In this document: positions 1 through 64,000 of the stretch, piece after piece | Position numbering within the stretch: the stretch's first letter is position 1 | Layout of the letters: every line of letters begins with the position of its first letter | From: a phage | Reading direction: 5' to 3' (one strand) | Sequence record: PZ445428.1 | Length of the DNA: 64,000 bases | Notes under the pieces: generated by a model | Told to the model about the DNA's origin: nothing | Databases searched by the model: none | What the model saw: the letters and a program-made list of their open reading frames with translations, nothing else | Made by a program: the position numbers and the translations under genes

Positions 1-1317
1 ATGGAAGTCTCAAGACCGTATATTAACACTACGGATATTATTGACTTTGGTATAGACAAGCGATTCTTTCGTCTACCAGTCTCTAGCATCCTAGCCCAAG
101 AGGGGATTATACCTAATGCCCCTCAGGTAGCAATTATTAATGCTCTAGAAGATCCTAGGCATCGTTTCGTAACAGCATGTGTATCACGTCGTGTAGGTAA
201 GTCATTCATAGCATATACACTTGGGTTCTTAAAACTTCTGGAACCCAATGTAAAAGTACTAGTAGTTGCACCTAACTACTCATTGGCCAACATCGGTTGG
301 TCACAGATTCGTGGTCTTATTAAGAAGTATGGATTGCAGACTGAACGTGAGAACGCCAAAGATAAAGAGATTGAGCTGGCAAACGGCTCGCTCTTCAAAC
401 TGGCTTCTGCGGCACAAGCTGACTCCGCGGTTGGACGTTCGTATGATTTCATCATCTTTGACGAAGCAGCGATTTCCGACGTTGGTGGTGCAGCATTTGA
501 CATTCAGCTACGTCCTACTCTAGATAAGCCAAACTCTAAAGCTCTATTTATCTCTACTCCTCGTGGTGGTAACTGGTTTAAAGAGTTCTATGAGAAAGGG
601 TTTAACGAAACGTTACCTGGCTGGGTATCTATTCATGGTACATATCGTGACAACCCACGTGCTGACCTGAACGATATCGAGGAGGCGCGTCGTACTGTTA
701 GTAAAAACTATTTCCGCCAAGAGTATGAGGCTGACTTCTCCGTATTCGAAGGTCAGATCTTTGATACCTTTAATGCTATTGAGCACGTTAAAGATCTCAA
801 GGGTATGCGTCACTTCTTTAAAGATGATGAAGCATTCGAAACGTTACTTGGTATTGACGTTGGTTATCGTGACCCAACAGCTGTTCTTACTATCAAATAT
901 CATTACGATACCGATATCTACTACGTACTGGAAGAGTATCAACAGGCAGAGAAAACTACTGCCCAACATGCTGCTTATATCCAGCACTGTATAGATCGTT
1001 ATAACGTTGACCGTATATTTGTAGACTCCGCTGCTGCTCAGTTCCGTCAGGACTTAGCATACGAACACGAGATCGCTTCTGCACCCGCTAAGAAATCTGT
1101 CCTAGATGGTTTAGCATGCCTGCAAGCACTCTTCCAGCAGGGTAAGATCATCGTAGATGCTTCATGCACCTCATTGATTCACGCACTGGCCAACTACAAA
1201 TGGGACTTCCAAGAAGGTGAAGAAAAATTATCACGTGAAAAACCACGTCATGATGCAAGTTCACACCTTTGTGACGCCCTGCGTTATGGAATTTACTCAA
1301 TTTCCCGTGGGAAATAA
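1..1317 (+). CDS. Terminase large subunit (ATPase/nuclease); N-terminus may be cut by the window edge
   Basis: 438-aa ORF with Walker A-like VSRRVGKSF and acidic Walker B-like FIIFDEAA; sits directly upstream of portal in a head-morphogenesis order. Confidence 0.8.
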   Translation: MEVSRPYINTTDIIDFGIDKRFFRLPVSSILAQEGIIPNAPQVAIINALEDPRHRFVTACVSRRVGKSFIAYTLGFLKLLEPNVKVLVVAPNYSLANIGWSQIRGLIKKYGLQTERENAKDKEIELANGSLFKLASAAQADSAVGRSYDFIIFDEAAISDVGGAAFDIQLRPTLDKPNSKALFISTPRGGNWFKEFYEKGFNETLPGWVSIHGTYRDNPRADLNDIEEARRTVSKNYFRQEYEADFSVFEGQIFDTFNAIEHVKDLKGMRHFFKDDEAFETLLGIDVGYRDPTAVLTIKYHYDTDIYYVLEEYQQAEKTTAQHAAYIQHCIDRYNVDRIFVDSAAAQFRQDLAYEHEIASAPAKKSVLDGLACLQALFQQGKIIVDASCTSLIHALANYKWDFQEGEEKLSREKPRHDASSHLCDALRYGIYSISRGK

Positions 1318-1376
1318 ATAAGTTTAGGATGGGATACTACTCAGTTGGTATCCCATTCCTACATTTTAAAATCCCC

Positions 1377-1405
1377 TTTACAAATTCGACATGATTATGT
1401 ATACT
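1377..1405 (+). promoter_or_regulatory. Candidate sigma70-type promoter upstream of HNH gene
   Basis: TTTACA-17 nt-TATACT. Confidence 0.3.
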
Positions 1406-1431
1406 ATATTCATACAGTTGAGGAGAATACT

Positions 1432-1869
1432 GTGGCGAGTAATGTAAAATACAAACGTGATGCAATATCACTCATGCGAGACGGTATAAAAAGTCAATAT
1501 AAAAAAGCCGCTTGCTGCGAAATCTGTGGTTGTGAAGAAGAATTAGAGCTTCATCATTACCATACAGTGTCTCTACTAGTTAAAAAATTTGCTAAAGAAC
1601 TCCAATTGGATTTCACTGACGAAGAAACAGTCCTCTCAAATAGGACGGCATTCTATGAAAGATATAGGCATGAGCTAGTAGATGACACTGTTACCCTTTG
1701 TGTCCACCATCACCAACTATTACACAAGGTGTACACTAAAGAGCCTCCCCTTTTCTCTGCTAATAAGCAGAAGGCATGGGTTCTTAAACAAAAGGAAAAG
1801 CTACAGAATCCTCACAAAGAGACACAAGTCAAGACTGAAAATAAATCAGGATTCGCAAGGTTCTTATAA
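1432..1869 (+). CDS. HNH endonuclease
   Basis: CCEICGCEE...LELHHYH...CVHHHQLLH motif (Cys pairs plus His-rich HNH core). Start moved to GTG at 1432, which follows GAGGAG (1420-1425); the track ORF begins at TTG 1345 with no SD. Confidence 0.65.
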   Translation: MASNVKYKRDAISLMRDGIKSQYKKAACCEICGCEEELELHHYHTVSLLVKKFAKELQLDFTDEETVLSNRTAFYERYRHELVDDTVTLCVHHHQLLHKVYTKEPPLFSANKQKAWVLKQKEKLQNPHKETQVKTENKSGFARFL

Positions 1870-3086
1870 TGGGTTTAAAAAGCTGGATTACTGAAAAGCT
1901 AAATCCGGGTCAACGTATTATAAGAGACATGGAACCAGTTAGTCATCGTACTAACCGAAAGCCCTATACCACAGGTCAAGCCTACAGTAAGATTGAGATT
2001 CTCAACCGAACTGCTAACATGGTCATTGATAGTGCGGCTGAGTGTTCTTATACTGTCGGAGCAAAATATAATATTGTCACGTATGCTAATGGCGTCAAGG
2101 CAAAGACTCTAGACACTCTCTTAAATGTACGACCTAATCCATTCATGGATATAAGCACATTCCGTAGACTTGTAGTCACTGACCTACTTTTTGAAGGTTG
2201 TGCGTATATCTATTGGGATGGCACAGCACTTTACCATGTCCCGGCTGCTCTTATGCAGGTCGAGGCAGATGCCAATAAGTTTATCAAAAAATTTATATTT
2301 AATAATCAGATAGACTATCGCGTAGATGAGATTATCTTTATAAAGGATAACAGTTACGTGTGTGGCACAAACTCTCAAATTTCTGGACAATCTCGTGTTG
2401 CTACTGTTATTGACTCTCTTGAGAAGCGTTCTAAAATGCTCAACTTTAAAGAGAAGTTCCTCGATAACGGCACCGTGATTGGTCTTATTCTTGAGACGGA
2501 TGAAATCCTGAACAAGAAATTGCGTGAGCGTAAACAAGAAGAATTACAACTCGATTATAATCCTAGTACGGGTCAGTCTACTGTCCTGATTCTAGATGGT
2601 GGTATGAAAGCAAAACCGTACTCCCAAATATCCTCATTTAAAGATCTAGACTTTAAAGACGACATTGAACGTTTCGATAAGAGCGTCTGTCTGGCTTTTG
2701 GTGTTCCGCAAGTTCTGATTGATGGTGGTAATAACGCTAATATTCGACCAAACATCGAATTGTTCTACTACATGACAATCGTTCCTATGCTGAACAAACT
2801 GACTAGTTCTCTTACTTTCTTCTTTGGTTACAAGATTACTCCTGATACTAAGGAAGTAGTTGCGTTAACTCCAGATAAGGAAGCTGAGGCTAAACATTTA
2901 ACCTCTCTGGTTAATAACGGTATCATGACTGGTAACGAAGCTCGACAAGAGCTGAACCTTGAACCTTTAGATGATGAGCAGATGAATAAGATTCGTATTC
3001 CTGCTAACGTTGCTGGTTCTGCTACAGGTGTATCTGGTCAAGAAGGTGGTAGACCGCAAGGTTCCGCCGAAGGGGATGAAGAATGA
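1869..3086 (+). CDS. Portal protein
   Basis: 405-aa ORF between terminase and protease/capsid genes; start overlaps upstream stop (TAATG); size and position typical of siphovirus portal. Confidence 0.75.
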   Translation: MGLKSWITEKLNPGQRIIRDMEPVSHRTNRKPYTTGQAYSKIEILNRTANMVIDSAAECSYTVGAKYNIVTYANGVKAKTLDTLLNVRPNPFMDISTFRRLVVTDLLFEGCAYIYWDGTALYHVPAALMQVEADANKFIKKFIFNNQIDYRVDEIIFIKDNSYVCGTNSQISGQSRVATVIDSLEKRSKMLNFKEKFLDNGTVIGLILETDEILNKKLRERKQEELQLDYNPSTGQSTVLILDGGMKAKPYSQISSFKDLDFKDDIERFDKSVCLAFGVPQVLIDGGNNANIRPNIELFYYMTIVPMLNKLTSSLTFFFGYKITPDTKEVVALTPDKEAEAKHLTSLVNNGIMTGNEARQELNLEPLDDEQMNKIRIPANVAGSATGVSGQEGGRPQGSAEGDEE

Positions 3087-3565
3087 TTGATTATGATGGT
3101 CTGAAGGCCATTTTTGGTGAGAAGTTACCAGAATCTCATATCTTCTTTGCTACGGTTGCAGCACACAAGTTTGTTCCGAACTACACTACTCTACGTAAAG
3201 AGTTCGGAATGACCACTGCACATACCAACCGCAAGGTTTGGAATAAGTTCAAAGAAGCTTACGAAGTTACTGCTCCGGTTGTCCCGGCTCTAGCTTTCAC
3301 GAAGAATCTGGCTAAAACTCTAGCTATTGAAGAAGGCACAGCAATTAATCTAGGTGTTACGGTTACTGGTGGTACTGCACCATATACGTATGCTTGGACT
3401 AAAGATGGTTCTCCACTGAGTGGTGCTACCGGCCCTAACTTCAATAAAGCAACCGCGGCTGCAGGAGATGCAGGTACTTACAAAGTCGTAGTAACGGATA
3501 GTAAATCTACCGCCATTACTTCTAACGAGTGTGTAACTACTGTTAATCCTGCTGCTGGAGGCTAA
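3083..3565 (+). CDS. Capsid decoration protein with C-terminal Ig-like domain
   Basis: 160 aa; C-terminal TVTGGTAPYTYAWTKDGSPL...GTYKVVVTD is an Ig-like fold signature; position between portal and protease matches T5-type decoration protein. Confidence 0.55.
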   Translation: MIDYDGLKAIFGEKLPESHIFFATVAAHKFVPNYTTLRKEFGMTTAHTNRKVWNKFKEAYEVTAPVVPALAFTKNLAKTLAIEEGTAINLGVTVTGGTAPYTYAWTKDGSPLSGATGPNFNKATAAAGDAGTYKVVVTDSKSTAITSNECVTTVNPAAGG

Positions 3566-3568
3566 TAA

Positions 3569-4198
3569 ATGACAAATGCTGCAATTGACTATAACAAGTT
3601 AAAATCAGCACCGGTTCATTTAGACGCTTACGTTAAGTCTATTGATAGCGAGTCCGAAGGTGTAGTTAAGATCCGTGGATTCGCTAATACAATTAGTAAA
3701 GATCGCGCTGGTGATGTGATTCCTGCTTCGGCATGGAAAACATCAAATGCACTTACTAACTACATGAAAAACCCGATTATTCTTTTCGGCCACGACCATC
3801 GTCGTCCAATCGGTAAGTGTATTGATCTTAATCCTACAGAGATGGGGCTTGAGATTGAATGTGAAGTTTATGAAGCTTCCGACCCTGCGATTTTTGCACT
3901 AATTAAAAACGGTGTACTGAAAACTTTTAGTATTGGATTCCGCTGCCTAGATGCAGAATGGGATGAAGCTACTGATATTTTTATTATTAAAGATTTAGAA
4001 CTATACGAAGTCTCGGTAGTTTCTGTACCGTGTAACCAAGACTCTACTTTTAACCTAGCTAAGAGTATGAATGGTCATGATTACACTGAATGGCGTAAAT
4101 CTTTTACTGCAACAAGTTCTAAAGCTGTCCCAGCTCAAGAACGTAATCTTTCTGAACTAGAAAAACTTGCGATAGCTTTAGGCTACGTTAAAGAATAA
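3569..4198 (+). CDS. Prohead maturation protease
   Basis: 209-aa ORF immediately upstream of major capsid gene, preceded by GGAGGC RBS; HK97-like head module order. Confidence 0.6.
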   Translation: MTNAAIDYNKLKSAPVHLDAYVKSIDSESEGVVKIRGFANTISKDRAGDVIPASAWKTSNALTNYMKNPIILFGHDHRRPIGKCIDLNPTEMGLEIECEVYEASDPAIFALIKNGVLKTFSIGFRCLDAEWDEATDIFIIKDLELYEVSVVSVPCNQDSTFNLAKSMNGHDYTEWRKSFTATSSKAVPAQERNLSELEKLAIALGYVKE

Positions 4199-4215
4199 CG
4201 GAGAATTATTTAAAA

Positions 4216-5592
4216 ATGACTATTGATATTAATAAGCTGAAGGAAGAACTTGGTCTGGGTGATCTGGCTAAATCTCTGGAAGGTCTGACTGCTGCTCAGA
4301 AAGCTGCGGAAGCTAAGCGTCTGCGTGAAGAGCAGGAAGAAAAAGAACTGGCTCGTATGAATGACCTGGTTGCTAAAGCTGTTGGCGAAGATCGTCAGAA
4401 AATGCAGGAAGCTCTGGATCTGGTTAAATCTCTGGACGAAAAGTCTAAGAAGAGCGCAGAACTGTTTGCACAGACGGTAGAGAAGCAGCAGGAAACCATC
4501 GTTGGTCTTCAGGACGAAATCAAATCTCTCCTGGCGGCACGTGACGGTCGTTCTTTCGTAGCTGACAACATCTCCAAAGCACTTCGTGGTGATCAGAACG
4601 CTTTCGAGGACGAAGTTGAAAAACTGGTTCTTCTGTCCTATGTAATGGAGAAAGGCGTATTTGATACTGACCATGGTCAGGCTCACCTGAAAGCTGTAAA
4701 CGCTTCATCTTCTGTTGAAGTATCTAGCGAATCTTACGAAACTATCTTCTCCCAGCGTATCATCCGTGATCTGCAGAAAGAACTGGTAGTTGGTGCTCTG
4801 TTCGAAGAACTGCCAATGTCCAGCAAACTTCTGACTATGCTGGTTGAGCCAGATGCTGGTCGCGCTACTTGGGTAGATGCTTCTACTTACGGTACTGATG
4901 CTACTACTGGTAACGAAGTTAAAGGTGCTCTGACTGAAATTCAGTTCAAGACCTACAAACTGGCTGCTAAGTCCTTCATCACTGATGAAACTGAAGAAGA
5001 TGCTATCTTCTCCCTGCTGCCTCTGTTACGTAAGCGTCTGATCGAAGCACACGCTGTTTCTATCGAAGAAGCTTTCATGACTGGTGACGGTTCTGGTAAG
5101 CCTAAAGGTCTGTTGACTCTGGCTTCCGAAGACAGTGCTAAAGTTGTTACCGAAGCTAAAGCTGACGGTTCCGTACTGGTAACTGCTAAGACTATCTCTA
5201 AGCTGCGTCGTAAACTGGGTCGCCACGGTCTGAAGCTTTCCAAGCTGGTACTGATCGTGTCTATGGATGCTTATTACGATCTGCTGGAAGATGAAGAATG
5301 GCAGGACGTTGCTCAGGTTGGTAACGATGCTGTTAAACTGCAGGGTCAGGTTGGTCGTATTTACGGTCTGCCGGTTGTAGTTTCTGAGTACTTCCCAGCT
5401 AAGGCTGCTTCTGCAGAATTCGCAGTAATCGTCTACAAGGACAACTTCGTAATGCCGCGTCAGCGTGCTGTTACTGTTGAACGTGAGCGCCAAGCTGGCA
5501 AACAGCGTGACGCATACTACGTTACTCAGCGTGTTAACCTGCAACGTTACTTCGAGAACGGCGTTGTATCCGGTGCTTACGCTGCATCTTAA
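4216..5592 (+). CDS. Major capsid protein precursor (N-terminal coiled-coil scaffold/delta domain)
   Basis: 458 aa; N-terminal roughly 150 aa strongly coiled-coil and charged; highly biased codon usage (ctg/cgt/gct); followed by a strong hairpin terminator. Confidence 0.85.
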   Translation: MTIDINKLKEELGLGDLAKSLEGLTAAQKAAEAKRLREEQEEKELARMNDLVAKAVGEDRQKMQEALDLVKSLDEKSKKSAELFAQTVEKQQETIVGLQDEIKSLLAARDGRSFVADNISKALRGDQNAFEDEVEKLVLLSYVMEKGVFDTDHGQAHLKAVNASSSVEVSSESYETIFSQRIIRDLQKELVVGALFEELPMSSKLLTMLVEPDAGRATWVDASTYGTDATTGNEVKGALTEIQFKTYKLAAKSFITDETEEDAIFSLLPLLRKRLIEAHAVSIEEAFMTGDGSGKPKGLLTLASEDSAKVVTEAKADGSVLVTAKTISKLRRKLGRHGLKLSKLVLIVSMDAYYDLLEDEEWQDVAQVGNDAVKLQGQVGRIYGLPVVVSEYFPAKAASAEFAVIVYKDNFVMPRQRAVTVERERQAGKQRDAYYVTQRVNLQRYFENGVVSGAYAAS

Positions 5593-5613
5593 TACAGGCT
5601 TTTCAGCCGATAA

Positions 5614-5637
5614 GGAGAGCTTCGGCTCTCCTTTTTT
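5614..5637 (+). terminator. Rho-independent terminator after major capsid gene
   Basis: GGAGAGC-TTCG-GCTCTCC hairpin followed by TTTTTT. Confidence 0.7.
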
Positions 5638-5651
5638 ATTGGGAAAAATAA

Positions 5652-6164
5652 ATGCAAATCATCACTGTTGAAGATTACAGACTATATGCTAACGCAAAAC
5701 GTCCTGAAATTGAAACACAAGTAGATATGATGATTAAAGCTGCCAATACGCTGATTACTAGCCTTCTAGGTATGGACGACGCGGATGCGGTAGATCAATT
5801 AATCACTACTAAACCTAGCCGTAGGAAATACTTTTTGAGTTCTCCTTCTGCTACATCAGTCACAAAGATGACTATTAATGAGAATGAAATAGCCCCGGAA
5901 CAGTATAAACTGTATCCAGATGGTGTTATTCTCCTTAAATTTAATCCACCAGAAGGGTATATGGATGTAGAATATACGCAAGGTGGTTTCAACCCAATGC
6001 CTGAAGATCTCAAGCTGGCTGCATGTCTATTAGTAGATCACTGGCATAAACAAGATTATCGTCAAGCCAAGACTATTGGTGGTGAAACAGTAACGTTTAA
6101 CAATACTAAGTCAGGTATTCCTGAGCATATTCGTACAATCATCGAAGTCTATAGGAGAGTATAA
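5652..6164 (+). CDS. Head completion / head-tail adaptor protein (putative)
   Basis: 170-aa ORF directly after capsid gene terminator; assignment by gene order only. Confidence 0.4.
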   Translation: MQIITVEDYRLYANAKRPEIETQVDMMIKAANTLITSLLGMDDADAVDQLITTKPSRRKYFLSSPSATSVTKMTINENEIAPEQYKLYPDGVILLKFNPPEGYMDVEYTQGGFNPMPEDLKLAACLLVDHWHKQDYRQAKTIGGETVTFNNTKSGIPEHIRTIIEVYRRV

Positions 6165-6931
6165 TGTCTCTTTCTGATCTAGCTAGACAGATTATCAAAG
6201 AGCAGCTAGATACAGCAGGACGATCTGAAAATAATAAGAACACTGTTGTGTATACTGTTGAAACTGGGCTTAAAGATCCGAAAAGGGATGGTACTGTTGC
6301 GCAAGTATCATTCAAGTTCTCTAAACCAGTATCGCAGGACTTATTAAACGTGAGGACAGCCTCTATCTTGAAGGCTGTTTCCGCCAACTTAGATCTTTCT
6401 GGTGACTTAGGCGCTCTGGAAAATCTCATACAAGCCACGGCAGGCAAAAGATCAGCCGTTGGTAAGAAACGCTCAACTGGTAGGGTTCAAGTAAACTTTG
6501 GTGATCCTAGAGATACTGAAGATGGTTATTCAGGTGCAGTTACAGGTGCGGCTGGACGATTCGTTTCAAATAGTAACATGAAGGCTATCTTGGAGATAGT
6601 AGCTAAAGAATATCTTATTAAGGATATGAAGAAAGCAGGAGCGCCACTGAAATTCAGAACTGGACGTTTTGCTAACTCCCTTAAAATCAAAGATGTTATG
6701 TTACGTGATGCTGAAACAAGTCGTGGTGCTCCTGAACTTAATGTGACCTACAATTATATGGTTAGACCTTACTCAGTATTCAACCCCGCAGTATCCACCT
6801 ATCGCAGACTGTCTTTACGTCCTTACCCTGGGGCGAGAAACCCACAAAAACTTATTGGGGAAGCGATAGCTAAAGCTGCAAGAGACCTGATTCACTCTAG
6901 ATATAAAATCAAGGTTAATCAAGGAACCTAA
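6164..6931 (+). CDS. Structural protein, head-tail joining region (hypothetical)
   Basis: 255-aa ORF with AGGAGAG RBS, start overlaps upstream stop; synteny only. Confidence 0.35.
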   Translation: MSLSDLARQIIKEQLDTAGRSENNKNTVVYTVETGLKDPKRDGTVAQVSFKFSKPVSQDLLNVRTASILKAVSANLDLSGDLGALENLIQATAGKRSAVGKKRSTGRVQVNFGDPRDTEDGYSGAVTGAAGRFVSNSNMKAILEIVAKEYLIKDMKKAGAPLKFRTGRFANSLKIKDVMLRDAETSRGAPELNVTYNYMVRPYSVFNPAVSTYRRLSLRPYPGARNPQKLIGEAIAKAARDLIHSRYKIKVNQGT

Positions 6932-6934
6932 TAA

Positions 6935-7420
6935 ATGGATCACAGAACAAGTATTGCACAAGCGCTGGTTGATCGAATCTCCAAGCAAATGGACGGATCT
7001 CAGCCAGATGAGTATTTTAACAACCTTTATGGAAACGTTTCTCGTCAAACTTATAGATTTGAGGAAATCCGAGAATTCCCTTACGTGGCAGTTCATATAG
7101 GAACTGAAACTGGGCAGTATCTTCCTTCAGGTCAACAGTGGATGTTTTTAGAACTTCCAATTCTGGTCTATGACAAAGAAGAAACAGATATTCAAGAGCA
7201 ACTTGAAAAACTCGTAGCTGACATAAAAACCGTCATTGACACAGGTGGAAATTTAGAATATACTGTTAGTAAACCTAATGGATCGACCTTCCCATGTGAG
7301 GCAACTGATATGAGCATCACGTCAGTTAGTACAGATGAGGGTCTACTGGCCCCATATGGTTTAGCGGAAATAAATGTAACAGTGCGCTATATGCCACCTA
7401 AGCGTGCATTACGCAGATAA
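6935..7420 (+). CDS. Tail terminator/completion protein (putative)
   Basis: 161-aa ORF immediately upstream of tail tube gene; synteny only. Confidence 0.35.
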   Translation: MDHRTSIAQALVDRISKQMDGSQPDEYFNNLYGNVSRQTYRFEEIREFPYVAVHIGTETGQYLPSGQQWMFLELPILVYDKEETDIQEQLEKLVADIKTVIDTGGNLEYTVSKPNGSTFPCEATDMSITSVSTDEGLLAPYGLAEINVTVRYMPPKRALRR

Positions 7421-7446
7421 GTTACAGATTAGGAGAATATAAATAA

Positions 7447-8856
7447 ATGTCTTTACAACTATTACGTAATACTCGAATCTTCGTGTCTACGGTTAAGACT
7501 GGTCACACCAAAGAAAACACGCAAGAGATTCTAGTTCAAGATGATATTTCTTGGGGTCAGGACAGTAACTCAACCGATATTACTGTTAACGAAGCTGGTC
7601 CGCGTCCAACTCGTGGTTCAAAACGTTTCAACGACTCCTTGAACGCTGCTGAGTGGAGCTTCTCTACTTACATCCTGCCTTACGCGGATAAAACTACTGG
7701 TAAGCAGATCGTTCCAGACTATATGTTATGGCATGCGCTCTCTAGTGGTAAGCCTATCGATCTCGATGGTGATACTGGAGCTCATACTAACGAAACCAAC
7801 TTCATGGTTAACTTTAAGGATAACGCATATCACGAACTGGCTATGCTGCACATTTATATCCTTACTGATAAAGCCTGGAGTTACATTGATTCCTGTCAGA
7901 TCAACCAAGCCGAAGTAAACGTAGATATCGAAGATATCGGTCGTGTAACTTGGTCGGGTAACGGTAACCAGCTGATTCCTTTGGATTCACAGCCATTTGA
8001 CCCTGATACTGTAGGTATCGATGATGAAACTTACATGACTATCCAGAGTTCTTATATTAAGAACAAATTAACTATCCTGAAGATCAAGGATATGGATACT
8101 GGTAAGGCATATGATATTCCGATCACTGGTGGTAGCTTCACAATCAACAACAACATCACCTACCTGACTCCGAACATCATGTCCCGTGTAAACATTCCAA
8201 TCGGTTCCTTTACTGGTGCATTCGAACTAACTGGTTCTCTGACTGCTTATCTGAACGATAAAGCTCTAGGTTCTATGGATCTGTACAAAGATCTGATTAA
8301 GACCCTGAAAGTAGTTAACCGTTTCGAAATTGCCCTGATTCTTGGTGGTGAATACGATGATGAGCGCCCTGCAGCTGTTCTGGTCGCTAAGCAAGCCCAC
8401 GTTAACATCCCAACTATCGAGACTGACGATGTACTTGGTACTTCTGTTGAGTTCAAGGCTATCCCTACCGATCTGGATACAGGTGATGAAGGTTACCTTG
8501 GTTTCTCTAACAAGTATACCAAAACTACTATCGCTAACCTGATTGCTACAGGTGACGGTGGTCAAGTTGCTCCGGTTCCAGTTACTGGCATTACTGTTAA
8601 GTCTGCTGGTGACGCTACTTCAGTTGAAAACAGCGCAACTCTTCAGATGACTGTAGATGTTCTGCCTGCTGAAGCTACGAACAAGGCTGTAACTTGGTCT
8701 ATCTCTTCTGGTACTGCTGCTACTATTGACGCAACTTCTGGTCTTCTGACTGCTGATGCTTCTAAAACTGGTGCAATTACGGTCAAAGCGGTAGCTAAAG
8801 ACGGTTCTGGTGTAGAAGGTACTAAGAGCATTACAGTTACTGCTTCTGGTGGCTAA
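7447..8856 (+). CDS. Major tail tube protein with C-terminal Ig-like (Big_2-type) domain
   Basis: 469 aa; AGGAGA RBS; C-terminal ITVKSAGDATSVENSATLQMTVDVLPAEATNKAVTWSISSG...ITVKAVAKDGSG resembles bacterial Ig-like domains; position upstream of tape measure. Confidence 0.75.
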   Translation: MSLQLLRNTRIFVSTVKTGHTKENTQEILVQDDISWGQDSNSTDITVNEAGPRPTRGSKRFNDSLNAAEWSFSTYILPYADKTTGKQIVPDYMLWHALSSGKPIDLDGDTGAHTNETNFMVNFKDNAYHELAMLHIYILTDKAWSYIDSCQINQAEVNVDIEDIGRVTWSGNGNQLIPLDSQPFDPDTVGIDDETYMTIQSSYIKNKLTILKIKDMDTGKAYDIPITGGSFTINNNITYLTPNIMSRVNIPIGSFTGAFELTGSLTAYLNDKALGSMDLYKDLIKTLKVVNRFEIALILGGEYDDERPAAVLVAKQAHVNIPTIETDDVLGTSVEFKAIPTDLDTGDEGYLGFSNKYTKTTIANLIATGDGGQVAPVPVTGITVKSAGDATSVENSATLQMTVDVLPAEATNKAVTWSISSGTAATIDATSGLLTADASKTGAITVKAVAKDGSGVEGTKSITVTASGG

Positions 8857-8860
8857 TTAA

Positions 8861-9757
8861 ATGTACTACTCTCTAATGCGAGAGTCGAAAGTTATAGTTG
8901 AGTACGATGGCAGGGCGTATCACTTTGACGCTCTGTCAAACTATGATATCAATACCTCCTACGAGGAATTTAAAACTCTTCGTAGGACTATTCATCGCAG
9001 AACCAACTATGCTGACTCTGTTATTAACGCACAAGCTCCATCATCAATATCGCTGGCTATAAATTTTAGTAATACCCTTACTGAGGCTAACTTCTTTGAA
9101 TGGATGGGCTTTGATAGAGAGGGTACTACCTTCCTACTACCACTTTATAGCACGAATATTGAACCAACAATGTTTAATATCTACATAGTTAATAAAGATA
9201 ATAACTGTGTATATTTTGAAAACTGTTTTGTATCTAACGTTGACTTCTCACTTGATAAGAATGTCCCTGTGCTGAATGTTGGTATTGAGTCTGGTAAGTT
9301 CTCTGAGGTATCCACGTACACTCCTGCTGGTATTGTTCAAGGCGAGGTTATGTCTTACAGCCCTCCTAGAGTAGCTACAAACAGTAATATTTTACCTGCT
9401 CTTTTATCCGCTTCTATGTCCTTCCAGCAGCAATGCTCTTGGAGAGAAGATAAAAGCGTATTTGACATAAACAAAATATATAATAATAAAAGAGCTTATG
9501 TTAATGAGATGAATGCTTCGGCAACAATTGCGTTCTACTACACCAAGCGATTTGCTGGTGATATGTTCTACAATATTGAACCTGAGACTGATATCCCTTT
9601 AACTATACGAAATGAACATATTTCGGTTGATTTCCCTTCAGCACGTATAACAAAACGCCTACAATTCTCGGATCTGTACAGGATTGAGTGGGATGTAATT
9701 CCTACTGCTGATTCTGATCCGGTAAGAATCGACTTCTTTGGAGAAATAAAGAAATGA
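8861..9757 (+). CDS. Minor tail protein (tail-tube-like, putative)
   Basis: 298-aa ORF between tail tube and tape measure genes; synteny only. Confidence 0.4.
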   Translation: MYYSLMRESKVIVEYDGRAYHFDALSNYDINTSYEEFKTLRRTIHRRTNYADSVINAQAPSSISLAINFSNTLTEANFFEWMGFDREGTTFLLPLYSTNIEPTMFNIYIVNKDNNCVYFENCFVSNVDFSLDKNVPVLNVGIESGKFSEVSTYTPAGIVQGEVMSYSPPRVATNSNILPALLSASMSFQQQCSWREDKSVFDINKIYNNKRAYVNEMNASATIAFYYTKRFAGDMFYNIEPETDIPLTIRNEHISVDFPSARITKRLQFSDLYRIEWDVIPTADSDPVRIDFFGEIKK

Positions 9758-10158
9758 TTAACTTAAAAGATATTACCCTAGATACTCGCTCTGTTACGCT
9801 TTCCTACCCTGGTATGCCTAACTTTAAGCTTGAACTGAACTACATGTCTCGTGCTACCTCTAAGCGTGTTATTGCTTCTGCAAAACGTGATGAGTGGGTT
9901 AACGGTACACTGTTACAAGTTCAGGATGATGACAAGTTCATCGAAGCTTTCGTTGACTCTGCTATCAAAGGTTGGACTGGTCTGACTATTGGTGATGTTG
10001 AGAAGCTGATGCTGATTGAAACTGAAGCTGATCCATCTACCGAAGTTCCTTTTAGCCGCGATAATGCTGTGATGCTAATGCAGAACTCTGCTGCGTTTGA
10101 TTCTTGGATCAACCAGACAGTGTTCCACTTAGACACTTTTCGTAGCCCAAAAGCGTAA
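9754..10158 (+). CDS. Tail assembly chaperone candidate
   Basis: 134-aa acidic ORF directly upstream of tape measure region; position typical of chaperone. Confidence 0.35.
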   Translation: MINLKDITLDTRSVTLSYPGMPNFKLELNYMSRATSKRVIASAKRDEWVNGTLLQVQDDDKFIEAFVDSAIKGWTGLTIGDVEKLMLIETEADPSTEVPFSRDNAVMLMQNSAAFDSWINQTVFHLDTFRSPKA

Positions 10159-10163
10159 ACAAC

Positions 10164-10220
10164 TTTTAGATGCCGTTGCCAAATTCGCAGACAAATGCGT
10201 TAAATCTTCGGCATCTAAAA
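10164..10220 (+). promoter_or_regulatory. 12-bp perfect inverted repeat enclosing the start of ORF 10220
   Basis: TTTTAGATGCCG (10164-10175) and CGGCATCTAAAA (10209-10220); right arm ends on the A of the ATG. Confidence 0.5.
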
Positions 10221-10588
10221 TGACTAAAGAACAATACTTAATAATGTGCGAGTCAATGGGTATCGAACCAGATCCTGATGTGATGCCTGTTGAACTCGAA
10301 GATTTTCCACCTATCGTATCTACTAGTATGCAAATTTATAACAGTCTCATTGATTGTTTCATACCGGGTGACTTTCCTATCTTTATAGGCAAAGACAAGG
10401 GTGCATTAGGTGTTTTATTTGATATCTATGGGATTACTGATCCGATAGAGAAAGAGTTCGTTCTACATATCATCAATATATTTGATTCGAAAGCAGTAGA
10501 CGCAGCTCGTAAGAGAGCCGAGAAACATGGGAAACAGAATGGTCGCACTCCGAACATTAAACCTCATGGAAGATCTCGAGCTCAGTAA
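10220..10588 (+). CDS. Hypothetical protein (tail assembly region)
   Basis: 122-aa ORF; ATG has no SD and lies inside a 12-bp inverted repeat; frame is open upstream from 10136. Confidence 0.3.
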   Translation: MTKEQYLIMCESMGIEPDPDVMPVELEDFPPIVSTSMQIYNSLIDCFIPGDFPIFIGKDKGALGVLFDIYGITDPIEKEFVLHIINIFDSKAVDAARKRAEKHGKQNGRTPNIKPHGRSRAQ

Positions 10589-10625
10589 AAGTTTCCTCCA
10601 ATGGGCGTTCCACGATGAGGCTTGG

Positions 10626-10656
10626 CTCTGGGTGATTTGCCCAGAGCCTTTTTTAT
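10626..10656 (+). terminator. Rho-independent terminator upstream of tape measure gene
   Basis: GGCTCTGGG-TGATTTG-CCCAGAGCC hairpin followed by TTTTTT. Confidence 0.65.
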
Positions 10657-10668
10657 TGGGAAAAATAA

Positions 10669-13600
10669 ATGACTGATAAGCTAATACGAGAACTACTGAT
10701 AGACGTAAAGCAGAAAGGGGCAACCCGTACTGCTAAATCTATTGAAAATGTTTCCAATGCGTTAGAGGATGCTGCTGCCGCTTCTGAACTGACTAATGAA
10801 CAGTTAGGAAAGATGCCCAAAACTCTTTATTCCATTGAGAGGGCGGCGGATAGAGCAGCAAAAAGTCTAACGAAGATGCAAGCAAACCGTGGTATGGCTA
10901 GTATAACTACTTCAATAACAAAAATTGGAGATAAGTTAGATGACTTAGCACTAGCAATGCTAGATGTTGCAGATAAAATGGAAAGTGGTTTTGACCACGT
11001 TGGTAAATCTGTAAAGGCTATGGGCAATGACGTAGCTTCTGCAACTGAAAAAGTTCAAGATAGGTTATACGATACAAATAGAGCCTTAGCAGGTACCTCT
11101 AGAGGCTTTAATGATACCACTACGGCAGCAGGACGCGCTAGCCGAGCAATCGGTAATACTTCTGGGTCAGCACGTGGCGCAACTCGTGACTTCGCAGCTA
11201 TGGCTAAAGTAGGAGGTGGTTTACCTCTAATGTATGCTGCAATCGCATCTAACGTGTTCGTTCTGCAATCTGCTTTCGAACAACTGAAGATGGGTGACCA
11301 GTTAAACCGTCTAGAGAAGTTTGGTACTATAGTTGGTACTCAGACGGGTACTCCAGTACAGACGTTGGCTAGATCTCTACAAGAAGCTGCTGGTTATGCA
11401 ATTTCTTTTGAAGAAGCAATGAGACAGGCATCTTCTGCTTCTGCATATGGTTTTGATGCAGAACAACTTAATAAGTTCGGTCTAGTAGCTCGTCGTGCTG
11501 CTGCTGTTCTTGGTGTAGATATGACTGATGCGCTTAACCGTGTAATCAAGGGTGTATCCAAACAAGAAATCGAACTTCTGGATGAGCTTGGTGTTACTAT
11601 TCGTCTTAATGATGCCTTCGCTGATTACGTTAAACAGCTTAATGCTGCTAACACTGGTATTACATATAATATTAATAGCCTTTCTTCCTTCCAGAAGCAA
11701 CAAGCATACGCTAACGCAGTAATCGCTGAATCTACTAAACGTTTCGGCTACCTGGACGACGTGCTTCGTGCAACTCCATGGGAACAGTTTGCTGCTAACG
11801 CTGATGCTGCCTTACGTAAGATTCAACAAGCTGCTGCTAAGTACCTTGGTCCAGTTATTGATTCTATTAACGCAGTATTCTATACTTCTCAAGCTTCTAT
11901 CTCTGCAACTGCGGCTAGGGCACAGGAGCAGACAAACAAATCGATTGATCCTAGTAACGTGGGTGCTGTAGCTCTTGGGCTCGAGGCATCAGAAGCTGGG
12001 TACAATAAGGCTCTCGATATGTATAGAGAATCTCTAGATAAGCGTAATAAGTTAAAGGCTGATCTAGATAAACGTATGCAGCAAGCTGACTTCTTTACCA
12101 CTGGTGCAATCCGCTCTGTGGCTCAAGGAGTTCCTTTAAGTGCTGCTGCATTGGGTGCTTCCGAGGAGAATAAGAAGTTTGTTGCTGATACCGCTGCAAT
12201 GGCATTACAAGTAGAACGTCTTGATAAGGAAGTTGCTGACTCTACAGATAACTTAGGAGCCTGGAAATCTGCGTATCAAGCTGCTGGAGCGGCTGCTGCT
12301 AAGGCAAATCCTGAGTTCCAAAAACAAATTAATCTGCAGAAAGATGCTAATGATCCGAGTGCAGTTTACGACTTCAATTCTGAAACTCTAAAAGGATTAA
12401 CGGAGCAGCAGAAAGCGTACAACCAGACTAAGAAAACTGCTAGTGACTTAGCAAATGATATTCAGAACATTGCTCAAAATACTAACACTGCTGCTAAGAC
12501 AAGTGCATCATTAGCTGATACAATTAAGACTATTGAATCGCTATCAGCTGGTACTGGTAAGAATGCTGATGAGTATGTTAAGAGCCTGAACTTAGGTTAT
12601 AATACTCTAAGTGAAATGAAAACTGCTTCCCAAGCACTTGCTGGGTACGTAAAACTAACTGGTGATGAAACTAAGAATCAGTTAGCTGTTCAGCAGAAGA
12701 TTGCCGAAGTATACAACCAGACTAAGGACAAAGAAAAGGCTCAGGAAGCTGGTAGACGTCTGGAAGTTCAACAGCTAGAAGAACAGGAAGCCGCACTTAA
12801 GCGTGTACTGGAAACTAACCAAGGTAATAAAGCAATTGAAAATGAGATTGCTAAAATCCAGTTAGAGAAGATCAAAATCGCTAACCAGAACATGGAAGCT
12901 CAGAAGAAGGTTAAGGATTATACGGATAAGATCCTTGGTGTCGATCGTGAAATTGCTCTGCTTAACAACCGTACTATGACGGATACTCAATATAAGTTAG
13001 CTCAGTTGAATCTTGAACTGACTATCGAGAAAGAGAAGTATGCGTGGTACTCTAAGCAGGTTGACAAACAGAAGGATGCTGAGCAATCAAGACGTGCTCA
13101 GGCACAGATTGAACGTGAAATCTGGAAGTTCCGTCAAGACCAGCAAATGGAAATGGCCAGTGGGCGCGAGAGAGCCTTAGGGATATCCCAAACCGAACGT
13201 AACGTTACTGGTGAATCTCAGCGTTTAACTGAACAGCAAGCTCTGTACCAAAGTCTACTGGAGATTACAAAAGGAAACGCACAAGCTCAGGAAGAGTATA
13301 AGCGTAAGATCCAAGAAACTTCGGCAGCTCTAGCACAACTCAAGATGCAACGTGATGCTCAAATGCAGCAATCTGTTACTTCTTCTGTTGGTGGCACTTA
13401 TACACCTACTACTGGACTGGAGGGTGATGATAAGGCCAATATGGATATGCAGAATAGAATGGCATCCTATGACCAGGCTATCTCTAAATTATCTGAGCTG
13501 AACTCTGAAGCAGCTGCAGTAGCACAAAGTATGGGTAATCTAACTAATGCTATGATTCAGTTCTCCCAAGGATCTCTGGATACCACATCTTTAGTAGCTG

Positions 13601-14349
13601 CTGGTATGCAAACTGTATCTTCAATGATTCAGTATAGTGTTGGTCAACAGGTAAGTGCGATTGATCAGGCTATTGCGGCAGAACAGAAGCGTGATGGTAA
13701 ATCAGAGGCATCTAAGGCTAAGATCAAGAAGTTAGAAGCTGAAAAGCTTAAGATCCAACAAGATGCAGCTAAGAAGCAAATCATCATCCAAACAGCAGTT
13801 GCAGTTATGCAGGCAGCTACTGCAGTACCTTATCCATTCTCTATCCCATTAATGGTGGCGGCTGGATTGGCAGGTGCTATGGCATTAGCTCAGGCGTCTT
13901 CCGCATCTGGTATGTCTAGTATTGGAGACACGGGTGGAGACACTGCTAGTTATTTAACTCTTGGTGAGCGCCAGAAGAACGTTGATGTTTCTATGTCGGC
14001 TAATGCTGGTGAATTATCCTACGTGCGGGGTGATCAAGGTATCGGCAATGCCAACTCCTTTGTCCCTCGTGCAGAAGGTGGTAATATGTACCCAGGAGTT
14101 AGTTACCAGATGGGTGAACATGGTACCGAGGTAATTACTCCTATGGTTCCCATGAAGGCTACTCCTGCTGATGAAGTTAAAGGCTCAGCTAGAGGATCAT
14201 CTGGTAGACCTATTGTACTGAACATCAATACAATGGATGCGGCGAGCTTCCGAGATTTTGCTTCGAGTAACAGTGCTGCGTTCAGGGATGCCGTGGAACA
14301 GGCTCTTAATGAGAATGGAACCACCCTGAAATCACTTGGTAATTCTTAA
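10669..14349 (+). CDS. Tape measure protein
   Basis: 1226 aa, long alpha-helical/coiled-coil Ala/Gln/Lys-rich body with hydrophobic segment near C-terminus; canonical position. Confidence 0.85.
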   Translation: MTDKLIRELLIDVKQKGATRTAKSIENVSNALEDAAAASELTNEQLGKMPKTLYSIERAADRAAKSLTKMQANRGMASITTSITKIGDKLDDLALAMLDVADKMESGFDHVGKSVKAMGNDVASATEKVQDRLYDTNRALAGTSRGFNDTTTAAGRASRAIGNTSGSARGATRDFAAMAKVGGGLPLMYAAIASNVFVLQSAFEQLKMGDQLNRLEKFGTIVGTQTGTPVQTLARSLQEAAGYAISFEEAMRQASSASAYGFDAEQLNKFGLVARRAAAVLGVDMTDALNRVIKGVSKQEIELLDELGVTIRLNDAFADYVKQLNAANTGITYNINSLSSFQKQQAYANAVIAESTKRFGYLDDVLRATPWEQFAANADAALRKIQQAAAKYLGPVIDSINAVFYTSQASISATAARAQEQTNKSIDPSNVGAVALGLEASEAGYNKALDMYRESLDKRNKLKADLDKRMQQADFFTTGAIRSVAQGVPLSAAALGASEENKKFVADTAAMALQVERLDKEVADSTDNLGAWKSAYQAAGAAAAKANPEFQKQINLQKDANDPSAVYDFNSETLKGLTEQQKAYNQTKKTASDLANDIQNIAQNTNTAAKTSASLADTIKTIESLSAGTGKNADEYVKSLNLGYNTLSEMKTASQALAGYVKLTGDETKNQLAVQQKIAEVYNQTKDKEKAQEAGRRLEVQQLEEQEAALKRVLETNQGNKAIENEIAKIQLEKIKIANQNMEAQKKVKDYTDKILGVDREIALLNNRTMTDTQYKLAQLNLELTIEKEKYAWYSKQVDKQKDAEQSRRAQAQIEREIWKFRQDQQMEMASGRERALGISQTERNVTGESQRLTEQQALYQSLLEITKGNAQAQEEYKRKIQETSAALAQLKMQRDAQMQQSVTSSVGGTYTPTTGLEGDDKANMDMQNRMASYDQAISKLSELNSEAAAVAQSMGNLTNAMIQFSQGSLDTTSLVAAGMQTVSSMIQYSVGQQVSAIDQAIAAEQKRDGKSEASKAKIKKLEAEKLKIQQDAAKKQIIIQTAVAVMQAATAVPYPFSIPLMVAAGLAGAMALAQASSASGMSSIGDTGGDTASYLTLGERQKNVDVSMSANAGELSYVRGDQGIGNANSFVPRAEGGNMYPGVSYQMGEHGTEVITPMVPMKATPADEVKGSARGSSGRPIVLNINTMDAASFRDFASSNSAAFRDAVEQALNENGTTLKSLGNS

Positions 14350-14353
14350 TATT

Positions 14354-14384
14354 GGAGGAGGACTTTATGTCCTCCTTTTCTTTA
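14354..14384 (+). terminator. Rho-independent terminator after tape measure gene
   Basis: GGAGGAC-TTTAT-GTCCTCC hairpin then TTTTCTTT. Confidence 0.6.
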
Positions 14385-14402
14385 TGGAAAAATAAAAATT
14401 TC

Positions 14403-14431
14403 TTGATAAAATTTTCCAATCCTATTATAAT
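14403..14431 (+). promoter_or_regulatory. Sigma70-type promoter upstream of distal tail protein gene
   Basis: TTGATA-17 nt-TATAAT, directly after terminator hairpin. Confidence 0.5.
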
Positions 14432-14457
14432 ATTGTTATTAAGAGGAGAAATTAACT

Positions 14458-15072
14458 ATGAGACTACCAGACCCATACACGAACCCAGAGCTATCAGGGT
14501 TAGGTTTTGAAAGCGTTAACTTAGTAGACAATGACCCTATGATTCGTGATGAATTACCTAATGGTAAAGTTAGGGAGGTTAAGGTGTCTGCTCAATATTG
14601 GGGTATTAATATCTCTTATCCAGAATTATTCCCAGATGAGTTTGCAAAATTAGACTCATTTATACTTGACTATAAAAGAAAGGGTGATTATATTGATGTT
14701 CTACTACCTCAATATGAAGCTTTTAGAGTACGTGGTGATACTAGTGCTGTGAATATTCCAGCAGGTCAAAAAGGTTCCACTGTTATGATGGATACTAAAG
14801 GAACACTACGTGGGCTACCAAAGCCAGGAGATTTATTTAAACTCTCCAATCATCCTAAAGTATATAAAATCACTTCTATCACTACAGCAGGCAACTCATG
14901 GCAACTGAGTATTTATCCTGATCTGTTCATTACTACTACAGGTAGTGAAAAGCCAGTATTCAATGGTATTTTATTCAGAACTAAGCTCATGAATGGGGAT
15001 AGTTTTGGCTCTACGTTAAATAATAACGGTACTTATTCTGGTATTTCACTTTCCTTGAGGGAAAGTCTATGA
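14458..15072 (+). CDS. Distal tail protein
   Basis: 204-aa ORF immediately after tape measure gene, own promoter and AGAGGAG RBS; synteny with T5-type tail tip. Confidence 0.55.
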   Translation: MRLPDPYTNPELSGLGFESVNLVDNDPMIRDELPNGKVREVKVSAQYWGINISYPELFPDEFAKLDSFILDYKRKGDYIDVLLPQYEAFRVRGDTSAVNIPAGQKGSTVMMDTKGTLRGLPKPGDLFKLSNHPKVYKITSITTAGNSWQLSIYPDLFITTTGSEKPVFNGILFRTKLMNGDSFGSTLNNNGTYSGISLSLRESL

Positions 15073-17918
15073 AGAAAATTCTTGACACAGCTAGAGAGTA
15101 TTTAAGATCACACAATAAAATAAAAACAGCGTGTCTTATTACTCTTGAGCTTCCTAGCTCTACTGGATCTAGTGCAGCTTACATATATCTAACTGATTAT
15201 TTCAGAGATGTTATGTATAATGGTATTCTATATACATCTGGTAAAGTTAAGTCTATTGCAACTCACAAACAAAACAGAGATCTTTCCATTGGTAGCCTTT
15301 CTTTTACTATTACGGGTACAGCAGAGGATGAAGTTTTAAAACTCGTTCAAAATGGTGTATCCTTCCTAGATAGATCTATATCTATTCATCAAGCTGTTAT
15401 TGATGAAGATGGTAACATTCTTCCAGTAGATCCAGATACTAATGGTCCTTTATTATACTTCCGTGGTAAGATTACTGGTGGAGGTATTAAAGATAATATT
15501 GGTACTTCAGGCATCAGTACCTCAGTAATTACATGGAATTGTTCAAACCAGTTCTATGACTTCGATAGAGTTAACGGTCGTTTTACTGATGATGCTGACC
15601 ATCGCGGATTAGAAATTGTTGCTGGTCAATTAGTTCCTTCTAATGGTGCTAAGCGTCCAGAGTATCAAGAGGATTATGGTTTCTTCCACGCTAATAAGAG
15701 TATCTCTATTCTTGCTAAGTATCAGGTGCAGGAAGAGAGATATAAACTGCAATCCAAGAAGAAATTATTTGGTCTATCAAGAAGTTATAGTCTTAAGAAG
15801 TATTATGAGACTGTAACTAAAGAAGTTGATCTTGATTTCAACCTTGCAGCTAAATTCCTTCCAGTAGTATATGGAGTTCAGAAAGTTCCTGGTATTCCAG
15901 TGTTTGCAGATACTGAACTACATAATCCAAATATTGTGTATGTAGTATACGCCTTTGCAGAAGGGGAGATTGACGGGTTCCTAGACTTCTACTTTGGCGA
16001 CGTTCCTATGATTTGTGTTGATCCAAATGATAGTAAAAACCGTACATGTTTTGGTACTAAAAAGACTGCTGGTGATACAATCCAACGTATTGCTTCTGGA
16101 TTGCCAGACTCTTCTCCTTCTATTCACGGACAGGAATATAAGTATAACGATGGTAATGGGGATATTAGGGTATGGACATTCCACGGTAAACCAGATCAAA
16201 CCGCAGCAGATGTTTTAGTAAACATTGCTAAAGAAAAAGGTTTCTATCTCCAGAACATGAATGAGAATGGCCCTGAATATTGGGATTCTCGTTATAAACT
16301 TCTAGATACTGCGTATGCTATTGTTCGTTTTACTATTAACGAAAACAGAACAGAAATTCCTGAGGTTAGTGCTGAGCTTCAAGGTAAGAAGATTAAGATC
16401 TACCATTCTGATGGTAAAGTAACTGCTGATCGTACTAGTTTAAACGGTATTTGGCAGACTCTTGACTACCTGACTTCAGATCGTTATGGTGCTAATATTA
16501 CTATTGACCAGTTTCCACTAAAACAACTAATTCAAGAGGCTGCTATTTTAGATATCATTGATGAGTCATATCAAGTATCTTGGCAACCTTATTGGAGATA
16601 CGTTGGATGGACAGATGCAATAGGTGAACATCGTCAGATAGTACAGATGAACACTATTTTAGATACTTCTGAATCTGTGTTTAAAAACGTACAAGGTTTA
16701 TTAGAATCTTTTGGTGGTGCGATAAATAACCTGTCAGGACAGTATCGTATAACTGTTGAAAAGTACTCCAATACTCCATTAGAGATTAACTTTATGGATA
16801 CTTATGGGGACTTAGAGTTGTCTGATACAACTGGTAGGAATAAGTTTAACTCTGTTCAGGCCTCTATCCTAGACCCTGCATTAAGTTGGAAAACCAACTC
16901 TATCACATTCTTTAACTCTATATTTAAAGAGCAGGATAAAGGATTAGATAAAAAGCTGCAACTATCCTTTGCAAACATTACTAACTACTACACTGCACGT
17001 AGTTTTGCTGATAGAGAACTTAAAAAGTCTCGTTACTCTCGAACTCTATCTTTCTCTCTACCATACCATTTCATTGGTATTGAACCTAACGATCCAATAG
17101 CATTTACTTATGACCGTTATGGGTGGAATAAGAAATACTTCCTAGTAGACGAGGTTGAGAACTCAAGAGAAGGCAAGATTAATATTACTCTACAAGAGTA
17201 CGGAGAAGATGTATTTATTAACTCCGAGCAGGTAGATAACAGTGGTAATGATATTCCTGATGTAAGTAATAACGTTCTGCCTCCAAGAGATTTTATTTAT
17301 ACGCCAACTCCTGGCGGTACTGTTGGAGCTATAGGTAAGAATGGTGAGTTATCTTGGCTTCCAAGTCTTACAAATAACGTTGTTTATTATTCTATTGTTC
17401 ATTCTGGCCATGCAGAACCGTATATCGTTCAGCAGTTAGAATCTAATCCAAATCTACGAATGATTCAAGAAATCATAGGAGAACCTGCTGGTTTAGCAGT
17501 ATTTGAGATTAGAGCAGTAGATATAAATGGTAGAAGAAGTTCTCCAGTAACTTTATCTGTAGAGCTTAATTCTGCTAAAAACTTAAGCGTTGTTAGTAAC
17601 TTTAGGGTAACTAATACAGCTTCAGGAGATGCATCGGAATTTGTAGGGCCAGATGTTAAATTGGCCTGGGATAGGATTCCAGAAGAGGACATTATTGATG
17701 GTATCTACTATACTCTCGAAATCTACGATAATCTAGATCGTTTATTAAGAAGTGTACGTATTGAGGATCAATATGTTTATGATTATCTACTGATATACAA
17801 TAAGGCAGACTATGCTTTGCTAAATGAAGATGCTCTTGGTATTAACAGGAAATTACGTTTCCGAATTAGAGCAGAAGGTGATAATGGCGAGCAATCTGTG
17901 GATTGGGCATCTATTTAA
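15069..17918 (+). CDS. Baseplate hub / tail-tip protein
   Basis: 949-aa ORF following distal tail protein; size and order match T5-type hub protein. Confidence 0.65.
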   Translation: MKKILDTAREYLRSHNKIKTACLITLELPSSTGSSAAYIYLTDYFRDVMYNGILYTSGKVKSIATHKQNRDLSIGSLSFTITGTAEDEVLKLVQNGVSFLDRSISIHQAVIDEDGNILPVDPDTNGPLLYFRGKITGGGIKDNIGTSGISTSVITWNCSNQFYDFDRVNGRFTDDADHRGLEIVAGQLVPSNGAKRPEYQEDYGFFHANKSISILAKYQVQEERYKLQSKKKLFGLSRSYSLKKYYETVTKEVDLDFNLAAKFLPVVYGVQKVPGIPVFADTELHNPNIVYVVYAFAEGEIDGFLDFYFGDVPMICVDPNDSKNRTCFGTKKTAGDTIQRIASGLPDSSPSIHGQEYKYNDGNGDIRVWTFHGKPDQTAADVLVNIAKEKGFYLQNMNENGPEYWDSRYKLLDTAYAIVRFTINENRTEIPEVSAELQGKKIKIYHSDGKVTADRTSLNGIWQTLDYLTSDRYGANITIDQFPLKQLIQEAAILDIIDESYQVSWQPYWRYVGWTDAIGEHRQIVQMNTILDTSESVFKNVQGLLESFGGAINNLSGQYRITVEKYSNTPLEINFMDTYGDLELSDTTGRNKFNSVQASILDPALSWKTNSITFFNSIFKEQDKGLDKKLQLSFANITNYYTARSFADRELKKSRYSRTLSFSLPYHFIGIEPNDPIAFTYDRYGWNKKYFLVDEVENSREGKINITLQEYGEDVFINSEQVDNSGNDIPDVSNNVLPPRDFIYTPTPGGTVGAIGKNGELSWLPSLTNNVVYYSIVHSGHAEPYIVQQLESNPNLRMIQEIIGEPAGLAVFEIRAVDINGRRSSPVTLSVELNSAKNLSVVSNFRVTNTASGDASEFVGPDVKLAWDRIPEEDIIDGIYYTLEIYDNLDRLLRSVRIEDQYVYDYLLIYNKADYALLNEDALGINRKLRFRIRAEGDNGEQSVDWASI

Positions 17919-19976
17919 ATGATTTCGAATAATGCACCAGCCAAGATGGTCTTAAATAGTATTATGACTGGATATACAATGGCGTATATCCAGCATTCTA
18001 TCTATACCGACTACGATGTTATCGGTAGATCATTCTGGCTAAAGATTGGGGAAGATATTGACAGACGTGACTATACCGGTGTCGATACTTTCTTTGTTAT
18101 GATTAATAACTTAACTCCCTCTTCCATTTATCAGGTTCAGGGAGCTTTCTATGACTCGATTATAGATGAAGAACTTCTTGAAGCGAAGATTGGTATTAAC
18201 CTCTCTAATGAAACTAATTTTAAAACAAAAGAGAGGCCAGTCATTGTTGCTGCAAGATCAGAATCAGAACCTGTTGACGTGGGTGTTGGTGCTCCAATAG
18301 TTGTTGTAGAAACTACTGGTGAAGCTAGTTACTGCACTATTGAGTTAAGAAGCACTGCATCAGAAGATAGTGAATGGGTTAAGTATTACATAGGTGCAAT
18401 GGGGGCTACTATTAAGTTTGGTGGTGTTCCTATTGGTGACTATAAGATTAGAATATCTGGCCAAGTAACTATGCCAGACGGTGTTACAGTAGACTCTTCA
18501 GGATACTATGAACTCCCTAGTATTCTTACTGTTGCATATAATTTCATTCCACCTACTGCTCCAACTAACATTACTTTCAAAGCTGCTAGAATTGCAGATG
18601 GTAAAGAACGTTATGATGTTAGGATTGAGTGGGATTGGCAAAAGGGTGGTGGTTCTAACGTTCGTGAGTTTCTAGTTACTTATATAGATTCTGCGGAATT
18701 TGCTAGAACTGGATGGGCTAAAGCTCAGAAAATAAACGTAGGTGCTGCGCAGGCTGCAACAATTGTTTCCTTCCCATGGAAAGTTGATCATACCTTCAAG
18801 GTAGCATCAATTGCCTGGGGTCCTGATAAACAAGACATTACAGAATCTGCTCCTGTAACGTTTATACTAAATGAAGATACTCCACTCGATAACAGCTTTG
18901 TTAATGAGACTGGTATCGAAGTTAACTATGCATACATTAAAGGTAAACTTAATGACAATGGTACGTGGAGACAGACTTTCTTAATTGATGCCGCAACTGG
19001 TGCTATTAACATTGGCCTATTAGATGAAGAGGGTAAAGCTCCAATTTCCTTTGACCCAATAAATCACGTTGTTAACGTTGATGGTAAAGTAATTACTAGA
19101 GATATTAATGCTGCAAACTTTATTATGACTAACCTGTCTGGTAAAGATAACCCTGCAATTTACACTCAAGGTAAATCTTGGGGAGATAATAACTCTGGTA
19201 TCTGGATGGGGATGGATAATGCCTCGGCCAAAGCAAAATTAGATATTGGTAACGCCACACAATGGATTCGTTATGACGGTGATGTACTGCGTATCTCTAG
19301 TGGAGTAGTTATTGGAACCCCTAATGGTGACGTTGACATTGGGACAGGTCTGCAAGGTAAGCAAACAGTATTTGTTTATAAGTTAGCAACCTCACTTCCA
19401 GCAAAACCATTAGAGCAAGATTACCCACCTCCCGGTTGGTCGAAAACTCCACCTAACCGTACAGATATGACTCAAAATATCTATGCGACTACAGGTACAC
19501 TTGATCCAGTTACTAATAAACTGCTTGCAGGTACTAGCTGGTCAGACGTGGTTCAATGGAGTGGTACTGAAGGTACCATCGGTCATGATGGTCAGCGTGG
19601 TCCTGGGATGTATTCCTTAGGAATTGCTGGATTGAGTGGGTGGAATGATGCTCAGGCTAACGCTTTCTTCCAAAATAACTTTGGAGGTCCTCCAGTTAAG
19701 TATGATGTATTGACTGAGTTTAATAGTAGTGCTCCACAAACTGCATTTACTCGTCAATGGAATGGCTCTAGTTGGGTTAGTCCTGCAATGGTGTTGCATG
19801 GAGACATGATTGTTAATGGCACGGTAACTGCTAGCAAGATTGTTGCGAATAATGCTTTCTTATCTCAGATTGGTGTTAACATCATTTATGATAGAAATGC
19901 TGCACTATCTGGAAACCCCGAGGCATACTACAAGATGAAGATAGACCTAAATAGTGGGTATATCCATATAAGGTAA
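17919..19976 (+). CDS. Tail-tip (central fibre) protein
   Basis: 685-aa ORF after hub gene; Gly/Thr/Asn-rich beta-like sequence; synteny. Confidence 0.5.
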   Translation: MISNNAPAKMVLNSIMTGYTMAYIQHSIYTDYDVIGRSFWLKIGEDIDRRDYTGVDTFFVMINNLTPSSIYQVQGAFYDSIIDEELLEAKIGINLSNETNFKTKERPVIVAARSESEPVDVGVGAPIVVVETTGEASYCTIELRSTASEDSEWVKYYIGAMGATIKFGGVPIGDYKIRISGQVTMPDGVTVDSSGYYELPSILTVAYNFIPPTAPTNITFKAARIADGKERYDVRIEWDWQKGGGSNVREFLVTYIDSAEFARTGWAKAQKINVGAAQAATIVSFPWKVDHTFKVASIAWGPDKQDITESAPVTFILNEDTPLDNSFVNETGIEVNYAYIKGKLNDNGTWRQTFLIDAATGAINIGLLDEEGKAPISFDPINHVVNVDGKVITRDINAANFIMTNLSGKDNPAIYTQGKSWGDNNSGIWMGMDNASAKAKLDIGNATQWIRYDGDVLRISSGVVIGTPNGDVDIGTGLQGKQTVFVYKLATSLPAKPLEQDYPPPGWSKTPPNRTDMTQNIYATTGTLDPVTNKLLAGTSWSDVVQWSGTEGTIGHDGQRGPGMYSLGIAGLSGWNDAQANAFFQNNFGGPPVKYDVLTEFNSSAPQTAFTRQWNGSSWVSPAMVLHGDMIVNGTVTASKIVANNAFLSQIGVNIIYDRNAALSGNPEAYYKMKIDLNSGYIHIR

Positions 19977-19982
19977 CAAATA

Positions 19983-20405
19983 ATGAGTACAGAAAATAGA
20001 GTTATTGATATTGTTGTTGATGAGAAAGTACCTTATGGTCTTATTATGCAGTTTATGGATGTTGATGATAGTGTCTATCCTCCAACTGAAGTTCCTGTAA
20101 ATTTAGAGGGCTACTCACTTCGTGGAACAATTAAATCTAGCCTTGATGAAAACGCCGAGATTCTAGCAAATTTTAAGGCTCGTGTAGTGGATGCCTCTCA
20201 GGGAGCCGCAGCGATTAGTCTTACTGTTGAAGATGTTACTAACATTGGTAACAAAGCATCTAAAGAACGTGATAAGTATAACCCAAGACAACGTTTCGCT
20301 GGTTATTACGACATTCTAATGACTCGTGATGTTATTGGCTCAGAAGTCAGCTCATTCCGTATCATGGAAGGTAAGATCTACATCAGCGATGGAGTAACTC
20401 AATAA
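19983..20405 (+). CDS. Collar/fibre-attachment protein (putative)
   Basis: 140-aa ORF immediately upstream of long tail fibre gene; synteny only. Confidence 0.4.
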
Positions 20406-23400
20406 TGGCGATCAGAACTAAAATTATTGTACAGCAGATTCTGAACATAGATGACACTACAACTACTGCTAGTAAGTATCCTAAGTATACAGTAGTTTTA
20501 GGTAACTCTATTAGTTCTATTACTGCTGGTGAGCTGACTGCAGCTGTGGAATCATCCGCAGCTTCAGCTGCTGCTGCTAAAGATTCTGAAATTGCAGCAA
20601 AATCATCCGAAACTAATGCTAGAGACTCAGAAAATAGAGCCGCTATCTATGCTGATTCTTCTGAAGCTTCTGCTACTCAATCAGCTACTTCTGCTACAGA
20701 ATCTGAGAGACAGGCTGAATTATCTAAGGCTAGCGCTGAAGAATCCGCTGCATCTGCTACAGAAGCTGGTACACACAAAGATGCGGCTCAGTTAGCTGCT
20801 CAAAATGCTGAGAGAAGTAGAGAACTAGCCGAACAAGCTAAAACTGCTGCTCAACAAGCCCAGGTAGCCGCGGAGACTGCTAAGACGGGAGCTGAAACAG
20901 CTAAAGAAGGAGCAGATGCTGCTGCGACAACGGCTGGAGAACATGCTGCTGCTGCTAAACAATCAGAACTAAATGCTAAAGTTTCCGAAACTAATGCTGC
21001 TGGTTCTGCTACCGAAGCTGGTGATAAAGCTATCGATGCTACTGCTGAGGCAGACCGTGCTAAAGCAGAAGCCGATCGTGCATCCCAGGTTGTTGATGGT
21101 AAACTTGATAAAGTAGACATCTCTGGTTTTATCAAAGTTTATAAGACAAAAGCAGAAGCTGATGCGGATGTTGCAAACCGTGTTCTAGATGAAAAGATCT
21201 TAGTTTGGAATCAAACTGAGTCAAAATATGGTTGGTATAAAGTTGCAGGTACTACTAAAGCTCCTGTCCTAGAGTTAGTAGAAACTGAACAGAAACTTGT
21301 ATCAATCAATAACGTTCACGCTGATGATGCTGGTAACGTACAGATTACACTTCCAGGCGGTAACCCTTCTCTATGGTTAGGTGAAGTTACTTGGTTCCCT
21401 TATGATAAAGATTCTGGTGTTGGCTACCCTGGTGTTCTGCCTGCTGATGGACGTGAAGTACTTCGCGTAGACTATCCAGATACTTGGGAAGCTATCGAAG
21501 CTGGTCTGATCCCCTCTGTTACTGAGACTGAATGGCAGGCGGGTGCAATTCTTTACTTCTCCACTGGTGATGGTTCTACAACGTTCCGTTTACCAGATAT
21601 GATGCAAGGGCAAGCCTTCCGTGCACCAACTAAAGGCGAAGAAGATGCTGGCGTTATTAAAGATCAGATTCCTTATGTTGTGACAGTTAATGGTATCTCT
21701 CCAGATGATATAACTGGTAACGTTGAAATTGATACCTCACTACAAGGTACTGTTAATATTAATCAAGGAGGTACTGGTGCAACAACTAAAGAAGACGCCC
21801 GTATAGCCCTCGAGCTATATAGTACTACGGAAGTTGATTCTGCTTTAGCAGATAAGGCCGATATTGCTACCACGTATACTAAGATGGAAGTTGATTCTGC
21901 TTTAGCAGATAAGGCCGATATTGCTACCACGTATACTAAGATGGAAGTTGATTCTGCTTTAGCAGACGCTAAAACTCAGTCAGATACTAACTACTTATTA
22001 AAAGCAAATAACTTGAGTGATCTCGGAGACCGTACTGCTGCATGGCTTAACGTGCGACCACTTGGCTCTACTCCACTGGCGTCAGACCCTGTAAGTGACT
22101 ATGACGCCACAACTAAGCGCTGGGTGCAGAACTTAATCGGCGCAGGGACTGTAGGCCCGACAATGAACGGGGTCATGAATTATGGTGTTGGGGATTTCCA
22201 CCTACGGGATAGCAGGGCGTATATTCAACCTTATGAGGTATTATCAGACGGTCAATTGCTTAATCGTGCAGCATGGCCTGAATTGTGGGCATATGCTCAG
22301 ATGCTATCCCCTATCAGTGATGCTGAGTGGCTTAGTTCTGCGGAAAAACGTGGGCGTTATTCCACCGGTGATGGGTCAACAACCTTCCGTGTTCCAGACC
22401 GAAACGGTGTGCAGCCTGGGTCAACGACTAGTCTTTTTGGACGAGGGGATGGTGGTACTTCATCAGAGAACGGTAGGGTTTATGAAGCTGCTGCACCTAA
22501 TATATTGGGGACATTTGCAAATGATACCAGCGGAAAGGTGTGGATGCCTGCTCCAAAATCAGTAACGGGATCTTTTGGTTATGCCCCAACAACAGAAATG
22601 ACATTTTTACCTAATGATGGTTCCTTTGTAAAAGTCAATAACAATGCTACTACGACCTTTAATGCGAGATTGAGCGACGAGGTATATGGTAAATACGAAG
22701 TTAAAAATCAGATACTGCCCAAAAGTTTTGTAGGTGTTTGGGTTATTCGCGCATCCGGAGGTTTTACTGCTGCAAATACGTCATGGTCTGTGATCAATGC
22801 GGATGCTGTGGTTCCTGGAGCTAATGTTACTACTTATGGTGGTGATATGTGGTCAACATACCAAGTGGCTGGTGCTGATTATGTCAAATTAGGCTATCGT
22901 GCGAAAGTCACTATTGATGGTGCGTCTACAGGAGAAATCCGTCTAATGGATAGCAGGGTAGGGGGTACTAGCAAAACCTGGGAAATGCCTACTGTCAGTG
23001 GTACGCTTCTTAGTAGTGCGGATATAGGAACTTCAGGAGCTAAAATCCCTTTACTTAACGTTCAGAACATGTGGACAAAAACTCAGGTTTTCCAAGAATC
23101 AGGTGTTGTCACTCAATCGGTGCTGCCATCGGATGCTACTTTAAATGATCACGGCGGTCCTCATTTTGTTTCATATGTTATAACTGATAATCAAATTCGT
23201 TTAGGCGCTAAATTCTTTTCTAGTTTTGATTCTACGAATTTAAGAAGAGCCGTTGTCCAAGTCACAACAGATAACGATGCTTCCGCCCAGATATTTGCAT
23301 TTGATCAGAGAGGGGATATTTCATCTGCGAAAGGTATTGTACAGTGGAGTGGCTCTGATACCCGTATTAAGACTAACTTTGAACCTGTGCAAAGTGGGTC

Positions 23401-23803
23401 GTGGGAGCGTATTTCTAAGATTAGTATCTGTGAATATACCTATAAGGTAAACCCTACTCCTCAGCGTGGGTATCTCGCTCAGCAAATGAGGGAAATAGAC
23501 CCGTTATATGTCTTTGAAGGGGGTAGGTCTATTGATGATAACGGCAAAGAGTTTGAAATACTAAACGTGAACGATAAAGCTGTTACAGCAGATTTAATCA
23601 TAGTTGTGCAGCAAATGCAGGAAAAACTAGCTGTGCTTGAAGAGCATAATAAAAAGATTATCCCCTTAGAGGAAGAAATAGCTACTTTAAAAGATGAAGT
23701 TAATACTCTTAAAAAGTTACTTGTAGAGATTAATCAATCATTAGCTATCACTAGTCGTGTCTCAGCTTTAGAGTCCGAAGTTAATGAATTAAAACGTCCT
23801 TAA
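20405..23803 (+). CDS. Long (L-shaped-type) tail fibre protein with C-terminal intramolecular chaperone-like domain
   Basis: 1132 aa; N-terminal Ala/Ser/Glu-rich helical repeats; in-frame 19-aa tandem repeat; C-terminus has SDTRIKTN...QRGYLAQQ motif followed by coiled coil, resembling peptidase S74-type fibre chaperone domains. Confidence 0.7.
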   Translation: MAIRTKIIVQQILNIDDTTTTASKYPKYTVVLGNSISSITAGELTAAVESSAASAAAAKDSEIAAKSSETNARDSENRAAIYADSSEASATQSATSATESERQAELSKASAEESAASATEAGTHKDAAQLAAQNAERSRELAEQAKTAAQQAQVAAETAKTGAETAKEGADAAATTAGEHAAAAKQSELNAKVSETNAAGSATEAGDKAIDATAEADRAKAEADRASQVVDGKLDKVDISGFIKVYKTKAEADADVANRVLDEKILVWNQTESKYGWYKVAGTTKAPVLELVETEQKLVSINNVHADDAGNVQITLPGGNPSLWLGEVTWFPYDKDSGVGYPGVLPADGREVLRVDYPDTWEAIEAGLIPSVTETEWQAGAILYFSTGDGSTTFRLPDMMQGQAFRAPTKGEEDAGVIKDQIPYVVTVNGISPDDITGNVEIDTSLQGTVNINQGGTGATTKEDARIALELYSTTEVDSALADKADIATTYTKMEVDSALADKADIATTYTKMEVDSALADAKTQSDTNYLLKANNLSDLGDRTAAWLNVRPLGSTPLASDPVSDYDATTKRWVQNLIGAGTVGPTMNGVMNYGVGDFHLRDSRAYIQPYEVLSDGQLLNRAAWPELWAYAQMLSPISDAEWLSSAEKRGRYSTGDGSTTFRVPDRNGVQPGSTTSLFGRGDGGTSSENGRVYEAAAPNILGTFANDTSGKVWMPAPKSVTGSFGYAPTTEMTFLPNDGSFVKVNNNATTTFNARLSDEVYGKYEVKNQILPKSFVGVWVIRASGGFTAANTSWSVINADAVVPGANVTTYGGDMWSTYQVAGADYVKLGYRAKVTIDGASTGEIRLMDSRVGGTSKTWEMPTVSGTLLSSADIGTSGAKIPLLNVQNMWTKTQVFQESGVVTQSVLPSDATLNDHGGPHFVSYVITDNQIRLGAKFFSSFDSTNLRRAVVQVTTDNDASAQIFAFDQRGDISSAKGIVQWSGSDTRIKTNFEPVQSGSWERISKISICEYTYKVNPTPQRGYLAQQMREIDPLYVFEGGRSIDDNGKEFEILNVNDKAVTADLIIVVQQMQEKLAVLEEHNKKIIPLEEEIATLKDEVNTLKKLLVEINQSLAITSRVSALESEVNELKRP
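21830..21966 (+). repeat. In-frame 57-bp direct tandem repeat (about 2.4 copies) inside long tail fibre gene
   Basis: GAAGTTGATTCTGCTTTAGCAGATAAGGCCGATATTGCTACCACGTATACTAAGATG occurs twice perfectly, then a 23-nt partial third copy; encodes EVDSALADKADIATTYTKM. Confidence 0.9.
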
Positions 23804-23819
23804 TAATTATTAGGTAAAT

Positions 23820-23841
23820 ACCTGTGAGATATCTCACAGGT
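23820..23841. repeat. Perfect 22-bp palindrome between the two tail-fibre genes
   Basis: ACCTGTGAGATATCTCACAGGT, self-complementary around GATATC. Confidence 0.85.
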
Positions 23842-23915
23842 ATCCCCTAGTACTAATTTATTAAAAAAGTAAAGAAGATTATAGTATATACTACTAGGTC
23901 TTTCTAGGAAATACT

Positions 23916-25682
23916 ATGTCACGTAATTTAATGCCTAAATCCGGCGCAATGGCGCCTTACGTTGTAGTTAACAGAGATGCTGCGGTTGCTGGTGTTTTCT
24001 CTGTTGATGGAGAGGCTGGTGCTGTTGTACTAACTTCCAAATACCTACAAATTACAAAGTATACTACTGATAAGACAGCTACTGATGCTGCGATCAAGAG
24101 TATTAATGATTCAATTGGTAACATCAATACTGCACTTGGTGGTATCAACACTACTCTAGATACTAAGGCTGCAAAAGGTGCTAATAACGATATTATAGAA
24201 CTAAACGCACTGACTAAGGCTATTACTATTGCTCAGGGAGGTACTGGTGCTACTACCTTACCAGACGCAAAAACAGCTTTACAAGTAGATCGTTTAAGGC
24301 AGCAGGATAATGGTACTTTTGTAACCTCTCCAGATGGGAAGTACTCTTTATTTATCTATAATAGTGGAGATTTTGGACTGATTAATAGTTCTACTGCTGC
24401 AGTCCAAGCTATGAAAGTGCAGTTCGGAGGAACAGGGGCTTATGACGCAAAAACAGCAAGAAAGAACCTAGATGTTCCTGTAGGAGCTACAGCTGTAAAT
24501 ATTCCCCCTAATAGTAACGTTCTTGCATATATTGCTACTATGGGGCAGAGTGGATACTACTCTTCAGGTGAGCTAATCACATTTGGTCCTCCTGTACAAG
24601 AAGGTTGGTGGACTTTTAACTTCCACTGTCATGGTGTAGATATCAATGGTGTTGCACAGTATGGGGTTCTTAAGGCAACCGGGATATCAGGTAGTTCTTG
24701 GATCAATATTCTCAGCGGATCAGGTAATTGGACAGGCTGGCAAGAGCAGTTTAATGTACAGTCTACAATCTCTATTGCTAATGGAGGTACTGGTGGTAAT
24801 ACATATGGTCAAGCTAGAGAGAATCTAGGTATTACACGTTTTGTTCAAGGTTCCTCCTCAACAGTAGTACAGTCTGCTGATGGGTTGCATAGCTTCAGTC
24901 TTGCGGATACCGGAGAATGGGGTGTTACTAAGAAAGGGCAGCCAGGTTGGATTACTTTAGGGATCGCCCAAGGAGGTACTGGTGGGGGAGATATTAATAC
25001 TGCTCGTAACAACCTTAATCTAGGAACTGGTCAGCAGGCAGTATTTGACTCAGTATATTTGCCTAACTATAAGGCTGCTGATTGGTCTTATGGGGTAGGT
25101 TGTAGAATCAATGGTGGTGCATTATCTAGTTGGTCTTCTAGGCCTGTAGCTGTTAGTGTTGATGGTAATACTACTGATGTGGCTGTAGGTATTGCTAAAG
25201 TTACTATTCCAGGAAAAGGATACGCTTGTAACGTTGATGGCATACTTTGGAACGACGGAACCTCTGAGCTAGATATAATGACTGGTGCTTCTAGATTCTA
25301 TTTCCATAGTGATGGTGGTGGTAGAGCATCTAACTGGATTAACGTCTCAGATATTAGAACTAAATCTAATTTAGCTAAGATCGAAAATCCATTAAGTAAG
25401 ATCAATTTACTATGTGGTTATACTTATCAGAAACGAACTAACATTGATGATCCTGAAAGCAAAGATTATTCTATGGAAGCAGGTATTATTGCTCAGGATC
25501 TCCAGAAAGTATTGCCTGAAGCTGTATACCAAGTAAGTCAGGACGGTTACCTTGGTGTTAGTTATGGTGGTGTTTCTGCCCTTCTAGTTAGCGCTGTTAA
25601 TGAGCTTAGTGGGATTGTTGAGCAACAGAAGCAAGAAATTGATGAACTCAAGGAATTGGTAAAACAACTACTTGCTAAGTAA
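23916..25682 (+). CDS. Second tail fibre protein with C-terminal intramolecular chaperone-like domain
   Basis: 588 aa; Gly-rich beta-like body; C-terminal SDIRTKSN...GYTYQKR...coiled coil parallels the C-terminus of the upstream fibre. Confidence 0.6.
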   Translation: MSRNLMPKSGAMAPYVVVNRDAAVAGVFSVDGEAGAVVLTSKYLQITKYTTDKTATDAAIKSINDSIGNINTALGGINTTLDTKAAKGANNDIIELNALTKAITIAQGGTGATTLPDAKTALQVDRLRQQDNGTFVTSPDGKYSLFIYNSGDFGLINSSTAAVQAMKVQFGGTGAYDAKTARKNLDVPVGATAVNIPPNSNVLAYIATMGQSGYYSSGELITFGPPVQEGWWTFNFHCHGVDINGVAQYGVLKATGISGSSWINILSGSGNWTGWQEQFNVQSTISIANGGTGGNTYGQARENLGITRFVQGSSSTVVQSADGLHSFSLADTGEWGVTKKGQPGWITLGIAQGGTGGGDINTARNNLNLGTGQQAVFDSVYLPNYKAADWSYGVGCRINGGALSSWSSRPVAVSVDGNTTDVAVGIAKVTIPGKGYACNVDGILWNDGTSELDIMTGASRFYFHSDGGGRASNWINVSDIRTKSNLAKIENPLSKINLLCGYTYQKRTNIDDPESKDYSMEAGIIAQDLQKVLPEAVYQVSQDGYLGVSYGGVSALLVSAVNELSGIVEQQKQEIDELKELVKQLLAK

Positions 25683-25688
25683 AAGAAA

Positions 25689-25716
25689 ACCCCAGTGGAT
25701 TGTCCACTGGGGTTTA
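25689..25716. terminator. Bidirectional terminator between convergent late (+) and early (-) modules
   Basis: AACCCCAGTGGA-TTGT-CCACTGGGGTT hairpin flanked by A-run on one side and T-rich run on the other. Confidence 0.65.
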
Positions 25717-25719
25717 TTA

Positions 25720-25989
25720 TTATCTACTTCCGGTAATAATACCTAAGTTAAATACTGCTAACATAGCTCTGAGAGTAGGATCTTCGGACTTGCTACATAA
25801 TTCGACAAAAGCATCTTCGTCCCAATAAATTACATTACCTTCTCGATCTACTTTAAGAACTACATTATTCAGGTTAGGTTCAGCAACTGCAACATGATAA
25901 GTATTTGACTGCTCAAAATTACCTACCATATTAGGATCTGAATAGTTATAATTATTTACTTCCTGAGCTTCCAAATCCACCTTCTCCAC
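25720..25989 (-). CDS. Hypothetical protein
   Basis: 89-aa ORF, GTG start, overlaps end of dUTPase gene; weak. Confidence 0.25.
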   Translation of the reverse strand: MEKVDLEAQEVNNYNYSDPNMVGNFEQSNTYHVAVAEPNLNNVVLKVDREGNVIYWDEDAFVELCSKSEDPTLRAMLAVFNLGIITGSR

Positions 25990-26398
25990 GTACAGTCTCC
26001 TCTAATTCGTCGACGATTTCAAAATGATGAGTTGAATAGTGTGGTAGTACCACTAGCTGGCAAAGTCTCTCGAAATTCTCCAGTGTTTGAATTTCAGAAC
26101 CGTAGTTAAACAGATTCATCTTAATAGTCCCACGATAGTCTGAGTCGATCACACCTGAGGTGTTTGCGATCATCAGATGACGCTTACCTAAAGAGCTACG
26201 AGGAACTACTAAACCGAACCAACCTTGCGGAATTTCCACCGCAACACCGGTATCAATCATAAGGGCTTTGCCCGGTGCAATAGCTTTTAAATCTGCATTT
26301 GGGTTAGTACCGAAGAATGCGCGCAGATCCATTCCTGCGGCATCTTCAGATCCAATCTTCGGCATGCAATCTGGGTGAGTTAGTTTAATTTTAATCAT
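25952..26398 (-). CDS. dut: dUTPase
   Basis: 148 aa with dUTPase motifs AGMDL, PRSSL, GVIDSDYRG, RGEGGFGSSG. Confidence 0.85.
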   Translation of the reverse strand: MIKIKLTHPDCMPKIGSEDAAGMDLRAFFGTNPNADLKAIAPGKALMIDTGVAVEIPQGWFGLVVPRSSLGKRHLMIANTSGVIDSDYRGTIKMNLFNYGSEIQTLENFERLCQLVVLPHYSTHHFEIVDELEETVRGEGGFGSSGSK

Positions 26399-27270
26399 TG
26401 TCCAGCAATCTCCAAAATATCTTTCGTAAACTTATCAAGTACGTCTTGACCAACCGCAGCAATAGCATCTATACAGTAAGTCGGTAAATCAACCAGAATC
26501 AGATTTCGGAAAAGCAACTCCTCCGATGCGTTCAGATTCTGTATATATTTTTGTTTCCCAGGCAAAGGAAGTTGGTCAATAATATCCAGAACGTTTCCAA
26601 ATTCACGGATAATATTATAGCCACGTTTTGCACCAATCCCTTCAACACCACGGATGTTATCACCAAGATCTCCCATGATTGCTTTTAAAGAGATAAACTG
26701 GTCAACATCATCAACGTTGTGGTGCTCATACATATCACGAAGATGATACTCACGACGTGTGGTAAATGAGAAGCGAGAAACTCGATCTGTTAAGAGAGTA
26801 TCCCAGTCACCATCGGTAGAGATTAACCAAACGTGATCATAATAATGACCAATGAGCTTAACAATATAAGCTGCCATGTCATCTGCTTCTACACCACGGA
26901 TAGTGAAGGTCGGGAATGTAGTTTCACACAACTCGAAAGCATCACGCAGATACTCGAAGAACTGCTCGTCTAGAGCTTTCTCTTCTTCTGTACGTTGTGC
27001 ATACTTTTCATCCCGGTTGCCCTTATAATCTGGAAGATGTTCAAGACGGAATACAGACTTCCCTTTATCACCAAGAACAATCGTAGTTCTAGCAGAATAA
27101 GATTTCGCCAAAGATTGAATCGTCGATACATAACTAGAAGCAAAAGGTTTCTTACTATTATTATGTTTAAAGCGGAAGCCTAAGTTAGTTCCGTCAACAA
27201 TCATAAGATTACGACGAGAAGCCAGCTCAGCTTCTTCCTCTTCAATAAATTTTCCCCAGGATTTACTCAT
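26395..27270 (-). CDS. Flap endonuclease / 5'-3' exonuclease (T5 D15-type)
   Basis: 291 aa; acidic clusters typical of FEN family (MIVDGTNL, GDKGKSVFR, EADDMAAY, STDGDWD) and C-terminal helix-hairpin-helix-like GIGAKRG. Confidence 0.8.
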   Translation of the reverse strand: MSKSWGKFIEEEEAELASRRNLMIVDGTNLGFRFKHNNSKKPFASSYVSTIQSLAKSYSARTTIVLGDKGKSVFRLEHLPDYKGNRDEKYAQRTEEEKALDEQFFEYLRDAFELCETTFPTFTIRGVEADDMAAYIVKLIGHYYDHVWLISTDGDWDTLLTDRVSRFSFTTRREYHLRDMYEHHNVDDVDQFISLKAIMGDLGDNIRGVEGIGAKRGYNIIREFGNVLDIIDQLPLPGKQKYIQNLNASEELLFRNLILVDLPTYCIDAIAAVGQDVLDKFTKDILEIAGQ

Positions 27271-27752
27271 TATTTAATTAAGTCCTCAACAGATAAGTGA
27301 TGTAACCACGGCTCAAATAAACCGATTACGATTTCCATGTCTTTCTTATTTAGCACCATATGGGTACGACTCATTAAGTTGTCAACCATCGGGTCTGAGC
27401 TATCCAATGCAACTAACCACTGTCCTCTGTCTTTCTTGAATATCAATGCTGGTTTGGAGTTCATCTGCTCACCTTCACGGGAACATTGCTGCCACCACTT
27501 CTCTAGAGTGGATTCACCAACATTGAATAAATTACTTGAAATATTATCATCTTTATACCACTTAACTTCGAAGCAGTATTTACTAATGTGTCCGCTTTGT
27601 GGTGGGAGGTAGATGTCACCCTTTAGTCCATGGCTCTGGCCAAAAGCACCAGAGCCTGGAACACGTTCCCACTCAAGACCTGTACGTTCACGCAGTATAT
27701 CTCTTACCTGATATTCACCACGTTTACCTTTCTCTCTACTATCTACGGCCAT
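27270..27752 (-). CDS. Hypothetical protein (possible nuclease-fold)
   Basis: 160-aa ORF between SbcC-like and FEN genes; E...D...EVK spacing vaguely like PD-(D/E)xK; not confirmed. Confidence 0.3.
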   Translation of the reverse strand: MAVDSREKGKRGEYQVRDILRERTGLEWERVPGSGAFGQSHGLKGDIYLPPQSGHISKYCFEVKWYKDDNISSNLFNVGESTLEKWWQQCSREGEQMNSKPALIFKKDRGQWLVALDSSDPMVDNLMSRTHMVLNKKDMEIVIGLFEPWLHHLSVEDLIK

Positions 27753-27756
27753 GTTT

Positions 27757-29595
27757 TTATTCTAAGTAGGAAAATCCTTCTGCATCTTTTTTGACAGTAA
27801 TCTTATGGGCTAATGGATGCGTATGCCCATGAGAAACAATGATAGAGTTCAGACTATCTTCCTCATTTAATAATTCAACGAGAGTGTCAAGCCCTTTCGT
27901 ATCAATAAAGCTAATCACTTCATCAAGGAACAGAAGATTAATGTTAACTTTACTAATAGATGTTAACAGCATACGAATCGCTAACAGTGTTGCTAGGTTA
28001 ATTCGACTTTGCTGACCAGTAGAGCAGTTCTCCATACTGGTTCTATTTCCATCATTGAAGATTACTACCTGTAATTTCGTTTCATCAAGCTCAAATCCAA
28101 GTGCGAACTTACCAGCAGTCATAATAGAAAGATATTTATTAATTAATTCTTCAAACACTTTCACACTATGCTCTAGTTTATATCCTACCAGATTTTTCAA
28201 AGCAGCAATCAGAATATCAAGATCAGCTACAGCTTCGGCTACTCCATCAAGTTTGGAAGTAATCTCAGTCATTTCTGCTTCTGCTTTCTCTATCTGTTCT
28301 AGCTTTGCTTTATACCTTGCATTGGCAACTTCAACATTTGAGTTATGCTCTTTAGCCCTTGCAACTTTGGAACGGCCATCCGCTATTTCCTGTTCAAGCT
28401 GTAGGATTTGCACCTGTAGGATTTGCACATTGAGTTCTTCAAAAGAGGAATCACTCATTGAATTTTTGAACTCGTCTCTAGCTGCTACTGCCTTATCCAA
28501 AGCATCTTTAGCTCTAGTGTACGCAGTGTACTCGAGTTGTTCTTTCTTTAATACTTCCAGTTGCGCTTCGAGTGTCTGCTTCTCTTTAAATAGAGGATCA
28601 TATTCCACTCGTGCCATATCCATAGCTTTTTGTGCAGCCGTTGTATCCAGATGAGTTCCGCAGGTAGGACATTCAGTTGCTGAAGCCTCATGCTTGAACT
28701 TCTGATAACGTTTCTTGACTTCGCCCGCACGTGAGGTAACAATCGTTAGGTCACGCGTAACATTCGAGATATCGTCGTTTTTGCACATGGGCGCGGGAAG
28801 ATTTTGATAAGGCTCGAAAGATTTTTCGGCAACTTGTACAGCTTTGTCCAAATTACGTAACTTAGTAATATTAGCTTCTTGTGCTTTAGCTAATGCCGCC
28901 TTGACTTTCGACTCAGTCAACTCTTGTGACAGTGGTTCTTCATCAAACTCAGGAACTTCAACTGGCTCCTGCAAACTTCCGAGATTGTCTTTACTATTGA
29001 GAATCTTCGTAATTACAGCCATTTGGCCTTGCAGATTACTTAATGTAGCTGCCACTTCTTTACGATCAGTCTTAATAGTTTCAGACATTTCTTTATATTG
29101 CTCTTGATTAAACAAGTTAACAAGAAATGCTTTACGTGTTGCATCAGTAGCTTTGAGGAAGTCTAGATTTGAACCAACAGATTGATAGATCAATTTGGTG
29201 AACGTTTGGAAATCTCCACCCATAATCTCTTCGATCATCTTGTACGTTTGAGTTGCTGTGTGTCCACTGACATCTTCTCCGTTCTTAATCAGTGTAACTT
29301 TAGCAGTTGATTTAACAACTTTATGCAGCTCGTACTCATCTTCATCTTTCGAGAAGTAAGCGTGCATTTCGTACTCTTTCTTCGGAGCGCTCCATGAGAA
29401 GAGGGCGTCCTTCTTGATACCACGTGAGTTCTTATTATAAAAGAGTTCCTCAAGAACAGTAGCAATAGTGGACTTCCCTAAACCATTTTCTCCGATTAAC
29501 TGAGTAACTGGGTTCTTATCGAAATGAATCACGATATCCTTACCGTAAGACATAACGTTGCTGAATTTTAGTGTCTTAATTATAATCTTTGACAT
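27757..29595 (-). CDS. SbcC/Rad50-like recombination ATPase
   Basis: Walker A ENGLGKST, long central coiled coil with CPTCG zinc-hook-like motif, C-terminal LLFLDEV Walker B. Start set to ATG at 29595 (MSKIII); track ORF begins at TTG 29625. Confidence 0.75.
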   Translation of the reverse strand: MSKIIIKTLKFSNVMSYGKDIVIHFDKNPVTQLIGENGLGKSTIATVLEELFYNKNSRGIKKDALFSWSAPKKEYEMHAYFSKDEDEYELHKVVKSTAKVTLIKNGEDVSGHTATQTYKMIEEIMGGDFQTFTKLIYQSVGSNLDFLKATDATRKAFLVNLFNQEQYKEMSETIKTDRKEVAATLSNLQGQMAVITKILNSKDNLGSLQEPVEVPEFDEEPLSQELTESKVKAALAKAQEANITKLRNLDKAVQVAEKSFEPYQNLPAPMCKNDDISNVTRDLTIVTSRAGEVKKRYQKFKHEASATECPTCGTHLDTTAAQKAMDMARVEYDPLFKEKQTLEAQLEVLKKEQLEYTAYTRAKDALDKAVAARDEFKNSMSDSSFEELNVQILQVQILQLEQEIADGRSKVARAKEHNSNVEVANARYKAKLEQIEKAEAEMTEITSKLDGVAEAVADLDILIAALKNLVGYKLEHSVKVFEELINKYLSIMTAGKFALGFELDETKLQVVIFNDGNRTSMENCSTGQQSRINLATLLAIRMLLTSISKVNINLLFLDEVISFIDTKGLDTLVELLNEEDSLNSIIVSHGHTHPLAHKITVKKDAEGFSYLE

Positions 29596-30553
29596 ATTTA
29601 GCAGCTCTAGCCAAAATTCGATCAATATCGTCTTGGGTCAGCTTTTCAACTTCACGGAAGTAAAGTTCTAGCTCGCCTAACATATCAAGATCGACAAGAT
29701 TTAATTTAGCATCTTTAGTAACTCGATGGTTAATCTTTTTATCTAAGAGATCGGAGTTCTTAACAGACTTCAACTGAACAACGTCACCAGTGACTTCATA
29801 GATTACACGGTCATAATCACTTGGTTCCATTTCTTCGCCAACCTCGATTGTCCTACGAATCAATTGAGGTAAATCACCAAGTTCAATCCATTCTACTTTT
29901 AATGTGTCGGTATCGATGATGAAACAACCATTCGTACCTTTTGTGCGTTCTCTATGGAACGATGTAGTTAACGGAGATCCTGGATAAAGAAGTTTAGTAG
30001 AACCAATAGTTTGACTATTAGTATAAGAATGTAAATCGCCAGCAATTACAGTGTCATAACAGTTATACCTCGTTAGATCAATCTCTGGTTTTACATGTGG
30101 AGGGATTTCACCACGAACATGCGTGAAACATAGTTTTGATTCAGATGGTTTCCACTTCGGTTTGTGGATTTCAGCGTAGGGAACTATATCATATTCTGGT
30201 GAACGATAGGGCTTAGTAACAACATCCCATTTTCCATTAGTTACCTTATGGATAACTCCAGCATAGTGATACAAACATGAAATTGTTTTGGTTAACATTT
30301 CATGGTTTCCGGTGAAGATCTTACCGGGATGATCAAGTCTTGACATGAATTGTTCAAGAAGTTCTACTTCTTCCGACGACGGGTCGGAATGGTCAAATAA
30401 ATCACCACCAATAATATGAAGATCACAGTTATGATTATGGAATACATCATTTAAACGGCCCCCCAACATTAAGAATCTCTTCTTTTGCCATTCTTTGGGG
30501 ATTTTGTCCTGTCCAAGTTTTATATGATGATCTGCGCTAAAGAGTATTTTCAT
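29576..30553 (-). CDS. SbcD/Mre11-like nuclease (calcineurin-type phosphoesterase)
   Basis: LFSADHH, GGDLFDH, GNHE, HVRG metallophosphatase motifs; adjacent to SbcC-like gene. Confidence 0.8.
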   Translation of the reverse strand: MKILFSADHHIKLGQDKIPKEWQKKRFLMLGGRLNDVFHNHNCDLHIIGGDLFDHSDPSSEEVELLEQFMSRLDHPGKIFTGNHEMLTKTISCLYHYAGVIHKVTNGKWDVVTKPYRSPEYDIVPYAEIHKPKWKPSESKLCFTHVRGEIPPHVKPEIDLTRYNCYDTVIAGDLHSYTNSQTIGSTKLLYPGSPLTTSFHRERTKGTNGCFIIDTDTLKVEWIELGDLPQLIRRTIEVGEEMEPSDYDRVIYEVTGDVVQLKSVKNSDLLDKKINHRVTKDAKLNLVDLDMLGELELYFREVEKLTQDDIDRILARAAKYVKDYN

Positions 30554-31074
30554 CTTTGTGCATACTTTCGCTTTATCTCTTGAATATCTATTCCTTGTTT
30601 CAGTTCACTCAAAACCTGGACTAAGATGCCCTCGAGATCTTTTCGTTCTTTACTAGCCATTATATGGTAGTGTTTTTTTTTTTTTTTATTATAATACAAA
30701 CGTAGAGTATATGTACTTGATTTGACATTGTAGCTTATATTTCCAGAATAATTTTCTATATTCTGCATGTTAGATCGGTGATCACCGTTTTTGAGGTTGT
30801 CCCATCTATTATCGTGTCGTATGCGATTATCATGGTCAATTTCTTCTGGCATCTCCCCGGTTTGCATTAACCAAATAAGTCTGTGCAACCTATATTTAGT
30901 TCCAAATACCATAGCATCTAAATATCCAGACTGCTTAGAGGGAGTTCCTACAGGTTTTCCTACACAATCTTTAGGAAGTCCATTTGACCATACTTTATAG
31001 GTTACAATACCTGTATCTGGATCATATGAGAATCTACGATGACATTCATTGTACAACTTAACTAAATCATCCAT
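30550..31074 (-). CDS. HNH homing endonuclease (HNH_3-like)
   Basis: GKPVG...GY...YRLHRL...IDHDNR...DNRWDNL motif set; paralogous to ORF 57161-57679; contains an A15 run (KKKKK). Confidence 0.6.
   Translation of the reverse strand: MDDLVKLYNECHRRFSYDPDTGIVTYKVWSNGLPKDCVGKPVGTPSKQSGYLDAMVFGTKYRLHRLIWLMQTGEMPEEIDHDNRIRHDNRWDNLKNGDHRSNMQNIENYSGNISYNVKSSTYTLRLYYNKKKKKHYHIMASKERKDLEGILVQVLSELKQGIDIQEIKRKYAQR
30673..30687 (-). repeat. Homopolymer run (T15 on plus strand, A15 on coding strand) inside HNH ORF
   Basis: 15 consecutive T at 30673-30687; encodes KKKKK in the minus-strand ORF. Confidence 0.9.
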
Positions 31075-31080
31075 AAGTTA

Positions 31081-31106
31081 AAAATAAAGGGGCATGAAGC
31101 CCCTTT
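31081..31106 (-). terminator. Rho-independent terminator
   Basis: Minus strand GGGGC-TTCAT-GCCCC hairpin followed by TTTATTTTT. Confidence 0.6.
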
Positions 31107-31111
31107 GGTTA

Positions 31112-31885
31112 TTAGTCGTCCAGATCGCTAGCAGCTTCTGCATCGATACCTTTCTGGGAACCAGCTTCGGAACCACCCTTAGCATCGCCACCTTCCTGCT
31201 TCTCACGTCCTTCCATGAAGGCATCTACTGCTTCTTTCTGTTCTTCGTAAGACGGAACCGGATAGGTTTCTTCCAGAGAAGGAACTTTCTCGAACTTCAG
31301 GAAATCGCCATTTTCATCGCTCAGTGCTTCACCGAGGATATCTACATCAGCAGCGTGTAACTTAGACTCAGCACTGTTAGGATCTTTCAGTTTCATCTGG
31401 AACTGCATTGCTGCAATCTGTTGTACATCGTACTCAGTTTCGAAGCCTTTACCTTTCTTCTCGATAGAGATATCGATATCGAACGGATCGGATAGTTCAA
31501 GCTGTTTCATGATAGACTTGATGCCTTTCAGGATAGTAGCTTTAACTTCCATTACTTTCAGTTTGTTATCAGAACGGTCGATAACGAAAGCGATGTAGTT
31601 CTTCTTAGGTTTCAGCGGAACACGATTACCCTCTTTGTCCAGATCTTTCTCGAAGAAGCCCATTTCATGGATCGGGTCAGCTTTACCACGAACAAAGCTC
31701 TCTTTAGTACGGTTGAAACGCAGGCACTCAAACGGAGCTGCATTACCATCTTTGTTAGTCAGCCAGTAGACATAACGCGGAAGAACACCAGAAACGATAC
31801 GAACACGAGTGATACCGTTGTTGAATTTCAGGAAGTCGATTTTATCGTTAGAACCGCCAGTAGTTTCGCCCCAAGACTTAGCCAT
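31112..31885 (-). CDS. Hypothetical protein with acidic C-terminal tail
   Basis: 257 aa, GAGGAA RBS, C-terminus ...GGDAKGGSEAGSQKGIDAEAASDLDD; an ssDNA-binding role is speculation. Confidence 0.3.
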   Translation of the reverse strand: MAKSWGETTGGSNDKIDFLKFNNGITRVRIVSGVLPRYVYWLTNKDGNAAPFECLRFNRTKESFVRGKADPIHEMGFFEKDLDKEGNRVPLKPKKNYIAFVIDRSDNKLKVMEVKATILKGIKSIMKQLELSDPFDIDISIEKKGKGFETEYDVQQIAAMQFQMKLKDPNSAESKLHAADVDILGEALSDENGDFLKFEKVPSLEETYPVPSYEEQKEAVDAFMEGREKQEGGDAKGGSEAGSQKGIDAEAASDLDD

Positions 31886-32162
31886 ATTTTATTTCCTCAA
31901 TAAATGTTAATTTCGATTTGTTAATTGCGATTAGTGGGTTAGTGTCGATTACAGAACGTGGTATCCATATCGGAACATATTGCATGTCCAAACTCGGATC
32001 GTTTGTAAACTTGTATTCGGCATAATTTCGTAGACTTAAAATTCCTAGATATTCTGCCAGTTGTCTATTAGACAGTTTGCGTGGATTATCAACTATCGTT
32101 GATTCATTCAAAATGAATGAGGAGCCGACCAGCAATTGGTGAGCATCAGGCTCTGCAAGCAT
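31878..32162 (-). CDS. Hypothetical protein
   Basis: 94-aa ORF; no SD at ATG; weak. Confidence 0.25.
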   Translation of the reverse strand: MLAEPDAHQLLVGSSFILNESTIVDNPRKLSNRQLAEYLGILSLRNYAEYKFTNDPSLDMQYVPIWIPRSVIDTNPLIAINKSKLTFIEEIKYG

Positions 32163-32269
32163 TCTATTAAATAACTTAACAATCAGGTCGGAATTTCCTC
32201 TAGCTAGTAAGTATAGCTTTTCATAGTCGAAGAATTTAATTTTTGTTTTCTCCTCGAATTTATGTATAT

Positions 32270-32299
32270 ATTATACTAGATTTCGAGAGAATTTAGCAA
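32270..32299 (-). promoter_or_regulatory. Early promoter cassette (copy B of a tandem pair)
   Basis: Minus strand TTGCTA-18 nt-TATAAT then ATATACATAAATTCGAGGAG. Confidence 0.45.
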
Positions 32300-32370
32300 G
32301 TACAATTTTTATTTTTCTGCTTCGGACTTTCTTATCAATCCGAAACTTTCTCTCTCAAATTTATGTATAT

Positions 32371-32399
32371 ATTATACAATAATTATGAACTGTTGCCAA
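32371..32399 (-). promoter_or_regulatory. Early promoter cassette (copy A of a tandem pair)
   Basis: Minus strand TATAAT then ATATACATAAATTTGAGAGAG; -35 region weak (TTGGCA) and inside the 3' end of the helicase gene. Confidence 0.35.
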
Positions 32400-33735
32400 A
32401 TGCAATTTTAGCTAACTGTACTGCTTTCTCCGGAGTCATAGTAATAGTTTTCCATGCATTATTGCGATACACGGCCATACGTCCGGAAGCCTGTCTTAAA
32501 CCAGTGCCACCTTTCATAATTAGGTCTACTACTATCGGATCTAACTTCCCATCAACTATACGTTGTACACGACCTGCTAACTGTTCTATTAACGATTCGT
32601 TATTAATGAGACTTCCCATTATTAAACAAGACAGCTCGTTAAGAGAAATACCTTCGGAGAAGATACTTTGTGCAGCAGCAAGACAACATGGACCACCTTC
32701 TGCTACTTCCTTCTGGATTCGCAGACGATCATCGAGTGGAGTTGCACCAATAATCTCGTAGGTTGTAACACCTCGCTGAGACAGTGCTTCTAGTATCGTT
32801 TGTATTAGTTCTGTCCTGTCACTCACAAACAGAACCTTATGTCCCATGTTCACATACAGATGCGCCAGATTAATAATAGTCTGACGATATTCAGGGTTAG
32901 AATACACATCATTAGCACGTAAAGCCCACGGAACGTTCTGGTTTCCAGACAATTCAACCGGTACGGAGTACCTGTGGATTGTAGGAGCGACAGTATTATT
33001 AACCGGAGGGCTAAAGATCTTATATCCAAAGAAATCTTTGAACATAACCTGCAAACCATCCTTACGTTTTAACGTACCGGATAGCCCAATCTTGTAGCGG
33101 GCACAGGAAATTTCCAAGAAATTAGTAAATGTAGTTGCAACACAATGGTGAACTTCATCCACAATAACTGTTCCAAACACTTTGGACAGCTGATTAGCGT
33201 GTTTATTTACTGTTTGTATATTACTAACCACAATAGGTGGGTCAATATTATACTTTCCTGAACCAATAACTCCAGGTTCAAACCCAAACCATTTACGAAC
33301 TTCGGCCATCCACATTTCACGGATGGAAGTATTCGTACAGATTACCAGAGTTTTCTGTCCAAACTTATACGCAAGTGCTAATGCTAGGATAGTTTTACCA
33401 AATCCTGGCTTACCATTGATAATGCAGGTATCATCACACTCTTCATAAATAGGTAACTGATCTTCTTCACGCAGTTTAAAAGATGGTTCTGGAATATAAA
33501 CCGGAGCCAATGTGCGTTTATCAACCAGTTCGTACTTCACTCCCTTAGCATCTAGTAAATCCAGACGTGTAATGGGAATCCACTTAATCTCTTTAGCAAC
33601 AACACCGCTATTCTTATACATAATAGGGTATTTACTTGTCATTGTCTCGACATGGTAAGTGGTTTGCTTACTACAATAATCCCAAAGTTCATCATCGGGC
33701 TTGAAATAGGCTTTATTAGATATAACAACCTTCAT
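32383..33735 (-). CDS. SF2 DExH-box helicase
   Basis: Walker A GKPGFGKT, DEVHH box, downstream helicase C-terminal motifs; located between polymerase and SbcCD genes. Confidence 0.75.
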   Translation of the reverse strand: MKVVISNKAYFKPDDELWDYCSKQTTYHVETMTSKYPIMYKNSGVVAKEIKWIPITRLDLLDAKGVKYELVDKRTLAPVYIPEPSFKLREEDQLPIYEECDDTCIINGKPGFGKTILALALAYKFGQKTLVICTNTSIREMWMAEVRKWFGFEPGVIGSGKYNIDPPIVVSNIQTVNKHANQLSKVFGTVIVDEVHHCVATTFTNFLEISCARYKIGLSGTLKRKDGLQVMFKDFFGYKIFSPPVNNTVAPTIHRYSVPVELSGNQNVPWALRANDVYSNPEYRQTIINLAHLYVNMGHKVLFVSDRTELIQTILEALSQRGVTTYEIIGATPLDDRLRIQKEVAEGGPCCLAAAQSIFSEGISLNELSCLIMGSLINNESLIEQLAGRVQRIVDGKLDPIVVDLIMKGGTGLRQASGRMAVYRNNAWKTITMTPEKAVQLAKIAFGNSS

Positions 33736-34229
33736 AATTTTATTCTAAGTCTAGGAATTTCAGGCTCCTCTTGATGGACTTGATAAATAACAGGGCTATT
33801 ATTTACCAGAATATAGCTTATATAAGCTGGTACACTAGAAAGCACGAATGGATACGGAACCTTCGCTACGTAACATTGATACTTTCCATTATAAATTCTT
33901 GCAGAATGCAGAACTTTCGCAGTCACAACATCATAGAACGTAGTTTTCTTCCAGTTAATAAGATTTCCATCAGAATCTATAAACTGGGTACGTTTCGATC
34001 CCACTAACTGGGACAGCATTGATATTCTACCACGAATAGGATAGAGTTTGTAAGGTAATTCCTTTCGTTCCTCGTATAGAACAAGCCTACGTTGAGAAAA
34101 TGTGCCAGGCAACTTCCTGTTATCCAGCACATATTTGTTATATCTTGTAGTTATTACGGAATAATCACCTTCTTGCTCAATTCTTTCAAAAGCCCGCAGT
34201 GCGTATACGGGCAGTTTGAAATTAAGCAC
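33732..34229 (-). CDS. Hypothetical protein
   Basis: 165-aa ORF coupled between polymerase and helicase genes; GTG start per track. Confidence 0.3.
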   Translation of the reverse strand: MLNFKLPVYALRAFERIEQEGDYSVITTRYNKYVLDNRKLPGTFSQRRLVLYEERKELPYKLYPIRGRISMLSQLVGSKRTQFIDSDGNLINWKKTTFYDVVTAKVLHSARIYNGKYQCYVAKVPYPFVLSSVPAYISYILVNNSPVIYQVHQEEPEIPRLRIKL

Positions 34230-36789
34230 CGAGAATCCTTTTCACGTTATCCAGATCTTTACATACAGCGATAAACTTATCATCCTTGTACTTGCTGTGG
34301 TCTGGATGCTCTTTATCCATAGCTGCTAACTTCTTGTATTCGAAGTCTGCGTCTAATAATACACCCTTAACATAACGAGTATATTCATCATCATCGATAC
34401 ACGCAATAGACGGGTGCTGTTTCTTCATCTTACCGCAGGAGTAGTCACGAGAACCCCCAGCTTCGGAGTCAGAATCAATACCGATTGGGCAATCAGGAAT
34501 ACTGATACCACGGTCTTTCTGAATGTTACGAATCAGAATCTGGTTATACTGCTCAATCAGATCTTCACGTACAATGGCAACCACGGAGTCGTGAACCAAC
34601 ATGACGATCTTCATCTCCTTTCCTAGACCCAGGGACAGGATTTCTTCATCAGCATCAATAGCACCTAATAGGAGACTGTCAGAAGATGCAGACTGAATGA
34701 TTGCGTTAAATCCAGAACGGATTTCTTCACCCTGAACACCACGATCTTCGGAGTGGATGTTGTGAAGACGACGTTTACGACCAAAGTGACTATAGATGAA
34801 TCCAAAGTTCTTGATCTGATCGTGGCACTTATCAATCCAACGCTTAAGCTGAGGGAACTGACCGAAGTAAGTTTCGATGTAATCTTTCGCATCTGCAACA
34901 GTACATTCAGTGAACGGTTCACCAGTTTTAGCTGCTTGCTCAAGCAATGCTTCGTTAACAGAATGAGCTACCTTAGCTGGGCCAGAACCATACAGAATAC
35001 CGAAGGTAATTGCCTTAGCTGCCTGACGCAGGGCTGGGAACAGTTTCTTAACATCACGTGGTTCACAGGATAACTTAAATACCATGTGGGCGATGTTAGA
35101 GTGGAAGTCAGGATACTTATCCGGCTCATTTTTCATGTTGATGAATACTTGTTGCATGTTTCTGTCACCAGACAGTACAGCAGCATAGTAAACTTCAGCA
35201 GTTGTTAAGTCCCATGCGATTACACGATATCCAGGTGGTGCAACTACACAACCCTTGATAATAGATTCATCACGAGGTAACTGTTGCAAGTTCAGTTTAC
35301 CAGAAGAACTCAGACGACCAGAAGTAGTCATGTGTTCGTGGAAACCTGTACGGATGCAACCATCGGCATCGATACTCAGAAGAATCTTCTCAACATAAGT
35401 AGAGATCAGCTTAGTCAGCTTACGAATCTCTAGCAGAGTCTTAGCAATCGGATGTTGAGTTGCTAATTCATTCAGAGCTTCTGCGTTCGTAGAATCTGCA
35501 CCAGTATCCGTCAACTTACCAGTTGGAGCCAAACCAACATAATCGAACAGAAGAACACGGAGCTGCTTAACAGAGTTCGGGTTAAACGCTTCATTCTGAT
35601 CCTGTTCTAGTTGCTTAACTTCTGGATAAGTATACAGATGCTCACGAGCCTTATTCAGACGATGAGTCAATTGATACTGAGCTTCTTTCAGACGATCTAC
35701 GGAAATAGGTACACCACGATCTTCAACACGTTGCAGGAATACACAACCGGGCATCAGAACTTCGTAATACAGATCACGCAGTTTCTCGTTCTTCTCAATC
35801 TTCGGTAAGAAGAAATTGTGCAGACGCAGAGTCGCATCGGTATCCTTCGCAGCATATGGCCACATAATATCAAATGGAATCAGATCATAGCTGAAATCCT
35901 CTTTCTTGATCTTATGCGCTTTGCAATAATCGTCCTTGAACTTATCGAGTTCAAAGTCGTAGTCACCCATGTCAGTATACTTCATAGCCAAAGATTTCAG
36001 GCCGTGAGTACCACGACGTTCATCGAGAACATAGTGCTGTAACATGGTATCATGAAGTCTACGCTCTTTACTTGCTTTCTCGAAGGAAAGTCCTAGATGG
36101 TAGGAGTAAAAGTGCATATCGAACTTCAAGTTATGGAAAACAATGTCATGCTTCTCACTGTCCAGGATCTTCTGGAGATAATGGACTGTCACTTCCGTAA
36201 GCACATCGGCATCAATATAAACACCCTGATACTCTTGGTGAGAAATGGAAACACCAAGCAGATAACCATCACGGCAATACAGAGCCGAGGTTTCGGAGTC
36301 AAATGCGATCGGGCCGATAACCATGGTATACACCATCTTGATGTATTCTTCGGCTTCATCAGGATCTGTAATCGGGCGATAATCACCAGCTTTAGCAATT
36401 TTCTCCCGACCATTAATAATGTCATGAATGCTTTCAACAGTTGCTTCAAAGACTGGTTTCATTTCAGGTTTAAAGTGTAACTGGGCTGGACTAATACTTG
36501 CAATCCAGTTCGCATAGCCATTATGCTCTACACGTTTACCGGTATAATCACCAATACCTTTCTTGCCTGCAAAATACAGGAAAGGTTCAGCACCAACTAG
36601 TACAACAAAATCGTAATCATTCGGATCGAATGGATTCTCTGGAGTTCCAATGGTAATATGCTTTTTCAGCAAACGCCCAGATAACTTCTCGTTACACATA
36701 TGGAATACATCAACTTCCTCACCGTAAAGCTGGAAGTGTTTATCATAACGAGTATTATTTAGAGCTTTATCAACTACTGCAATTTTCAA
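34222..36789 (-). CDS. DNA polymerase, family A, with 3'-5' exonuclease domain
   Basis: 855 aa; exo-like N-terminal region, motif B RQAAKAITFGILYGSG, motif C LVHDSVV; TTG start with AAAGGAG RBS. Confidence 0.9.
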   Translation of the reverse strand: MKIAVVDKALNNTRYDKHFQLYGEEVDVFHMCNEKLSGRLLKKHITIGTPENPFDPNDYDFVVLVGAEPFLYFAGKKGIGDYTGKRVEHNGYANWIASISPAQLHFKPEMKPVFEATVESIHDIINGREKIAKAGDYRPITDPDEAEEYIKMVYTMVIGPIAFDSETSALYCRDGYLLGVSISHQEYQGVYIDADVLTEVTVHYLQKILDSEKHDIVFHNLKFDMHFYSYHLGLSFEKASKERRLHDTMLQHYVLDERRGTHGLKSLAMKYTDMGDYDFELDKFKDDYCKAHKIKKEDFSYDLIPFDIMWPYAAKDTDATLRLHNFFLPKIEKNEKLRDLYYEVLMPGCVFLQRVEDRGVPISVDRLKEAQYQLTHRLNKAREHLYTYPEVKQLEQDQNEAFNPNSVKQLRVLLFDYVGLAPTGKLTDTGADSTNAEALNELATQHPIAKTLLEIRKLTKLISTYVEKILLSIDADGCIRTGFHEHMTTSGRLSSSGKLNLQQLPRDESIIKGCVVAPPGYRVIAWDLTTAEVYYAAVLSGDRNMQQVFINMKNEPDKYPDFHSNIAHMVFKLSCEPRDVKKLFPALRQAAKAITFGILYGSGPAKVAHSVNEALLEQAAKTGEPFTECTVADAKDYIETYFGQFPQLKRWIDKCHDQIKNFGFIYSHFGRKRRLHNIHSEDRGVQGEEIRSGFNAIIQSASSDSLLLGAIDADEEILSLGLGKEMKIVMLVHDSVVAIVREDLIEQYNQILIRNIQKDRGISIPDCPIGIDSDSEAGGSRDYSCGKMKKQHPSIACIDDDEYTRYVKGVLLDADFEYKKLAAMDKEHPDHSKYKDDKFIAVCKDLDNVKRILGA

Positions 36790-36802
36790 ATTTAGTCTCC
36801 TT

Positions 36803-36848
36803 TTGGTAAGTAAGTATAACTTCAGTGTTTCTTCTCTAACTTACCAAT
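36803..36848 (-). promoter_or_regulatory. 9-bp inverted repeat in the 5' leader of the DNA polymerase gene
   Basis: Plus-strand arms TTGGTAAGT (36803-36811) and ACTTACCAA (36840-36848) between the candidate -10 and the RBS. Confidence 0.4.
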
Positions 36849-36850
36849 AT

Positions 36851-36880
36851 ATTATACCAAATCTTTAAGCGATTCAGCAA
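36851..36880 (-). promoter_or_regulatory. Candidate promoter for DNA polymerase gene
   Basis: Minus strand TTGCTG-18 nt-TATAAT; lies in the 3' end of the primase gene. Confidence 0.35.
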
Positions 36881-37742
36881 CTAAAATTTCAATACGTTGT
36901 GCTAACGTATCGATCTCTTCTTTATTAAGATCACCTGGGTCTTTTCCTTCAGGAAGAAGGAAGTTACCAACTACAGGTGTTAAACGTGTTTTTGTACGGA
37001 TTAATTTAGCCAATGCTTGGGCAGCTTTATTACCCGAAGCATCGTTATCTAGTAAGATAACTACTACTCTAACTCCAGCAATAATATATGGGCTGAACTT
37101 ATCTGCAATGTTATCAGAAGTAAACTGATGTGTACCAAAGCAACAAGAGGCATAGTTTATCCCATTATCTTCTAGGTTCAACATATCAAAGATGCCTTCA
37201 ACTAGAACGAGAACTGGAGTATTATATCGTACAGGAAAAATCGGGGGTGAAACTTGTTTAGGTTTTACTAAGTATTTAGGAGGGGCAGAACTGTTTATAG
37301 AACGACCCAGGAATAGGATATTACGTCCAACAGCATCTGTTATTGGGAACACGATTCTGCCTTCCCAGTCTGCTTGATGTTGGAAAGCAAAATATTTCTT
37401 CAAGGTCTTAGAACTGATACCTCGGAAATCACCTTCGAAAAGGTAAGCAGATTCAGGAATTGCAAGATTCGTAGATCCATTCCTGATCTCTGAAATCTTT
37501 TTACGTACTTGTGACAATCTTGGTGACTGTCTGTACTGAGTCTCATTAAAATAATGGTAAATGCTCGGTATACCTTTACCGAAGCCGCAACTCAAGCAAT
37601 GCATAACTCCTGATTCAGGATCAATACGTAAACTTGGGTGCTTATCATCATGATCTGGGTTGAGACAACAGATGAGGATGTCCCCACCTGTGTCTTTGTA
37701 TTCAATGCCTTTCAGATCAAGTAGTTCTGTTATCCTACTCAT
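36852..37742 (-). CDS. DNA primase (DnaG-like, zinc finger plus TOPRIM)
   Basis: CLNPDHDDKHPSLRI...HCLSCG zinc-binding motif and VEGIFDM TOPRIM-like motif. Confidence 0.7.
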   Translation of the reverse strand: MSRITELLDLKGIEYKDTGGDILICCLNPDHDDKHPSLRIDPESGVMHCLSCGFGKGIPSIYHYFNETQYRQSPRLSQVRKKISEIRNGSTNLAIPESAYLFEGDFRGISSKTLKKYFAFQHQADWEGRIVFPITDAVGRNILFLGRSINSSAPPKYLVKPKQVSPPIFPVRYNTPVLVLVEGIFDMLNLEDNGINYASCCFGTHQFTSDNIADKFSPYIIAGVRVVVILLDNDASGNKAAQALAKLIRTKTRLTPVVGNFLLPEGKDPGDLNKEEIDTLAQRIEILVAESLKDLV

Positions 37743-39211
37743 ATATCTTTGGCCTCTTCACCTGAGGAATTTTCTGGTTTTTCTTTCTTAGCACGTTTAG
37801 GTTGGGCTGGTTTATCCTTCTCGATCGGAATAACAAATTCAGCTTCCATTTGAGTGATATCTTCCATTGCCAAGTTAGTAGTGTTATCCATTCGTAGAGT
37901 TTCCCAGTTCATCTTAGGCATAAACTTCACACTATCAGAGGAACGAGTCTTAACGAAGTCAAACATAATAGCACCCTGACCATTATCAGCTTTAGCAGCA
38001 TTAAGGTTGGCAGCCATGTCTGCGGAATCAAGGATACCTTTAGACATACGAGTTCTACCGTCTTGATCAATCTGGTAAGGAGCTACACCAGCAACATTAT
38101 GTTTCTGGCATATAGATTTGAAAGATGAACTTACAACCATCTGCTCTTTCCAGTCATACATGTCAATGGTTTTGGAATCTGGAAGTCTAGTCTGGTTAAT
38201 GTAGTCCAGTAGAGCTACAGTAACTTTATCACCATACTTAGCAACTAGTTTGTTTAGTTCTACGTCTACTGTAGTAATGGAGAGTTCGGGATCATACACA
38301 ACGATCATTGGAGTATGTAACTCATGACTTTCTAACAGCTTACTTTCCATATCATAGAAGTCGCTCATTCTAGCCATTGTGTACTGCTTAACGAAGTTAT
38401 CGAAAAGTTCTTCACCACCATTAAACATTCTAGCCCTAGTTCTTGCTAATCTCAAAAGAGGAGCGCCATCAAGGGTGTTGTTACGCATTGCCAGTGCAGA
38501 TACACCAGCTAACATTGCTAAATTACGCCTAAACACTTCGTGCTCTTTCATCTCAATTGAGAAATATGGAGCAATGTCTCCATTCAAATATTGCTGAACC
38601 TGTATGTTTGAACAGATAATGGATTTACCAGTACCACGCCAACCACCAAGCAGTAACGTTTCTGTACGAGCTAAACCAATTTGCGCGTCGAACTCATTAC
38701 AAATACCAAGAGCAATCATGTTAAGTTTGGTATCTTCTTCTCTCTGGAAAATACGCATTGTGTCTGCGTTGAATACCTTTCCAGTATTCGTTACTTTCTC
38801 TTCTAATTTTAAGTGAAGGGAGGCAACCCTGTTGAGAATTTCTCCCTGATCCAGCATTGTTAAATCTTGAAGCACGTCTGTTTCTAGAAGTTTCAGGAAT
38901 AGATCCTGTGTATATTCAGCTTCTAGGACTTCAAGTGCCTGTTCCATGCTCACTTCTGGAATTTGAGTGTTAGCTAAGACGACTAGAGCTTGAGAAAGGC
39001 GGGCGTTCCTGTTGGCCTCAAGCATAAGTGCGTCAATGGACGGCATTGCGTTATATTTTTTATAATAATTCTGGACGGCTTGGTAAATTGAGGAGAAAGC
39101 GTCATTAAAATGATCTTTATGCAGTTTTGAGAATGTTTCCAATGCTATTTGTTTCTGTTCAGAAGCCAGAAGCATCTTCAACACTACAGCTTGCACGTTA
39201 AACAAGGTCAT
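37739..39211 (-). CDS. DnaB-like replicative helicase
   Basis: Walker A LLGGWRGTGKS in C-terminal RecA-like domain. Start set to ATG 39211 after AAGGAGAA; track ORF begins at 39262. Confidence 0.65.
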   Translation of the reverse strand: MTLFNVQAVVLKMLLASEQKQIALETFSKLHKDHFNDAFSSIYQAVQNYYKKYNAMPSIDALMLEANRNARLSQALVVLANTQIPEVSMEQALEVLEAEYTQDLFLKLLETDVLQDLTMLDQGEILNRVASLHLKLEEKVTNTGKVFNADTMRIFQREEDTKLNMIALGICNEFDAQIGLARTETLLLGGWRGTGKSIICSNIQVQQYLNGDIAPYFSIEMKEHEVFRRNLAMLAGVSALAMRNNTLDGAPLLRLARTRARMFNGGEELFDNFVKQYTMARMSDFYDMESKLLESHELHTPMIVVYDPELSITTVDVELNKLVAKYGDKVTVALLDYINQTRLPDSKTIDMYDWKEQMVVSSSFKSICQKHNVAGVAPYQIDQDGRTRMSKGILDSADMAANLNAAKADNGQGAIMFDFVKTRSSDSVKFMPKMNWETLRMDNTTNLAMEDITQMEAEFVIPIEKDKPAQPKRAKKEKPENSSGEEAKDI

Positions 39212-39216
39212 TCTCC

Positions 39217-39262
39217 TTTGCACGCTTTCGTGCCTTCTAAATGCAAAAAGGGGAAGGAGCAT
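39217..39262 (-). terminator. Terminator-like GC-rich hairpins after DNA-binding repeat protein gene
   Basis: Minus strand GGGGAGGGGG...CCTTCCCC then TTTTT, and GCACGAAAGCGTGC (GAAA loop) just before the next RBS. Confidence 0.4.
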
Positions 39263-39293
39263 AGCCCCCTCCCCTTAGGTTTAATTTACCAGA

Positions 39294-40061
39294 TTATTCA
39301 GCAGCCGCAGCTTTTGCATCCAGTTTAGCACGCTTAGCAGCACCATCATAGTCCTTAGCAACCAGACCACGACGAGACAGCATAGATTTAACACCGCGCT
39401 CAGACTTACCAGTTTTCTCAGCGATATCAGCAACAGTCATGTTAGCCAGATCCAGACCTTCTAACAGATCTTCGCGAGTTTTAGCGCTTGAAGTTTCCTG
39501 TACCGGCATTGCAGCGATACGACCTTCACGAAGCAGGCTCAGAGCTTTACCACGGATCTGCTTGATATTGCGACCGAAGTGAGCAGCGATAGCTTCAATA
39601 GTTGCACCAGCAACAACCTGATTAACGAAATCAGTTTCTTCGTCAGGAGTGAAGGAACGAACGGCAGCAGCTTTTTCAGTTGGCTTAACAGCAGCAGTCA
39701 TTTCCAGACTCAGAATCTTACCCTGTACCTGCTTAGCACCGAACTGACCACCAGCTACAGCAGCAGCGATTTCAGCGTAGGTATACTGACCAGCATGAGA
39801 GTTCAGGAAATCAACCAGTTCAGCTTCCTGCTCAGGAGTCCACGGGGATTTCTGTACTTCGTTAGCTTTCTGTACTTCGAAGCCTTCTTTACGCAGCTTA
39901 GAACCAACAGAGCGGGCGGTTACGTCCTTGCCAGTTTCAGCAGCCAGTTCTACAGCGATAGCAGCAACTTGTTCTTGAGAGATTACAGCTACACCCAGAG
40001 CAACGGCTTTAGCTTTCAGAGACTCGGTTACACCTTCTACGTTCCAGTTCAGTTTAGACAT
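39294..40061 (-). CDS. DNA-binding protein with four internal HTH-like repeats
   Basis: 255 aa; four repeats of about 50 aa each ending in an HTH-like segment (e.g. TVADIAEKTGKSERGVKSMLSRRGL); strongly biased codon usage. Confidence 0.5.
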   Translation of the reverse strand: MSKLNWNVEGVTESLKAKAVALGVAVISQEQVAAIAVELAAETGKDVTARSVGSKLRKEGFEVQKANEVQKSPWTPEQEAELVDFLNSHAGQYTYAEIAAAVAGGQFGAKQVQGKILSLEMTAAVKPTEKAAAVRSFTPDEETDFVNQVVAGATIEAIAAHFGRNIKQIRGKALSLLREGRIAAMPVQETSSAKTREDLLEGLDLANMTVADIAEKTGKSERGVKSMLSRRGLVAKDYDGAAKRAKLDAKAAAAE

Positions 40062-40063
40062 TA

Positions 40064-40834
40064 TTATTTTTTCTCCAATAGTTCTTTAATCGACAGGATT
40101 TCTATCCCATTCGTTTCGGCTTTCTTATAAGATGAGGAAGAACGCTTTGATTCATCCTCACAGATGAGGTAGTTTACGTCTTTGGTAACGGACTTCTTAA
40201 CCGTATATCCTAGACTTTCTAAGTAGTTTGTTGCATCCGTTCTATTTGCAAAATCTTGCAAAGAACCGGTAATACATACCACGATTCCGTTCGGTTGAGC
40301 AACTAAATCATCGATAAAGATGATATCAGCTTTTGTGCCCCGAATACCAGAACTAAATTTCCATGGTAGTTCGATAACATCCTTGCCTTGTGGGGAATTT
40401 AGCCAGGCTTTATAATTTTCTCCAGCTTTGCCGTCAGCCTTAACATCATTAAAACTAATGCAACCCTGGGATAGCTTTTTAGCAGCAACCTCTCCAATCA
40501 GAGGGATTCCTAAAGAACCGAGAACTGAACCAAAGTCAATGTCTCCGCGAACCTTAGTATTTAACTCGCTAATTAACTTAGCGGCAACCTTACTTCCCAC
40601 AGCTCCGACCAAATCTTCTTCGGTCAGGTAAAACAGTTCTGAGATCTTAGTCAGTTCCAGCTTTTCAATTGTTTTCGGGCCAAAGCCCTTTAACTTCATC
40701 TTTGTGCAGAAGTTCTCAATTAACTTACTTGACTGAGCTGGACAGTTGGACTTATTCCGACAGAATAATTGTCCGTTGACAAGATCTAGCTTAGAACCAC
40801 AAGAGGGACATTGTGTTGGAATTTCGATTTTCAT
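40064..40834 (-). CDS. ligB: NAD-dependent DNA ligase, C-terminal part (zinc finger/HhH/BRCT-like)
   Basis: Begins CPSCGSKLDLVNGQLFCRNKSNCPAQ (LigA-type Cys4 zinc finger) then HhH-like GFGPKTIEKL. ATG at 40834 after AAGGAAG. Confidence 0.7.
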   Translation of the reverse strand: MKIEIPTQCPSCGSKLDLVNGQLFCRNKSNCPAQSSKLIENFCTKMKLKGFGPKTIEKLELTKISELFYLTEEDLVGAVGSKVAAKLISELNTKVRGDIDFGSVLGSLGIPLIGEVAAKKLSQGCISFNDVKADGKAGENYKAWLNSPQGKDVIELPWKFSSGIRGTKADIIFIDDLVAQPNGIVVCITGSLQDFANRTDATNYLESLGYTVKKSVTKDVNYLICEDESKRSSSSYKKAETNGIEILSIKELLEKK

Positions 40835-40866
40835 CAAATTTCTTCCTTATCAATTTATATAACTAT

Positions 40867-40895
40867 TATAGCAAGTATTTAAGCATTTAGCAACT
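40867..40895 (-). promoter_or_regulatory. Early promoter cassette inside the ligA-ligB spacer
   Basis: Minus strand TTGCTA-17 nt-TATAAT then AGTTATATAAATTGATAAGGAAG and ATG 40834. Confidence 0.5.
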
Positions 40896-41040
40896 ACAAT
40901 TTTAACTAACTTTGCTTACCCTCGCCATAACTTTCTATCCCTCAACTGAATGATAATAGTATATACCTAAGCGGCGAAAATGTCAATAACCACTTTATAA
41001 TTCCGACATGGGAAACGGGTAGCAAAGGGTTATGAATTAC

Positions 41041-42012
41041 TTAATCTACTCGCTCTACAATACATGGGATTACACCACCAGCACGAATCACTCGAATCTG
41101 GCAACCGATCTCTAAATCGAGAGCGTTAATGTAATCAACGTTATTGAGAGTTGCTTTAATAATCTTGGCATCGTCAATAATTACCGGTTCGAAATATCCA
41201 ACAGGAGTTACTTTACCAGAAGCCCCTACCTGCCACTCAACTTTGAGAAGAGTTGTAATTTCGCCTTCTTCATCTTGTTTAATTGCATAAGCACCACGAG
41301 GATGTTTATTTGTCCAACCTTCACGGAAGAATTTGTTGTTGTCATTAATACGAACAACTTTACCATCCATTGGATACCAGTTGAAGTAGTTTTTAATATT
41401 CAGTACAGTGATGAAATCTTCGTTAGCTAACCAAGACATATCATCTAAGTAAGAGCCTGTAATACCTACAGAATCTTCGGAACACTGAATACCATAAGCT
41501 ACAAAGATCAATCCACCTTCCGCAATACGTTCGATGAAGTCATCTTCTTCTTTTAAGTTAATAGCACCAGAAGCGTAGTTACGTTTGTTTTCTACTTCTT
41601 TAGTGATAAGAACTTCACCAGTGATTTGAGTTGGTACTTTCTGAGAAATCTTTTTCGGAATGTTCAGCAATCTAACGTTGCTTGTGACATCATTTCCTAG
41701 AATACCATTACCACGAGTTAACGCTTGAACAAACGTTCCGTCGATATACAACAGAGAAATTGCGCAACCGTCTAGCTTATCAGTTTCTACATCATCAAGA
41801 GTAGTGAATGGAGCTTTATCACCCCGATCGAAGTAAACTTTCTGCAAAGAATACATACGATACAGATGTGGGATATCACCTTTCGGACCGATGGCATCTT
41901 CCGCTGTTGGGAAACGTTTAAGCAGACGATCATACTCAGCATCAGAGATAATACTATAACCCTGATAATACGCTTCTTGACAACGTTGGATAAACTCTTT
42001 TACATTATTCAT
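41041..42012 (-). CDS. ligA: NAD-dependent DNA ligase, N-terminal adenylation/OB part
   Basis: KLDGCAIS (KxDG adenylation motif), N-terminal AYYQGYSIISDAEYDRL NAD-binding-like segment. Start set to ATG 42012 (MNNVKEF); track begins at TTG 42054. Confidence 0.75.
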   Translation of the reverse strand: MNNVKEFIQRCQEAYYQGYSIISDAEYDRLLKRFPTAEDAIGPKGDIPHLYRMYSLQKVYFDRGDKAPFTTLDDVETDKLDGCAISLLYIDGTFVQALTRGNGILGNDVTSNVRLLNIPKKISQKVPTQITGEVLITKEVENKRNYASGAINLKEEDDFIERIAEGGLIFVAYGIQCSEDSVGITGSYLDDMSWLANEDFITVLNIKNYFNWYPMDGKVVRINDNNKFFREGWTNKHPRGAYAIKQDEEGEITTLLKVEWQVGASGKVTPVGYFEPVIIDDAKIIKATLNNVDYINALDLEIGCQIRVIRAGGVIPCIVERVD

Positions 42013-42205
42013 CGTCGGCGATTTCCATCTTGAGTTCTTTATTATACTGCGCAACCATACCAGCTAAATCAGCAGATTCTTTCAGAAACGCATCTCTGTA
42101 CGCTTTTTGATTTACTGTGCCGATACTATCTTGATATTTAATGCGAGCCATTGAAAGCAAATTAAGTTTTGCTTGAATTTTGGGAAGTGTTACTGTCATT
42201 GCCAT
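42005..42205 (-). CDS. Hypothetical small protein
   Basis: 66 aa from ATG 42205, which follows the conserved GAGAGGA cassette RBS; stop overlaps ligA start. Confidence 0.35.
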   Translation of the reverse strand: MAMTVTLPKIQAKLNLLSMARIKYQDSIGTVNQKAYRDAFLKESADLAGMVAQYNKELKMEIADDE

Positions 42206-42234
42206 AATTGATCCTCTCATCAATTTATATAAAT

Positions 42235-42263
42235 ATTATATATTAAAATTGAGCTGAAAGCAA
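42235..42263 (-). promoter_or_regulatory. Early promoter cassette
   Basis: Minus strand TTGCTT-17 nt-TATAAT then ATTTATATAAATTGATGAGAGGA and ATG 42205. Confidence 0.5.
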
Positions 42264-42269
42264 GTACAT

Positions 42270-42308
42270 TTATAAAGAAAAAGCCAAGAACTATTCAGTC
42301 TTGGCTTT
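42270..42308 (-). terminator. Rho-independent terminator
   Basis: Minus strand AAAGCCAAGA...TCTTGGCTTT hairpin then TTTTTCTTT; overlaps stop codon of the 42291 gene. Confidence 0.55.
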
Positions 42309-42599
42309 GAGTTCCTCAGCTCTTTTCTGAACTTCGGCAAGAACCTCAGATTCACTAAGGATTTGCGTAAAAGCATAGAATAGCTGTGAAGTAGTTTCTA
42401 GAGTGTACGGAAAAGAGAAGCCGGATTTCGTTGGAAACCATTCTCCAGTAATATCCTGGAGCCAATATCTAATTCCCATGTATAGATTCCCACGAAATTC
42501 AGATACTGTCAATCTTACTTGTTCACCTTCCTTTTCCCATAGAAGGATTGACTGATCATCAATGTGTCCTTCATAGTTTTGGTTTACCTGATCGCTCAT
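42291..42599 (-). CDS. Hypothetical protein
   Basis: 102-aa ORF bounded by hairpin terminators. Confidence 0.35.
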   Translation of the reverse strand: MSDQVNQNYEGHIDDQSILLWEKEGEQVRLTVSEFRGNLYMGIRYWLQDITGEWFPTKSGFSFPYTLETTSQLFYAFTQILSESEVLAEVQKRAEELKAKTE

Positions 42600-42610
42600 T
42601 TACGTTTCTC

Positions 42611-42640
42611 AAATAGACAAAAAGCCCCATATAGGGGCTA
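42611..42640 (-). terminator. Rho-independent terminator
   Basis: Minus strand AGCCCC-TATAT-GGGGCT hairpin followed by TTTTTGTCTATTT. Confidence 0.6.
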
Positions 42641-42649
42641 ATTGCTTTC

Positions 42650-42946
42650 TTATCGGCCTACTGGAGAAGCACGATCTAACTCTGACTGAAGGCTCGTAAT
42701 GCGACGAACTTTCGCAACAGGAATGAAACGGAAGCTATCGTTAGTACGGGAGAAAACGAGGATCTCGTCGTCTTTATCCTTACGAATACGTTCACGTTTA
42801 ATGCGCTCTGCTAGGTATTTATCCTGAGCAGGATCAAACTCCATCGTACCCTGAAGATACGTGGTTCCTTTCTGACGCAGTTTCTCATAATGGAGATAAA
42901 ACTCACCAAATTTGTTGCATTGTGCAATGATTTCAGCTTTATTCAT
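42650..42946 (-). CDS. Hypothetical protein
   Basis: 98-aa ORF with AAGGAAA RBS. Confidence 0.35.
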   Translation of the reverse strand: MNKAEIIAQCNKFGEFYLHYEKLRQKGTTYLQGTMEFDPAQDKYLAERIKRERIRKDKDDEILVFSRTNDSFRFIPVAKVRRITSLQSELDRASPVGR

Positions 42947-42983
42947 AACTGTATTTCCTTGTGTGGTGGATTTATCTTGAGAA

Positions 42984-43394
42984 TTATTTAGTGATAGCTC
43001 GGACAGCTTCTGCCAGATGAGCAGCTGCTTTACCAGTCAGCTTGTCGATAATCGCTGAATCCAGGAAGTCTGGAGCCAGACCTGCATCAGAGAATGCAGA
43101 CAGAAGATCGGCATGAGCCTGAGCTTTAGAAGTACGAGAACCGCCAGAAGCTTTTTCTCCAGTAGATGCAGTTGATTTGGAAGCAGAGCCAGCAGCTTTC
43201 TTGATATACAGACCCGCTTTAGTCAACTTCATACGGAAGCCGTTCGGAGTTACACCGTTTTCCTGAGCGATTTCGCTAACAATTTCCATGCTAACGCCCG
43301 GACGCTCATCTTCTGGGAATTGCTCCATACGAGCAACGTAATCGGAAGACATTTTTTCGAACAGTTCATCAGTCCACTGAGTTGGAGTAGTCAT
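42984..43394 (-). CDS. Hypothetical protein
   Basis: 136-aa ORF with biased codon usage, own promoter. Confidence 0.4.
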   Translation of the reverse strand: MTTPTQWTDELFEKMSSDYVARMEQFPEDERPGVSMEIVSEIAQENGVTPNGFRMKLTKAGLYIKKAAGSASKSTASTGEKASGGSRTSKAQAHADLLSAFSDAGLAPDFLDSAIIDKLTGKAAAHLAEAVRAITK

Positions 43395-43452
43395 ATTTTT
43401 GAATTTCCTTAATTAAGAATTAAACAGAATAGTTCTTTCAAACTATGAGAAT

Positions 43453-43481
43453 ATTATATCAAGAATTACAGGATTAAGCAA
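43453..43481 (-). promoter_or_regulatory. Early promoter
   Basis: Minus strand TTGCTT-17 nt-TATAAT; -35 overlaps a short palindrome ACTGAAA..TTTCAGT. Confidence 0.5.
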
Positions 43482-43731
43482 CTGAAATTTTTCAGTAACT
43501 GCTACACATCAAGCTCAACGATCTCCCAATCATCGGCCAGTGCTTCTTCTAGGGTCAGCTCACACACTTCGTCACTAGGCATTAGTGACGTATCGGAGGG
43601 CATCCACACGTACTGGCGTACGGTGTTGCTATCTACGAAGAATTTCAGGATTACTGTGTAATCCTTGTTGTTTTCCCAACTAGTCCGCTGGAGATATTTT
43701 TACGTCTCTAGCTTTTAACAGATCAGTTAAT

Positions 43732-44436
43732 TTACTCGCTGCGTCTTCCTTTTTCTTTATCAAGTTTCAGGGCAGCCTTAACAGCTTCATTAACTAACGT
43801 GATTACTTCTTCACGAGTATATTTGAAACCTAAAGCCTTAACATCGACTCCCAGCTCTTGCAGATGTTTTACAGAAGCTAATTCGTAGTTCATATAATGA
43901 ACGTTCTGTTGTTTACCCTCGCTTAACAACCAAACACGATAAGCTCCTACCGGATTAGTCAATGCTTTCTTAACTTCACCGATACACTGATAGCCAGGAA
44001 CCCAAACAAGCTCACCAACTTCAAATTCTTCTGCCATTGCATCATCTGGAACCAGCGGTGGATTCAACGGATCAACGATATCATTGATACGAAGCAGAGC
44101 ACCATAACGTTCAAGGACAGATTTAACCATAGCTACAGAACGATAGTTACGATCGGCAATTTCTTCGAAAGAATCACCAGATAAATACTGTTCAATTACG
44201 TTTGCGAGCTCAACACCTTGAATTAGTGTGCCACGCTTCTTTTTCTTCATTTCCGCGACTTGAACTTGGCGATCCTGCCATTCTTCAATCATTCGTTCCA
44301 TCGTCGGGTTAGAAGAAACTCCCAGCATTTCACAAGCAGCTTTCTTCGTTCCACCGTTCTCTAGATGTTCAATAACCTTCTTGAATACATCATCGGAGAT
44401 TTCGTGGATTTGCTTTTTTCTACGAGAACCAGCCAT
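43732..44436 (-). CDS. Putative transcription regulator (HTH; sigma-70 region-4-like segment)
   Basis: 234 aa; N-terminal KKAACEMLGVSSNPTMERMIEEW HTH-like; SFEEIADRNYRSVAMVKSVLERYGAL resembles sigma region 4.2. Confidence 0.4.
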   Translation of the reverse strand: MAGSRRKKQIHEISDDVFKKVIEHLENGGTKKAACEMLGVSSNPTMERMIEEWQDRQVQVAEMKKKKRGTLIQGVELANVIEQYLSGDSFEEIADRNYRSVAMVKSVLERYGALLRINDIVDPLNPPLVPDDAMAEEFEVGELVWVPGYQCIGEVKKALTNPVGAYRVWLLSEGKQQNVHYMNYELASVKHLQELGVDVKALGFKYTREEVITLVNEAVKAALKLDKEKGRRSE

Positions 44437-44467
44437 TTAAATACTCCTCTCTCAAATTTATGAATCT

Positions 44468-44496
44468 ATTATACAGAAAATTTTTGCAAGATGCAA
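44468..44496 (-). promoter_or_regulatory. Early promoter cassette
   Basis: Minus strand TTGCAT-17 nt-TATAAT then AGATTCATAAATTTGAGAGAGGAG and ATG 44436. Confidence 0.5.
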
Positions 44497-44504
44497 ATAA
44501 ATTT

Positions 44505-44738
44505 TTACGATTCCTTGAGCAAAGAAGCCAGCTCAGCATAAACTTTATCTAACTCAAATCCAACGCGAAGGGACACACGAGTCTTCCGTTGTTTCAGAAG
44601 CCATATAGATACGTTAGGGATACCAGCGAGACGAGGTGGTACAACCCTACATAACTTTTCCGCAGTGTCATATCCGGAACGTTTACTCTCTTTTACGGGG
44701 AACTTCCTTGTTTCCCATTTTTTATTCTTCGCTGTCAT
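44505..44738 (-). CDS. Hypothetical small protein
   Basis: Start moved to internal ATG 44738 (MTAKNKK) after GGGAG; track ORF begins at 44789. Confidence 0.25.
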   Translation of the reverse strand: MTAKNKKWETRKFPVKESKRSGYDTAEKLCRVVPPRLAGIPNVSIWLLKQRKTRVSLRVGFELDKVYAELASLLKES

Positions 44739-47577
44739 TTCTAGCTCCCAGTTCTGCCAAAGCCTCTTCATGCATCTGACGTTCTTCATCAGTCATGAAC
44801 TTAACTGGAATCGGCATACACTCGATCTTACAGTAAGTTCTGTACCAGTCCACAATCTTTTCTGTATCCAAATCCTTTCCGATACCCATCATTCCCAAGT
44901 ACATACGAGCATACTTTGGGTTTGCACTCTGACCTGTTTTAAGGAAGAAATCTTTCTTCTTACCTTTCAGAGCTTCGATAAATGGTTTGATTGTGACATT
45001 TGAACACTTCTTAATATCTTCCCAGAACATCTCGTGCATCTTATGGAAGAATGCAGCCCGATCGTTTGGTTTATCCTTGATATACTGTTCAACATGTTCA
45101 ACTGTTACATCTTTAATAGAATCAAGATGATAGTAACGAACTAGCAGAAGTTTTGCTTCATAAGCATCAGCATGACGTGGTGCACAATAATCAGGAGTTG
45201 AGTGCAGGATAGCTTTAATTCGCTCTTCTGTGTACTCTTTGTTTGCACCTTCGATAGTCCCCCAGCTTTCACTGAAGATATCAATAGTCGCACCCTGATC
45301 AAGCAGATAATAGCGTAGAGTACTAGTATAATTCCTAGACTCCAGCTCACGACGACGTGCATAAAGTTGCTGTGCTAACTCAATCCAACCTTCGTCAATA
45401 TTATACTGCTCGGAACCCGCAGAAAATCCACTTGTAGACTTATCAATAAAGTAATAGATATTCTGAGCACCACGGTCGCGCCTGATTGCTTGAAAACGCA
45501 TGTTTGGCGCTTGGTTACTGGTTCGAGTAATAACGAATACGTTATCGAAATAGTTAAAGTCAACCCCACTCGTTACAGAGGGACTACATAATAAACAATC
45601 AATCTGCTGATCAATTAGCTCATTAGTTGTGTAATCCAGAATACGACGAATATCCACATCTGATGTGGAATTTGAGTGAATTTCTTTAACTAACGCACCA
45701 GTATTACGACGTAACGCCATACCTTTTTCGTTCAGTTCATCCGGACCACAGTCAGATACTAGGATAGATTTCTCACCCATCTCTAGAGATGTTTGTAAGG
45801 CAACCCAAATGCTGGATTCATCAGGGAACTCATAAGCATGAGCTTTTGCCAGCATTTTACGGTGATGATTATAGAACGCTACCGGTTTATCAAAGTCGAT
45901 CAGAGAGCCATAGGCTTCAATCGTTTCAGCACTAATATCACCATCAGACAGAATAACTGTTTTAGCTGTCATGAGAATATCACGAAGAACCTGAATACAT
46001 TCACGACGGTTCTTAACAACTGGAGCAAACAACAGGTCATTCATTACCGCGTCACATTCATCGATAAAGATTGTATCAATCTGACCAACAAAACTCTTGA
46101 ATTTATGGATTGAGTGAATCGTAGTTGACATACGATCAATCGCACCACGCTTGAAGTTCAGCATATCTACAGACTTATCATACTGACCAGCACTAAATTT
46201 CTTTGCGTTTGAAGATACCAGAGCACGAGTGTTTGTTACCGCGATGAAATTCCCAGGAAGAACGCCAGCATCCAGCCACTTCGTTACCGCCGTAGTTTTA
46301 CCTGTACCAAGACTTGCCTTAACAAATGTTAGGTGATCTTTTGGAGGTACAATGTTAATCTTCAGATATGGGACTTCCGCTGGAGAATCCGTATTTAACT
46401 GTTTTAGAGGAACACCTTTCAAGTTTTGTGGAATATCTCTACGACTATTGTTAACAAACGCTTTTAACGCCTGTTTACGACCGTTATTGAAGTAATCCTG
46501 AATATTACGACTATTATCTTTAGTTGCAATGTATTCAGACAAGGCAGGTTTAATCTCACGTTCTAACCACGCAAAATCAACACCATCCTCTAACGCTCGG
46601 TGATATAGTTTTGGAATAATACGCAGGTACACTCCATCCTCAGCTTCTTCTAATTCGCTGATGGTTTCCTCTACTTTTTCAGAAGCAGCCTTCTTACCTT
46701 TGATTTGATCGAGTAAAGAGTAGAACTCTTCTTTGAACTCACCCCTAGTTGTTTCATAGTCAACTAGGTTGTTTGGCAGATTTACTTTCGAACCCTTAAC
46801 ATACACAAGGCGTGGCTTATTCTCCGCTTTAAACGGATCAACTATACCATCGCTAAATAAAGGGTCGGCAAAATAGTGAAGCTGTACAGAAGAATAATAA
46901 GCTAAGTCAGCAATATCAAAACCATACTTTTGCTTACTACTATCGTTGATAGACGTAAATAAGAACTTTAACTGTCCCTGCGTCACCTTAACATTAGATT
47001 CCAGCATTAAGTGCATTCGGATACCTGATTTTAATCCAGCCGAAGACGATGCATGAGCAATAAACCCTGCATCAAGAGGAAACATATCCTCACTAATACT
47101 ATGTAACATCTTAATGATATGACGTGCCATGCCAACAAGATTAAACTTGTCGTAACCACCAGTATCCTGAATACCATCCACGTCCATTGCAATAATGTGA
47201 CTAGGATTAGAAACGTTAAAGTTTCCACGAGTACGACGGACATTATCCTTTGGAGCCAAACATTTACCACGAATAGCCACAATATGAGGATCTTGGGTTA
47301 GCCTACGCATAATAGGCAGCATTTCAGCAAGGCTTTGCGGGTCAAGCTCTTCAAGTACATCAAATTTGAAGGGCATGGAAGCTGGTTTACCTTCCGGATG
47401 CTCTTTCGAGAATCGCTTAGCAAAGGTGTAATCTTCCACTTTAATTTCTTTCCAGATGCCTGTTGCTTTATCTCTGGAAAATCCTGCATGACCTTGTAGG
47501 ATTGAGAACACAACAATACTCCTATGCTGGTTATTCGAATACTTTTCTTTAGGACTATTCAAAAAAGAATAGAACAA
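44722..47577 (-). CDS. Replication initiator-like protein (N-terminal primase-polymerase-like region plus P-loop NTPase/helicase)
   Basis: 951 aa; Walker A LGTGKTTAV and Walker B IFIDECDAV in C-terminal half; N-terminal IAMDVDGI acidic motif; start codon uncertain (TTG, no clear SD). Confidence 0.55.
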   Translation of the reverse strand: MFYSFLNSPKEKYSNNQHRSIVVFSILQGHAGFSRDKATGIWKEIKVEDYTFAKRFSKEHPEGKPASMPFKFDVLEELDPQSLAEMLPIMRRLTQDPHIVAIRGKCLAPKDNVRRTRGNFNVSNPSHIIAMDVDGIQDTGGYDKFNLVGMARHIIKMLHSISEDMFPLDAGFIAHASSSAGLKSGIRMHLMLESNVKVTQGQLKFLFTSINDSSKQKYGFDIADLAYYSSVQLHYFADPLFSDGIVDPFKAENKPRLVYVKGSKVNLPNNLVDYETTRGEFKEEFYSLLDQIKGKKAASEKVEETISELEEAEDGVYLRIIPKLYHRALEDGVDFAWLEREIKPALSEYIATKDNSRNIQDYFNNGRKQALKAFVNNSRRDIPQNLKGVPLKQLNTDSPAEVPYLKINIVPPKDHLTFVKASLGTGKTTAVTKWLDAGVLPGNFIAVTNTRALVSSNAKKFSAGQYDKSVDMLNFKRGAIDRMSTTIHSIHKFKSFVGQIDTIFIDECDAVMNDLLFAPVVKNRRECIQVLRDILMTAKTVILSDGDISAETIEAYGSLIDFDKPVAFYNHHRKMLAKAHAYEFPDESSIWVALQTSLEMGEKSILVSDCGPDELNEKGMALRRNTGALVKEIHSNSTSDVDIRRILDYTTNELIDQQIDCLLCSPSVTSGVDFNYFDNVFVITRTSNQAPNMRFQAIRRDRGAQNIYYFIDKSTSGFSAGSEQYNIDEGWIELAQQLYARRRELESRNYTSTLRYYLLDQGATIDIFSESWGTIEGANKEYTEERIKAILHSTPDYCAPRHADAYEAKLLLVRYYHLDSIKDVTVEHVEQYIKDKPNDRAAFFHKMHEMFWEDIKKCSNVTIKPFIEALKGKKKDFFLKTGQSANPKYARMYLGMMGIGKDLDTEKIVDWYRTYCKIECMPIPVKFMTDEERQMHEEALAELGARNDSEE

Positions 47578-48010
47578 CTATTACTAACGTCAACACAAAT
47601 ATTAATCATCATCAAGCAGTATGGATAAGTTACCATACCTCAGTGCTGTGCTCTCTATACTCATATCCAGAATAGAAATTAGGTCTATCGGCCGCTAAGC
47701 CATTTCTATTTGTCCTCACTATCCTATTGGTAGGTGACTACTGGACGTGTTACCATTCGCAGCTCTTTTCGTTCGCACCCCCATAAAAGCCTCTCCCTAT
47801 CTAACGAAGCTAATATGCACGGTTTGGATTTACCTTTCCGAATTCAGGGTACACAGATCACTTAATTGACAACCAACTAATATCGTATAAACATTAGTAA
47901 TAGTTAAAACAACCTTTAATGGGGCAGCCGAACTGTTCCGTATTGCGGATTGTAAACAAGAAAAATTAGTAAAATCAATTTTTACTAATGTCTCTCAATT
48001 CAATATAAAT

Positions 48011-48039
48011 ATTATATCAACTTTTGGAGCATCCTGCAA
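48011..48039 (-). promoter_or_regulatory. Early promoter cassette at the distal end of the 550-bp ORF-free region
   Basis: Minus strand TTGCAG-17 nt-TATAAT then ATTTATATTGAATTGAGAGA. Confidence 0.45.
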
Positions 48040-48130
48040 GTAAAATTTTCCCGACGGTGCTATCAGTGGCCTTGAGTACGGAGAAAACCGAGCCAAAGTG
48101 ACTCGGTAATCAGGATTGTGCTAAGGAAAA

Positions 48131-48538
48131 TCAATCATCATTTAGACCTGGAACATAGATTCCAATACGGTTTAATTGATGTTTGGCTTCTTCGAGAATA
48201 TCTGGAGTGTACTCCCAAATATCATCTTCCACAAATAACAAATAAGGGGACTCACCTGTTTCGGGGTCACGTGTAATGGCGTAACCGCGTGGGTGGAACA
48301 GGGAGAAGTTTAGGGCAACAATAAGACCCATACGAGATAGCTCATTCCAGTGCATCTCAAAATCTACAGGAACATCATTTTGATCTCTACTGGTAACAAA
48401 GATTCCTAGACAAGGATCTGTCGGGTCAGTAAAGGGGAAAGTTACACTAACCTTTTCAACCCCCAACCAACGTGCAAGGAGCCCTTCAGCCCGCTCCACT
48501 AAACTAGGATCAATAAGACGCCAAGATACTTGTTCCAT
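48131..48538 (-). CDS. Hypothetical protein (paralogue of 48549-48977)
   Basis: 135 aa, strong AAAGGAGG RBS; shares C-terminal motifs with neighbour. Confidence 0.4.
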   Translation of the reverse strand: MEQVSWRLIDPSLVERAEGLLARWLGVEKVSVTFPFTDPTDPCLGIFVTSRDQNDVPVDFEMHWNELSRMGLIVALNFSLFHPRGYAITRDPETGESPYLLFVEDDIWEYTPDILEEAKHQLNRIGIYVPGLNDD

Positions 48539-48548
48539 TCTGCCTCCT

Positions 48549-48977
48549 TTAAGCAGTTAAACCAGGGATCTGATAGCCGAAATGACGCAGCTTCTGGATA
48601 CCCTCATTTATTTCTTCGGGCGAATAATGCCAGCCCTCACGTTCATTTACCTGGAAAGCCGGAGCCTCCCCATTACGATAGTTTACTATCAAACGATGTT
48701 TAATAGGCATGAACAGTTTGTAGTTCAATGCAAAAACCAATCCCATGTAGTCCAGTTCTTTCCAGTCTACAATCTCTTCTACCCCATCTTCCAACATTAC
48801 ACTGATACCAATGCAGCTAGCTTCATCAGAGTCTGAAGTAAACGCGAAAGCAATCTCATTATTCTCACACCAAATCTTGAGAGTATTAATGGCTTCCTCA
48901 AACAGATTATCCGGCAGAGAACGCCAGAAGTTGATAAGAAGTGGATTGATATTGGTTTCAAATAGGTTATTAAACAT
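48549..48977 (-). CDS. Hypothetical protein (paralogue of 48131-48538)
   Basis: 142 aa; shares MGLxxALNxxLFxP and VPGL/IPGL motifs with neighbour. Confidence 0.4.
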   Translation of the reverse strand: MFNNLFETNINPLLINFWRSLPDNLFEEAINTLKIWCENNEIAFAFTSDSDEASCIGISVMLEDGVEEIVDWKELDYMGLVFALNYKLFMPIKHRLIVNYRNGEAPAFQVNEREGWHYSPEEINEGIQKLRHFGYQIPGLTA

Positions 48978-48979
48978 AG

Positions 48980-49519
48980 CTATACCTTTAAGTTTTGAAG
49001 GGCTTTACACATTGCAAGATCAGGACTAAACTCCAGCATATAGCTGATAGCATTCAGATCCTGCATATTTATTCCAGTTCTACCATTGACAATAACTGTT
49101 GGATACTGGTACATCATAGCTCCAGCATCATCTAGGACACACCAGTGCTTGAGTTTGTACTTTTCCACAAACCGAAGAACAGAATTGCCTCTAGATAATC
49201 CACCACCAGTAAAATCAGTAGTACCAAGAAAACGATCAACCAGACCTAACGCGGTCATGATCTCAACATTCTCCACCTCGTTACGTACTGTAAACCATGA
49301 TGAAACCCCAACAATCATTATACCGGATGGTTTTAAGAAGTTCTGGAAAGCCTGTAGTAAAGGTTTGAAAACCCAGTCTCCACCAAAGAAGATCTTCTCT
49401 TCATCTGGAGCATGGTGGTGAGAGATGCTCGAATTGAGCACCCCATCAATATCCAGAAAAATAATTGGAGTATTACTTAGATCCACCGGATTTGTCCCAT
49501 TGCAGAGTTTTAGCTTCAT
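48980..49519 (-). CDS. HAD-superfamily phosphatase-like protein
   Basis: 179 aa; IIFLDIDGVLN (HAD motif I DxDG) and later VLDD. Confidence 0.5.
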   Translation of the reverse strand: MKLKLCNGTNPVDLSNTPIIFLDIDGVLNSSISHHHAPDEEKIFFGGDWVFKPLLQAFQNFLKPSGIMIVGVSSWFTVRNEVENVEIMTALGLVDRFLGTTDFTGGGLSRGNSVLRFVEKYKLKHWCVLDDAGAMMYQYPTVIVNGRTGINMQDLNAISYMLEFSPDLAMCKALQNLKV

Positions 49520-49798
49520 CGGAGAAAGGAATATGGTAGTCTACCTTACCCTTACCAAACATAGCCGCCAAAAATACAGTATAGATAGTAATCATACCAA
49601 TCAGGTTTACAGTCCACACCAATACTTTCCAGATACCCTTAAAAATCTTCTTCACCATATTCTTCCTCCTTAATCAGGAATTCTTTCCATTCTGCTGTAT
49701 CCTCATAGATAACGCAGAAATCATCACTCTTGCACGAGAAATCATCAGTAGCATATTCAAAACGGTAGCACCAACTACCATCTGGCCATACTAAAAGA

Positions 49799-50575
49799 TC
49801 ACACATGCTTTTGCGGTGCATAAATAGTTCCTTCCATAAAAGCCCCTACTTGGCCAATAAAGTGTTTGTTACCAAAAACTTCGGCAGCCCCAGCACGCCA
49901 TACAGTAACACCACGTTTCTCATACAAGGACTGTTCTAAGTAGTTGATAGTTGGGTTAACAACCATCATCTTAGTACCCCGTGCCACCGCAGGAAATAGT
50001 TCCCAGTTGAAGTTGATAACTTGGTTACTGCACCCAACCACGATAACCATATCATTAGCCGTAAGACTATCGAAAGTAGCGTTCATCAAAGCGTATTCAG
50101 GGGCTACTTCACCGAAGAATACAACGTTAGGCTTAGCCCAATAAAACTCATCAGGATCTATGGCAGTATAACCCACATCTAGGATATACTCTTTTCGATC
50201 TGGCAATTCCTTAATACGAACTTCTGGTAAATAACCATGAACGTGTAGAACTTCACTTTTTGGCACACCAGCCCTTTCCAGTAGATCATCCACGTTAGTA
50301 GTGATGTTCAGTACAGTCTCTGGATATCGTTGGAACCACTCCCCAATGCGGAGATGCGCAATGTTAGGTTCAACAGTCTGCAATTCCTGACGACGCTTGT
50401 TGTAGAACTCGTGGGTTTTCCAGTAGAACTGTCCACGGAAAGCATGAATATCACATACTTCTTCCAGATCGTATTCATCCCACATTGCCTTGCCACTAGC
50501 AGTATCTGTACGGAATGCACGGATACCACTATCAACACTTAAACCTGCACCACTAACAATAATTAGTCTACGCAT
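49799..50575 (-). CDS. Sir2-like (sirtuin-fold) NAD-binding protein, no zinc-ribbon cysteines
   Basis: 258 aa; GAGLSVDSGIRAFR (sirtuin GAGxSxxSGIPxFR-type), HVHG, VVFFGE, VVVGCS; the CxxC...CxxC zinc motif is absent. Confidence 0.65.
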   Translation of the reverse strand: MRRLIIVSGAGLSVDSGIRAFRTDTASGKAMWDEYDLEEVCDIHAFRGQFYWKTHEFYNKRRQELQTVEPNIAHLRIGEWFQRYPETVLNITTNVDDLLERAGVPKSEVLHVHGYLPEVRIKELPDRKEYILDVGYTAIDPDEFYWAKPNVVFFGEVAPEYALMNATFDSLTANDMVIVVGCSNQVINFNWELFPAVARGTKMMVVNPTINYLEQSLYEKRGVTVWRAGAAEVFGNKHFIGQVGAFMEGTIYAPQKHV

Positions 50576-50813
50576 TTTTCACCTGCTCTCGGAAATTTTG
50601 ACCAATACTATCTAATAGCTCAGCTAATTCTTTATTACCTTTTTCTACTAAGGTATTAGCAATAACTTCCAGCATAGTAGCACAAGATTCAACACCATCT
50701 TTGTAACCAGTTTCCCAGTGTTTCATTAAAACACCCTGAAACTCTTCATTGAGCTTGTTTAGGTCAATGAGGCTAACATTTTCACTTGGTAGCTTCTGAC
50801 TCGAGAATGCCAT
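50568..50813 (-). CDS. Hypothetical small protein
   Basis: Start set to ATG 50813 after GGAGGA; track ORF begins at 50945 but its N-terminal 44 aa look non-coding. Confidence 0.35.
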   Translation of the reverse strand: MAFSSQKLPSENVSLIDLNKLNEEFQGVLMKHWETGYKDGVESCATMLEVIANTLVEKGNKELAELLDSIGQNFREQVKNA

Positions 50814-50985
50814 ACAGTTTGTCCTCCAGTTCCATAATACGATTTTCATAGGAAGCACGCAGCTTCTCGATGGATAAAGCACGAACCGTAACCTCATCTG
50901 AGTTAATCGCCAGTTGAGCGAGGTCTTCCGTTTCCATGCGGCCATTGTAAATTAAGCGATATTTAAGATGTTTTACGTTTTTCAT
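50782..50985 (-). CDS. Hypothetical small protein
   Basis: 67-aa ORF with AAGGAAG RBS; overlaps the next gene by about 32 nt. Confidence 0.35.
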   Translation of the reverse strand: MKNVKHLKYRLIYNGRMETEDLAQLAINSDEVTVRALSIEKLRASYENRIMELEDKLYGILESEATK

Positions 50986-50994
50986 TCTTCTTCC

Positions 50995-51276
50995 TTAGTT
51001 CTGTACTGTAAATGCGTTTTTATCGGCATGAGCATTATAAGGATCATTCATGCGATAGATTTTCACAGCTTTAGTAGACCCTTTTGATTCTTCATAATCA
51101 ATCCAGAGCCACTTGTCTTTGCCTACATAATGTACCCGAAATTTCTTAACTTTCTTATCGTTCCACGTTGCTACAACTCTACGATAATCAAAGCCACCTA
51201 ACCAATCAAGAGCCTTACGTTCTTCACTAGGCTCTCCCAAATGTGAAACGTCCACTTTAGGAAGCAATTCGCTCAT
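50995..51276 (-). CDS. Hypothetical protein
   Basis: 93-aa ORF directly downstream of a conserved promoter/RBS cassette. Confidence 0.4.
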   Translation of the reverse strand: MSELLPKVDVSHLGEPSEERKALDWLGGFDYRRVVATWNDKKVKKFRVHYVGKDKWLWIDYEESKGSTKAVKIYRMNDPYNAHADKNAFTVQN

Positions 51277-51304
51277 AGCTTTCTCCTCTCAAATTTATAA
51301 ATCT

Positions 51305-51333
51305 ATTATACACAAATTTTTAGCTGAAAGCAA
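51305..51333 (-). promoter_or_regulatory. Early promoter cassette
   Basis: Minus strand TTGCTT-17 nt-TATAAT then AGATTTATAAATTTGAGAGGAG and ATG. Confidence 0.55.
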
Positions 51334-51367
51334 ATAAAATAAAAGCCAGGTCGACTAGCAACCTGGC
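51334..51367 (-). terminator. Rho-independent terminator after nrdD
   Basis: Minus strand GCCAGGT...ACCTGGC hairpin followed by TTTTATTTTATTT. Confidence 0.6.
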
Positions 51368-51375
51368 TGATTCAC

Positions 51376-53250
51376 TTATTTAGCGCGAACGTCTCTATGT
51401 TTCACTCGACCCATAACCTCATGTTGTTTACCAGGGTTAAAAGGACGTGCTCCTGGGTTCCCAAGATAACCACAAACTCGACGAGTTACCTCTAAAGTTT
51501 CAGGATCATGGTTTCCACAGATAGGACATTTGAATCCATCCTCAGAAGCGATAGTCTCACCCAAGAATCCACACTCACCACAGGAATCTACGGGGGTATT
51601 AATACCGAAGTAATGAACCTTACTTGCAGCATAATTAATAACCCATTCCAATGCATCAGGGAATTTCTTCATATCAGGTAATTCCACATAGGAAATGCAC
51701 CCACCAGAAGCAATTGGGGTAAAGTTAGACTCATAATCAAACTTCACGTTTGGAGCAACCTTACGTTCCACATCAAGGTGATGTGAGTTAGTATAGTATC
51801 CTTTACCAAGAATATCTTCATGCTCTGGGAAATATTCACGGTCTAGACGACAGAAGCGATCACATAGGGATTCAGAAGGCGTTGCATACAAACTGTACCC
51901 TAACTGAGTTTCTTCCTTCTTCTGATCTGCACGATCACGCATATATTGTAAAACACGCTGTACAAACTTAATGCAGGTGTCAGACATTGTATCTACATCC
52001 TTACCAAACATAAACTGTAACATTTCATGGCAGCCAATGTACCCTAGTGATACAGAAGCACGCTTGTAGAAATGATCAAACACATATTCATCGGGCCCCA
52101 GACGTAATCCAAAGGCTCCTGACATATAGAGGATGGGCGCAGCTTTAGCTTGAATGTATTTTAAGCGATCAACCCTCCACTCCAATGCTTTAAGTGCAGT
52201 ATCAACACGCAGCTCAAGCAGATCGAAAAACAGATCAATATCTCCATCGGCTTCGATAGCGATTCGAGGAAGGTTTACAGAAACGACACCTAAGTTATTA
52301 CGACCTGATGTTTCTCCATCTTCCGCAGCAGCTAAGAATGAGCGGCAGCCCATAGAAACTTTGTAGTCTCCAGTAACTTCAACTACCTTATCATAGCTGA
52401 TATAGTCAGGATACATACGTTCGGCAGTACACTTCATAGCTAACTTCTTGATATCGTAGTTTACATCACCAGGTTTCATATTAACGCCATCACGAAGTAC
52501 AAATACCAGTTTAGGGAAGATTGCAGTACGTTTATTGATACCCAGACCATCCATACGTACTTCTAGGATTGCTTTCTGTACAAGACGAGCTTCCCAAGAA
52601 GTTCCTAAACCAAAGCCAAAGGTGATAAAAGGACTCTGACCATTAGAGTTGAACATCGTATTGATCTCATACTCTAGACCCTGACAGGCGTCGTAAACTT
52701 CTTTCTCAGTCATTTCCGTAGCCATTACAGATGCTTTGGCTTCGTCCTTAGTCCAACGCTTAGCGAACGCATGGTTCTTATCATAAGATTTACGAACGTA
52801 AGGGGCTAATACTTCATCAAGACGGTCAACAGAAGTACCGCCATATTGATGGGAGCTAACCTGAGTAATAATCTGAGCTGTAATAGCAGCCGCAGTAGTG
52901 ATAGAATTTGGCGTACTGATTTCAGCATTACCAACCTTCATACCATTCTTCAACATATCTTCCAAAGCAACGAGGCAACAGTTAGTCATACCTAAAGCTG
53001 CATAGTCAGCATCGTGGAAGTGAATATCACCAATCATATGAGCATTTCGAATCTGAATCGGCATTTCTTCTAGAATCAGATACTTACTCAACTCACCTGC
53101 TAGCATATCCCTTTGAGTAGGGAAGCGTTCTGAAGGTTTATTGGCGTTATTAAACAGCAGCTCTTCATCTGCTGAACCTTCGATAATTTCCTTGCAGTTT
53201 GTAATTAAAGACTGCATTCTTTTAATCTTCATCTGATCATTGTGATTCAT
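51376..53250 (-). CDS. nrdD: Anaerobic ribonucleoside-triphosphate reductase (class III)
   Basis: 624 aa; C-terminal CPICGNHD zinc site and RVCGYLG glycyl-radical motif; GAGAAGGAG RBS. Confidence 0.85.
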   Translation of the reverse strand: MNHNDQMKIKRMQSLITNCKEIIEGSADEELLFNNANKPSERFPTQRDMLAGELSKYLILEEMPIQIRNAHMIGDIHFHDADYAALGMTNCCLVALEDMLKNGMKVGNAEISTPNSITTAAAITAQIITQVSSHQYGGTSVDRLDEVLAPYVRKSYDKNHAFAKRWTKDEAKASVMATEMTEKEVYDACQGLEYEINTMFNSNGQSPFITFGFGLGTSWEARLVQKAILEVRMDGLGINKRTAIFPKLVFVLRDGVNMKPGDVNYDIKKLAMKCTAERMYPDYISYDKVVEVTGDYKVSMGCRSFLAAAEDGETSGRNNLGVVSVNLPRIAIEADGDIDLFFDLLELRVDTALKALEWRVDRLKYIQAKAAPILYMSGAFGLRLGPDEYVFDHFYKRASVSLGYIGCHEMLQFMFGKDVDTMSDTCIKFVQRVLQYMRDRADQKKEETQLGYSLYATPSESLCDRFCRLDREYFPEHEDILGKGYYTNSHHLDVERKVAPNVKFDYESNFTPIASGGCISYVELPDMKKFPDALEWVINYAASKVHYFGINTPVDSCGECGFLGETIASEDGFKCPICGNHDPETLEVTRRVCGYLGNPGARPFNPGKQHEVMGRVKHRDVRAK

Positions 53251-53279
53251 TATATTCTCCTTCTCTAACTAAGACTACT

Positions 53280-53308
53280 ATTATAGCTCATTTGAAGGCG
53301 TATGTCAA
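53280..53308 (-). promoter_or_regulatory. Sigma70-type promoter for nrdD (divergent from phoH promoters)
   Basis: Minus strand TTGACA-17 nt-TATAAT then GAGAAGGAG RBS. Confidence 0.55.
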
Positions 53309-53366
53309 TATAAATTTTCTAAAGAGCTAAGTAACTTGATCTGGCTCAATTTTTGGAAAATTGTTG

Positions 53367-53396
53367 TTGACACCTTACCCTATTTTATACTATAAT
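53367..53396 (+). promoter_or_regulatory. Sigma70-type promoter (phoH operon, distal)
   Basis: TTGACA-18 nt-TATAAT. Confidence 0.5.
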
Positions 53397-53508
53397 CCCG
53401 CGCCCATGTACGCGATATAAAATGATTATCTAGTATCATACATCTCCCTCTATAAGCAAGCAAATTTTTTATTTAACTGCAATGTCATAGGCTTATTTAA
53501 AATTGTAG

Positions 53509-53537
53509 TTGCTTTTTACTGTAGATATTGGTATAAT
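53509..53537 (+). promoter_or_regulatory. Sigma70-type promoter with extended -10 (phoH operon, proximal)
   Basis: TTGCTT-17 nt-TATAAT preceded by TGG (TGn-type extended -10). Confidence 0.45.
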
Positions 53538-53610
53538 ATATTTGTAAGTTGATAAACAAGATCTTTTTGTTGATCCTCTGTTAGCGAAGTACACTATAGG
53601 AGTGTTATTT

Positions 53611-54360
53611 ATGGGAAAACTGCGTCAGAAAAGAGAAACCCGTAACGGGTCAAGAAAGCGTAACAGCAACTACGAAGATAACATTATTCAGGGAAACTTC
53701 TCTGATTTTGCTATTCCCGTTGCTAAGTCCCTAGAAGGTAAAAACAAAGAGCAAAAATCATATATCAATATGATCAAGAACAACACCATTACCGTTGGTA
53801 TTGGTGAACCAGGTACGGGTAAGACTTTTATCCCTTCCGTTCTTGCTGCTCAGGAACTTACTAATCCTCGCTCTAATATTGAGCAAGTGATTTTAGTGCG
53901 TCCTAACGAACCTCTAGGCAAATCTCTTGGGATGCTACCGGGTGACCTGGCTGAGAAGCTAGAACCTTGGCTGGAACCGATTGCAGATGGCATGAAATGG
54001 GCTATAGGTGATCAGGCATATAAAGGGTATGTAGAACGTCAGAAAGTTAAATTCCTGGCTATCGAGCATGCTCGTGGACGAACTTTCAACAACTCCTATG
54101 TGATTGTCGATGAAGCTCAGAATATCTCAGTCGAAGCAATGATCTGTCTCCTAACTCGTGTAGGACAAGATTGTCGCTTAGTCATTTGCGGAGATATCGC
54201 TCAGAAAGACATTAAGGGTGACTCAGGCTTAGCACTTCTAATGGAAGTGTATAAGAGGTATGATTACTCTCCATTCTCAATGATTGAACTTATTGAGAAC
54301 GTACGTTCCCGAGAATCTAAAGCATTCTATGACATCTTTAAAGAGATGGGGCTGGTGTAA
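53611..54360 (+). CDS. phoH: PhoH-like ATPase
   Basis: Walker A GEPGTGKTF, Walker B VIVDEAQN; ATG 53611 after TAGGAG (track begins at GTG 53602). Confidence 0.85.
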   Translation: MGKLRQKRETRNGSRKRNSNYEDNIIQGNFSDFAIPVAKSLEGKNKEQKSYINMIKNNTITVGIGEPGTGKTFIPSVLAAQELTNPRSNIEQVILVRPNEPLGKSLGMLPGDLAEKLEPWLEPIADGMKWAIGDQAYKGYVERQKVKFLAIEHARGRTFNNSYVIVDEAQNISVEAMICLLTRVGQDCRLVICGDIAQKDIKGDSGLALLMEVYKRYDYSPFSMIELIENVRSRESKAFYDIFKEMGLV

Positions 54361-54361
54361 T

Positions 54362-54604
54362 ATGGGAAATGTCGTACATCTACATCGCAAAACTAAAATT
54401 CACCGCACTTCGCTGAGTGCTGCAAACATGATTACCCGTAAAGAGGGTGAAGAAAGTCCTAAGACTTCTCTAGCATGGAAAATTGTAGCCTCTAATCCAA
54501 ATCGACCGTTCAACTATAATGAATTGAATACTTCCGTAGATATTTTAATGGCTAAGGAAATACGAGAGAAATTAAGAGATATGGCCGATAAAATTAAACG
54601 GTAA
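54362..54604 (+). CDS. Hypothetical small protein
   Basis: About 80 aa from ATG 54362 overlapping phoH stop; followed by hairpin terminator. Confidence 0.3.
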   Translation: MGNVVHLHRKTKIHRTSLSAANMITRKEGEESPKTSLAWKIVASNPNRPFNYNELNTSVDILMAKEIREKLRDMADKIKR

Positions 54605-54611
54605 GACAGAT

Positions 54612-54646
54612 GAGCCTGGGTATGAAAATATCCGGGCTCTTTTTAT
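54612..54646 (+). terminator. Terminator-like hairpin upstream of nrdA
   Basis: GAGCCTGGG...CCGGGCTC imperfect hairpin followed by TTTTTAT. Confidence 0.45.
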
Positions 54647-54660
54647 CTGTAAAATTGTAC

Positions 54661-54689
54661 TTGCATAATGACTCAAAACAAAGTAGAAT
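54661..54689 (+). promoter_or_regulatory. Candidate promoter for nrdA
   Basis: TTGCAT-17 nt-TAGAAT, about 40 nt upstream of the nrdA ATG. Confidence 0.4.
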
Positions 54690-54727
54690 ATTTCCTAAAT
54701 CCTGAGAACTACAAAAAGGAAACTGCA

Positions 54728-57061
54728 ATGGACTTTCGAATCACAAAAGTAATTAAACGCGACGGTACGATCCAGGACTTTGCTCCTGAAAAACTCAACG
54801 ACTGGGCTGCGTGGGCATGTAAGAATGCTAACGTTAGCTGGTCTGCCGTAGTTATGGCTGCACTGAAAAATCTACCTAAAGGGGTTGTAGATTCCGATAC
54901 ACTTCAAGATGTATTAATCAAAGCAGCAGAAGGTTTGATCAAAGATAACCCTGCGTATGATGAAGTAGCGAAGGAATTACGTCTTGCACAGATGCGTAAA
55001 CGCCTGTATGATTCCTATGAACCACCTTCTTTACGTTTCTTCCATGACCACATGGTTAAAGTTGGGGCTTGGGAAGATATGAGTGCATGGATTTCCGATG
55101 AACAGTTTGACGCTTTGAATGGTGTTATTGATCATGAACGTGATCGTCTCTTCACTAGCGGTGGTCTGAAACAGTTCTTCGATAAGTATTCCCGTCGTAA
55201 TATCGCAACTGGCGAAATTTACGAAACCCCGCAATTTGCCTACATGGGTATGGCAATGGCGATGTTATCTCAACCTAACTGGACAATTCTGGATGCAATC
55301 GACCTCTACAATGCAATGTCGCTCCATAAAATCAACGTTCCTACTCCGCCACTGGTTGGTCTGCGCTCTAGTGACCGTGGATTTGCTAGTTGCTGCCTCG
55401 TGGATTCCACGGACACGCTGGATTCAATCGACACAGCCGAGCACATCGTTTTCAAAATGGTCGCAGCCAGAGCGGGAATCGGGTATCATCTTGAAAGCCG
55501 ATCAATTGCTGATCCGGTGCGAAATGGGGCGTTCCCGCATTCCGGAAAACTGCCATATTATAGACACATCGACCGTTCAGTAAAAGCGAACACTCAGCAA
55601 ACCCGTGGTGGTTCTGCTACTGTATCTTATCCGTACTTCGATCCTGAAATCATTCAGTTGATGCAGGTTAAACAGCAACGTGCTACAGACGAGAACAAAA
55701 TCGATAAGATGGACTACTCTCTGAGCTTTAACAACCTTCTATTGAAACGTTATCTGAAAAACGAAGATATTACGCTCATGTCTTACTTCTATGCACCAGA
55801 AGTCCACGAAGCGTTTTATGGGGAAGATGAGGCTAAGTTTGAAGAAATCTATGTGGCAGCGGAGAAACGTGTGGCATCTCTTACAAAGATCGACCACGAA
55901 GGAAAAACAATTCCAGCAGCTCCTAAAATCCCTGCAAAAGAAATCCTAGATACTTGGTTACGTATCCGTATGGAAACAGGTCGTATGTACGCTCATCACA
56001 TTGGGGAATCTAACCGTCATGGTAACTTCCTTGACCCGATTCGTATGACCAACCTTTGTGTAGAGATTACCCAGCCAACTCGTCCATTCCAGCACATTAC
56101 GGAACTGTACAAAACTCCAGATCAACTGGATGATATGCGTCCAGAAGATATTGGTGAAGTATCTCTGTGTAACCTGGGTGGTGTTGTTCTAGGCCGTATG
56201 AGTTCTCTGGCAGAATGGGAGAAAACTTGCTACATCCTTCTGAAATTCGTTGATACTATCATTGAAATTCAGGACTATCCGTTCCCAACTATGGAATACA
56301 CGGCTAAGAAGCGTCGTAACGTAGGTATTGGTCTGATGAATGCAGCAGGTGCAATGGCAGCAGAAGGTCTGGCTTACGAAGGTGAAGAAGCTCGTAACTG
56401 GATTCACCGTGAAGCTGAGAAGCTCTCTTACTTCCTGCATAAAGCCTCTGTACGTCTGGCAAAAGAACAAGGTGCATGTGATTGGTTTAACCGTACCAAA
56501 CCTTCTCAAGGAACTCTGGTAATCGACACCTATAAGAAAACTGTTGATGAACTGGTATCCGTAGGTCTAGAAATGGATTGGGAATCTCTGCGTGCAGATA
56601 TCCTGAAATACGGTATGCGTAACTCTGTTCTGACAGCTCAGATGCCTGGTGAAAGTTCTTCTGTACTGTTAGGTGTTACCAACTCAATTGAGCCACCTCG
56701 TAAGATTGTATCTATCAAGGGTAGTGCAGTGAACAAAGTAATTGCAATTGCTCCAGGTGCAACTGATTGGGATACTCTCATGAGCTATAAACTAGCCTAT
56801 GATGTAGATCGCATTGAGTGGATCAAGTGGGTAGCAACTATGCAGAAATTCTTCAGCCAGTCTATTAGTACGAACATGTACTATGACTACACCAAGTTTG
56901 AGAATGAAATCATTCCTGGCCCAGTAGTAGTTCGTGATTTCATGACTGCTGTTAAGTACGGATGGAAGACTTGGTACTACGCTAACTTCAACACTGAAAA
57001 CGGTGGTGGAGCAGGTGAAGAAGCCGCAGCTGGTTGTGCATCAGGTGGTTGCCAACTTTAA
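54728..57061 (+). CDS. nrdA: Ribonucleotide reductase large subunit (class I alpha)
   Basis: N-terminal ATP-cone-like MDFRITKVIKRDGT; C-terminal tail ...AAGCASGGCQL with Cys pair; start set to ATG 54728 after AAAAAGGA (track start 54668 overlaps the promoter). Confidence 0.9.
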   Translation: MDFRITKVIKRDGTIQDFAPEKLNDWAAWACKNANVSWSAVVMAALKNLPKGVVDSDTLQDVLIKAAEGLIKDNPAYDEVAKELRLAQMRKRLYDSYEPPSLRFFHDHMVKVGAWEDMSAWISDEQFDALNGVIDHERDRLFTSGGLKQFFDKYSRRNIATGEIYETPQFAYMGMAMAMLSQPNWTILDAIDLYNAMSLHKINVPTPPLVGLRSSDRGFASCCLVDSTDTLDSIDTAEHIVFKMVAARAGIGYHLESRSIADPVRNGAFPHSGKLPYYRHIDRSVKANTQQTRGGSATVSYPYFDPEIIQLMQVKQQRATDENKIDKMDYSLSFNNLLLKRYLKNEDITLMSYFYAPEVHEAFYGEDEAKFEEIYVAAEKRVASLTKIDHEGKTIPAAPKIPAKEILDTWLRIRMETGRMYAHHIGESNRHGNFLDPIRMTNLCVEITQPTRPFQHITELYKTPDQLDDMRPEDIGEVSLCNLGGVVLGRMSSLAEWEKTCYILLKFVDTIIEIQDYPFPTMEYTAKKRRNVGIGLMNAAGAMAAEGLAYEGEEARNWIHREAEKLSYFLHKASVRLAKEQGACDWFNRTKPSQGTLVIDTYKKTVDELVSVGLEMDWESLRADILKYGMRNSVLTAQMPGESSSVLLGVTNSIEPPRKIVSIKGSAVNKVIAIAPGATDWDTLMSYKLAYDVDRIEWIKWVATMQKFFSQSISTNMYYDYTKFENEIIPGPVVVRDFMTAVKYGWKTWYYANFNTENGGGAGEEAAAGCASGGCQL

Positions 57062-57070
57062 TAAAACTAA

Positions 57071-57097
57071 GGAGATCTTCGGGTCTCCTTTTTCTTT
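57071..57097 (+). terminator. Rho-independent terminator after nrdA
   Basis: GGAGATC-TTCG-GGTCTCC hairpin followed by TTTTTCTTT. Confidence 0.65.
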
Positions 57098-57107
57098 GAA
57101 ATTTTAC

Positions 57108-57136
57108 TTGCTAATCGCGACCTGATTTGCTATAAT
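57108..57136 (+). promoter_or_regulatory. Sigma70-type promoter upstream of HNH gene
   Basis: TTGCTA-17 nt-TATAAT followed by AAGGAGA RBS. Confidence 0.55.
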
Positions 57137-57160
57137 ATCTCTATATTAAGGAGATATACT

Positions 57161-57679
57161 GTGAAACCTCAATTAACAAAAGAATTTCTAGAGAAATACC
57201 TAGAACTCAGAGAAGATACACTCTATTGGAAGCCAAGAGAAACTAACAAGGGTGGATTTAACACTAGATTTGCTGGAAAACCTGTAGGAGCCGTCAATGG
57301 AAATGGCTACCTATGCTTCCGACTTAATGTGGAAGGTTATAGATGGGAGTTAAGAAATCATGTAGTAATCTTCTGTCTCTATTATGGATATTACCCTACT
57401 AAGACAGTAGATCATAAAGATACAAATAAACTTAATAACCACCCTTTAAGTCTAAGGGAATCAACCGATGCTGGTAACGCCCAAAATAGAGGAGCTGGTA
57501 AAAACAATACTCATGGGCATAAAAACCTAGAGCCTCTTAGTTCAGGAAACTGGAGGGTTAGGATAACACACAACGGTACTGTTTATAGATCTTCCGCAAT
57601 GCCTTTAGAAAAAGCTCTAGAACATAGAGATATTAAACTTAAAGAATTTCATGGTGAATACGCTAATAATGGAGAATAA
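57161..57679 (+). CDS. HNH homing endonuclease (HNH_3-like), free-standing between nrdA and nrdB
   Basis: GKPVGAVNGNGY...YRWELRNHV...VDHKDTNKLNNHPLSLRE motif set; GTG start after AAGGAGA; own promoter and terminator. Confidence 0.7.
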   Translation: MKPQLTKEFLEKYLELREDTLYWKPRETNKGGFNTRFAGKPVGAVNGNGYLCFRLNVEGYRWELRNHVVIFCLYYGYYPTKTVDHKDTNKLNNHPLSLRESTDAGNAQNRGAGKNNTHGHKNLEPLSSGNWRVRITHNGTVYRSSAMPLEKALEHRDIKLKEFHGEYANNGE

Positions 57680-57682
57680 TTA

Positions 57683-58828
57683 ATGACAACCTTACTAAAT
57701 CTGAACTGGAATCCTGATTCTGAAGAGCTATTTCTGGGTGATGCTTTGGGAGTAGCAGACTATGTTCGTGTTGCTCATCCAGAGCTAGAACGACTTGCAC
57801 TATTGCAGAGGAGCCAGTTTTGGACTGAAACAGAAATCAGTCTAGAAAGTGACAAAAAGCAATGGCCTAATCTCCCAAGAGAAATACAAGAAATCACTCT
57901 GCTGAATTTAGCTTGGCAGGTTCAAACAGATTCATTTATTAGTAGAGCACCAGAAGCCGCAGTACTTCCTTTGGTTAGTCGCCCTGAGTTAGAGGGAATG
58001 CTAAAGCAGTGGAGCTACTTCGAAGATCTGCACAGCCGTGCTTATAGCAACATTATCCGTAACGTTCTGACTGATCCAGCAGAATTTATCGATTCTGTTA
58101 CAAAAAACCAAGAAGCATTCGCACGTATCGCTGATTCCGTAGAACTGTTCGATGAACTGTATCAATTAGGTCAGTATTTCATCGCAGTACGTGACCATCG
58201 TGGTGACAATACTTATCCAGAAACCGAGTTTCCTGAAGTTAAACGTGAAACTCAGGCTAAACTGTTAGATGCCTATTTTGCAATCTATGGTCTGGAAGCA
58301 ATGCAGTTCTACGCATCTTTTGCTTGTACCTTTGCTCTAGCAGAAAACGATATTCTGCAAGGTATTGCTAAGAACCTGCAATTGATTGCTAAAGATGAAG
58401 CTCTGCATACTCAAATGTCCAAAGCAGTTATCCAGATCATGTTCCAGCAGTTCGACCAAGATCTGATTGATGAAGCTCTGGCTAAAGCACCAGCGCAGCT
58501 TTTGAAAACTCTGCAAACTGAAATCAACTGGGGCCACTTTATCTTTAAAGGCCGTAGTCTGATTGGTCTGAACGCAGAACTTCTGGAAGAATACCTTTAC
58601 TTTGTAGGACGTAACGCATTTATGCATATTGGCGTAGAATGGCCGAGCAATCTGCCAGTAATTACTAAGAACCCAATTCCGTGGATCATGAACTGGCTGG
58701 ATACTACCTCTTTACAACCTGCTCCACAGGAAATCCAGATTGGTGCAGCTTATCGTGTAGGTCAGGTAACTGAGACTTCAACTGATACCTTGAAAGACCT
58801 GGGTAATGAATTTGAGGGCATGTTCTAA
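57683..58828 (+). CDS. nrdB: Ribonucleotide reductase small subunit (class I beta)
   Basis: 381 aa; di-iron ligand-like ExxH segments (EDLHSRAYS, DEALHTQ); adjacent to nrdA. Confidence 0.85.
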   Translation: MTTLLNLNWNPDSEELFLGDALGVADYVRVAHPELERLALLQRSQFWTETEISLESDKKQWPNLPREIQEITLLNLAWQVQTDSFISRAPEAAVLPLVSRPELEGMLKQWSYFEDLHSRAYSNIIRNVLTDPAEFIDSVTKNQEAFARIADSVELFDELYQLGQYFIAVRDHRGDNTYPETEFPEVKRETQAKLLDAYFAIYGLEAMQFYASFACTFALAENDILQGIAKNLQLIAKDEALHTQMSKAVIQIMFQQFDQDLIDEALAKAPAQLLKTLQTEINWGHFIFKGRSLIGLNAELLEEYLYFVGRNAFMHIGVEWPSNLPVITKNPIPWIMNWLDTTSLQPAPQEIQIGAAYRVGQVTETSTDTLKDLGNEFEGMF

Positions 58829-59364
58829 TGATAGCAGCAATCTATGCAACTGGGCCGAAAGGGGAGTTCGGCCTCAATGGTAGACTCCCTTGGGGTTCCT
58901 TCAAAGAGGAACTAGATATATTTTATGCCACACTAGATTCTCTAGCACCTGATAACATCATCATTGGTGCAGGTACGTGGTTGGGCTTTCCTGAAACGCT
59001 TCAAAAGCGGATTTTAGGGGATTCTGATCTGTTTATTTATGCCAATGCCCACAAGCCTTTACCAGAAACTATTGGGTGCCCTACTCGAATTACTAGCATT
59101 GGGTATACTTTGCCTGAATTCTTTAAGGAAGAAGTAACAGTAGTATTGGGCGGAGCAGCTTTGCTCCTAGAGATGTATGCTAAAAATCACTTAGACATGG
59201 CATATGTTTCGACAATCGCATCAGCAACACCATTATCAGCTGATGTACACTTGCATCCACATATTACTATGACTAACTCGATGGCAACCAGAATGGAGTA
59301 TGCATCAGGGGAGAATGCGGATAAAACCCTTTCCTTCCTACAGGAGCTGGTAACGTTTAAATGA
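58828..59364 (+). CDS. Dihydrofolate reductase
   Basis: 178 aa; [23 protein letters not shown] matches DHFR N-terminal substrate-binding signature; immediately upstream of thyA. Confidence 0.7.
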
Positions 59365-60215
59365 AACAATATATTGAAACAGGAAAACGTATTCTCGAAG
59401 AAGGTCAGTGGGTAACTAATCCTAGAACAGGTGTACGTTGCCTCACTATTATTGATGCAGATTTCACTTTTAATGTGGGGGCTAATGAATTTCCTCTTAT
59501 TACTACTCGTAAGGCATTTGCAAAACAAGCAATAATGGAAATGATTGGCTATCTACGTGGTTATGACTCCGCAGCACAATTCCGCGATATCGGGGTTAAT
59601 ACGTGGAACGCTAATGCAAATGAAAACCTTGCATGGTTGGATAATCCATATCGTAAAGGCGAGGATGATATGGGACGGGTCTATGGTGTTCAAGGACGTC
59701 ATTGGACAAACTCTGATGGTCTTATGTTTGACCAATTATCCAAGATCTATCGTAACCTGAAAAGAGGGATTGATGATCGTGGGGAAATTCTAACTTTCTG
59801 GAATCCGGGGGAGTTCTCAAAGGGCTGCTTGCGTCCTTGTATGCACACCCATCAGTTCTCTATTCTAGGTGATACCTTATATCTGAATTCATTTCAGAGG
59901 TCTAATGACTTCCTGCTAGGCCAGGTATTTAACATGGTTCAATGCTACGCTTTGCTTGCAATCATGGCTCAAATCACTGGATATAAACCTGGGATCGCTC
60001 GCCAAAAGATCGTGAATCTTCACATCTATGAGAATCAGTATGAAGTTCTAATGGAACACAAACAGTTTGATCGTGAACCTTTTGAGCCGCCTCATCTGAT
60101 TATTAATCCAGATATTCGAACTTTGGATGATGTATTAACTTGGGTAAGTAAGGATGATTTTACTGTTCGTGGCTATGAACATCATCCTGCTATTGCATAT
60201 CCATTTACGGTGTAA
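59361..60215 (+). CDS. thyA: Thymidylate synthase
   Basis: 284 aa; [17 protein letters not shown], catalytic-Cys region [25 protein letters not shown]. Confidence 0.9.
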
Positions 60216-60218
60216 CAT

Positions 60219-60572
60219 ATGTTAATTATACTATTATTTGTAATATTCTTTCTAAAACATTTTATGGCCGATTATCCTCTCCAAACACCATATATGCTAA
60301 GAAAGACTCATAAAATAGGGTGGAAACTTCCATTATTAACCCATTCTCTAGTACATGCTGTATTAACATTTGCAATTCTAATTCTATTCACATCACTAGG
60401 GATGGCTATAGCTTTAGCTATTATGGAATTAATTTTACACTTTATTATAGATTATTGGAAAGCACAACGCTGTAAGTACGCTATAAGCGATGCTAAGTTT
60501 TGGATAGCTTTAGGATTTGATCAGTTACTGCACTATCTGACATACGCCTTAATAATCTTGATTATAATCTAA
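60219..60572 (+). CDS. Small integral membrane protein (hypothetical)
   Basis: 117 aa with about three hydrophobic helices (LIILLFVIFFL, AVLTFAILILFTSLGMAIALAIM, ALIILIII). Confidence 0.4.
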   Translation: MLIILLFVIFFLKHFMADYPLQTPYMLRKTHKIGWKLPLLTHSLVHAVLTFAILILFTSLGMAIALAIMELILHFIIDYWKAQRCKYAISDAKFWIALGFDQLLHYLTYALIILIII

Positions 60573-60577
60573 CTCAA

Positions 60578-60603
60578 ATAGCCCTTCGGGGCTATTATAT
60601 TTA
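60578..60603 (+). terminator. Terminator-like hairpin after membrane protein gene
   Basis: ATAGCCC-TTCG-GGGCTAT hairpin followed by T-rich TATATTT. Confidence 0.5.
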
Positions 60604-60611
60604 AATTTCAT

Positions 60612-60640
60612 TTGCTTACTGAGTGAAATTCAAATATAAT
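60612..60640 (+). promoter_or_regulatory. Sigma70-type promoter
   Basis: TTGCTT-17 nt-TATAAT then GGAG RBS and ATG 60665. Confidence 0.55.
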
Positions 60641-60664
60641 ATATTTTATAAATTGGAGACACCT

Positions 60665-60919
60665 ATGGGACTCTTTAAAAAGAAAGTTTATTTAACACAA
60701 AGTCAAGAACGCAGGTTCTTAACTCTGTCTCAGTATTATCACTTACCTTTCGATCATTTCGTAGAACGGGCGATAGAACAATTCCTAGAAAAGGAACTAA
60801 GGGCAATAAGACCCGAACCGCCAAGAGTACCCAATGATGCACAGAGAGGCCACCCACGTATTCCTCCTATGCCGCCAATTCCTCAGGCGACTAGGGTCAT
60901 TGTAGAGGGCGAAAAATAA
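60665..60919 (+). CDS. Hypothetical protein, Pro-rich C-terminus
   Basis: ATG 60665 after GGAG (track start 60623 lies inside the promoter). Confidence 0.3.
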   Translation: MGLFKKKVYLTQSQERRFLTLSQYYHLPFDHFVERAIEQFLEKELRAIRPEPPRVPNDAQRGHPRIPPMPPIPQATRVIVEGEK

Positions 60920-61188
60920 TGTCTATTCTTTTATCTGCTTTAGAAGCAAAACAAAATACTATTGCTGTTATTAAACAGGAAGTAATTGACCTAGAATCAC
61001 TTATTGCCGTAGAGATTGATAAAGCAATCAAAGAAAAAGAATTTAACTGCCATATTCAGGGATTAACTGAATATTCAGAAAACGCCAGAAACAGCGTTAT
61101 GCAACGACTTACTAAACTAGGCTATATCGTAGAGGCTAAGTATGAGCAGCGTGAAGGTTTTTGGCTTGAAATTGACTGGAGCAAATAA
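60919..61188 (+). CDS. Hypothetical protein
   Basis: 89-aa ORF, start overlaps upstream stop. Confidence 0.3.
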   Translation: MSILLSALEAKQNTIAVIKQEVIDLESLIAVEIDKAIKEKEFNCHIQGLTEYSENARNSVMQRLTKLGYIVEAKYEQREGFWLEIDWSK

Positions 61189-61664
61189 TGTCGGTTTTCC
61201 ACATATATACAGATGGTGCATGTAAAGGTAATCCTGGGTTAGGCGCTTGGGGTTTTGTAGTATATGATCCTACTGATGAACGTTTAGGTTCTAAATCCGG
61301 TTTTAATCCAAAAACCACAAATAATGAGATGGAACTCACAGCTATTGTTGAAGTTCTACGTTGGGCTACTAAAAATGATAAGCGCCCAGCTATGATCTAC
61401 ACTGACTCTACATACTGTAAAAATGGCATGGAAAGCTGGGTTTTCTCCTGGCAGAAAAAAGGCTGGAAGAAAGCCGATGGAGAAGCCCCTCTTAACCTAG
61501 AGTTGTGGAAAGAAGCATTCTCATTACTACAAAAATACATAAACTTCCACGACACCACACCGACCTTCGTTAAAGTCAAGGGGCACTCAGGTGGTCCTAG
61601 AAATGACGAAGTAGACGCTCTATGTAATACAGTTATAACAGAGCAAGAGTTAGCTGAGATGTAA
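61188..61664 (+). CDS. Ribonuclease H
   Basis: HIYTDGACKGNPG, TNNEMELTAIVE, IYTDSTYC, VKGHSGGPRNDEVDALCN (RNase HI DEDD catalytic pattern). Confidence 0.8.
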   Translation: MSVFHIYTDGACKGNPGLGAWGFVVYDPTDERLGSKSGFNPKTTNNEMELTAIVEVLRWATKNDKRPAMIYTDSTYCKNGMESWVFSWQKKGWKKADGEAPLNLELWKEAFSLLQKYINFHDTTPTFVKVKGHSGGPRNDEVDALCNTVITEQELAEM

Positions 61665-61684
61665 TAAATAAATTAAAAATTCAG

Positions 61685-61713
61685 TTGCTTAAAGCCCTCG
61701 ATTTTAGTATAAT
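61685..61713 (+). promoter_or_regulatory. Sigma70-type promoter
   Basis: TTGCTT-17 nt-TATAAT; 9-bp inverted repeat AAAGCCCTC/GAGGGCTTT brackets the -10 and the RBS. Confidence 0.5.
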
Positions 61714-61740
61714 ATTCATATTGAAAGTGAGGAGGGCTTT

Positions 61741-62019
61741 ATGCGAATTTATAACTCAAATTCATTAGGTTTCAAACCATTGAGAAAACGTGCACAATCT
61801 CCGCGTCAGATCAGAAAGGCTAATATCGGAGAACCAGAAACGCGTCTTCCGCCACCTCCTGAACAACGTTTAGTTTATCTAGACGAGGAATTGGCAGAAC
61901 GTGAACGTAAAGCTCAAGAAGAAATTGAGCGTAAGAAGATGTGTACTGCTCCGGCATATAATAAAGGTGCATATCAATACGTTTCTGATGAAGAACAAGC
62001 TAAGATGGTCGGCAGATAA
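61741..62019 (+). CDS. Hypothetical protein
   Basis: 92-aa ORF with GAGGAGG RBS and own promoter. Confidence 0.3.
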   Translation: MRIYNSNSLGFKPLRKRAQSPRQIRKANIGEPETRLPPPPEQRLVYLDEELAERERKAQEEIERKKMCTAPAYNKGAYQYVSDEEQAKMVGR

Positions 62020-62035
62020 TTTTTAAAAAATTCAT

Positions 62036-62064
62036 TTGCTAAACGCTTCAAAATCTCGTATAAT
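62036..62064 (+). promoter_or_regulatory. Sigma70-type promoter for basic protein gene
   Basis: TTGCTA-17 nt-TATAAT. Confidence 0.55.
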
Positions 62065-62102
62065 ATACTTCATAAATTGATCAACAAAAAGGAAAATAAA
62101 TA

Positions 62103-62618
62103 ATGGCTAAGCAGAAAAACGCAAAAACTCAGGCAGCTCCAGCAGTTAAGACTTTCCCGCAGACCGAAGCTAATCGTAAGGCTCGTCTGGAACGTCATCT
62201 GCGTAAGCATCCTGAAGATGTTCAGGCTGCACAAGCTCTGGGTCGTCCGGCTCCTGTTCGTCAGAAACCGAAGGCTAAAAACTCAACCCGAGCTGTAGCT
62301 AAACAGGTTGTGTTCATCAAAGGTGAAGGCCACAAGTCTGTACCTGTAACCCTGGGCTTCAACGGTGGAGCTGAAATGTTCTCCCGTAAGGACATGTCCC
62401 CGAAAGAGTACGAAAAAGCAGTTAATCAGAAACGTAAGCCAATGGCCGACGTATTCCGTGAAACTCGCGGCCAGTTCGGCTCTGTTAAACCGAATATCTT
62501 CGGTGTAGAGTATAGCCGTGACAACGTTCGCGCTCTGTGCTACGGCATTGGCATCAAGTTCACTGGTGCTTCTGATCGTAAATCCGCTAAACCGGCTCGT
62601 AAGCGTAAAGCGAAGTAA
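62103..62618 (+). CDS. Highly basic protein, codon-optimised (putative abundant nucleic-acid-binding protein)
   Basis: 171 aa, Lys/Arg-rich termini (…KPARKRKAK), codon usage like capsid gene; strong promoter upstream, hairpin downstream. Confidence 0.4.
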   Translation: MAKQKNAKTQAAPAVKTFPQTEANRKARLERHLRKHPEDVQAAQALGRPAPVRQKPKAKNSTRAVAKQVVFIKGEGHKSVPVTLGFNGGAEMFSRKDMSPKEYEKAVNQKRKPMADVFRETRGQFGSVKPNIFGVEYSRDNVRALCYGIGIKFTGASDRKSAKPARKRKAK

Positions 62619-62626
62619 TGATTGAT

Positions 62627-62640
62627 GGGGCGAAAGCCCC
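62627..62640 (+). terminator. GC hairpin with GAAA tetraloop (terminator or RNA processing site)
   Basis: GGGGC-GAAA-GCCCC; no clean U-run. Confidence 0.35.
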
Positions 62641-62676
62641 ATATACTAACTCTCTTTCTAACTAAGGATATTTTTT

Positions 62677-62892
62677 ATGTTCTCTAAGAAACCACGTTCC
62701 GTTACTGAAATCGTTGCTTCCTTTACCACAATTACTGACGAACTTCAAGCTCGTATTGATGCTGATCAGAAAACCGCTGCTGAAATTCAGAAACAGCAGG
62801 AAGAACTTGCTCTGAAATTGGCTGAAACCAATAAGAGCGAAAAATCTGCTCAAACTATTAAGGAAAACATCCTTAAACTGCTGGGTAAGTAA
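62677..62892 (+). CDS. Hypothetical small helical protein
   Basis: 71-aa ORF with AAGGATA RBS, biased codons. Confidence 0.3.
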   Translation: MFSKKPRSVTEIVASFTTITDELQARIDADQKTAAEIQKQQEELALKLAETNKSEKSAQTIKENILKLLGK

Positions 62893-62893
62893 T

Positions 62894-63154
62894 ATGAGAC
62901 ATAATAACTCACGTATTATGTCTGGTATGCTTCAACGACTATTTAACGATGGAGCGGTGAGGGCTTATCGGACAGACATTACCAATATTTGGAAACTAGA
63001 GTTTAGGTTATCAGATGATTCCGAAGCCATAAACAACCGTACCTTTACTTGGTATGAATTTGAAGATGAAGTTCAGCAGTTTAGCGAGGGTTACTTTGTA
63101 ACACCTGGAGAAGCTCAGGCTGCCCTAGAGCACTACTGTAGGACTTATCTCTGA
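62894..63154 (+). CDS. Hypothetical protein
   Basis: 86-aa ORF. Confidence 0.3.
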   Translation: MRHNNSRIMSGMLQRLFNDGAVRAYRTDITNIWKLEFRLSDDSEAINNRTFTWYEFEDEVQQFSEGYFVTPGEAQAALEHYCRTYL

Positions 63155-63161
63155 TATACTA

Positions 63162-63177
63162 GGGGGCGAAAGCCCCT
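63162..63177 (+). terminator. Second copy of GAAA-tetraloop hairpin
   Basis: GGGGGC-GAAA-GCCCC(T); same element as at 62627. Confidence 0.35.
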
Positions 63178-63193
63178 CTCATTTGGAGAAACT

Positions 63194-63409
63194 ATGCGTA
63201 ACTTCGTTGCAAAGAATGATTTTAACCGTGCTAGCACTCATAAGTCTGCTAGAGATTATACTCGTCTTTCTAAACATGAGCTTCTAGAAGAAATCATGGA
63301 AGAAAACTGGGATGTTAATGAAAATGGAACAGACCTGTTTGAAGAAGAAGAAATTCCCTTGAAAGACCCCAAGCAGTGGGAGTCTAACAAAGAGACCACT
63401 CTTTGTTAG
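63194..63409 (+). CDS. Hypothetical acidic protein
   Basis: 71-aa ORF after GGAGAA RBS. Confidence 0.3.
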   Translation: MRNFVAKNDFNRASTHKSARDYTRLSKHELLEEIMEENWDVNENGTDLFEEEEIPLKDPKQWESNKETTLC

Positions 63410-63433
63410 TTTTCTACACAATAAGGATAAGTT

Positions 63434-64000
63434 ATGAAAGTAAAACCATTTGGTATGCTGGACATTGAATCCCTAGGGACTCCAGATAACTGTGGAACAA
63501 CCCATATCGCAATGCCGTCTTTCGCTTTCGTAGCCATGCACGGAATTGATACAGACCCTGACCTGATCTTCGTAACCCTAGACGTTCAAGATCAACTTAA
63601 TGCAGGTGCTAAAGTTACTGCATCTACATTTGCTTTCTGGATGGATCAGGCTAAAAATAGCCCATCTGCCCTCCACATTATGGAAGCTTTACAAAGCAAA
63701 GGTGCAAAACTCATTGCATTCCGTGATGGTAAACACCAGTGCACTAATGAACTAGGTTCAAACTATGGAGCTTACCTCATGGCTAAGAACATGATGGAAA
63801 TCTTCCTAGACGAAAATGCACTGTACTACGGCAATGGCCCAGAATTTGATATGACTATCTACTCTGCTAATACGTTCCATGCTGGAACTAATGAAGCAGT
63901 CGTTCCATGGAAATTCTGGAATCTGGGTAACGTTCGTTCTTTCCGTAATCTGTGGATGCAAGCAGGTTATAATTACAAAGAACTGGAAGCCGAAGGTGCT
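63434..64000 (+). CDS. DnaQ-like 3'-5' exonuclease candidate, 3' end cut by the window
   Basis: Open frame from ATG 63434 (AAGGATAA RBS) to window end with no stop; FGMLDIESLG resembles the exonuclease D-x-E motif; not in the ORF track because it is unterminated. Confidence 0.3.
   Translation, partial: MKVKPFGMLDIESLGTPDNCGTTHIAMPSFAFVAMHGIDTDPDLIFVTLDVQDQLNAGAKVTASTFAFWMDQAKNSPSALHIMEALQSKGAKLIAFRDGKHQCTNELGSNYGAYLMAKNMMEIFLDENALYYGNGPEFDMTIYSANTFHAGTNEAVVPWKFWNLGNVRSFRNLWMQAGYNYKELEAEGA

Follow-up and report, generated by a model that had tools for sequence, protein, structure and literature searches.

A core gene between the large terminase and portal genes of a T5-like phage is very probably the ortholog of the T5 SciA nicking endonuclease

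Genes and features between the large terminase and the portal

The window analyzed here is a stretch of 64,000 nucleotides of phage DNA, in which a small nuclease gene lies between the genes for the large terminase subunit (TerL) and the portal protein. Positions 1-3200 of the window match Escherichia phage TrudiGerster (Bas27, MZ501108) at 100% (megablast, 3,200 bases compared), and window positions correspond to MZ501108 positions minus 482. TrudiGerster is a T5-like phage of the genus Epseptimavirus, family Demerecviridae, with hundreds of relatives at 80-95% (megablast). The features of the locus, together with sites elsewhere in the window that are discussed below, are collected in Table 1.

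Table 1. Coordinates of the features discussed in the text, in window positions
Feature	Position	Strand	Basis or remark
Large terminase subunit (TerL), upstream neighbour	1..1317	+	Pfam Terminase_6N (8e-15) and Terminase_6C (4e-11); GenBank
13-bp stem-loop followed by a T-rich tail, predicted to be terminator- or attenuator-like	1327..1358	+	Terminator scan; just past the TerL stop
In-frame 5' extension of the maximal open reading frame, non-coding, within the TerL-sciA spacer	1345..1431	+	Without counterpart in homologs
Sigma-70-like promoter match, TTTACA-17-TATACT	1377..1405	+	Consensus scan, 10/12 matches; a consensus match only
Ribosome-binding site, GAGGAG	1420..1425	+	6 nt ahead of GTG 1432; direct reading
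sciA ortholog, predicted site-specific nicking endonuclease	1432..1869	+	GTG start, 145 aa, TAA stop overlapping the portal ATG
Portal protein, downstream neighbour	1869..3086	+	Pfam Phage_portal (1e-49)
Candidate extra or minor nick site, G/GCGCAGG	22139..22146	+	Inside a lateral tail fibre gene, on the nicked strand
Predicted SciA target, G/GCGCGGG	28790..28797	+	Ortholog of the T5 '64.8%' nick 78573/78574; inside a D13/SbcC-like gene
Sole full opposite-strand motif, G/GCGCGGG	53397..53404	-	14 nt (ACATGGGCGCGGGA) common to the 28790 site

A first-pass annotation of this DNA had placed the gene between terminase and portal with overlapping stop and start codons, and this placement is borne out: both neighbours are recognized by Pfam, and the sciA stop and portal start form a TAATG in which base 1869 is common to both. 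From this overlap, translation of the portal is predicted to be coupled to termination at the sciA stop. The gene limits given in that annotation, 1345-1869, stand only as those of an open reading frame; the maximal frame on the + strand does begin there (TTG start, 174 aa), but 1345 is merely the first possible start, and the true gene runs from the GTG at 1432 to 1869. In fact, the GenBank CDS bas27_0003 occupies precisely window positions 1432-1869, with a GTG start and 145 aa, and is annotated as 'nicking endonuclease'. The Met encoded by this GTG is the start of all 29 aligned homologs (29/29), each of which opens with MAxN, and the crystallised T5 protein described below begins at the same Met, while the 5' extension 1345-1431 is present in none of the 29. 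Based on the GenBank CDS, the ribosome-binding site, the starts of the homologs and that of the crystallised protein, a start at TTG 1345, which itself falls within the hairpin, was rejected. Because the ribosome-binding site and the homolog and T5 starts all point to 1432, and the hairpin and the promoter-like match overlap the extension, positions 1345-1431 are regarded as intergenic. That sciA is a real gene is far beyond chance, with homologs in 901 phage records and a crystal structure of the T5 ortholog.

In the spacer that separates TerL from sciA (1318-1431), RNA folding of positions 1310-1440 keeps the hairpin 1327-1358 in the centroid structure (z = -1.98). Hairpin and promoter-like match, in that order, suggest that sciA, the portal gene and the head genes may own a separate transcription start after an attenuator.

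Two further observations concern other parts of the window. The window and MZ501108 were found to differ in length at one place only, a run of 15 T at positions 30673-30687 that has 13 T in the record. The run falls within the 3' portion of a - strand gene annotated as 'putative homing endonuclease', whose open reading frame here spans 30550-31074 (174 aa, versus 139 aa in GenBank); the cause is either ambiguous sequencing or a slippery run of A. Separately, the annotation splits the NAD-dependent DNA ligase at approximately 40064-42012 (- strand) into an A-subunit and a B-subunit CDS, which lie about 200 bp apart.

Relationship to the SciA protein of T5

A phmmer search of the PDB with the window protein retrieved chains 9qgv_A and 9qgx_A, named 'Nicking endonuclease', at E 2e-76, with residues 1-145 aligning to chain positions 4-148. 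These chains are the translated T5 gene T5.153 except for a H42Q or H42A change, and the titles of the two entries (released on 2026-03-25) describe the SciA(H42A) and SciA(H42Q) endonuclease of Escherichia phage T5 with 10 bp DNA (GCGC sequence 1 and 2). Identity between the window protein and T5.153 is 79% over the full length, both proteins having 145 aa. Moreover, all 92 database homologs (92/92) carry the family PF26848, Phage_T5_Nicking_endo, the corresponding UniRef cluster is named 'Nicking endonuclease', PHROG 3497 is matched at 7e-67, and the predicted fold superposes on the T5 SciA-DNA crystal structure at 1.4 A. Since T5.153, 79% identical, is the SciA of 9QGV and 9QGX, and since the homologs carry PF26848, the window gene is assigned as a SciA ortholog, and positions 1432-1869 very probably encode the TrudiGerster counterpart of the T5 site-specific nicking endonuclease.

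The genes sciA and sciB have been mapped to the late region of T5, and sciB is one of the two genes held responsible for T5 nicking (PMC3517423). A literature search found no text linking T5.153 to sciA, nor the primary paper for 9QGV and 9QGX; for this reason, the activity is assigned here from the PDB titles, from the names given in Pfam, UniRef and GenBank, and from earlier genetic work on the sci genes. The object itself is already known: GenBank, UniRef and Pfam all list the T5-like nickase by name, and for the T5 ortholog there is a crystal structure with the GCGC target bound.

Conserved residues and predicted fold

We then examined the protein itself, which had been described as a classical HNH endonuclease with paired Cys motifs and an HHxH core. 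The motifs are indeed present, as CCEICGC, LHHYH and CVHHHQLLH, but the conserved set consists of one Cys pair and one Cys/His pair. Among 30 family members, down to 44% identity, residues C29, C32, E39, H41, H42, R71, C90, H93, H94 and H98 are invariant, while C28, C34 and H44 vary; the invariant C29, C32, H41, H42, C90, H93, H94 and H98 therefore give the family pattern CxxC...HH...CxxHHxxxH. H42 is the residue mutated in both T5 SciA crystal entries.

An AlphaFold2 model was built from the alignment of the 30 family sequences, with a mean pLDDT of 82 and values below 50 only in the first 4 and the last 15-20 or so residues. In the model, a strand at residues 38-42 (LELHH) ends in the invariant H41-H42, and a second strand at 86-90 is followed by a helix at 91-100 (CVHHHQLLH); between the two strands, approximately 43 helical residues are inserted. 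The region C90-x-x-H93-H94-x-x-x-H98 aligns with the canonical CxxCHxxxH. The central Asn of the H-N-H triad is not conserved, as N70 is replaced by Met, Ile or Tyr elsewhere in the family, while the adjacent R71 is invariant.

Searches against known HNH families gave few points of contact. With the window protein as query, no family was matched at E<=1 in Pfam-A, and none in NCBIfam; HNH models run against the 30 members yielded nothing significant (best values AI2M-like_HNH 0.078, HNHc_6 0.0099 and HNH_2 0.31); the family profile searched against all PDB sequences matched SciA alone; and global fold searches returned no canonical HNH protein, the best hit being Cap5 at E 0.66. Weak bridges were found to a PHROG HNH family (8e-5) and, through remote profile relatives, to PF01844 at E values of about 0.002-0.003, below the cut-off. 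As no HNH profile is significant, placement among the His-Me nucleases rests on motif logic, predicted topology and these sub-threshold bridges, which together make it likely that the SciA ortholog is a small, divergent His-Me-finger (HNH-superfamily) nuclease. Accordingly, the assignment to a His-Me/HNH-type nuclease is upheld by motif logic, and the stated distinctness from the homing-type HNH_3 genes can be kept as well, since sciA forms a family of its own, unrelated to them. The term 'classical', however, has to be given up for 'divergent', in view of the absence of a significant HNH profile, the non-conserved central Asn and the helical insertion in the core.

From the invariant residues and the model, we infer the following division of roles. 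C29, C32, C90 and H93 would form a structural zinc site of the CCCH type, and the beta-beta-alpha core would be interrupted by the inserted helices, some 43 residues long. The histidine that closes the first strand, H42, would be catalytic and act as general base, while H94 and/or H98, on the helix that follows, are the likely ligands of the catalytic metal.

Conservation of the T5 nick sites

The consensus of the major nicks in T5 is 5'-R/GCGCRGG-3' (PMC3517423). According to the T5 feature table, the annotated major interruptions are located at 9748/9, 22336/7, 39746/7 and 78573/4, all on the minus strand, to which the + strand of TrudiGerster corresponds. For the comparison of sites, the TrudiGerster genome was rebuilt from the window and flanking sequence. 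For each of the four unique T5 major nick sites (4/4), the + strand of TrudiGerster offers an orthologous RGCGCRGG, at positions 101662, 88679, 69928 and 29272 of the rebuilt genome, the last being window position 28790. In the numbering of MZ501108, the first three positions are lower by about two bases. Two of the four target sites differ from those of T5 at the R position or in the flanks. Genome-wide, the 8-mer RGCGCRGG occurs five times on the + strand and once on the - strand. The site at 22139 is without counterpart among the annotated major nicks of T5. Regarding the single copy on the opposite strand (53397), it is kept in T5, in the phoH-nrdD divergent promoter region (3798 of the T5 segment compared), on the non-nicked strand and with changes that preserve the consensus.

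The shorter GCGCRGG occurs four times in the window, versus 3.6 expected by chance; simple enrichment was thus uninformative, whereas comparison of position and orthology with the annotated T5 nicks was informative. In T5, five copies of the motif are reported on the un-nicked strand (PMC3517423). As the motif count is not above chance, and T5 carries copies on the strand that is not nicked, extra determinants of nicking must exist.

Considered by itself, the tetranucleotide GCGC is approximately two-fold under-represented across the window, with 53 occurrences observed versus 99.6 +/- 9.7 in dinucleotide-preserving shuffles. Avoidance of restriction, or selection against stray SciA sites, could account for this scarcity.

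Proposed action of SciA and its link to packaging

In the action we propose, SciA would bind GCGC-containing sites of the form R/GCGCRGG asymmetrically and cut one strand 5' of the GCGC. The outcome would be the site-specific single-chain interruptions typical of T5-like virion DNA, with the + strand as the nicked strand in TrudiGerster. The gene would be a late gene of a TerS(sciB)-TerL-sciA-portal module, translationally coupled to the portal; because of the late module and of this coupling, SciA would be made during DNA packaging. Cutting of the TrudiGerster DNA by SciA is likewise a prediction. The earlier suggestion that the gene may assist DNA processing is thereby retained in a general sense, as the enzyme is predicted to act on the phage's own DNA and is encoded within the packaging and head module.

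Annotation of the small terminase gene (TerS) adds to this picture. In both T5 (AY587007, gene T5.156) and phage E22, it is labelled 'sciB: SciB protein' (positions 4517-4999 of the AY587007 segment and 2019-2501 of the E22 segment), and its homolog immediately precedes the window. If the label is correct, the small terminase is one of the two T5 genes reported to cause nicking, and nicking would thereby be tied to packaging. In addition, the crystal models cover 119-121 of 148 residues and leave out a disordered C-terminal tail. In the window protein, this tail (window 1807-1866, residues 126-145 or so) ends in a motif found across the family of 92 homologs, [G/S/R][F/L/W]x[K/R/S/D][F/L][L/I/K/M], as in GFARFL, GFGKFL, LLDFMV, LSSFKV and RFSRFKC, and doubled in many members; by its sequence, it looks like a docking peptide. 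Gene position, the sciB annotation and the C-terminal motif make a loose link between nicking and packaging plausible. The stronger proposal, that SciA is physically recruited to the packaging machine and nicks DNA as it is packaged rather than free DNA, may fit the disordered tail motif, the coupling to the portal and the annotation of the small terminase as sciB, and if true it would account for the nicks being strand-specific and appearing late, as well as for the reported sparing of motifs on the other strand; nevertheless, we consider it unlikely at present and put it forward as a tentative idea.

The first-pass annotation had gone further in another direction, in proposing that the protein may serve as a packaging cofactor. 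By analogy with HK97 gp74, which stimulates cos cleavage (PMC13595911), it would bind TerL, stimulate or complete the double-strand cut at the genome end, and be needed for packaging, not for nicking. The position of sciA next to TerL and its coupling to the portal would agree with such a function; an alpha-helical segment is inserted in the beta-beta-alpha fold of HK97 gp74 (PMC13595911), as it is in the SciA model, and the sciB label on TerS implies that nick frequency and terminase may be genetically linked. However, the deposited structures are of a nicking endonuclease on GCGC DNA, not on genome ends, and T5-like genomes end in direct terminal repeats of approximately 10 kb, not in cos ends. 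Moreover, T5 mutants without nicks are reported to be viable (PMC3517423), while gp74 is essential in vivo (PMC13595911). No similarity was seen to the PF01844-type HNH domain of gp74-like proteins; and gp74-type genes are found beside TerS and TerL (PMC13595911) and the cohesive-end site (PMC3592412), not in the gap between TerL and portal. A gp74-type cofactor is therefore improbable, and the cofactor claim gives way to the identity of the protein as the SciA nickase, based on the PDB titles and on the reported viability of nick-less T5.

Distribution and descent of sciA

The SciA assignment was also considered from the side of its distribution, as the gene had been described as inserted between its neighbours. 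Homologs of sciA were found by tblastn in 901 phage records, compared to 908 records with a T5-type TerL (approximately 99%), and the hosts of the two sets are largely alike, comprising Escherichia, Salmonella, Klebsiella, Vibrio, Proteus and Aeromonas. Identity of SciA is 79% in T5 (TerL being at about 95% in other Tequintavirus records), approximately 70% in Klebsiella phages (TerL 89%), about 50% in the Vibrio harveyi/campbellii phage group (TerL 59%), 55% in JSF10/JSF12 (TerL 58%) and 48% in D30 (TerL 51%), D30 being the only pair for which both values come from one record. The identities of SciA and TerL thus drop together, which is the pattern expected for vertical descent.

The order TerL-sciA-portal was observed in T5, Salmonella phage E22, the Vibrio phages Athena, JSF12 and D30, and an ENA metagenome contig; two of the three Vibrio phages are classified in another subfamily, Ermolyevavirinae. 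In contigs from brine, sciA is directly upstream of the portal gene, and only small open reading frames, with no TerL, were called upstream of it. Adjacency to the portal is the constant feature: in every relative examined in the synteny comparison, sciA lies immediately upstream of the portal gene and in the same orientation. An exhaustive profile search of 1.84 billion representative proteins found only 161 relatives, and no spread into other phage groups was visible. Altogether, sciA is a core gene and not an insertion, as shown by a record count (901) close to that of the T5-type TerL (908) and by a synteny that reaches Vibrio phages and metagenomic relatives. Absence from close relatives, which would have pointed to a plain homing-endonuclease insertion, was looked for, and the gene was present essentially everywhere; the earlier view that it is not a selfish insert is strengthened by this near-universal presence, the fixed locus and the divergence in step with TerL.

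Mobile nucleases are nevertheless found close by. In T5, gene T5.154 is located between TerL and sciA (2678-3511 of the T5 segment compared) and overlaps the sciA start, whereas TrudiGerster has a 114-bp spacer with the hairpin and the promoter-like site. T5.154, a mobile-type nuclease gene missing from the window, encodes 277 aa with T5orf172/MUG113, CapR and a treble-clef zinc finger (DUF4379). At the same spot, a gene is annotated as 'homing endonuclease' in TrudiRoth and mar004NP2 and as 'endonuclease' in EH1 and S124; in the ENA metagenome contig, a T5orf172 gene is found between TerS and TerL, and a 135-aa open reading frame ahead of sciA. The TerL-sciA junction is a hotspot for insertions, where relatives have acquired mobile nucleases, and the scenario of a selfish insert therefore fits the neighbour T5.154, lacking here, and not sciA. 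That sciA would itself be a free-standing homing endonuclease, selfish DNA landed between terminase and portal, is suggested by the small size of a nuclease gene flanked by two essential genes and by the mobile nucleases that the adjoining spacer genuinely hosts, but it is most improbable given that the sporadic distribution checked for turned out to be the opposite, with sciA constant in place and orientation, diverging with TerL and confined to few relatives.

Significance and comparison with known phage nucleases

With sciA thus taken as the gene for a SciA-type nickase, the analysis corrects its start and recasts the protein as a divergent HNH nuclease instead of a classical one. It further shows the gene to be core and the adjoining spacer to be a real landing site for mobile nucleases, and it finds the four nick sites of T5 conserved in a phage of the genus Epseptimavirus. 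On the purpose of the nicks, a question that dates back to the 1960s, the window adds no testability beyond the T5 system, and its significance as a discovery is low.

Regarding known systems, HK97 gp74 is, like SciA, a small phage nuclease whose gene adjoins that of a terminase subunit, and the helical insertion in its beta-beta-alpha core has a parallel in the SciA model; the His-Me placement, likely for SciA, would be common to both. However, gp74 is a canonical HNH protein, essential, and belongs to a cos phage, while SciA matches no HNH profile and the genome that encodes it ends in long terminal repeats; furthermore, SciA would make internal single-strand nicks, which are reportedly dispensable for T5 (PMC3517423). 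The N.phiGamma-type enzymes are small phage nickases of the HNH superfamily, specific for one strand of a short sequence and encoded near terminase genes (PMC4027164, PMC3592412). They have the canonical HNH domain, in which zinc is bound by [CxxC]2 and to which zinc ribbons are often added, and YCG/GT as their site, in contrast to the predicted CCCH site, the long helical insertion and the GCGC-based site of SciA; a sequence relationship between the two was not detected in the PDB sequence and family-profile searches. Finally, the homing endonucleases of T5-like phages (HNH_3 / F-Tfl, and the T5orf172-type T5.154) are likewise small nuclease genes located between conserved genes, but they are sporadic and belong to other families, whereas sciA is a core gene of a family of its own.

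Follow-up and report, generated by a model that had tools for sequence, protein, structure and literature searches.

In the annotation of bacteriophage T5 (NC_005859), a "putative rho-independent transcription terminator" is recorded at all three of the late-region junctions orthologous to those described here; promoter P-G25 follows the third of these terminators and promoter P-J5 is located inside the tail terminator gene. Both are T5 late promoters of the classical sigma-70 type, with -35, -10 and UP elements, and give late transcripts in vivo. The T5 annotation is silent on a string of 21–23 nt shared between junctions. A leaky terminator directly after the major capsid gene is also known from T7, in which T-phi follows gene 10; T7 genes 11 and 12 lack promoters of their own and depend entirely on read-through of T-phi, and the logic, a step down after the virion protein made in the greatest amount, is the same. 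The polymerases differ: T-phi stops T7 RNA polymerase, and transcription in T5-like phages is by the host sigma-70 RNA polymerase. A likeness at the level of translation is offered by the U-rich enhancer of Escherichia coli rnd, a U-run just upstream of a weakly initiating start; in the work of Zhang and Deutscher from 1992 this U-run reportedly comes after a terminator-like stem-loop. Tracts rich in U, or in A and U, are binding sites for 30S subunits or protein S1 and stimulate translation (summarized in PMC5934652). The phage elements differ from the rnd enhancer in that hairpin and U-run are primarily a terminator between genes of one operon.

The DNA analysed (the window) is a stretch of 64,000 nucleotides of sequence record PZ445428.1, the genome of the T5-like Escherichia phage TrudiGerster. 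A 23-nt string, TTTTTTATTGGGAAAAATAAATG, was confirmed to occur exactly twice in the window on the + strand, at 5632–5654 (site 1) and 10649–10671 (site 2), each copy abutting a strong hairpin, as an earlier sequence-only reading had described. Both copies end in the genuine ATG of an annotated gene, head completion/adaptor (5652) and tape measure (10669). No further match with up to three mismatches was found in the window, none of 100 shuffles gave a match, and the whole genome (114,179 bp) contained no extra copy even when up to five mismatches were allowed. Being confined to two places in 114 kb and missing from every other late-gene start, the string does not behave as a dedicated repeated cis-element, and its proposed role as a "late" element was not borne out. 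The string is a composite of ordinary parts, namely a terminator U-tract (TTTTTTATT), the weak Shine-Dalgarno (SD) sequence GGGA, an A-rich spacer and the ATG. Two consensus-like parts add up to the repeat, which is no new signal. Sites 1 and 2 are most probably terminator–ribosome-binding site junctions at which expression drops from abundant virion proteins to rare ones, and the 23-nt identity very probably has no function of its own.

Site 1 lies between the major capsid protein gene (4216–5592) and the head completion/adaptor gene (5652–6164), both as annotated; this and all other features described here are on the + strand. The capsid stop is closely followed by a small hairpin, GGCU-UUUC-AGCC (5597–5608; RNA folding and family sequences), and then by GCCGA, which is kept in the enterobacterial lineages. 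The hairpin of terminator 1, AAGGAGAGC-UUCG-GCUCUCCUU, occupies 5612–5633 (folding, family sequences and the putative rho-independent terminator of the T5 RefSeq record) and has the core GGAGAGC-TTCG-GCTCTCC. The stem is followed by TTTTTTATT at 5632–5640, the first nine nucleotides of the 23-mer, of which eight are U, and the whole has the anatomy of an intrinsic terminator. The weak SD GGGA at 5641–5644 (anti-SD pairing and relatives) and the spacer AAAATAA with the adaptor ATG at 5645–5654 (start-context matrix) complete the string. The start at this position is confirmed by the structure of the T5 adaptor, p144, of which all 170 residues were modelled (PMC11313276). The site-1 loci of relatives were located via the capsid protein, the head-completion protein being without conserved stretches, and structure was judged by folding each lineage separately; the divergent stems were unalignable with MAFFT. 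By this per-lineage folding a hairpin of -17 to -23 kcal/mol was present in every lineage, with different stems in the distant ones, and the terminator 1 hairpin sequence was invariant from T5 to a Proteus phage.

At site 2 the annotated tail assembly chaperone ORF (10220–10588) is followed by a non-coding stretch conserved in family sequences, TTTCCTCCAATGGGCGTTCCACGATGAGG (10592–10620), and by the hairpin of terminator 2, GGCUCUGGG...CCCAGAGCC (10624–10648), which corresponds to an annotated T5 terminator. Here too the anatomy is that of an intrinsic terminator, an 11-pair stem and then TTTTTTATT, and the hairpin is supported by covariation, eight of ten pairs showing double compensatory changes across the family. 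The second 23-mer consists of the U-tract (10649–10657), GGGA (10658–10661), the spacer (10662–10668) and the ATG (10669–10671) of the annotated tape measure gene (10669–14349), whose N-terminus, MTDKLIRE, is conserved.

The conserved primary-sequence stretch at 10592–10620 adjoins terminator 2. RNAfold predicted a long-range pairing of it with the U-tract and SD, which would sequester the latter. This was rejected: of 12 lineages tested, only the T5 group and lineage L045 had a duplex more stable than expected from shuffles (≤0.03 of which were at least as stable), and RNAalifold retained the terminator hairpin alone. A small CCUC/GAGG hairpin within the stretch showed no compensatory pair and did not outperform shuffles. 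A coding extension or frameshift product over 10589–10623 was rejected because close relatives differ by 1-nt indels and the frames are not conserved. A search of Rfam gave nothing relevant; its one match had E = 0.27 and scored far short of the gathering threshold.

The GGGA motif is placed 7 nt ahead of the ATG and its duplex with the anti-SD was calculated at -4.2 kcal/mol, as against a genome median of -6.0. Among the 169 annotated genes 25% have an SD as weak or weaker, so that GGGA falls in the weakest quartile but is present, upstream of a genuine start; the impression that a canonical SD is missing was right as to weakness and wrong as to pairing. Measured on a start-context matrix of this genome, the 14 nt ahead of each of the two ATGs reach the 99th percentile, and AATAAATG precedes five late genes. 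In distant lineages the position of GGGA holds a canonical SD (GGAG, GAGG, GGAGG, AGGAG or AGGAGG). The proposal of a conserved late translation-initiation element is thus correct in so far as the string contains the initiation region of both genes, which is not a dedicated "late" element. Hairpin, U-rich run (8 U in 9 nt) and weak SD also reproduce the anatomy of an rnd-type U-rich/S1 enhancer, and the U-tract may act as one.

The following mechanism is proposed for the two junctions. Highly expressed late genes come directly before each junction, the major capsid gene in the case of site 1 and the block from tail tube to chaperone in that of site 2, and right behind them the GC-rich hairpin with TTTTTTATT would act as an intrinsic terminator. 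The majority of RNA polymerases would halt there, and the read-through fraction would be the sole mRNA for the adaptor and the tape measure, proteins needed in few copies. Translation of both would start from the weak GGGA in an A-rich, unstructured spacer directly after the U-tract, attenuation and weak ribosome-binding site jointly lowering expression to virion stoichiometry. Partial termination had been suggested before; the intrinsic terminators are present, and we infer that terminators 1 and 2 are leaky because only 20 nt separate hairpin from ATG and no promoter fits in this gap. The T5 virion contains 775 copies of the major capsid protein and 12 of the adaptor (PMC11313276). A single co-directional late block could thus yield 775 capsid, 12 adaptor and few tape measure copies by means of a leaky terminator and, directly after it, a weak ribosome site.

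Both junctions combine a family-typical U-tract with a near-consensus start context, which may suffice to make them identical in the T5 subfamily, and purifying selection on each junction separately would maintain the identity. All Demerecviridae lineages examined have kept the layout of hairpin, T-tract, SD and ATG at the two junctions, and that of the post-capsid junction persisted in remote relatives with a capsid protein identity of 35%. Exact identity of the two sites (21–23 nt) was limited to the T5 subfamily, the sites being about six edits apart outside it. Within the subfamily the junctions diverged by 0.7% at site 1 and 5% at site 2, as compared with 19–46% at neighbouring third codon positions. 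Most Tequintavirus genomes have 2–3 additional bases ahead of the site-2 ATG. In classical T5 a homing-endonuclease gene stands in place of GGGAAAAATAAA and separates the T-tract from the tape measure gene, and because of this insertion classical T5 has only one full copy of the string; going by these genomes, the exact string is dispensable at site 2.

The limitation of exact identity to the T5 subfamily is also what would be expected if the identity were historical, with gene conversion or short-patch recombination in the subfamily's ancestor having overwritten one junction with a copy of the other, and the outgroup form of site 1, GGGTAAAATAAATG, is one substitution from the T5 form. However, the outgroup states of both sites are only 1–3 edits from the shared string, which makes a copying event unnecessary; recombination would have had to act on a very short patch, 21 nt set among hairpins and genes that are unrelated, and no sign of repeated conversion was seen in other lineages. 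Copying is thus regarded as unlikely. Concerted evolution of the two sites was not supported by a permutation test (12 lineages; p = 0.14–0.40), and the resemblance of site 1 to site 2 inside a genome was not above that between genomes (12 lineages).

The layout proposed for sites 1 and 2, terminator followed by ribosome-binding site, is a common and already annotated phage design, all three terminators being found in the T5 RefSeq record. A control string of the same design, TTTTTTATTGGAGAAAATAAA, was found in 19 unrelated IMG/VR contigs, in 14 of which a hairpin abutted it and an ORF began there as well; these junctions of other phages differ from the present ones in having other hairpins, other genes and mostly a canonical GGAG. 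The exact T5 23-mer is also found after a different hairpin in an unrelated marine siphophage, L079, where it again precedes the tape measure gene. This could hint at a transferable cassette, and coincidence is plausible; there is no need to invoke horizontal transfer, given that control strings built in the same way are as frequent or more so. In bacterial genomes 35 copies of the 21-mer were found, 15 after hairpins and three before ORF starts, with none in both positions, and the 21-mer there is generic low-complexity sequence.

The sequence of site 1 is more invariant than a generic terminator needs. Its hairpin, T-tract and ATTGGG were unchanged in lineages in which the hairpins of sites 2 and 3 vary by compensatory substitutions. 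Leads with regulatory potential are offered only by this invariant hairpin and by the conserved stretch ahead of terminator 2. Hairpin 1 (GGAGAGC-UUCG-GCUCUCC), together with the U-tract and GGGA that follow it, might be a sequence-specific operator, as might the stretch by terminator 2, and a phage factor or the late-modified RNA polymerase would read them to set read-through, the U-tract doubling as an S1-type enhancer that couples translation of adaptor and tape measure to read-through; this we consider doubtful. In a related reading, the junctions could be sequence-specific operators at which a phage or host factor reads hairpin, U-tract and GGGA, tuning read-through by antitermination or repressing translation, with the 23-mer as the shared site. 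In favour of operators are the invariance of the site-1 hairpin and module at 30–71% identity of the flanking proteins while other terminators covary, the 0.7% junction divergence at site 1 against 19–33% at synonymous-type positions, and the conserved element beside terminator 2. On the other hand, the sites share only the T-tract and ribosome-binding site, their hairpins and upstream elements being unlike, and do not co-vary across the family (p = 0.14–0.40); the site-2 spacer varies by 2–3 nt and T5 site 2 is without the GGGAAAAATAAA half. The string is at no other gene in the genome, and no Rfam match was obtained. An operator with the 23-mer as its shared site is accordingly quite unlikely.

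The two hexamers that border GGGA, TTTATT and AATAAA, are perfect reverse complements, and RNAfold gave a 6-bp stem with GGGA in the loop, which might serve as a structural signal for translation; the same hexamers flank the SD at site 1 of the Proteus phage, site 1 of JSF12 and site 2 of My1. The stem amounts to only -1.5 kcal/mol (z = -1.74), 18 of 200 shuffles folded equally well, any T-tract with an A-rich spacer can pair in this way, and the register is shifted or lost in other lineages, so that such a signal is very unlikely.

A related version of the string had been noted at a third terminator (site 3), the hairpin of which (14354–14378) lies past the tape measure stop (14347–14349) and is annotated as a terminator in T5. 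The likeness is confined to GGAAAAATAAA, at 14386–14396; the T-tract is another one (TTTTCTTTA) and the sequence does not lead into an ATG. Instead, the related sequence, GGAAAAATAAAAA (14386–14398), precedes the late promoter P-G25, TTGATA-N17-TATAAT (14403–14431), which was found by scanning and agrees with the T5 annotation "promoter P-G 25" and with T5 primer extension. By position relative to the start of P-G25, both placed from the hexamers, GGAAAAATAAAAA spans about -52 to -40, the UP-element zone. The sigma-70 late promoter was thus found at site 3, and downstream of it a strong SD, AAGAGGAGA, precedes the ATG (14458) of the distal tail protein gene. The third copy alone qualifies by position as an UP element because sites 1 and 2 are without a core promoter; it is the UP-element region of P-G25 and differs in function from sites 1 and 2. 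The other late promoter, P-J5 (TTGACA-N17-TATACT, 7236–7264; scan, T5 annotation and T5 mapping), is inside the tail terminator gene; from it, between terminators 1 and 2, transcription starts afresh for the tail tube gene (7447).

For sites 1 and 2, a sigma-70 scan gave no -35 and -10 hexamers 16–18 nt apart at 5632–5700 or 10649–10720, that is, within or downstream of the string, and the claim of a late promoter here failed. Promoter hexamers picked by manual inspection were poor or non-conserved. A late promoter or UP element identical with the string or located within it, from which transcription restarts after complete termination, is suggested by the resemblance of its A-rich half to GGAAAAATAAAAA upstream of the P-G25 -35, by the "putative late promoter T5P40" over site 1 in GenBank AY587007 and by a Sigma70Pred "hypothetical late promoter" at site 1 in the BF23 record, but is extremely unlikely, given that both annotations are computational predictions only, that the mapped T5 late promoters are of the classical sigma-70 type and located elsewhere, that the best T5 -10 candidate, AATAAT in codons 2–4, spans the variable wobble position of codon 3 (ATA/ATC) and reads AATCAT in the window, and that T5P40 implies a start inside the gene, which cannot yield the fully modelled 170-residue adaptor (PMC11313276). 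The results have little import beyond annotation, in which they count against two entries of one T5 record, its shortened ORF137 and its "T5P40" promoter.

Escherichia phage TrudiGerster (MZ501108.1), an Epseptimavirus of the Demerecviridae and a relative of T5, was 100% identical to the window in the region tested; record position 483 corresponds to position 1 of the window. The sole difference found between the two was the homopolymer at 30673-30687 (T15 in the window, T13 in MZ501108.1). The full 114-kb genome was assembled for genome-wide searches. Late structural genes fill positions 1-25700, all on the + strand, and in this region exact copies of TTTTTTATTGGGAAAAATAAATG lie at 5632-5654 and 10649-10671, each straight after a hairpin and ending in the ATG of the next gene, as the sequence-only reading had described. 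The first copy (site 1) lies downstream of the major capsid gene (4216-5592), follows the terminator 1 hairpin (5612-5633) and ends in the start of the head completion (adaptor) gene (ATG 5652). The second (site 2) lies downstream of a tail assembly chaperone ORF (10220-10588), follows the terminator 2 hairpin (10624-10648) and ends in the start of the tape measure gene (ATG 10669). No third match with up to three mismatches was found in the window, and none in 100 shuffles. In the whole genome, the 23-mer (≤5 mismatches), its 17-nt core (≤3 mismatches) and GGGAAAAATAAATG (≤2 mismatches) matched only sites 1 and 2. The related version proposed for a third site, at 14386, shares GGAAAAATAAA and nothing else of the string.

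The first 9 nt of the 23-mer, TTTTTTATT, form the U-tract of an intrinsic terminator; this exact tail was found in three of the 34 terminator-like sites of a genome-wide scan. GGGA, 7 nt before the ATG, is a weak Shine-Dalgarno (SD) sequence: its pairing energy to the 16S 3' end is -4.2 kcal/mol, the 169 annotated starts have a median of -6.0, and in a quarter of them the SD is no stronger than GGGA. The start context of the genome consists of G at positions -12 to -9 followed by A from -8 to -1, and both sites fall in the 99th percentile of the corresponding matrix. Five late genes are preceded by AATAAATG, and the tail tube gene, too, has AAATAAATG ahead of it. Judged from its sequence, the 23-mer is best read as a composite of ordinary parts (U-tract, weak SD and spacer), and the two junctions look alike because both carry the U-tract of the family and the consensus start context of the genome.

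In T5, the host sigma-70 RNA polymerase transcribes all temporal classes, the late promoters have -35, -10 and UP elements, and late transcripts from P-J5 and P-G25 were detected by primer extension. In the window, P-J5 (7236-7264, + strand; TTGACA-N17-TATACT, near-consensus) is located within the tail terminator gene, 180 nt upstream of the tail tube gene, and P-G25 (TTGATA-N17-TATAAT) occupies 14403-14431 of the + strand. The related version, GGAAAAATAAAAA (14386-14398), falls at about -52 to -40 of P-G25, that is, in its UP zone. No comparable promoter was found by scanning downstream of either copy of the string, and the 20 nt from the start of the T-tract to the ATG leave no room for one, so that the genes at 5652-7420 and the tape measure gene would be transcribed by read-through only. 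The mapped promoters lie elsewhere. The interpretation as a late promoter or dedicated element was abandoned; its other half, a translation start joined to a probably leaky terminator, was retained. In AY587007 (record 101118-101679), ORF137 (adaptor) begins 78 nt late and a "putative late promoter T5P40" extends over the real start as well as terminator 1. The cryo-EM model contains all 170 residues of the adaptor, p144 (PMC11313276), hence the start is the ATG inside the string, which indicates that both the ORF137 start and the T5P40 annotation are wrong. T5P40 is a prediction only, as is the Sigma70Pred promoter at site 1 of BF23.

The junctions were compared with those of the GenBank relatives T5, T5_ev219, BF23, phiR2-01, Sugarland, My1, Proteus M4H10_20, Vibrio JSF12 and D239, and with 61 IMG/VR loci retrieved by capsid-protein alignment. 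The order of stop, hairpin, T-tract, purines, A/T spacer and ATG was kept at both junctions in every Demerecviridae lineage compared, and the same layout follows the capsid gene in remote relatives with 35% capsid identity. What is conserved in relatives is this layout; exact identity of the two sites is limited to the T5 subfamily, outside which they differ by about 6 edits. Sites were not more similar within a genome than between genomes (6.08 vs 6.57 edits, p = 0.14, and p = 0.40 when the window's group was left out), and the outgroup states of the junctions are only 1-3 edits from the shared string. In most Tequintavirus genomes the site-2 ATG is preceded by 2-3 extra bases (…AAATAAAACATG, …AAAATATG, …AAATTATG), so that they share 21 nt, not 23. 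In classical T5 (NC_005859), the homing-endonuclease gene T5.141 (record 95777-96529) has been inserted at site 2, directly behind TTTTTTATT, and the RBS of the tape measure gene is another one, cAGGAaaacattagATG; the GGGAAAAATAAA half is therefore dispensable at this site. In three IMG/VR genomes (L025, L031 and L059), endonuclease genes separate the capsid stop from hairpin 1, and the module is kept downstream of them; homing endonucleases appear to land preferentially at these intergenic junctions.

At the GGGA position other genomes have GGGT, GGA, AGGA, GGAG, GAGG, GGAGG, AGGAG or AGGAGG, which identifies it as the SD, weak in the T5 group. The site-2 hairpin showed compensatory double changes in 8 of 10 pairs; the site-1 hairpin folds in all lineages at -17 to -23 kcal/mol, the distant lineages having other stems. 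Within the T5 subfamily, junction divergence was 0.7% (site 1) and 5% (site 2), compared with 19-46% at the third codon positions next to them. The sequence of hairpin 1 and its tail, GGAGAGC-UUCG-GCUCUCC plus TTTTTTATTGGG (5612-5644), is invariant in T5, Sugarland, the L042 lineage and Proteus phage M4H10_20, and almost invariant in My1. Hairpin, tail and ATTGGG are invariant though the flanking proteins are 30-71% identical (Proteus phage adaptor, about 30%); in the same genomes the site-2 and site-3 hairpins show compensatory substitutions instead. After the chaperone stop and ahead of terminator 2, the primary sequence of TTTCCTCCAATGGGCGTTCCACGATGAGG (10592-10620) is conserved across the Demerecviridae, including Vibrio and Proteus phages. 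This element is non-coding and present only once in the genome; close relatives differ in it by 1-nt indels, and no RNA structure was supported for it.

The shared 21-mer matched 33 IMG/VR contigs, all but three of which appear T5-like (roughly 100-120 kb, most also retrieved in the capsid-protein search), with two copies in 21 of the T5-like ones. The other three were one Paenibacillus-type sequence, which lacks an ATG, and two contigs of an unrelated marine siphophage. This siphophage (IMGVR_UViG_3300032255_000005; L079, 9511-9531, - strand; L110, 3124-3146) has the identical 23-mer plus AC, preceded by a different hairpin, GCCGCTTTTAAGCGGC, and directly starting the tape measure gene. The phages nearest to this siphophage are those of Pseudoalteromonas, at about 30% tape measure protein identity. 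Control strings of the same design matched 2 and 19 unrelated contigs, hairpin and ORF start both being present in 14 of the 19 matches of TTTTTTATTGGAGAAAATAAA, which suggests that the siphophage 23-mer is a coincidence within a common design. Bacterial genomes contained 35 copies of the 21-mer, 15 of them after hairpins and none of the 35 with both hairpin and ORF start. Terminator-RBS junctions of this form are common, the T5 string being one member of the class, and the terminators at these junctions are already annotated in T5; the observation is real and the design an ordinary one.

In the virion, 775 capsid subunits compare with 12 of the adaptor, and the 120 subunits of the tail tube with a tape measure filling its lumen (PMC11313276). 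In the proposed layout, expression would be strong up to the capsid gene and attenuated by terminator 1, P-J5 would restart transcription for the tail tube gene between the two terminators, terminator 2 would attenuate it again ahead of the tape measure gene, and, after terminator 3, the baseplate genes would be served by P-G25 and a strong SD. The classic parallel is T-phi of T7, located after capsid gene 10. The U-run beside the weak SD could also aid 30S/S1 binding, a role reported for the U-run of the rnd mRNA (PMC5934652). The 61-nt gap between the two chaperone ORFs (10159-10219) contains an inverted repeat, GATGCCG...CGGCATC, ending 4 nt before the ATG at 10220, a start with almost no SD (-1.7 kcal/mol).

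Follow-up and report, generated by a model that had tools for sequence, protein, structure and literature searches.

Tail assembly chaperones of the G/GT class are made as a short and a fused protein in a fixed ratio, and neither of the two is found in virions. Both gpG/gpGT of phage lambda and the conserved frameshift in tail chaperone genes have been described (Levin 1993; Xu, Hendrix and Duda 2004; summarised in PMC5009743), and the G-T shift is by -1, -2 or +1 depending on the phage, with a ratio of 30:1 in lambda (PMC5009743). The -2 direction was reported for Mu, while the haloarchaeal virus HSTV-2 probably uses +1, as do many annotations of actinobacteriophages; forward frameshifts in tail chaperones are also contained in the SEA-PHAGES data. 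On the side of the shift sites, the closest described systems are those of the UUU_Y type, i.e. the error site of Escherichia coli argI, Yersinia YopN-TyeA and PA-X of influenza A virus, where a P-site UUU is followed by C and tRNA-Phe can re-pair with UUC. For PA-X, the host is said to use CGU rarely and to decode it slowly. The minimal PA-X cassette is UCC_UUU_CGU (PMC5009743).

Here, we compared a tail gene locus of a T5-like phage with its relatives, and consider it highly probable that two neighbouring open reading frames, ORF A and ORF B (Table 1), are one recoded gene, namely a lambda G/GT-type tail chaperone in +1 form whose shift takes place at UUU_CGU. This assignment follows from the shared chaperone family of the two parts, the coding nature of the spacer between them, their +1 frame relation, an invariant TTT+C and a sister clade with a -1 shift. 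T5 is a model siphophage. Within the window (the whole stretch of phage DNA analysed, 64,000 nucleotides), positions 9700-10700 match Escherichia phage TrudiGerster (Bas27, MZ501108, Epseptimavirus, Demerecviridae) with 100% identity and ∼430 other T5-like phages with 84-89%.

As in other G/GT-class systems, ORF A and ORF B form a consecutive pair, with the tail-tube genes on one side and the tape measure gene on the other, and the same gene order is found in the annotated Markadamsvirinae records and in a Proteus record. In T5 itself, B and the tape measure gene are separated by an extra gene for an HNH endonuclease. In Vibrio records, the A-B pair comes after the baseplate tube gene, and the next gene is labelled only as hypothetical. 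The two ORFs match positions 12-139 and 174-257, respectively, of one and the same chaperone PHROG of 258 positions; for the +1-frame part of the putative fusion, the matches are to positions 174-257 of PHROG 313 and to PHROG 3914. A structural search with ORF A ranked the HK97 tail assembly chaperone best, whereas sequence searches of Pfam and the PDB gave no match, and nothing similar to lambda G/T was detected by sequence (no Pfam match). GenBank labels both A and B as 'hypothetical protein', and RefSeq T5 and other records as 'tail assembly chaperone' or 'tape measure chaperone'. In every annotation examined, they are two separate coding sequences, and database names and lengths give no sign of a fused product. 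The annotated length of ORF B varies even among T5-likes (110, 115, 121 or 122 aa), as annotators choose different starts.

Table 1. Coordinates of the putative recoded chaperone gene, its structural elements and the neighbouring tail genes (positions in the window).
Feature	Position	Strand	Remarks
Tail tube protein gene	7447-8856
Baseplate tube protein gene	8861-9757
ORF A, gpG-like tail assembly (tape measure) chaperone, putative 0-frame product	9754-10158	+	134 aa
TAG stop in the +1 frame	10130-10132	+	5' limit of the shift window; three-frame translation
Proposed +1 shift site UUU_CGU	10138-10143	+	Phe129-Arg130 in frame 0, UUC GUA after the shift; conserved TTT+C
+1-frame part of the predicted gpGT-like fusion	10142-10588	+	148 codons plus stop; PHROG matches, tblastn, gap-free junction alignment
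Linker of the predicted frameshift product, VAQKRKQLLDAVAKFADKCVKSSASK	10142-10219	+	annotated as ORF A tail plus non-coding spacer; codon-type variation
Frame-0 stop codon TAA, closing ORF A	10156-10158	+	stem follows after 5 nt
Left arm of the inverted repeat, TTTTAGATGCCG	10164-10175	+	codes L-L-D-A in the +1 frame; holds an out-of-frame ATG at 10170
Small inner helix (10186-10189/10196-10199)	10186-10199	+	within the 33-nt loop; fold prediction
Right arm of the inverted repeat, CGGCATCTAAAA	10209-10220	+	codes S-A-S-K in the +1 frame; last base is the A of the ATG
ATG annotated as ORF B start, read here as internal Met156 of the fusion	10220-10222	+	no SD; residue M/I/V/F/L
ORF B	10220-10588	+	122 aa as annotated
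Tape measure protein gene, client of the chaperone	10669-14349	+	PHROG 3779, 2059 bits
Distal tail protein gene	14458-15072

Comparison of relatives marks the 61-nt spacer between TAA 10158 and ATG 10220 as coding in the frame of ORF B. Across 28 IMG/VR relatives, it contains not a single indel, and its variable columns (10159-10219) fall on 15 third, 6 first and 1 second codon positions of the B frame, a pattern matching that of ORF A (89:26:4 for third:first:second). The substitutions themselves are of the codon type in this frame, e.g. GCC to GCT, TTA to CTA or the serine switch from TCT to AGC. The distance from the Phe codon of the proposed shift site to the position of Met 10220 amounts to 82, 85, 73, 70 or 67 nt in the phages with a +1 relation and to 65 or 68 nt in those with a -1 relation, and the length of the linker thus differs only by multiples of three within each frame group. 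Besides, AlphaFold (AF2) modelled the translated stretch 10136-10204 as a helix with a pLDDT of 91-94.

An earlier note on this DNA, made from the sequence of the window alone, had pointed out an open +1 frame that overlaps the end of the ORF before it. This overlap, which gave the lead to the frameshift reading, is real and spans 26 nt, yet the frame opens at 10133 rather than at 10136. Between 10133 and 10220, it contains neither ATG nor GTG nor TTG. Since the sequence before ATG 10220 appears to be coding and has no start codon, it should be translatable only by ribosomes that come from ORF A in the other frame. In agreement with the same note, ATG 10220 has no Shine-Dalgarno (SD) sequence, in that no match of at least 3 nt to AGGAGGT lies at -20 to -4 (neighbouring genes show matches of 3-5 nt), and the gene is indeed situated just upstream of the tape measure gene, as the PHROG match of the latter confirms. 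Where the window has Met 10220, Klebsiella and Enterobacter phages carry Ile, several Vibrio phages carry Leu or Phe, and members of the -1 clade carry Ile or Val; starts have been annotated further downstream there. The coding spacer, the missing SD sequence and the variation of both the residue and the annotated starts together argue that ATG 10220 is not a conserved start.

The frame relation of the two ORFs was compared across 83 loci taken from phage records and IMG/VR contigs, the window included. In 71 of them, ORF B lies in the +1 frame of ORF A, and in 12 it lies in the -1 frame. Phages of Klebsiella, Enterobacter, Vibrio, Proteus and Aeromonas with 28-57% identity are among the +1 loci, as are environmental contigs, and a tblastn search with the fusion sequence returned both halves adjacent to each other and in two pieces in 59/59 full-length rows among the matches listed. 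When 66 A-type proteins of 26-66% identity were aligned, the only invariant columns were W74, G76 and F129. In every distinct +1 junction sequence examined, the codon for F129 is TTT and the next base is C (mostly as CGT, but also as CGA, CGC or CAC). Across ∼14 clusters of <70% identity to each other, F129 is always encoded by TTT, compared with 9 TTT to 5 TTC for F115, a conserved Phe that served as control. The phage's genes otherwise strongly disfavour TTT ahead of C: counted over 52 ORFs of the window, Phe codons that precede a codon with initial C are TTT 24 times vs TTC 103 times, and TTT CGT was seen 3 times vs 8.2 expected. In Vibrio phage D261b, ORF A ends with AAC AAC TTT CGT TAA and the overlap is only 14 nt, which leaves UUU_C as the sole candidate site there. 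Within 10138-10158, T5-likes differ at a single base, C/T at 10147, which leaves the amino acid of the +1 frame unchanged (GCC/GCT) and exchanges Pro for Ser in frame 0, as expected if the shift had already occurred upstream. By this comparison, the +1 relation is common to the 71 loci and the UUU_C within the overlap to every distinct junction sequence examined among them, and TTT+C is the only putative shift site that the +1 loci have in common. A conserved, shift-prone site within the overlap is a feature of the G/GT class, and so is a second ORF which, like ORF B, is open across the 3' end of the first and lacks start signals of its own.

Other routes into ORF B were considered and rejected. 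The only -1 heptamer of the overlap, C_CCA_AAA (10146-10152), would direct ribosomes to a stop only 5 codons on, at 10167, and lacks conservation, most relatives reading UCA; a canonical -1 heptamer leading into ORF B is absent from the window and present in the sister clade (see below). Transcriptional slippage would have to operate on a run of only 3-4 T. Nor does the locus resemble the prfB type, as the A site holds CGU, the stop codon follows 5 codons later and the upstream CACTTAGACACT contains no SD-like run. With respect to unbroken versions of the gene, there was no full-length single-ORF homologue among the best 150 of 440 family matches. Two database proteins with an in-frame A-B junction were discounted: one (P0106) stems from a contig (L093) on which the frame of this gene is broken at several points, and the loss of 1 nt from a homopolymer explains the fusion, and the other (P0003) was read as an indel artefact, as judged only from its garbled C-terminal protein sequence. 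An Aeromonas locus (L039), which seemed an exception because its B frame is closed, is explained by in-frame TAG codons throughout its genes.

The 12 loci with the -1 relation (L073-L084) code for the same protein in two parts, and their sequence around the homologous Phe codon is GAA AAT TTT ACN. This contains the slippery heptamer A_AAU_UUU, which is followed after 8 nt by a hairpin of 9-12 bp (CAAGUA.../...UACUUG) whose inner pairs covary, with A:U, U:A and C:G at one position. The fused sequences of the +1 and the -1 clade align without a gap across the junction. That one Phe codon should be recoded in both directions is difficult to account for other than by selection for the fusion protein. 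One of the +1 loci (L067) reads GAA AAT TTT CGT and hence has both motifs together.

According to the frameshift model, most ribosomes would stay in frame 0 throughout ORF A and terminate at TAA 10156-10158, giving the 134-aa chaperone, while a minority would slip by +1 with tRNA-Phe in the P site on UUU 10138-10140. The tRNA would re-pair with UUC at 10139-10141, exchanging a G:U wobble for a G:C pair, and the shifted ribosomes would resume at GUA 10142 and proceed through the spacer and ORF B to TAA 10586-10588. The predicted fusion comprises 277 aa, namely residues 1-129 of A plus V130...Q277, and its C-terminal domain would be made only in this way. A slip at UUU_C predicts the junction peptide DNAVMLMQNSAAFDSWINQTVFHLDTFVAQK. 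Both the location of the slip at UUU_C and the efficiency of the shift are what we infer from these comparisons; a low, unstimulated efficiency would suit a G:GT-like ratio. No conserved SD-like element or nearby structural stimulator was found at the +1 loci, and the slow A site commonly invoked for such shifts is absent, since CGT is the most common Arg codon in the ORFs of the window (453/812). There are no tRNA genes within the window.

How does this arrangement relate to the described systems? With lambda G/GT it shares the two overlapping ORFs directly upstream of the tape measure gene, a second ORF without a start or SD sequence of its own, a shift site few codons before the stop of the first ORF and, in a sister clade of the same family, a textbook -1 heptamer with hairpin. 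It differs from lambda in the direction of the shift (+1 instead of -1), in the tetranucleotide UUU_C in place of an X_XXY_YYZ heptamer, in the lack of a stimulator at a distance of 5-9 nt and in that no sequence similarity was detected; moreover, the two products of the window are predicted ones. The chaperones of Mu, HSTV-2 and the actinobacteriophages resemble the locus insofar as G-T fusion via the +1 frame is concerned, although their protein families and hosts are different, and the -2 slip reported for Mu would here require re-pairing to CUU or ACU, neither of which is conserved. As to the site, ACU UUU CGU at 10135-10143 places UUU in the P site with a pyrimidine next to it, and contains the same UUU_CGU hexamer as PA-X. 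In contrast to the situation in the PA-X host, CGT is the most used Arg codon in the window, and while the bacterial UUU_Y examples are errors or single cases, the site described here is conserved through a whole phage family and beyond.

The feature that had first drawn attention to this locus in the earlier note is an inverted repeat around ATG 10220. It is present as described, its arms being complementary at 12/12 positions with 33 nt between them and the right arm terminating on the A of the ATG. The stem is the dominant predicted RNA structure of the region (-25.2 kcal/mol for a 111-nt segment, z = -3.4), and 2 of 200 shuffled sequences folded as well. The 64-kb window holds 2 sites with a perfect inverted repeat of at least 12 bp and a loop of up to 40 nt, vs 0.2 expected, and at least one such repeat arises in 17% of random first-order Markov sequences, so the repeat alone is unusual, but not overwhelming. 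Compared with synonymous recodings, the native fold is more stable than 99.85% of them in the window, 98.4% in T5, 98.7% in LVR16A and 98.7% in a further relative (L004), yet than only 87% in another T5-like phage (L016). A search of 9700-10800 with the covariance models of Rfam 15 gave only three sub-threshold chance matches, none of them at the stem.

Conservation of the stem, which the earlier note had made a test of its proposal, is confined to part of the structure and part of the family. Pairing of the 9-bp core 10167-10175/10209-10217 holds in all but one of 36 distinct T5-like sequences, the exception being an A:C mismatch at the innermost pair 10175:10209, which is a Val-to-Ile change in the protein. 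Further out, 10165:10219 forms in only 7/36 and 10166:10218 in only 1/36, and the perfect 12-bp form is, among the sequences compared, specific to the lineage of the window's phage; in most T5-like relatives, the conserved stem ends 3 nt short of the ATG position. Within the core, 10174:10210 is C:G in the window's lineage and U:A elsewhere, and 10171:10213 changes from U:A to U:G in three sequences on two backgrounds, the pair being kept in either case. The inner helix also shows one compensatory pair among T5-likes (U:A versus C:G). Of the six third-codon positions in the core, three are invariant and three vary only in a pair-preserving manner, whereas 12/15 neighbouring third positions vary freely. 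This covariation is made up of very few independent events in closely related genomes. Outside the T5-likes, no equivalent stem was found: part of the +1 lineages show different structures, differently spaced, and many show none at all. We take the stem to be probably a real, clade-specific mRNA structure.

What, then, could the stem do? It had been suggested to hide the start of a separate gene whose translation would be regulated or coupled. Coupling fares well in one respect, since the +1 overlap does tie ORF B to ORF A, but in a manner that points to frameshifting; an independent start under control of the stem is not supported. That ORF B is an independent gene beginning at ATG 10220, with the stem covering its start until it is unmasked or until ribosomes from ORF A re-initiate, strikes us as very improbable. 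Such a gene would leave unexplained why the 61 nt upstream evolve as B-frame codons for a predicted helix without any start codon, why Met gives way to I/V/F/L in Klebsiella, Enterobacter and several Vibrio lineages and the -1 clade, and why the ATG has no SD sequence. Likewise, the geometry of A and B differs in D261b and other phages, and yet the +1 relation and UUU_C persist. In its favour, the region upstream of the ATG is indeed covered, with a mean P(unpaired) for -12 to +3 of 0.11 here vs 0.29-0.36 in other T5-likes, terminating ribosomes would partly open a stem that lies so close to the 0-frame stop, Met is the most common residue at this position across the family, and B is a separate protein in all database annotations. 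Hairpins known to occlude start codons, i.e. translational operators, RNA thermometers and the stems of coupled genes, act on a functional, conserved AUG with an SD sequence. The window shares with them a stable stem over an AUG and the preceding 12 nt; however, its AUG shows no sign of initiation, and the stem, if it acts there at all, would suppress a cryptic start instead of regulating a real one. Besides, the conserved stem falls 3 nt short of the ATG in most T5-likes. As our best but tentative guess, the stem may keep a ribosome-poor stretch with two AUGs (10170 and 10220) closed to initiation or re-initiation, such that the T-like domain would be made only in fused form and in small amounts. 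Most ribosomes would never fully open the stem because it starts 5 nt past the 0-frame stop. Occlusion of the Met codon across the other Met-bearing lineages is mixed, though, and as these do not consistently occlude that codon, the comparison speaks only weakly for an insulator.

A stimulatory role of the stem in frameshifting itself seems improbable. In one version, it would act at a distance on UUU_C; in another, T5-likes would slip at AAA_G (10150-10153), so that the stem would start +15 from the P-site codon, the canonical distance. In favour of a stimulator, the stem is not what the encoded protein would yield at random and is kept in T5-likes, several other +1 lineages have stable downstream structures (z of -2 to -5.5), and CAAAAGCGTAA (10148-10158) does not vary among the 36 distinct T5-like sequences, although 8 loci were retrieved by a pattern containing that string. 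There is also precedent in at least one known +1 shift, that of antizyme, which is stimulated by downstream structure (PMC10274946). On the other hand, the stem begins 23 nt after UUU (20 nt after CGU), compared with 8 nt in the -1 cassette of the sister clade, and is thus too far from the slip codon for a classical frameshift stimulator, a structure located ∼5-9 nt after the site and conserved together with it. Instead, it is confined to T5-likes, and the Klebsiella, Enterobacter and Proteus phages, D261b and many +1 lineages from the environment lack it or have it in another place (z of about 0). The AAA_G site fares no better: outside T5-likes it is replaced by AAA_T or AAA_A, or there is no such codon before the stop, and the frame-0 replacement at 10147 fits a shift that has already taken place upstream. 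Alternatively, the stem might have no function of its own and be a chance inverted repeat that rides on conserved codons in closely related genomes, a doubtful but possible reading to which we attach about the same weight as to the insulator. The frequency of such repeats in random 64-kb sequences (∼17%) would allow for it, and the restriction of the 12-bp form to one lineage, the placement of both compensatory changes on one single branch, the lower rank of the L016 fold among its recodings and the lack of conservation outside the T5-likes all agree with chance. Against it stand the native folds of the other 4/5 phages tested, which beat 98.4-99.85% of their synonymous recodings, the constraint on the core's third positions relative to their neighbours, and the U:A to U:G change on two different backgrounds. 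Only slightly less improbable than a stimulator is the idea that the stem of T5-likes represents a new accessory element of +1 genes, which insulates the downstream frame or tunes the shift remotely, e.g. through ribosome queuing, with Demerecviridae and their relatives having switched between -1 (A_AAU_UUU plus hairpin) and stimulator-free +1 (UUU_C) at one Phe codon. If so, the family would offer a natural system for how recoding signals are exchanged.

Irrespective of the stem, the frameshift model concerns a kind of system that is well known, while its presence, direction and site in T5-like phages appear to be unrecorded, though specialists may know of it. Targeted literature searches found no description of a frameshift in the chaperones of T5-like phages and no paper linking Tequintavirus to ribosomal frameshifting; a broader search was not screened in detail. 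Counting against the model, the published Sugarland note says that no frameshift signal is predicted for the T5 chaperone. The relatives of T5 comprise hundreds of phages that have been sequenced and put to therapeutic use, and if the +1 shift holds true, more than 900 genomes would be misannotated in the same way, and the T-like domain would be 26 residues longer at its N-terminus and exist only as a fusion. For phage engineering, this would mean that a seemingly 'silent' recoding of TTT 10138, or cloning of ORF B from its ATG, would break tail assembly. T5-like phages would then provide a bacterial case of conserved, apparently stimulator-free +1 frameshifting at UUU_CGU, the hexamer of PA-X, and the sister clade that shifts by -1 at the same codon would constitute a natural experiment on the evolution of frameshift direction.

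Within the family of the proposed tail assembly chaperone, a sister clade of 12 environmental IMG/VR contigs (L073-L084) has a -1 cassette of textbook form where the homologous Phe codon lies: A_AAU_UUU is separated by 8 nt from a covarying 9-12 bp hairpin, inside which the 0-frame stop is located. The locus L067 reads GAA AAT TTT CGT and thus combines the -1 and +1 motifs, while its arrangement is that of a +1 locus.

At the Aeromonas phage locus L039, the A frame contains TAG at 553, 643, 715, 787, 814 and 901 and the B frame at 1103 and 1238, with two further TAGs in the junction linker, i.e. the stretch between shift site and ORF B. Despite the many in-frame TAGs in the chaperone homologues of this T5-like phage, TGA is its true ORF A stop, and its GenBank annotation consists of 377 tiny ORFs. 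This looks like either amber recoding in a member of the Demerecviridae, where TAG would be decoded as an amino acid, or a systematic fault in the sequence.

Features in the window and in compared loci, with their coordinates.
Feature	Location	Details
Out-of-frame ORF, 17 codons	window 10170-10223	ATG 10170 ... TGA 10221
Terminator-like hairpin	window 10624-10648	GGCTCTGGGTG ATT TGCCCAGAGCC, then TTTTTTATT
Perfect inverted repeat, loop 3 nt	window 25687-25715	AAACCCCAGTGGA / TCCACTGGGGTTT
HNH endonuclease gene T5.141 of T5	L031, NC_005859 95777-96529	inserted between chaperone pair and tape measure gene
L039, Aeromonas phage AhP_Mru1	PV190393.1 72985-74941	reverse complement
-1 cassette, example	L073 1285-1345	

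A small out-of-frame ORF runs from the left to the right arm of the stem following ORF A (10164-10220). Its ATG is not preceded by an SD and belongs to the conserved codons GAT GC; the ORF is probably without meaning. Besides this stem, the repeat at 25687-25715 is the sole perfect short-loop inverted repeat of at least 12 bp in the window. A terminator-like hairpin is located past the end of ORF B (10588) and before the tape measure gene, which starts at 10669; this placement is odd in that a terminator is unexpected immediately ahead of an essential late gene. In T5, a rho-independent terminator is annotated directly 3' of the ORF B homolog, yet the next gene there encodes an HNH endonuclease rather than the tape measure protein, and where T5 has this gene the window phage has an 80-nt spacer alone (10589-10668).

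The 90%-identity cluster of the 134-aa chaperone (window 9754-10155) also lists baseplate tube proteins of 294-299 aa, one of which is its representative. Since the baseplate tube and chaperone genes share 4 nt in the genome, their joint membership looks like a clustering artefact of the collection.

Lastly, Phe codon context was counted over 52 ORFs of the window (1-64000). A codon starting with a pyrimidine followed TTT in 39 of 333 cases, versus ∼117 expected, and TTC in 204 of 380. This strong context bias fits a genome-wide avoidance of the shift-prone UUU_Y.

Follow-up and report, generated by a model that had tools for sequence, protein, structure and literature searches.

The coding strand of a homing-endonuclease gene in Escherichia phage TrudiGerster carries a homopolymer of 13 to 15 A where six relatives carrying the gene have six, and we regard it as probable that slippage lengthened this tract in a single lineage, without adaptive value, in a selfish gene that the phage can do without, which would variably remove the C-terminal module of the enzyme and blur its expression. 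The tract belongs to a known class of feature, and we invoke no new kind of mechanism for it. An earlier note on the same DNA had offered three readings of the run, which turned out to be unequally supported: the evolved on/off switch is disfavoured, given that the tract is absent from all relatives and that the alternative frames stop after 5-7 codons, and the decaying gene and the sequencing-error hotspot are both live. That note saw neither the derived expansion of a Lys-Lys pair, nor the boundary between the nuclease and the C-terminal module, nor the ATGA fusion of the gene to the start of sbcD. The coordinates of the features discussed are collected in Table 1.

Table 1. Features discussed in the text; positions are those of the window (the whole stretch of DNA analysed, 64,000 nucleotides) unless another phage is named.
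Feature	Position	Strand	Remark
A15 homopolymer	30673..30687	-	A13 in the GenBank record of the same phage; A6 in relatives
Free-standing HNH homing-endonuclease ORF	30550..31074	-	174 aa with A15, 171 aa with A6, 135-141 aa out of frame
HNH_3 nuclease domain	30766..30894	-	residues 61-103
C-terminal module	30553..30753	-	residues 108-174; predicted beta1, beta2, Lys run, putative beta3, two helices
Out-of-frame stops	30653..30662	-	TAA 30660-30662 (3n+2), TAG 30653-30655 (3n+1)
ATGA overlap	30550..30553	-	HNH stop TGA 30550-30552 over sbcD/D12 ATG 30551-30553
SbcD/Mre11-like recombination nuclease subunit 1 (T5 D12)	29576..30553	-	original start position taken by the HNH ORF
Intrinsic terminator after the SSB (D11) gene	31086..31106	-	immediately upstream of the HNH start
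Single-stranded DNA-binding protein (SSB) gene (T5 D11)	31112..31885	-	upstream neighbour of HNH
T23, Bas31 (DaisyDussoix, MZ501058)	6117-6139		U-tail of the major-capsid terminator
A17, Bas29 (SuperGirl, MZ501105)	17662-17678		degenerate gene remnant after the lateral tail-fibre gene
A14, Bas30 (TrudiRoth, MZ501109)	16559-16572		between tRNA-Ile and tRNA-Met

On the minus strand the window holds a run of 15 A (T15 on the plus strand) exactly at 30673-30687, where the earlier note had placed it. Read codon by codon (AAT AAA AAA AAA AAA AAA CAC; N-KKKKK-H), the run makes up codons 130-134 of the 174-codon HNH_3 ORF, five AAA lysine codons in a row, in the wider context TTG TAT TAT AAT (A15) CAC TAC CAT ATA ATG. 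It had been described as lying in the middle of the ORF and is really about three quarters along it; the 40 C-terminal residues that follow it (HYHIMASKERKD...AQR) are those given before. Within the window the second-longest run of A or T has 6 bases, as has the longest other A/T run in the complete genome (MZ501108.1; 114,179 bp). Quantification of runs genome-wide revealed 23 A6, 18 T6 and zero runs of 7-12, and the first-order Markov expectation for a genome of this size is ~26 A-runs and ~15 T-runs of at least 7 (about 40) and ~0.003 runs of at least 15. The length of the tract is far beyond chance, and A/T homopolymers are strongly avoided throughout the genome of this T5-like phage, with a sharp cut-off at 6. 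A promoter and terminator scan returned no site at the tract on either strand; by eye, the coding strand shows a perfect TATAAT directly on the 5' side of the run, but a usable -35 is missing, and we rejected a promoter at this position.

The window corresponds to Escherichia phage TrudiGerster (BASEL Bas27; Demerecviridae, Epseptimavirus), which is deposited in GenBank as MZ501108.1. Alignment of window positions 1-64000 to positions 483-64480 of that record (megablast and full comparison) revealed 0 mismatches and a single 2-base gap, located at the tract, which reads A15 in the window and A13 in the GenBank record. The A13 shifts the frame of the endonuclease CDS in MZ501108.1, which is annotated as 420 nt and 139 aa; this bears out the suggestion of the earlier note that the 40 C-terminal residues may be read in different frames. 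In a collection of 15 billion proteins the 139-aa form was present, from GenBank only, and the 174-aa protein encoded with A15 was absent from every public source searched, this collection included. MZ501108.1 was derived as a consensus in Geneious from Illumina NextSeq 550 reads, with a coverage of 50-100x (PMC8594841). Position 1 of the window is the first base of the start of terL (large terminase), which is position 483 of MZ501108.1, and this terL-aligned start suggests that the window is a re-oriented, independently processed assembly of TrudiGerster rather than the GenBank record, possibly from a different sequencing platform.

The length variation is that between two consensus calls, A13 and A15, and a difference of this size is within technical uncertainty; the tract is the sole difference in 64 kb, with which a technical miscall and true heterogeneity are both compatible, and only reads could separate the two. 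Both sequence versions support that the tract is truly long (at least 13 A). For the gene models, a 2-base homopolymer call decides between incompatible products of 174 aa and 139 aa for one and the same phage. Before TrudiGerster is annotated, or is used as an "HNH-plus" or "HNH-minus" T5-like phage, the tract needs checking.

We examined the gene in which the tract lies. Residues 61-103 of the ORF match Pfam HNH_3 (PF13392; E=6.6e-11, 42.1 bits vs a cutoff of 24.8), the ORF matches phrog_99 "HNH endonuclease" (E=4.4e-34), and the best structural match of the endonuclease is I-HmuI (1u3e). The columns that are invariant among homologues (H64, D80, H81, N89, N102 and N105) are all present in the TrudiGerster protein, and outside the tract the gene appears undamaged. 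The paralogous HNH gene without a tract, to which the earlier note had pointed, does exist: a second HNH_3 endonuclease of 172 aa is encoded at 57161-57679(+), between the genes for ribonucleotide reductase alpha and beta. Its match to phrog_99 spans the whole protein, it contains no homopolymer, and its identity to the tract-bearing protein is 28% over 79 aa only.

In the structure models the tract robustly follows beta2 and precedes the helical part of the C-terminal module, so far as predicted folds can tell. To call this module an AP2-like, DNA-binding domain is reasonable, though unproven: in several distant homologues HNH_3 is followed by Pfam AP2, with an "N-G-K" turn aligned to the position of the KK pair, and one AP2-bearing distant homologue has a natural 4-residue insertion at that very position. 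The alignment behind our first structure model included such AP2-bearing homologues. An AP2 domain would be expected to form a three-stranded antiparallel sheet packed against a helix; an alignment-free AF2 model (pLDDT 64, low confidence) kept beta1, beta2 and the helices, and left the Lys run and the putative beta3 disordered. Pfam AP2 (PF00847) gave no match even at E<=10, either with the 171-aa protein or with its C-terminal 67 aa, and hhalign of the module against the AP2-positive homologues gave a probability of <1%, which is not significant. With Pfam and hhalign negative, and with an alignment-free model that lacks beta3, we rejected an assignment of the module to AP2 by sequence.

To place the tract in the history of the gene we compared relatives. 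A megablast search against phage records revealed that the HNH gene is carried by 9 of the 389 matching T5-like records. Six distinct relatives (GSP044, HMD-P4, PHB06, Baret, 3sent1 and Stp1) have this endonuclease at the identical site, and all six read AAT AAA AAA CAC (A6, KK) in a 516-nt ORF of 171 aa. The corresponding protein cluster at 90% identity comprises 30 members, and a length of 171 aa is shared by 14 of the 15 listed, the remaining one being the 139-aa form of TrudiGerster. The A6 of the relatives together with the 171-aa cluster members indicates that a KK codon pair was expanded into the tract in this lineage only; by this comparison the tract is derived (+7 to +9 bases), unique to this phage and unconserved. 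The same tract in a conserved ORF of related phages, which the earlier note had named as evidence against its proposal, did not turn up, as the relatives have A6 and not A15. A TrudiGerster-type protein with a run of 6-12, 14, 16 or 17 had no exact match in the 15-billion-protein collection, and flank-anchored patterns with a variable gap gave 0 matches in IMG/VR, JGI metagenomes and GTDB genomes. In Salmonella phage Stp1 (KY775453) the HNH orthologue at 1673-2188 bears the label "putative prohead protease", evidently in error.

Over window positions 28900-32750, the HNH gene is 96-97.5% identical to that of Tequintavirus-labelled relatives, and the flanking genes (SSB, sbcD, sbcC and helicase) are 82-89% identical, which points to a recent horizontal movement of the endonuclease across diverged T5-like lineages. 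A free-standing gene, a presence/absence polymorphism and the signature of horizontal spread are what is expected of an HNH_3 homing endonuclease, and on sequence grounds the gene appears to be a recently acquired selfish, dispensable and mobile insert, for which homing and cleavage are predicted. Across the family, 8 variable codons of the gene are amino-acid-changing and 22 are synonymous only; on the TrudiGerster branch, substitutions in the gene comprise 3 non-synonymous and 3 synonymous changes. This is a weak, non-significant hint of relaxed constraint on that branch, and 3 vs 3 changes are too few for a conclusion of relaxed selection, which we set aside.

In Epseptimaviruses that lack the HNH gene, the SSB stop codon is followed by an intrinsic terminator and then by TTTTTAACTT-ATG AGA ATA, the start of sbcD (D12), so that the empty site is precise, TTTTTAACTT-ATG(sbcD). 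The window has this terminator and this TTTTTAACTT-ATG ahead of the HNH ORF (start codon 31072-31074), and the spacing from the terminator to the HNH ATG equals that to the sbcD ATG in the HNH-less phages. The HNH ORF thus sits exactly on the ancestral sbcD start codon. At its other end the ORF reads ...CAA AGA TGA (AAATACTC) and recreates the sbcD ATG, in an overlap that is unchanged in all HNH-bearing relatives; codon 2 of sbcD reads AAA in phages that have the HNH gene and AGA in those that lack it. The frame state of the endonuclease gene might alter translation of SbcD through this ATGA overlap. The RNA fold from -88 to +43 around the sbcD ATG was not significant (z = -1.4), indicating that nothing enforces translational coupling between HNH and sbcD, and a coupling enforced by RNA structure was rejected. 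As a separate observation, an 11-bp complementarity (GTCCAGGTTTT / AAAACTTGGAC, ~30611-30621 and ~30510-30520 on the minus strand) brackets the sbcD start, with two TrudiGerster-specific substitutions in its 5' arm; it may be due to chance or to co-conversion.

Next, we simulated run lengths from 4 to 21 and recorded the frame outcome. Runs of 3n bases gave a full-length protein (171-176 aa) that ends at the ATGA overlap, runs of 3n+1 gave a product ending in ...K(n)TLPYNG*, and runs of 3n+2 gave a product ending in ...K(n)NTTI*. At out-of-frame lengths a stop follows 5-7 codons past the tract, for a total of about 134-141 aa, and these products terminate 99 and 106 nt upstream of the sbcD ATG. 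Whereas in-frame lengths add lysines, the out-of-frame states remove all of the C-terminal module beyond the tract. Since neither alternative frame yields an extended product, a dual-coding design is excluded, and with it an alternative C-terminus. Both out-of-frame stops lie at, or no more than 5 bases from, the ATG of the in-frame Met138 (30658-30660), as TAATG and ATGGCTAG; re-initiation at Met138 is conceivable, which is purely speculative.

It is established that T5-like phages transcribe with host RNA polymerase. According to published work, A/T runs mutate at very high rates during replication, cause slippage during transcription and are under negative selection within coding regions (PMC1088944), and insertions during transcription in E. 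coli grow exponentially with run length (PMC5574713). From an A11 in tssM1, the enterobacterium C. rodentium makes mRNAs whose runs comprise 10-15 A's, and ~20% of the product is frameshifted (PMC4256274); on runs of A11 or more, cell-free E. coli translation shows robust ribosome sliding, followed by out-of-frame termination (PMC4363877). Among phages, the A9 of T2 agt showed ~7e-4 mutant reads and reverts roughly 1000-fold faster than point mutations; in the same preprint, Gomez, Barrick & Waters argue that phage homopolymers of at least 6 act as contingency loci, and their census of BASEL GenBank records (Suppl. Table 13) gives Bas27 42 runs of 6 and one of 13 (bioRxiv 10.1101/2025.10.21.683753). 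A literature search on TrudiGerster/Bas27 found nothing about the tract beyond this tabulation.

From this background we infer how the tract may have arisen and what it may do. An ordinary AAA-AAA (Lys-Lys) pair would have been lengthened by slippage in the TrudiGerster lineage, and once the run had passed ~8 bases, polymerase slippage would have made its length unstable; at the present ~13-15 A, a single length would be hard to define, biologically or technically. At lengths of 3n the enzyme would be complete and carry additional lysines in a surface turn that follows beta-strand 2 of the C-terminal module; at 3n+1 or 3n+2 the product would be an HNH-only protein lacking this module, which is probably DNA-binding. 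Slippage of host RNA polymerase together with ribosome sliding on at least 11 A's would mix both outcomes at any DNA length, such that A13 or A15 alike would be expected, judging from the published work, to produce a mixture of full-length and truncated protein with a lowered full-length yield. Blurring of either state in this manner argues against a crisp on/off switch. The tract would then attenuate or inactivate a dispensable gene in a leaky and drifting manner, consistent with early decay of a homing endonuclease rather than with an evolved switch. The in-frame A15 could be taken as a hint of selection for an intact enzyme; the prior chance of an in-frame length is 1/3.

The preprint census also lists three further T5-like BASEL phages with one isolated long run each and none of 8-12 (Table 1); counting TrudiGerster, a single run of 13-23, with no run of 8-12 beside it, is present in 4 of the 9 T5-like genomes of BASEL. 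The capsid terminator equivalent to that of Bas31 lies in the window at 5614-5637(+) and consists of GGAGAGCTTCGGCTCTCC and a T6 (5632-5637), which makes the T23 of Bas31 another instance of a run of 6 greatly lengthened in one T5-like phage. The A14 of Bas30 is located inside a possible small unannotated ORF, which is in frame only at 3n lengths. These other long runs are all in non-coding or dispensable sequence, which fits a neutral "runaway" expansion under weak selection and, by extension, suggests weak selection on the TrudiGerster endonuclease. T5-like phages may show a threshold behaviour in which runs are held at 6 or fewer and any escapee expands quickly to 13-23, and this pattern of cap and jump might be a property of the T5-type replisome. 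A cut-off at 6 with rare jumps to 13-23 is a small pattern, but a testable one.

Several other explanations deserve to be weighed against slippage expansion in a decaying gene. A technical one, which we judge less likely although it carries appreciable weight, holds that the long tract is real and has one stable dominant length, and that A13 and A15 differ through a homopolymer miscall by one pipeline; no frame heterogeneity would then exist, and one of the gene models, 174 aa or 139 aa, would simply be wrong. Homopolymer miscalling typically leaves such a pattern, with the tract as the sole difference in 64,000 bases, and the consensus origin of the GenBank genome, the signs of an independent re-oriented assembly of the window, possibly on another platform, and the absence of the A15 protein from all public sources searched favour this explanation as well. 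On the other side, 13-15 A are intrinsically prone to replication slippage, such that some real heterogeneity is expected (the shorter A9 of T2 already gives ~7e-4 mutant reads), and a miscall leaves the origin and the consequences of the tract undisputed. A more radical version, in which the phage really carries the ancestral A6 and the long tract is an assembly artefact, we hold to be the least credible of all: A6 is found in all relatives and homopolymers are error-prone, but both sequence versions show at least 13 A's, an error of +7 to +9 bases is implausible in a 50-100x Illumina consensus, and dozens of runs of 6 are preserved in other T5-like BASEL genomes from this pipeline.

The remaining explanations give the tract a function. 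As an adaptive contingency locus, it would hedge between active and silent endonuclease by reversible frameshifts, and perhaps adjust SbcD levels via the ATGA overlap. The tract is indeed a coding repeat whose unit changes shift the frame, two frame states are on record for one phage, the ORF is positioned for translational coupling to sbcD, and the preprint that treats phage homopolymers of at least 6 as contingency loci includes the TrudiGerster 13-mer in its BASEL census. A contingency locus is also expected to be kept across lineages, but all relatives of the gene have A6 and the databases hold no expanded variants; moreover, no fluctuating selection is known to act on a homing endonuclease, either state would be leaky through polymerase slippage and ribosome sliding at 11 or more A's, the other long runs of T5-like phages in non-coding or junk sequence speak for neutral expansion, and no significant structure near the sbcD start would enforce coupling. 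We consider such a locus improbable, and see only a slim chance for a true fast-switching locus that toggles between a targeted and an HNH-only endonuclease and maybe tunes translation of the SbcCD-like nuclease. Programmed transcriptional slippage or recoding, with the full-length and the HNH-only form as two useful products in the manner of Thermus thermophilus dnaX or C. rodentium tssM, is in our view very improbable. A sense-strand run of A15 exceeds the at least 9 bases expected of programmed sites and is well above the 9-11 A that are efficient in those systems, and the stops just downstream in both other frames would define a short product; however, the slippery run is not conserved among orthologues, the A6 of which is too short for efficient slippage, nothing indicates that the truncated form is useful, and the tract differs in length between records, unlike fixed programmed sites.

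Comparison with known systems places the tract further. Free-standing phage HNH homing endonucleases (I-HmuI, 1u3e; many in T5-like phages) resemble the gene in their HNH_3 domain, in polymorphism at a precise site and in conservation above that of the flanks. Homing endonuclease genes are said to pass through a cycle of invasion, degeneration and loss, reportedly set out by Goddard and Burt in 1999, and a frameshift-prone lesion would fit the degeneration phase; degeneration normally proceeds through point mutations or deletions, whereas here a homopolymer has expanded in an otherwise intact gene. Hypermutable poly-G tracts have reportedly been described by Sorensen and colleagues (2021) in receptor-binding genes of Campylobacter phages. 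There too a phage homopolymer shifts a coding frame and creates population heterogeneity, but those tracts are poly-G, are conserved across related phages, lie in host-range genes and were shown to be adaptive.

The A9 of T2 agt is also a coding poly-A of a coliphage in which +/-1 slippage toggles the frame, but with 9 bases it is short, and a selective trade-off (TgvAB vs McrBC) has been demonstrated for it; the TrudiGerster tract has 13-15 A, is found in one phage only and lies in a selfish gene with no known trade-off. The preprint census counts it as the single 13-mer of Bas27, where it was tabulated and not examined. With the A11 of C. rodentium tssM1 (PMC4256274) and the A9 of Thermus thermophilus dnaX (PMC1088944) the tract shares a long sense-strand A run and nearby out-of-frame stops, and by analogy a bacterial multisubunit RNA polymerase is expected to produce mRNAs with mixed numbers of A, and full-length as well as truncated protein. 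Those sites have a fixed length and are functionally required; the TrudiGerster tract, in contrast, is unconserved and of varying or uncertain length, and its slippage is deduced rather than observed. The five AAA codons (A15) likewise exceed the A11 sliding threshold of Koutmou et al. 2015 (PMC4363877), from which less full-length protein is predicted for the TrudiGerster gene, the published effect having been obtained with reporter constructs.

The tract is a clean natural case in which a 6-base run has grown to 13-15 inside a homing-endonuclease gene and for which the ancestor, the empty site and the flanks are known. It offers a convenient template for replication slippage, transcription slippage and ribosome sliding during infection, and could serve to test whether homing endonucleases decay through such lesions. 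Elsewhere in the window, in the lateral tail-fibre gene, a BLAST self-match revealed an 81-nt stretch repeated at a 57-nt offset (21829-21966, plus strand), which amounts to a tandem repeat of 19 codons.
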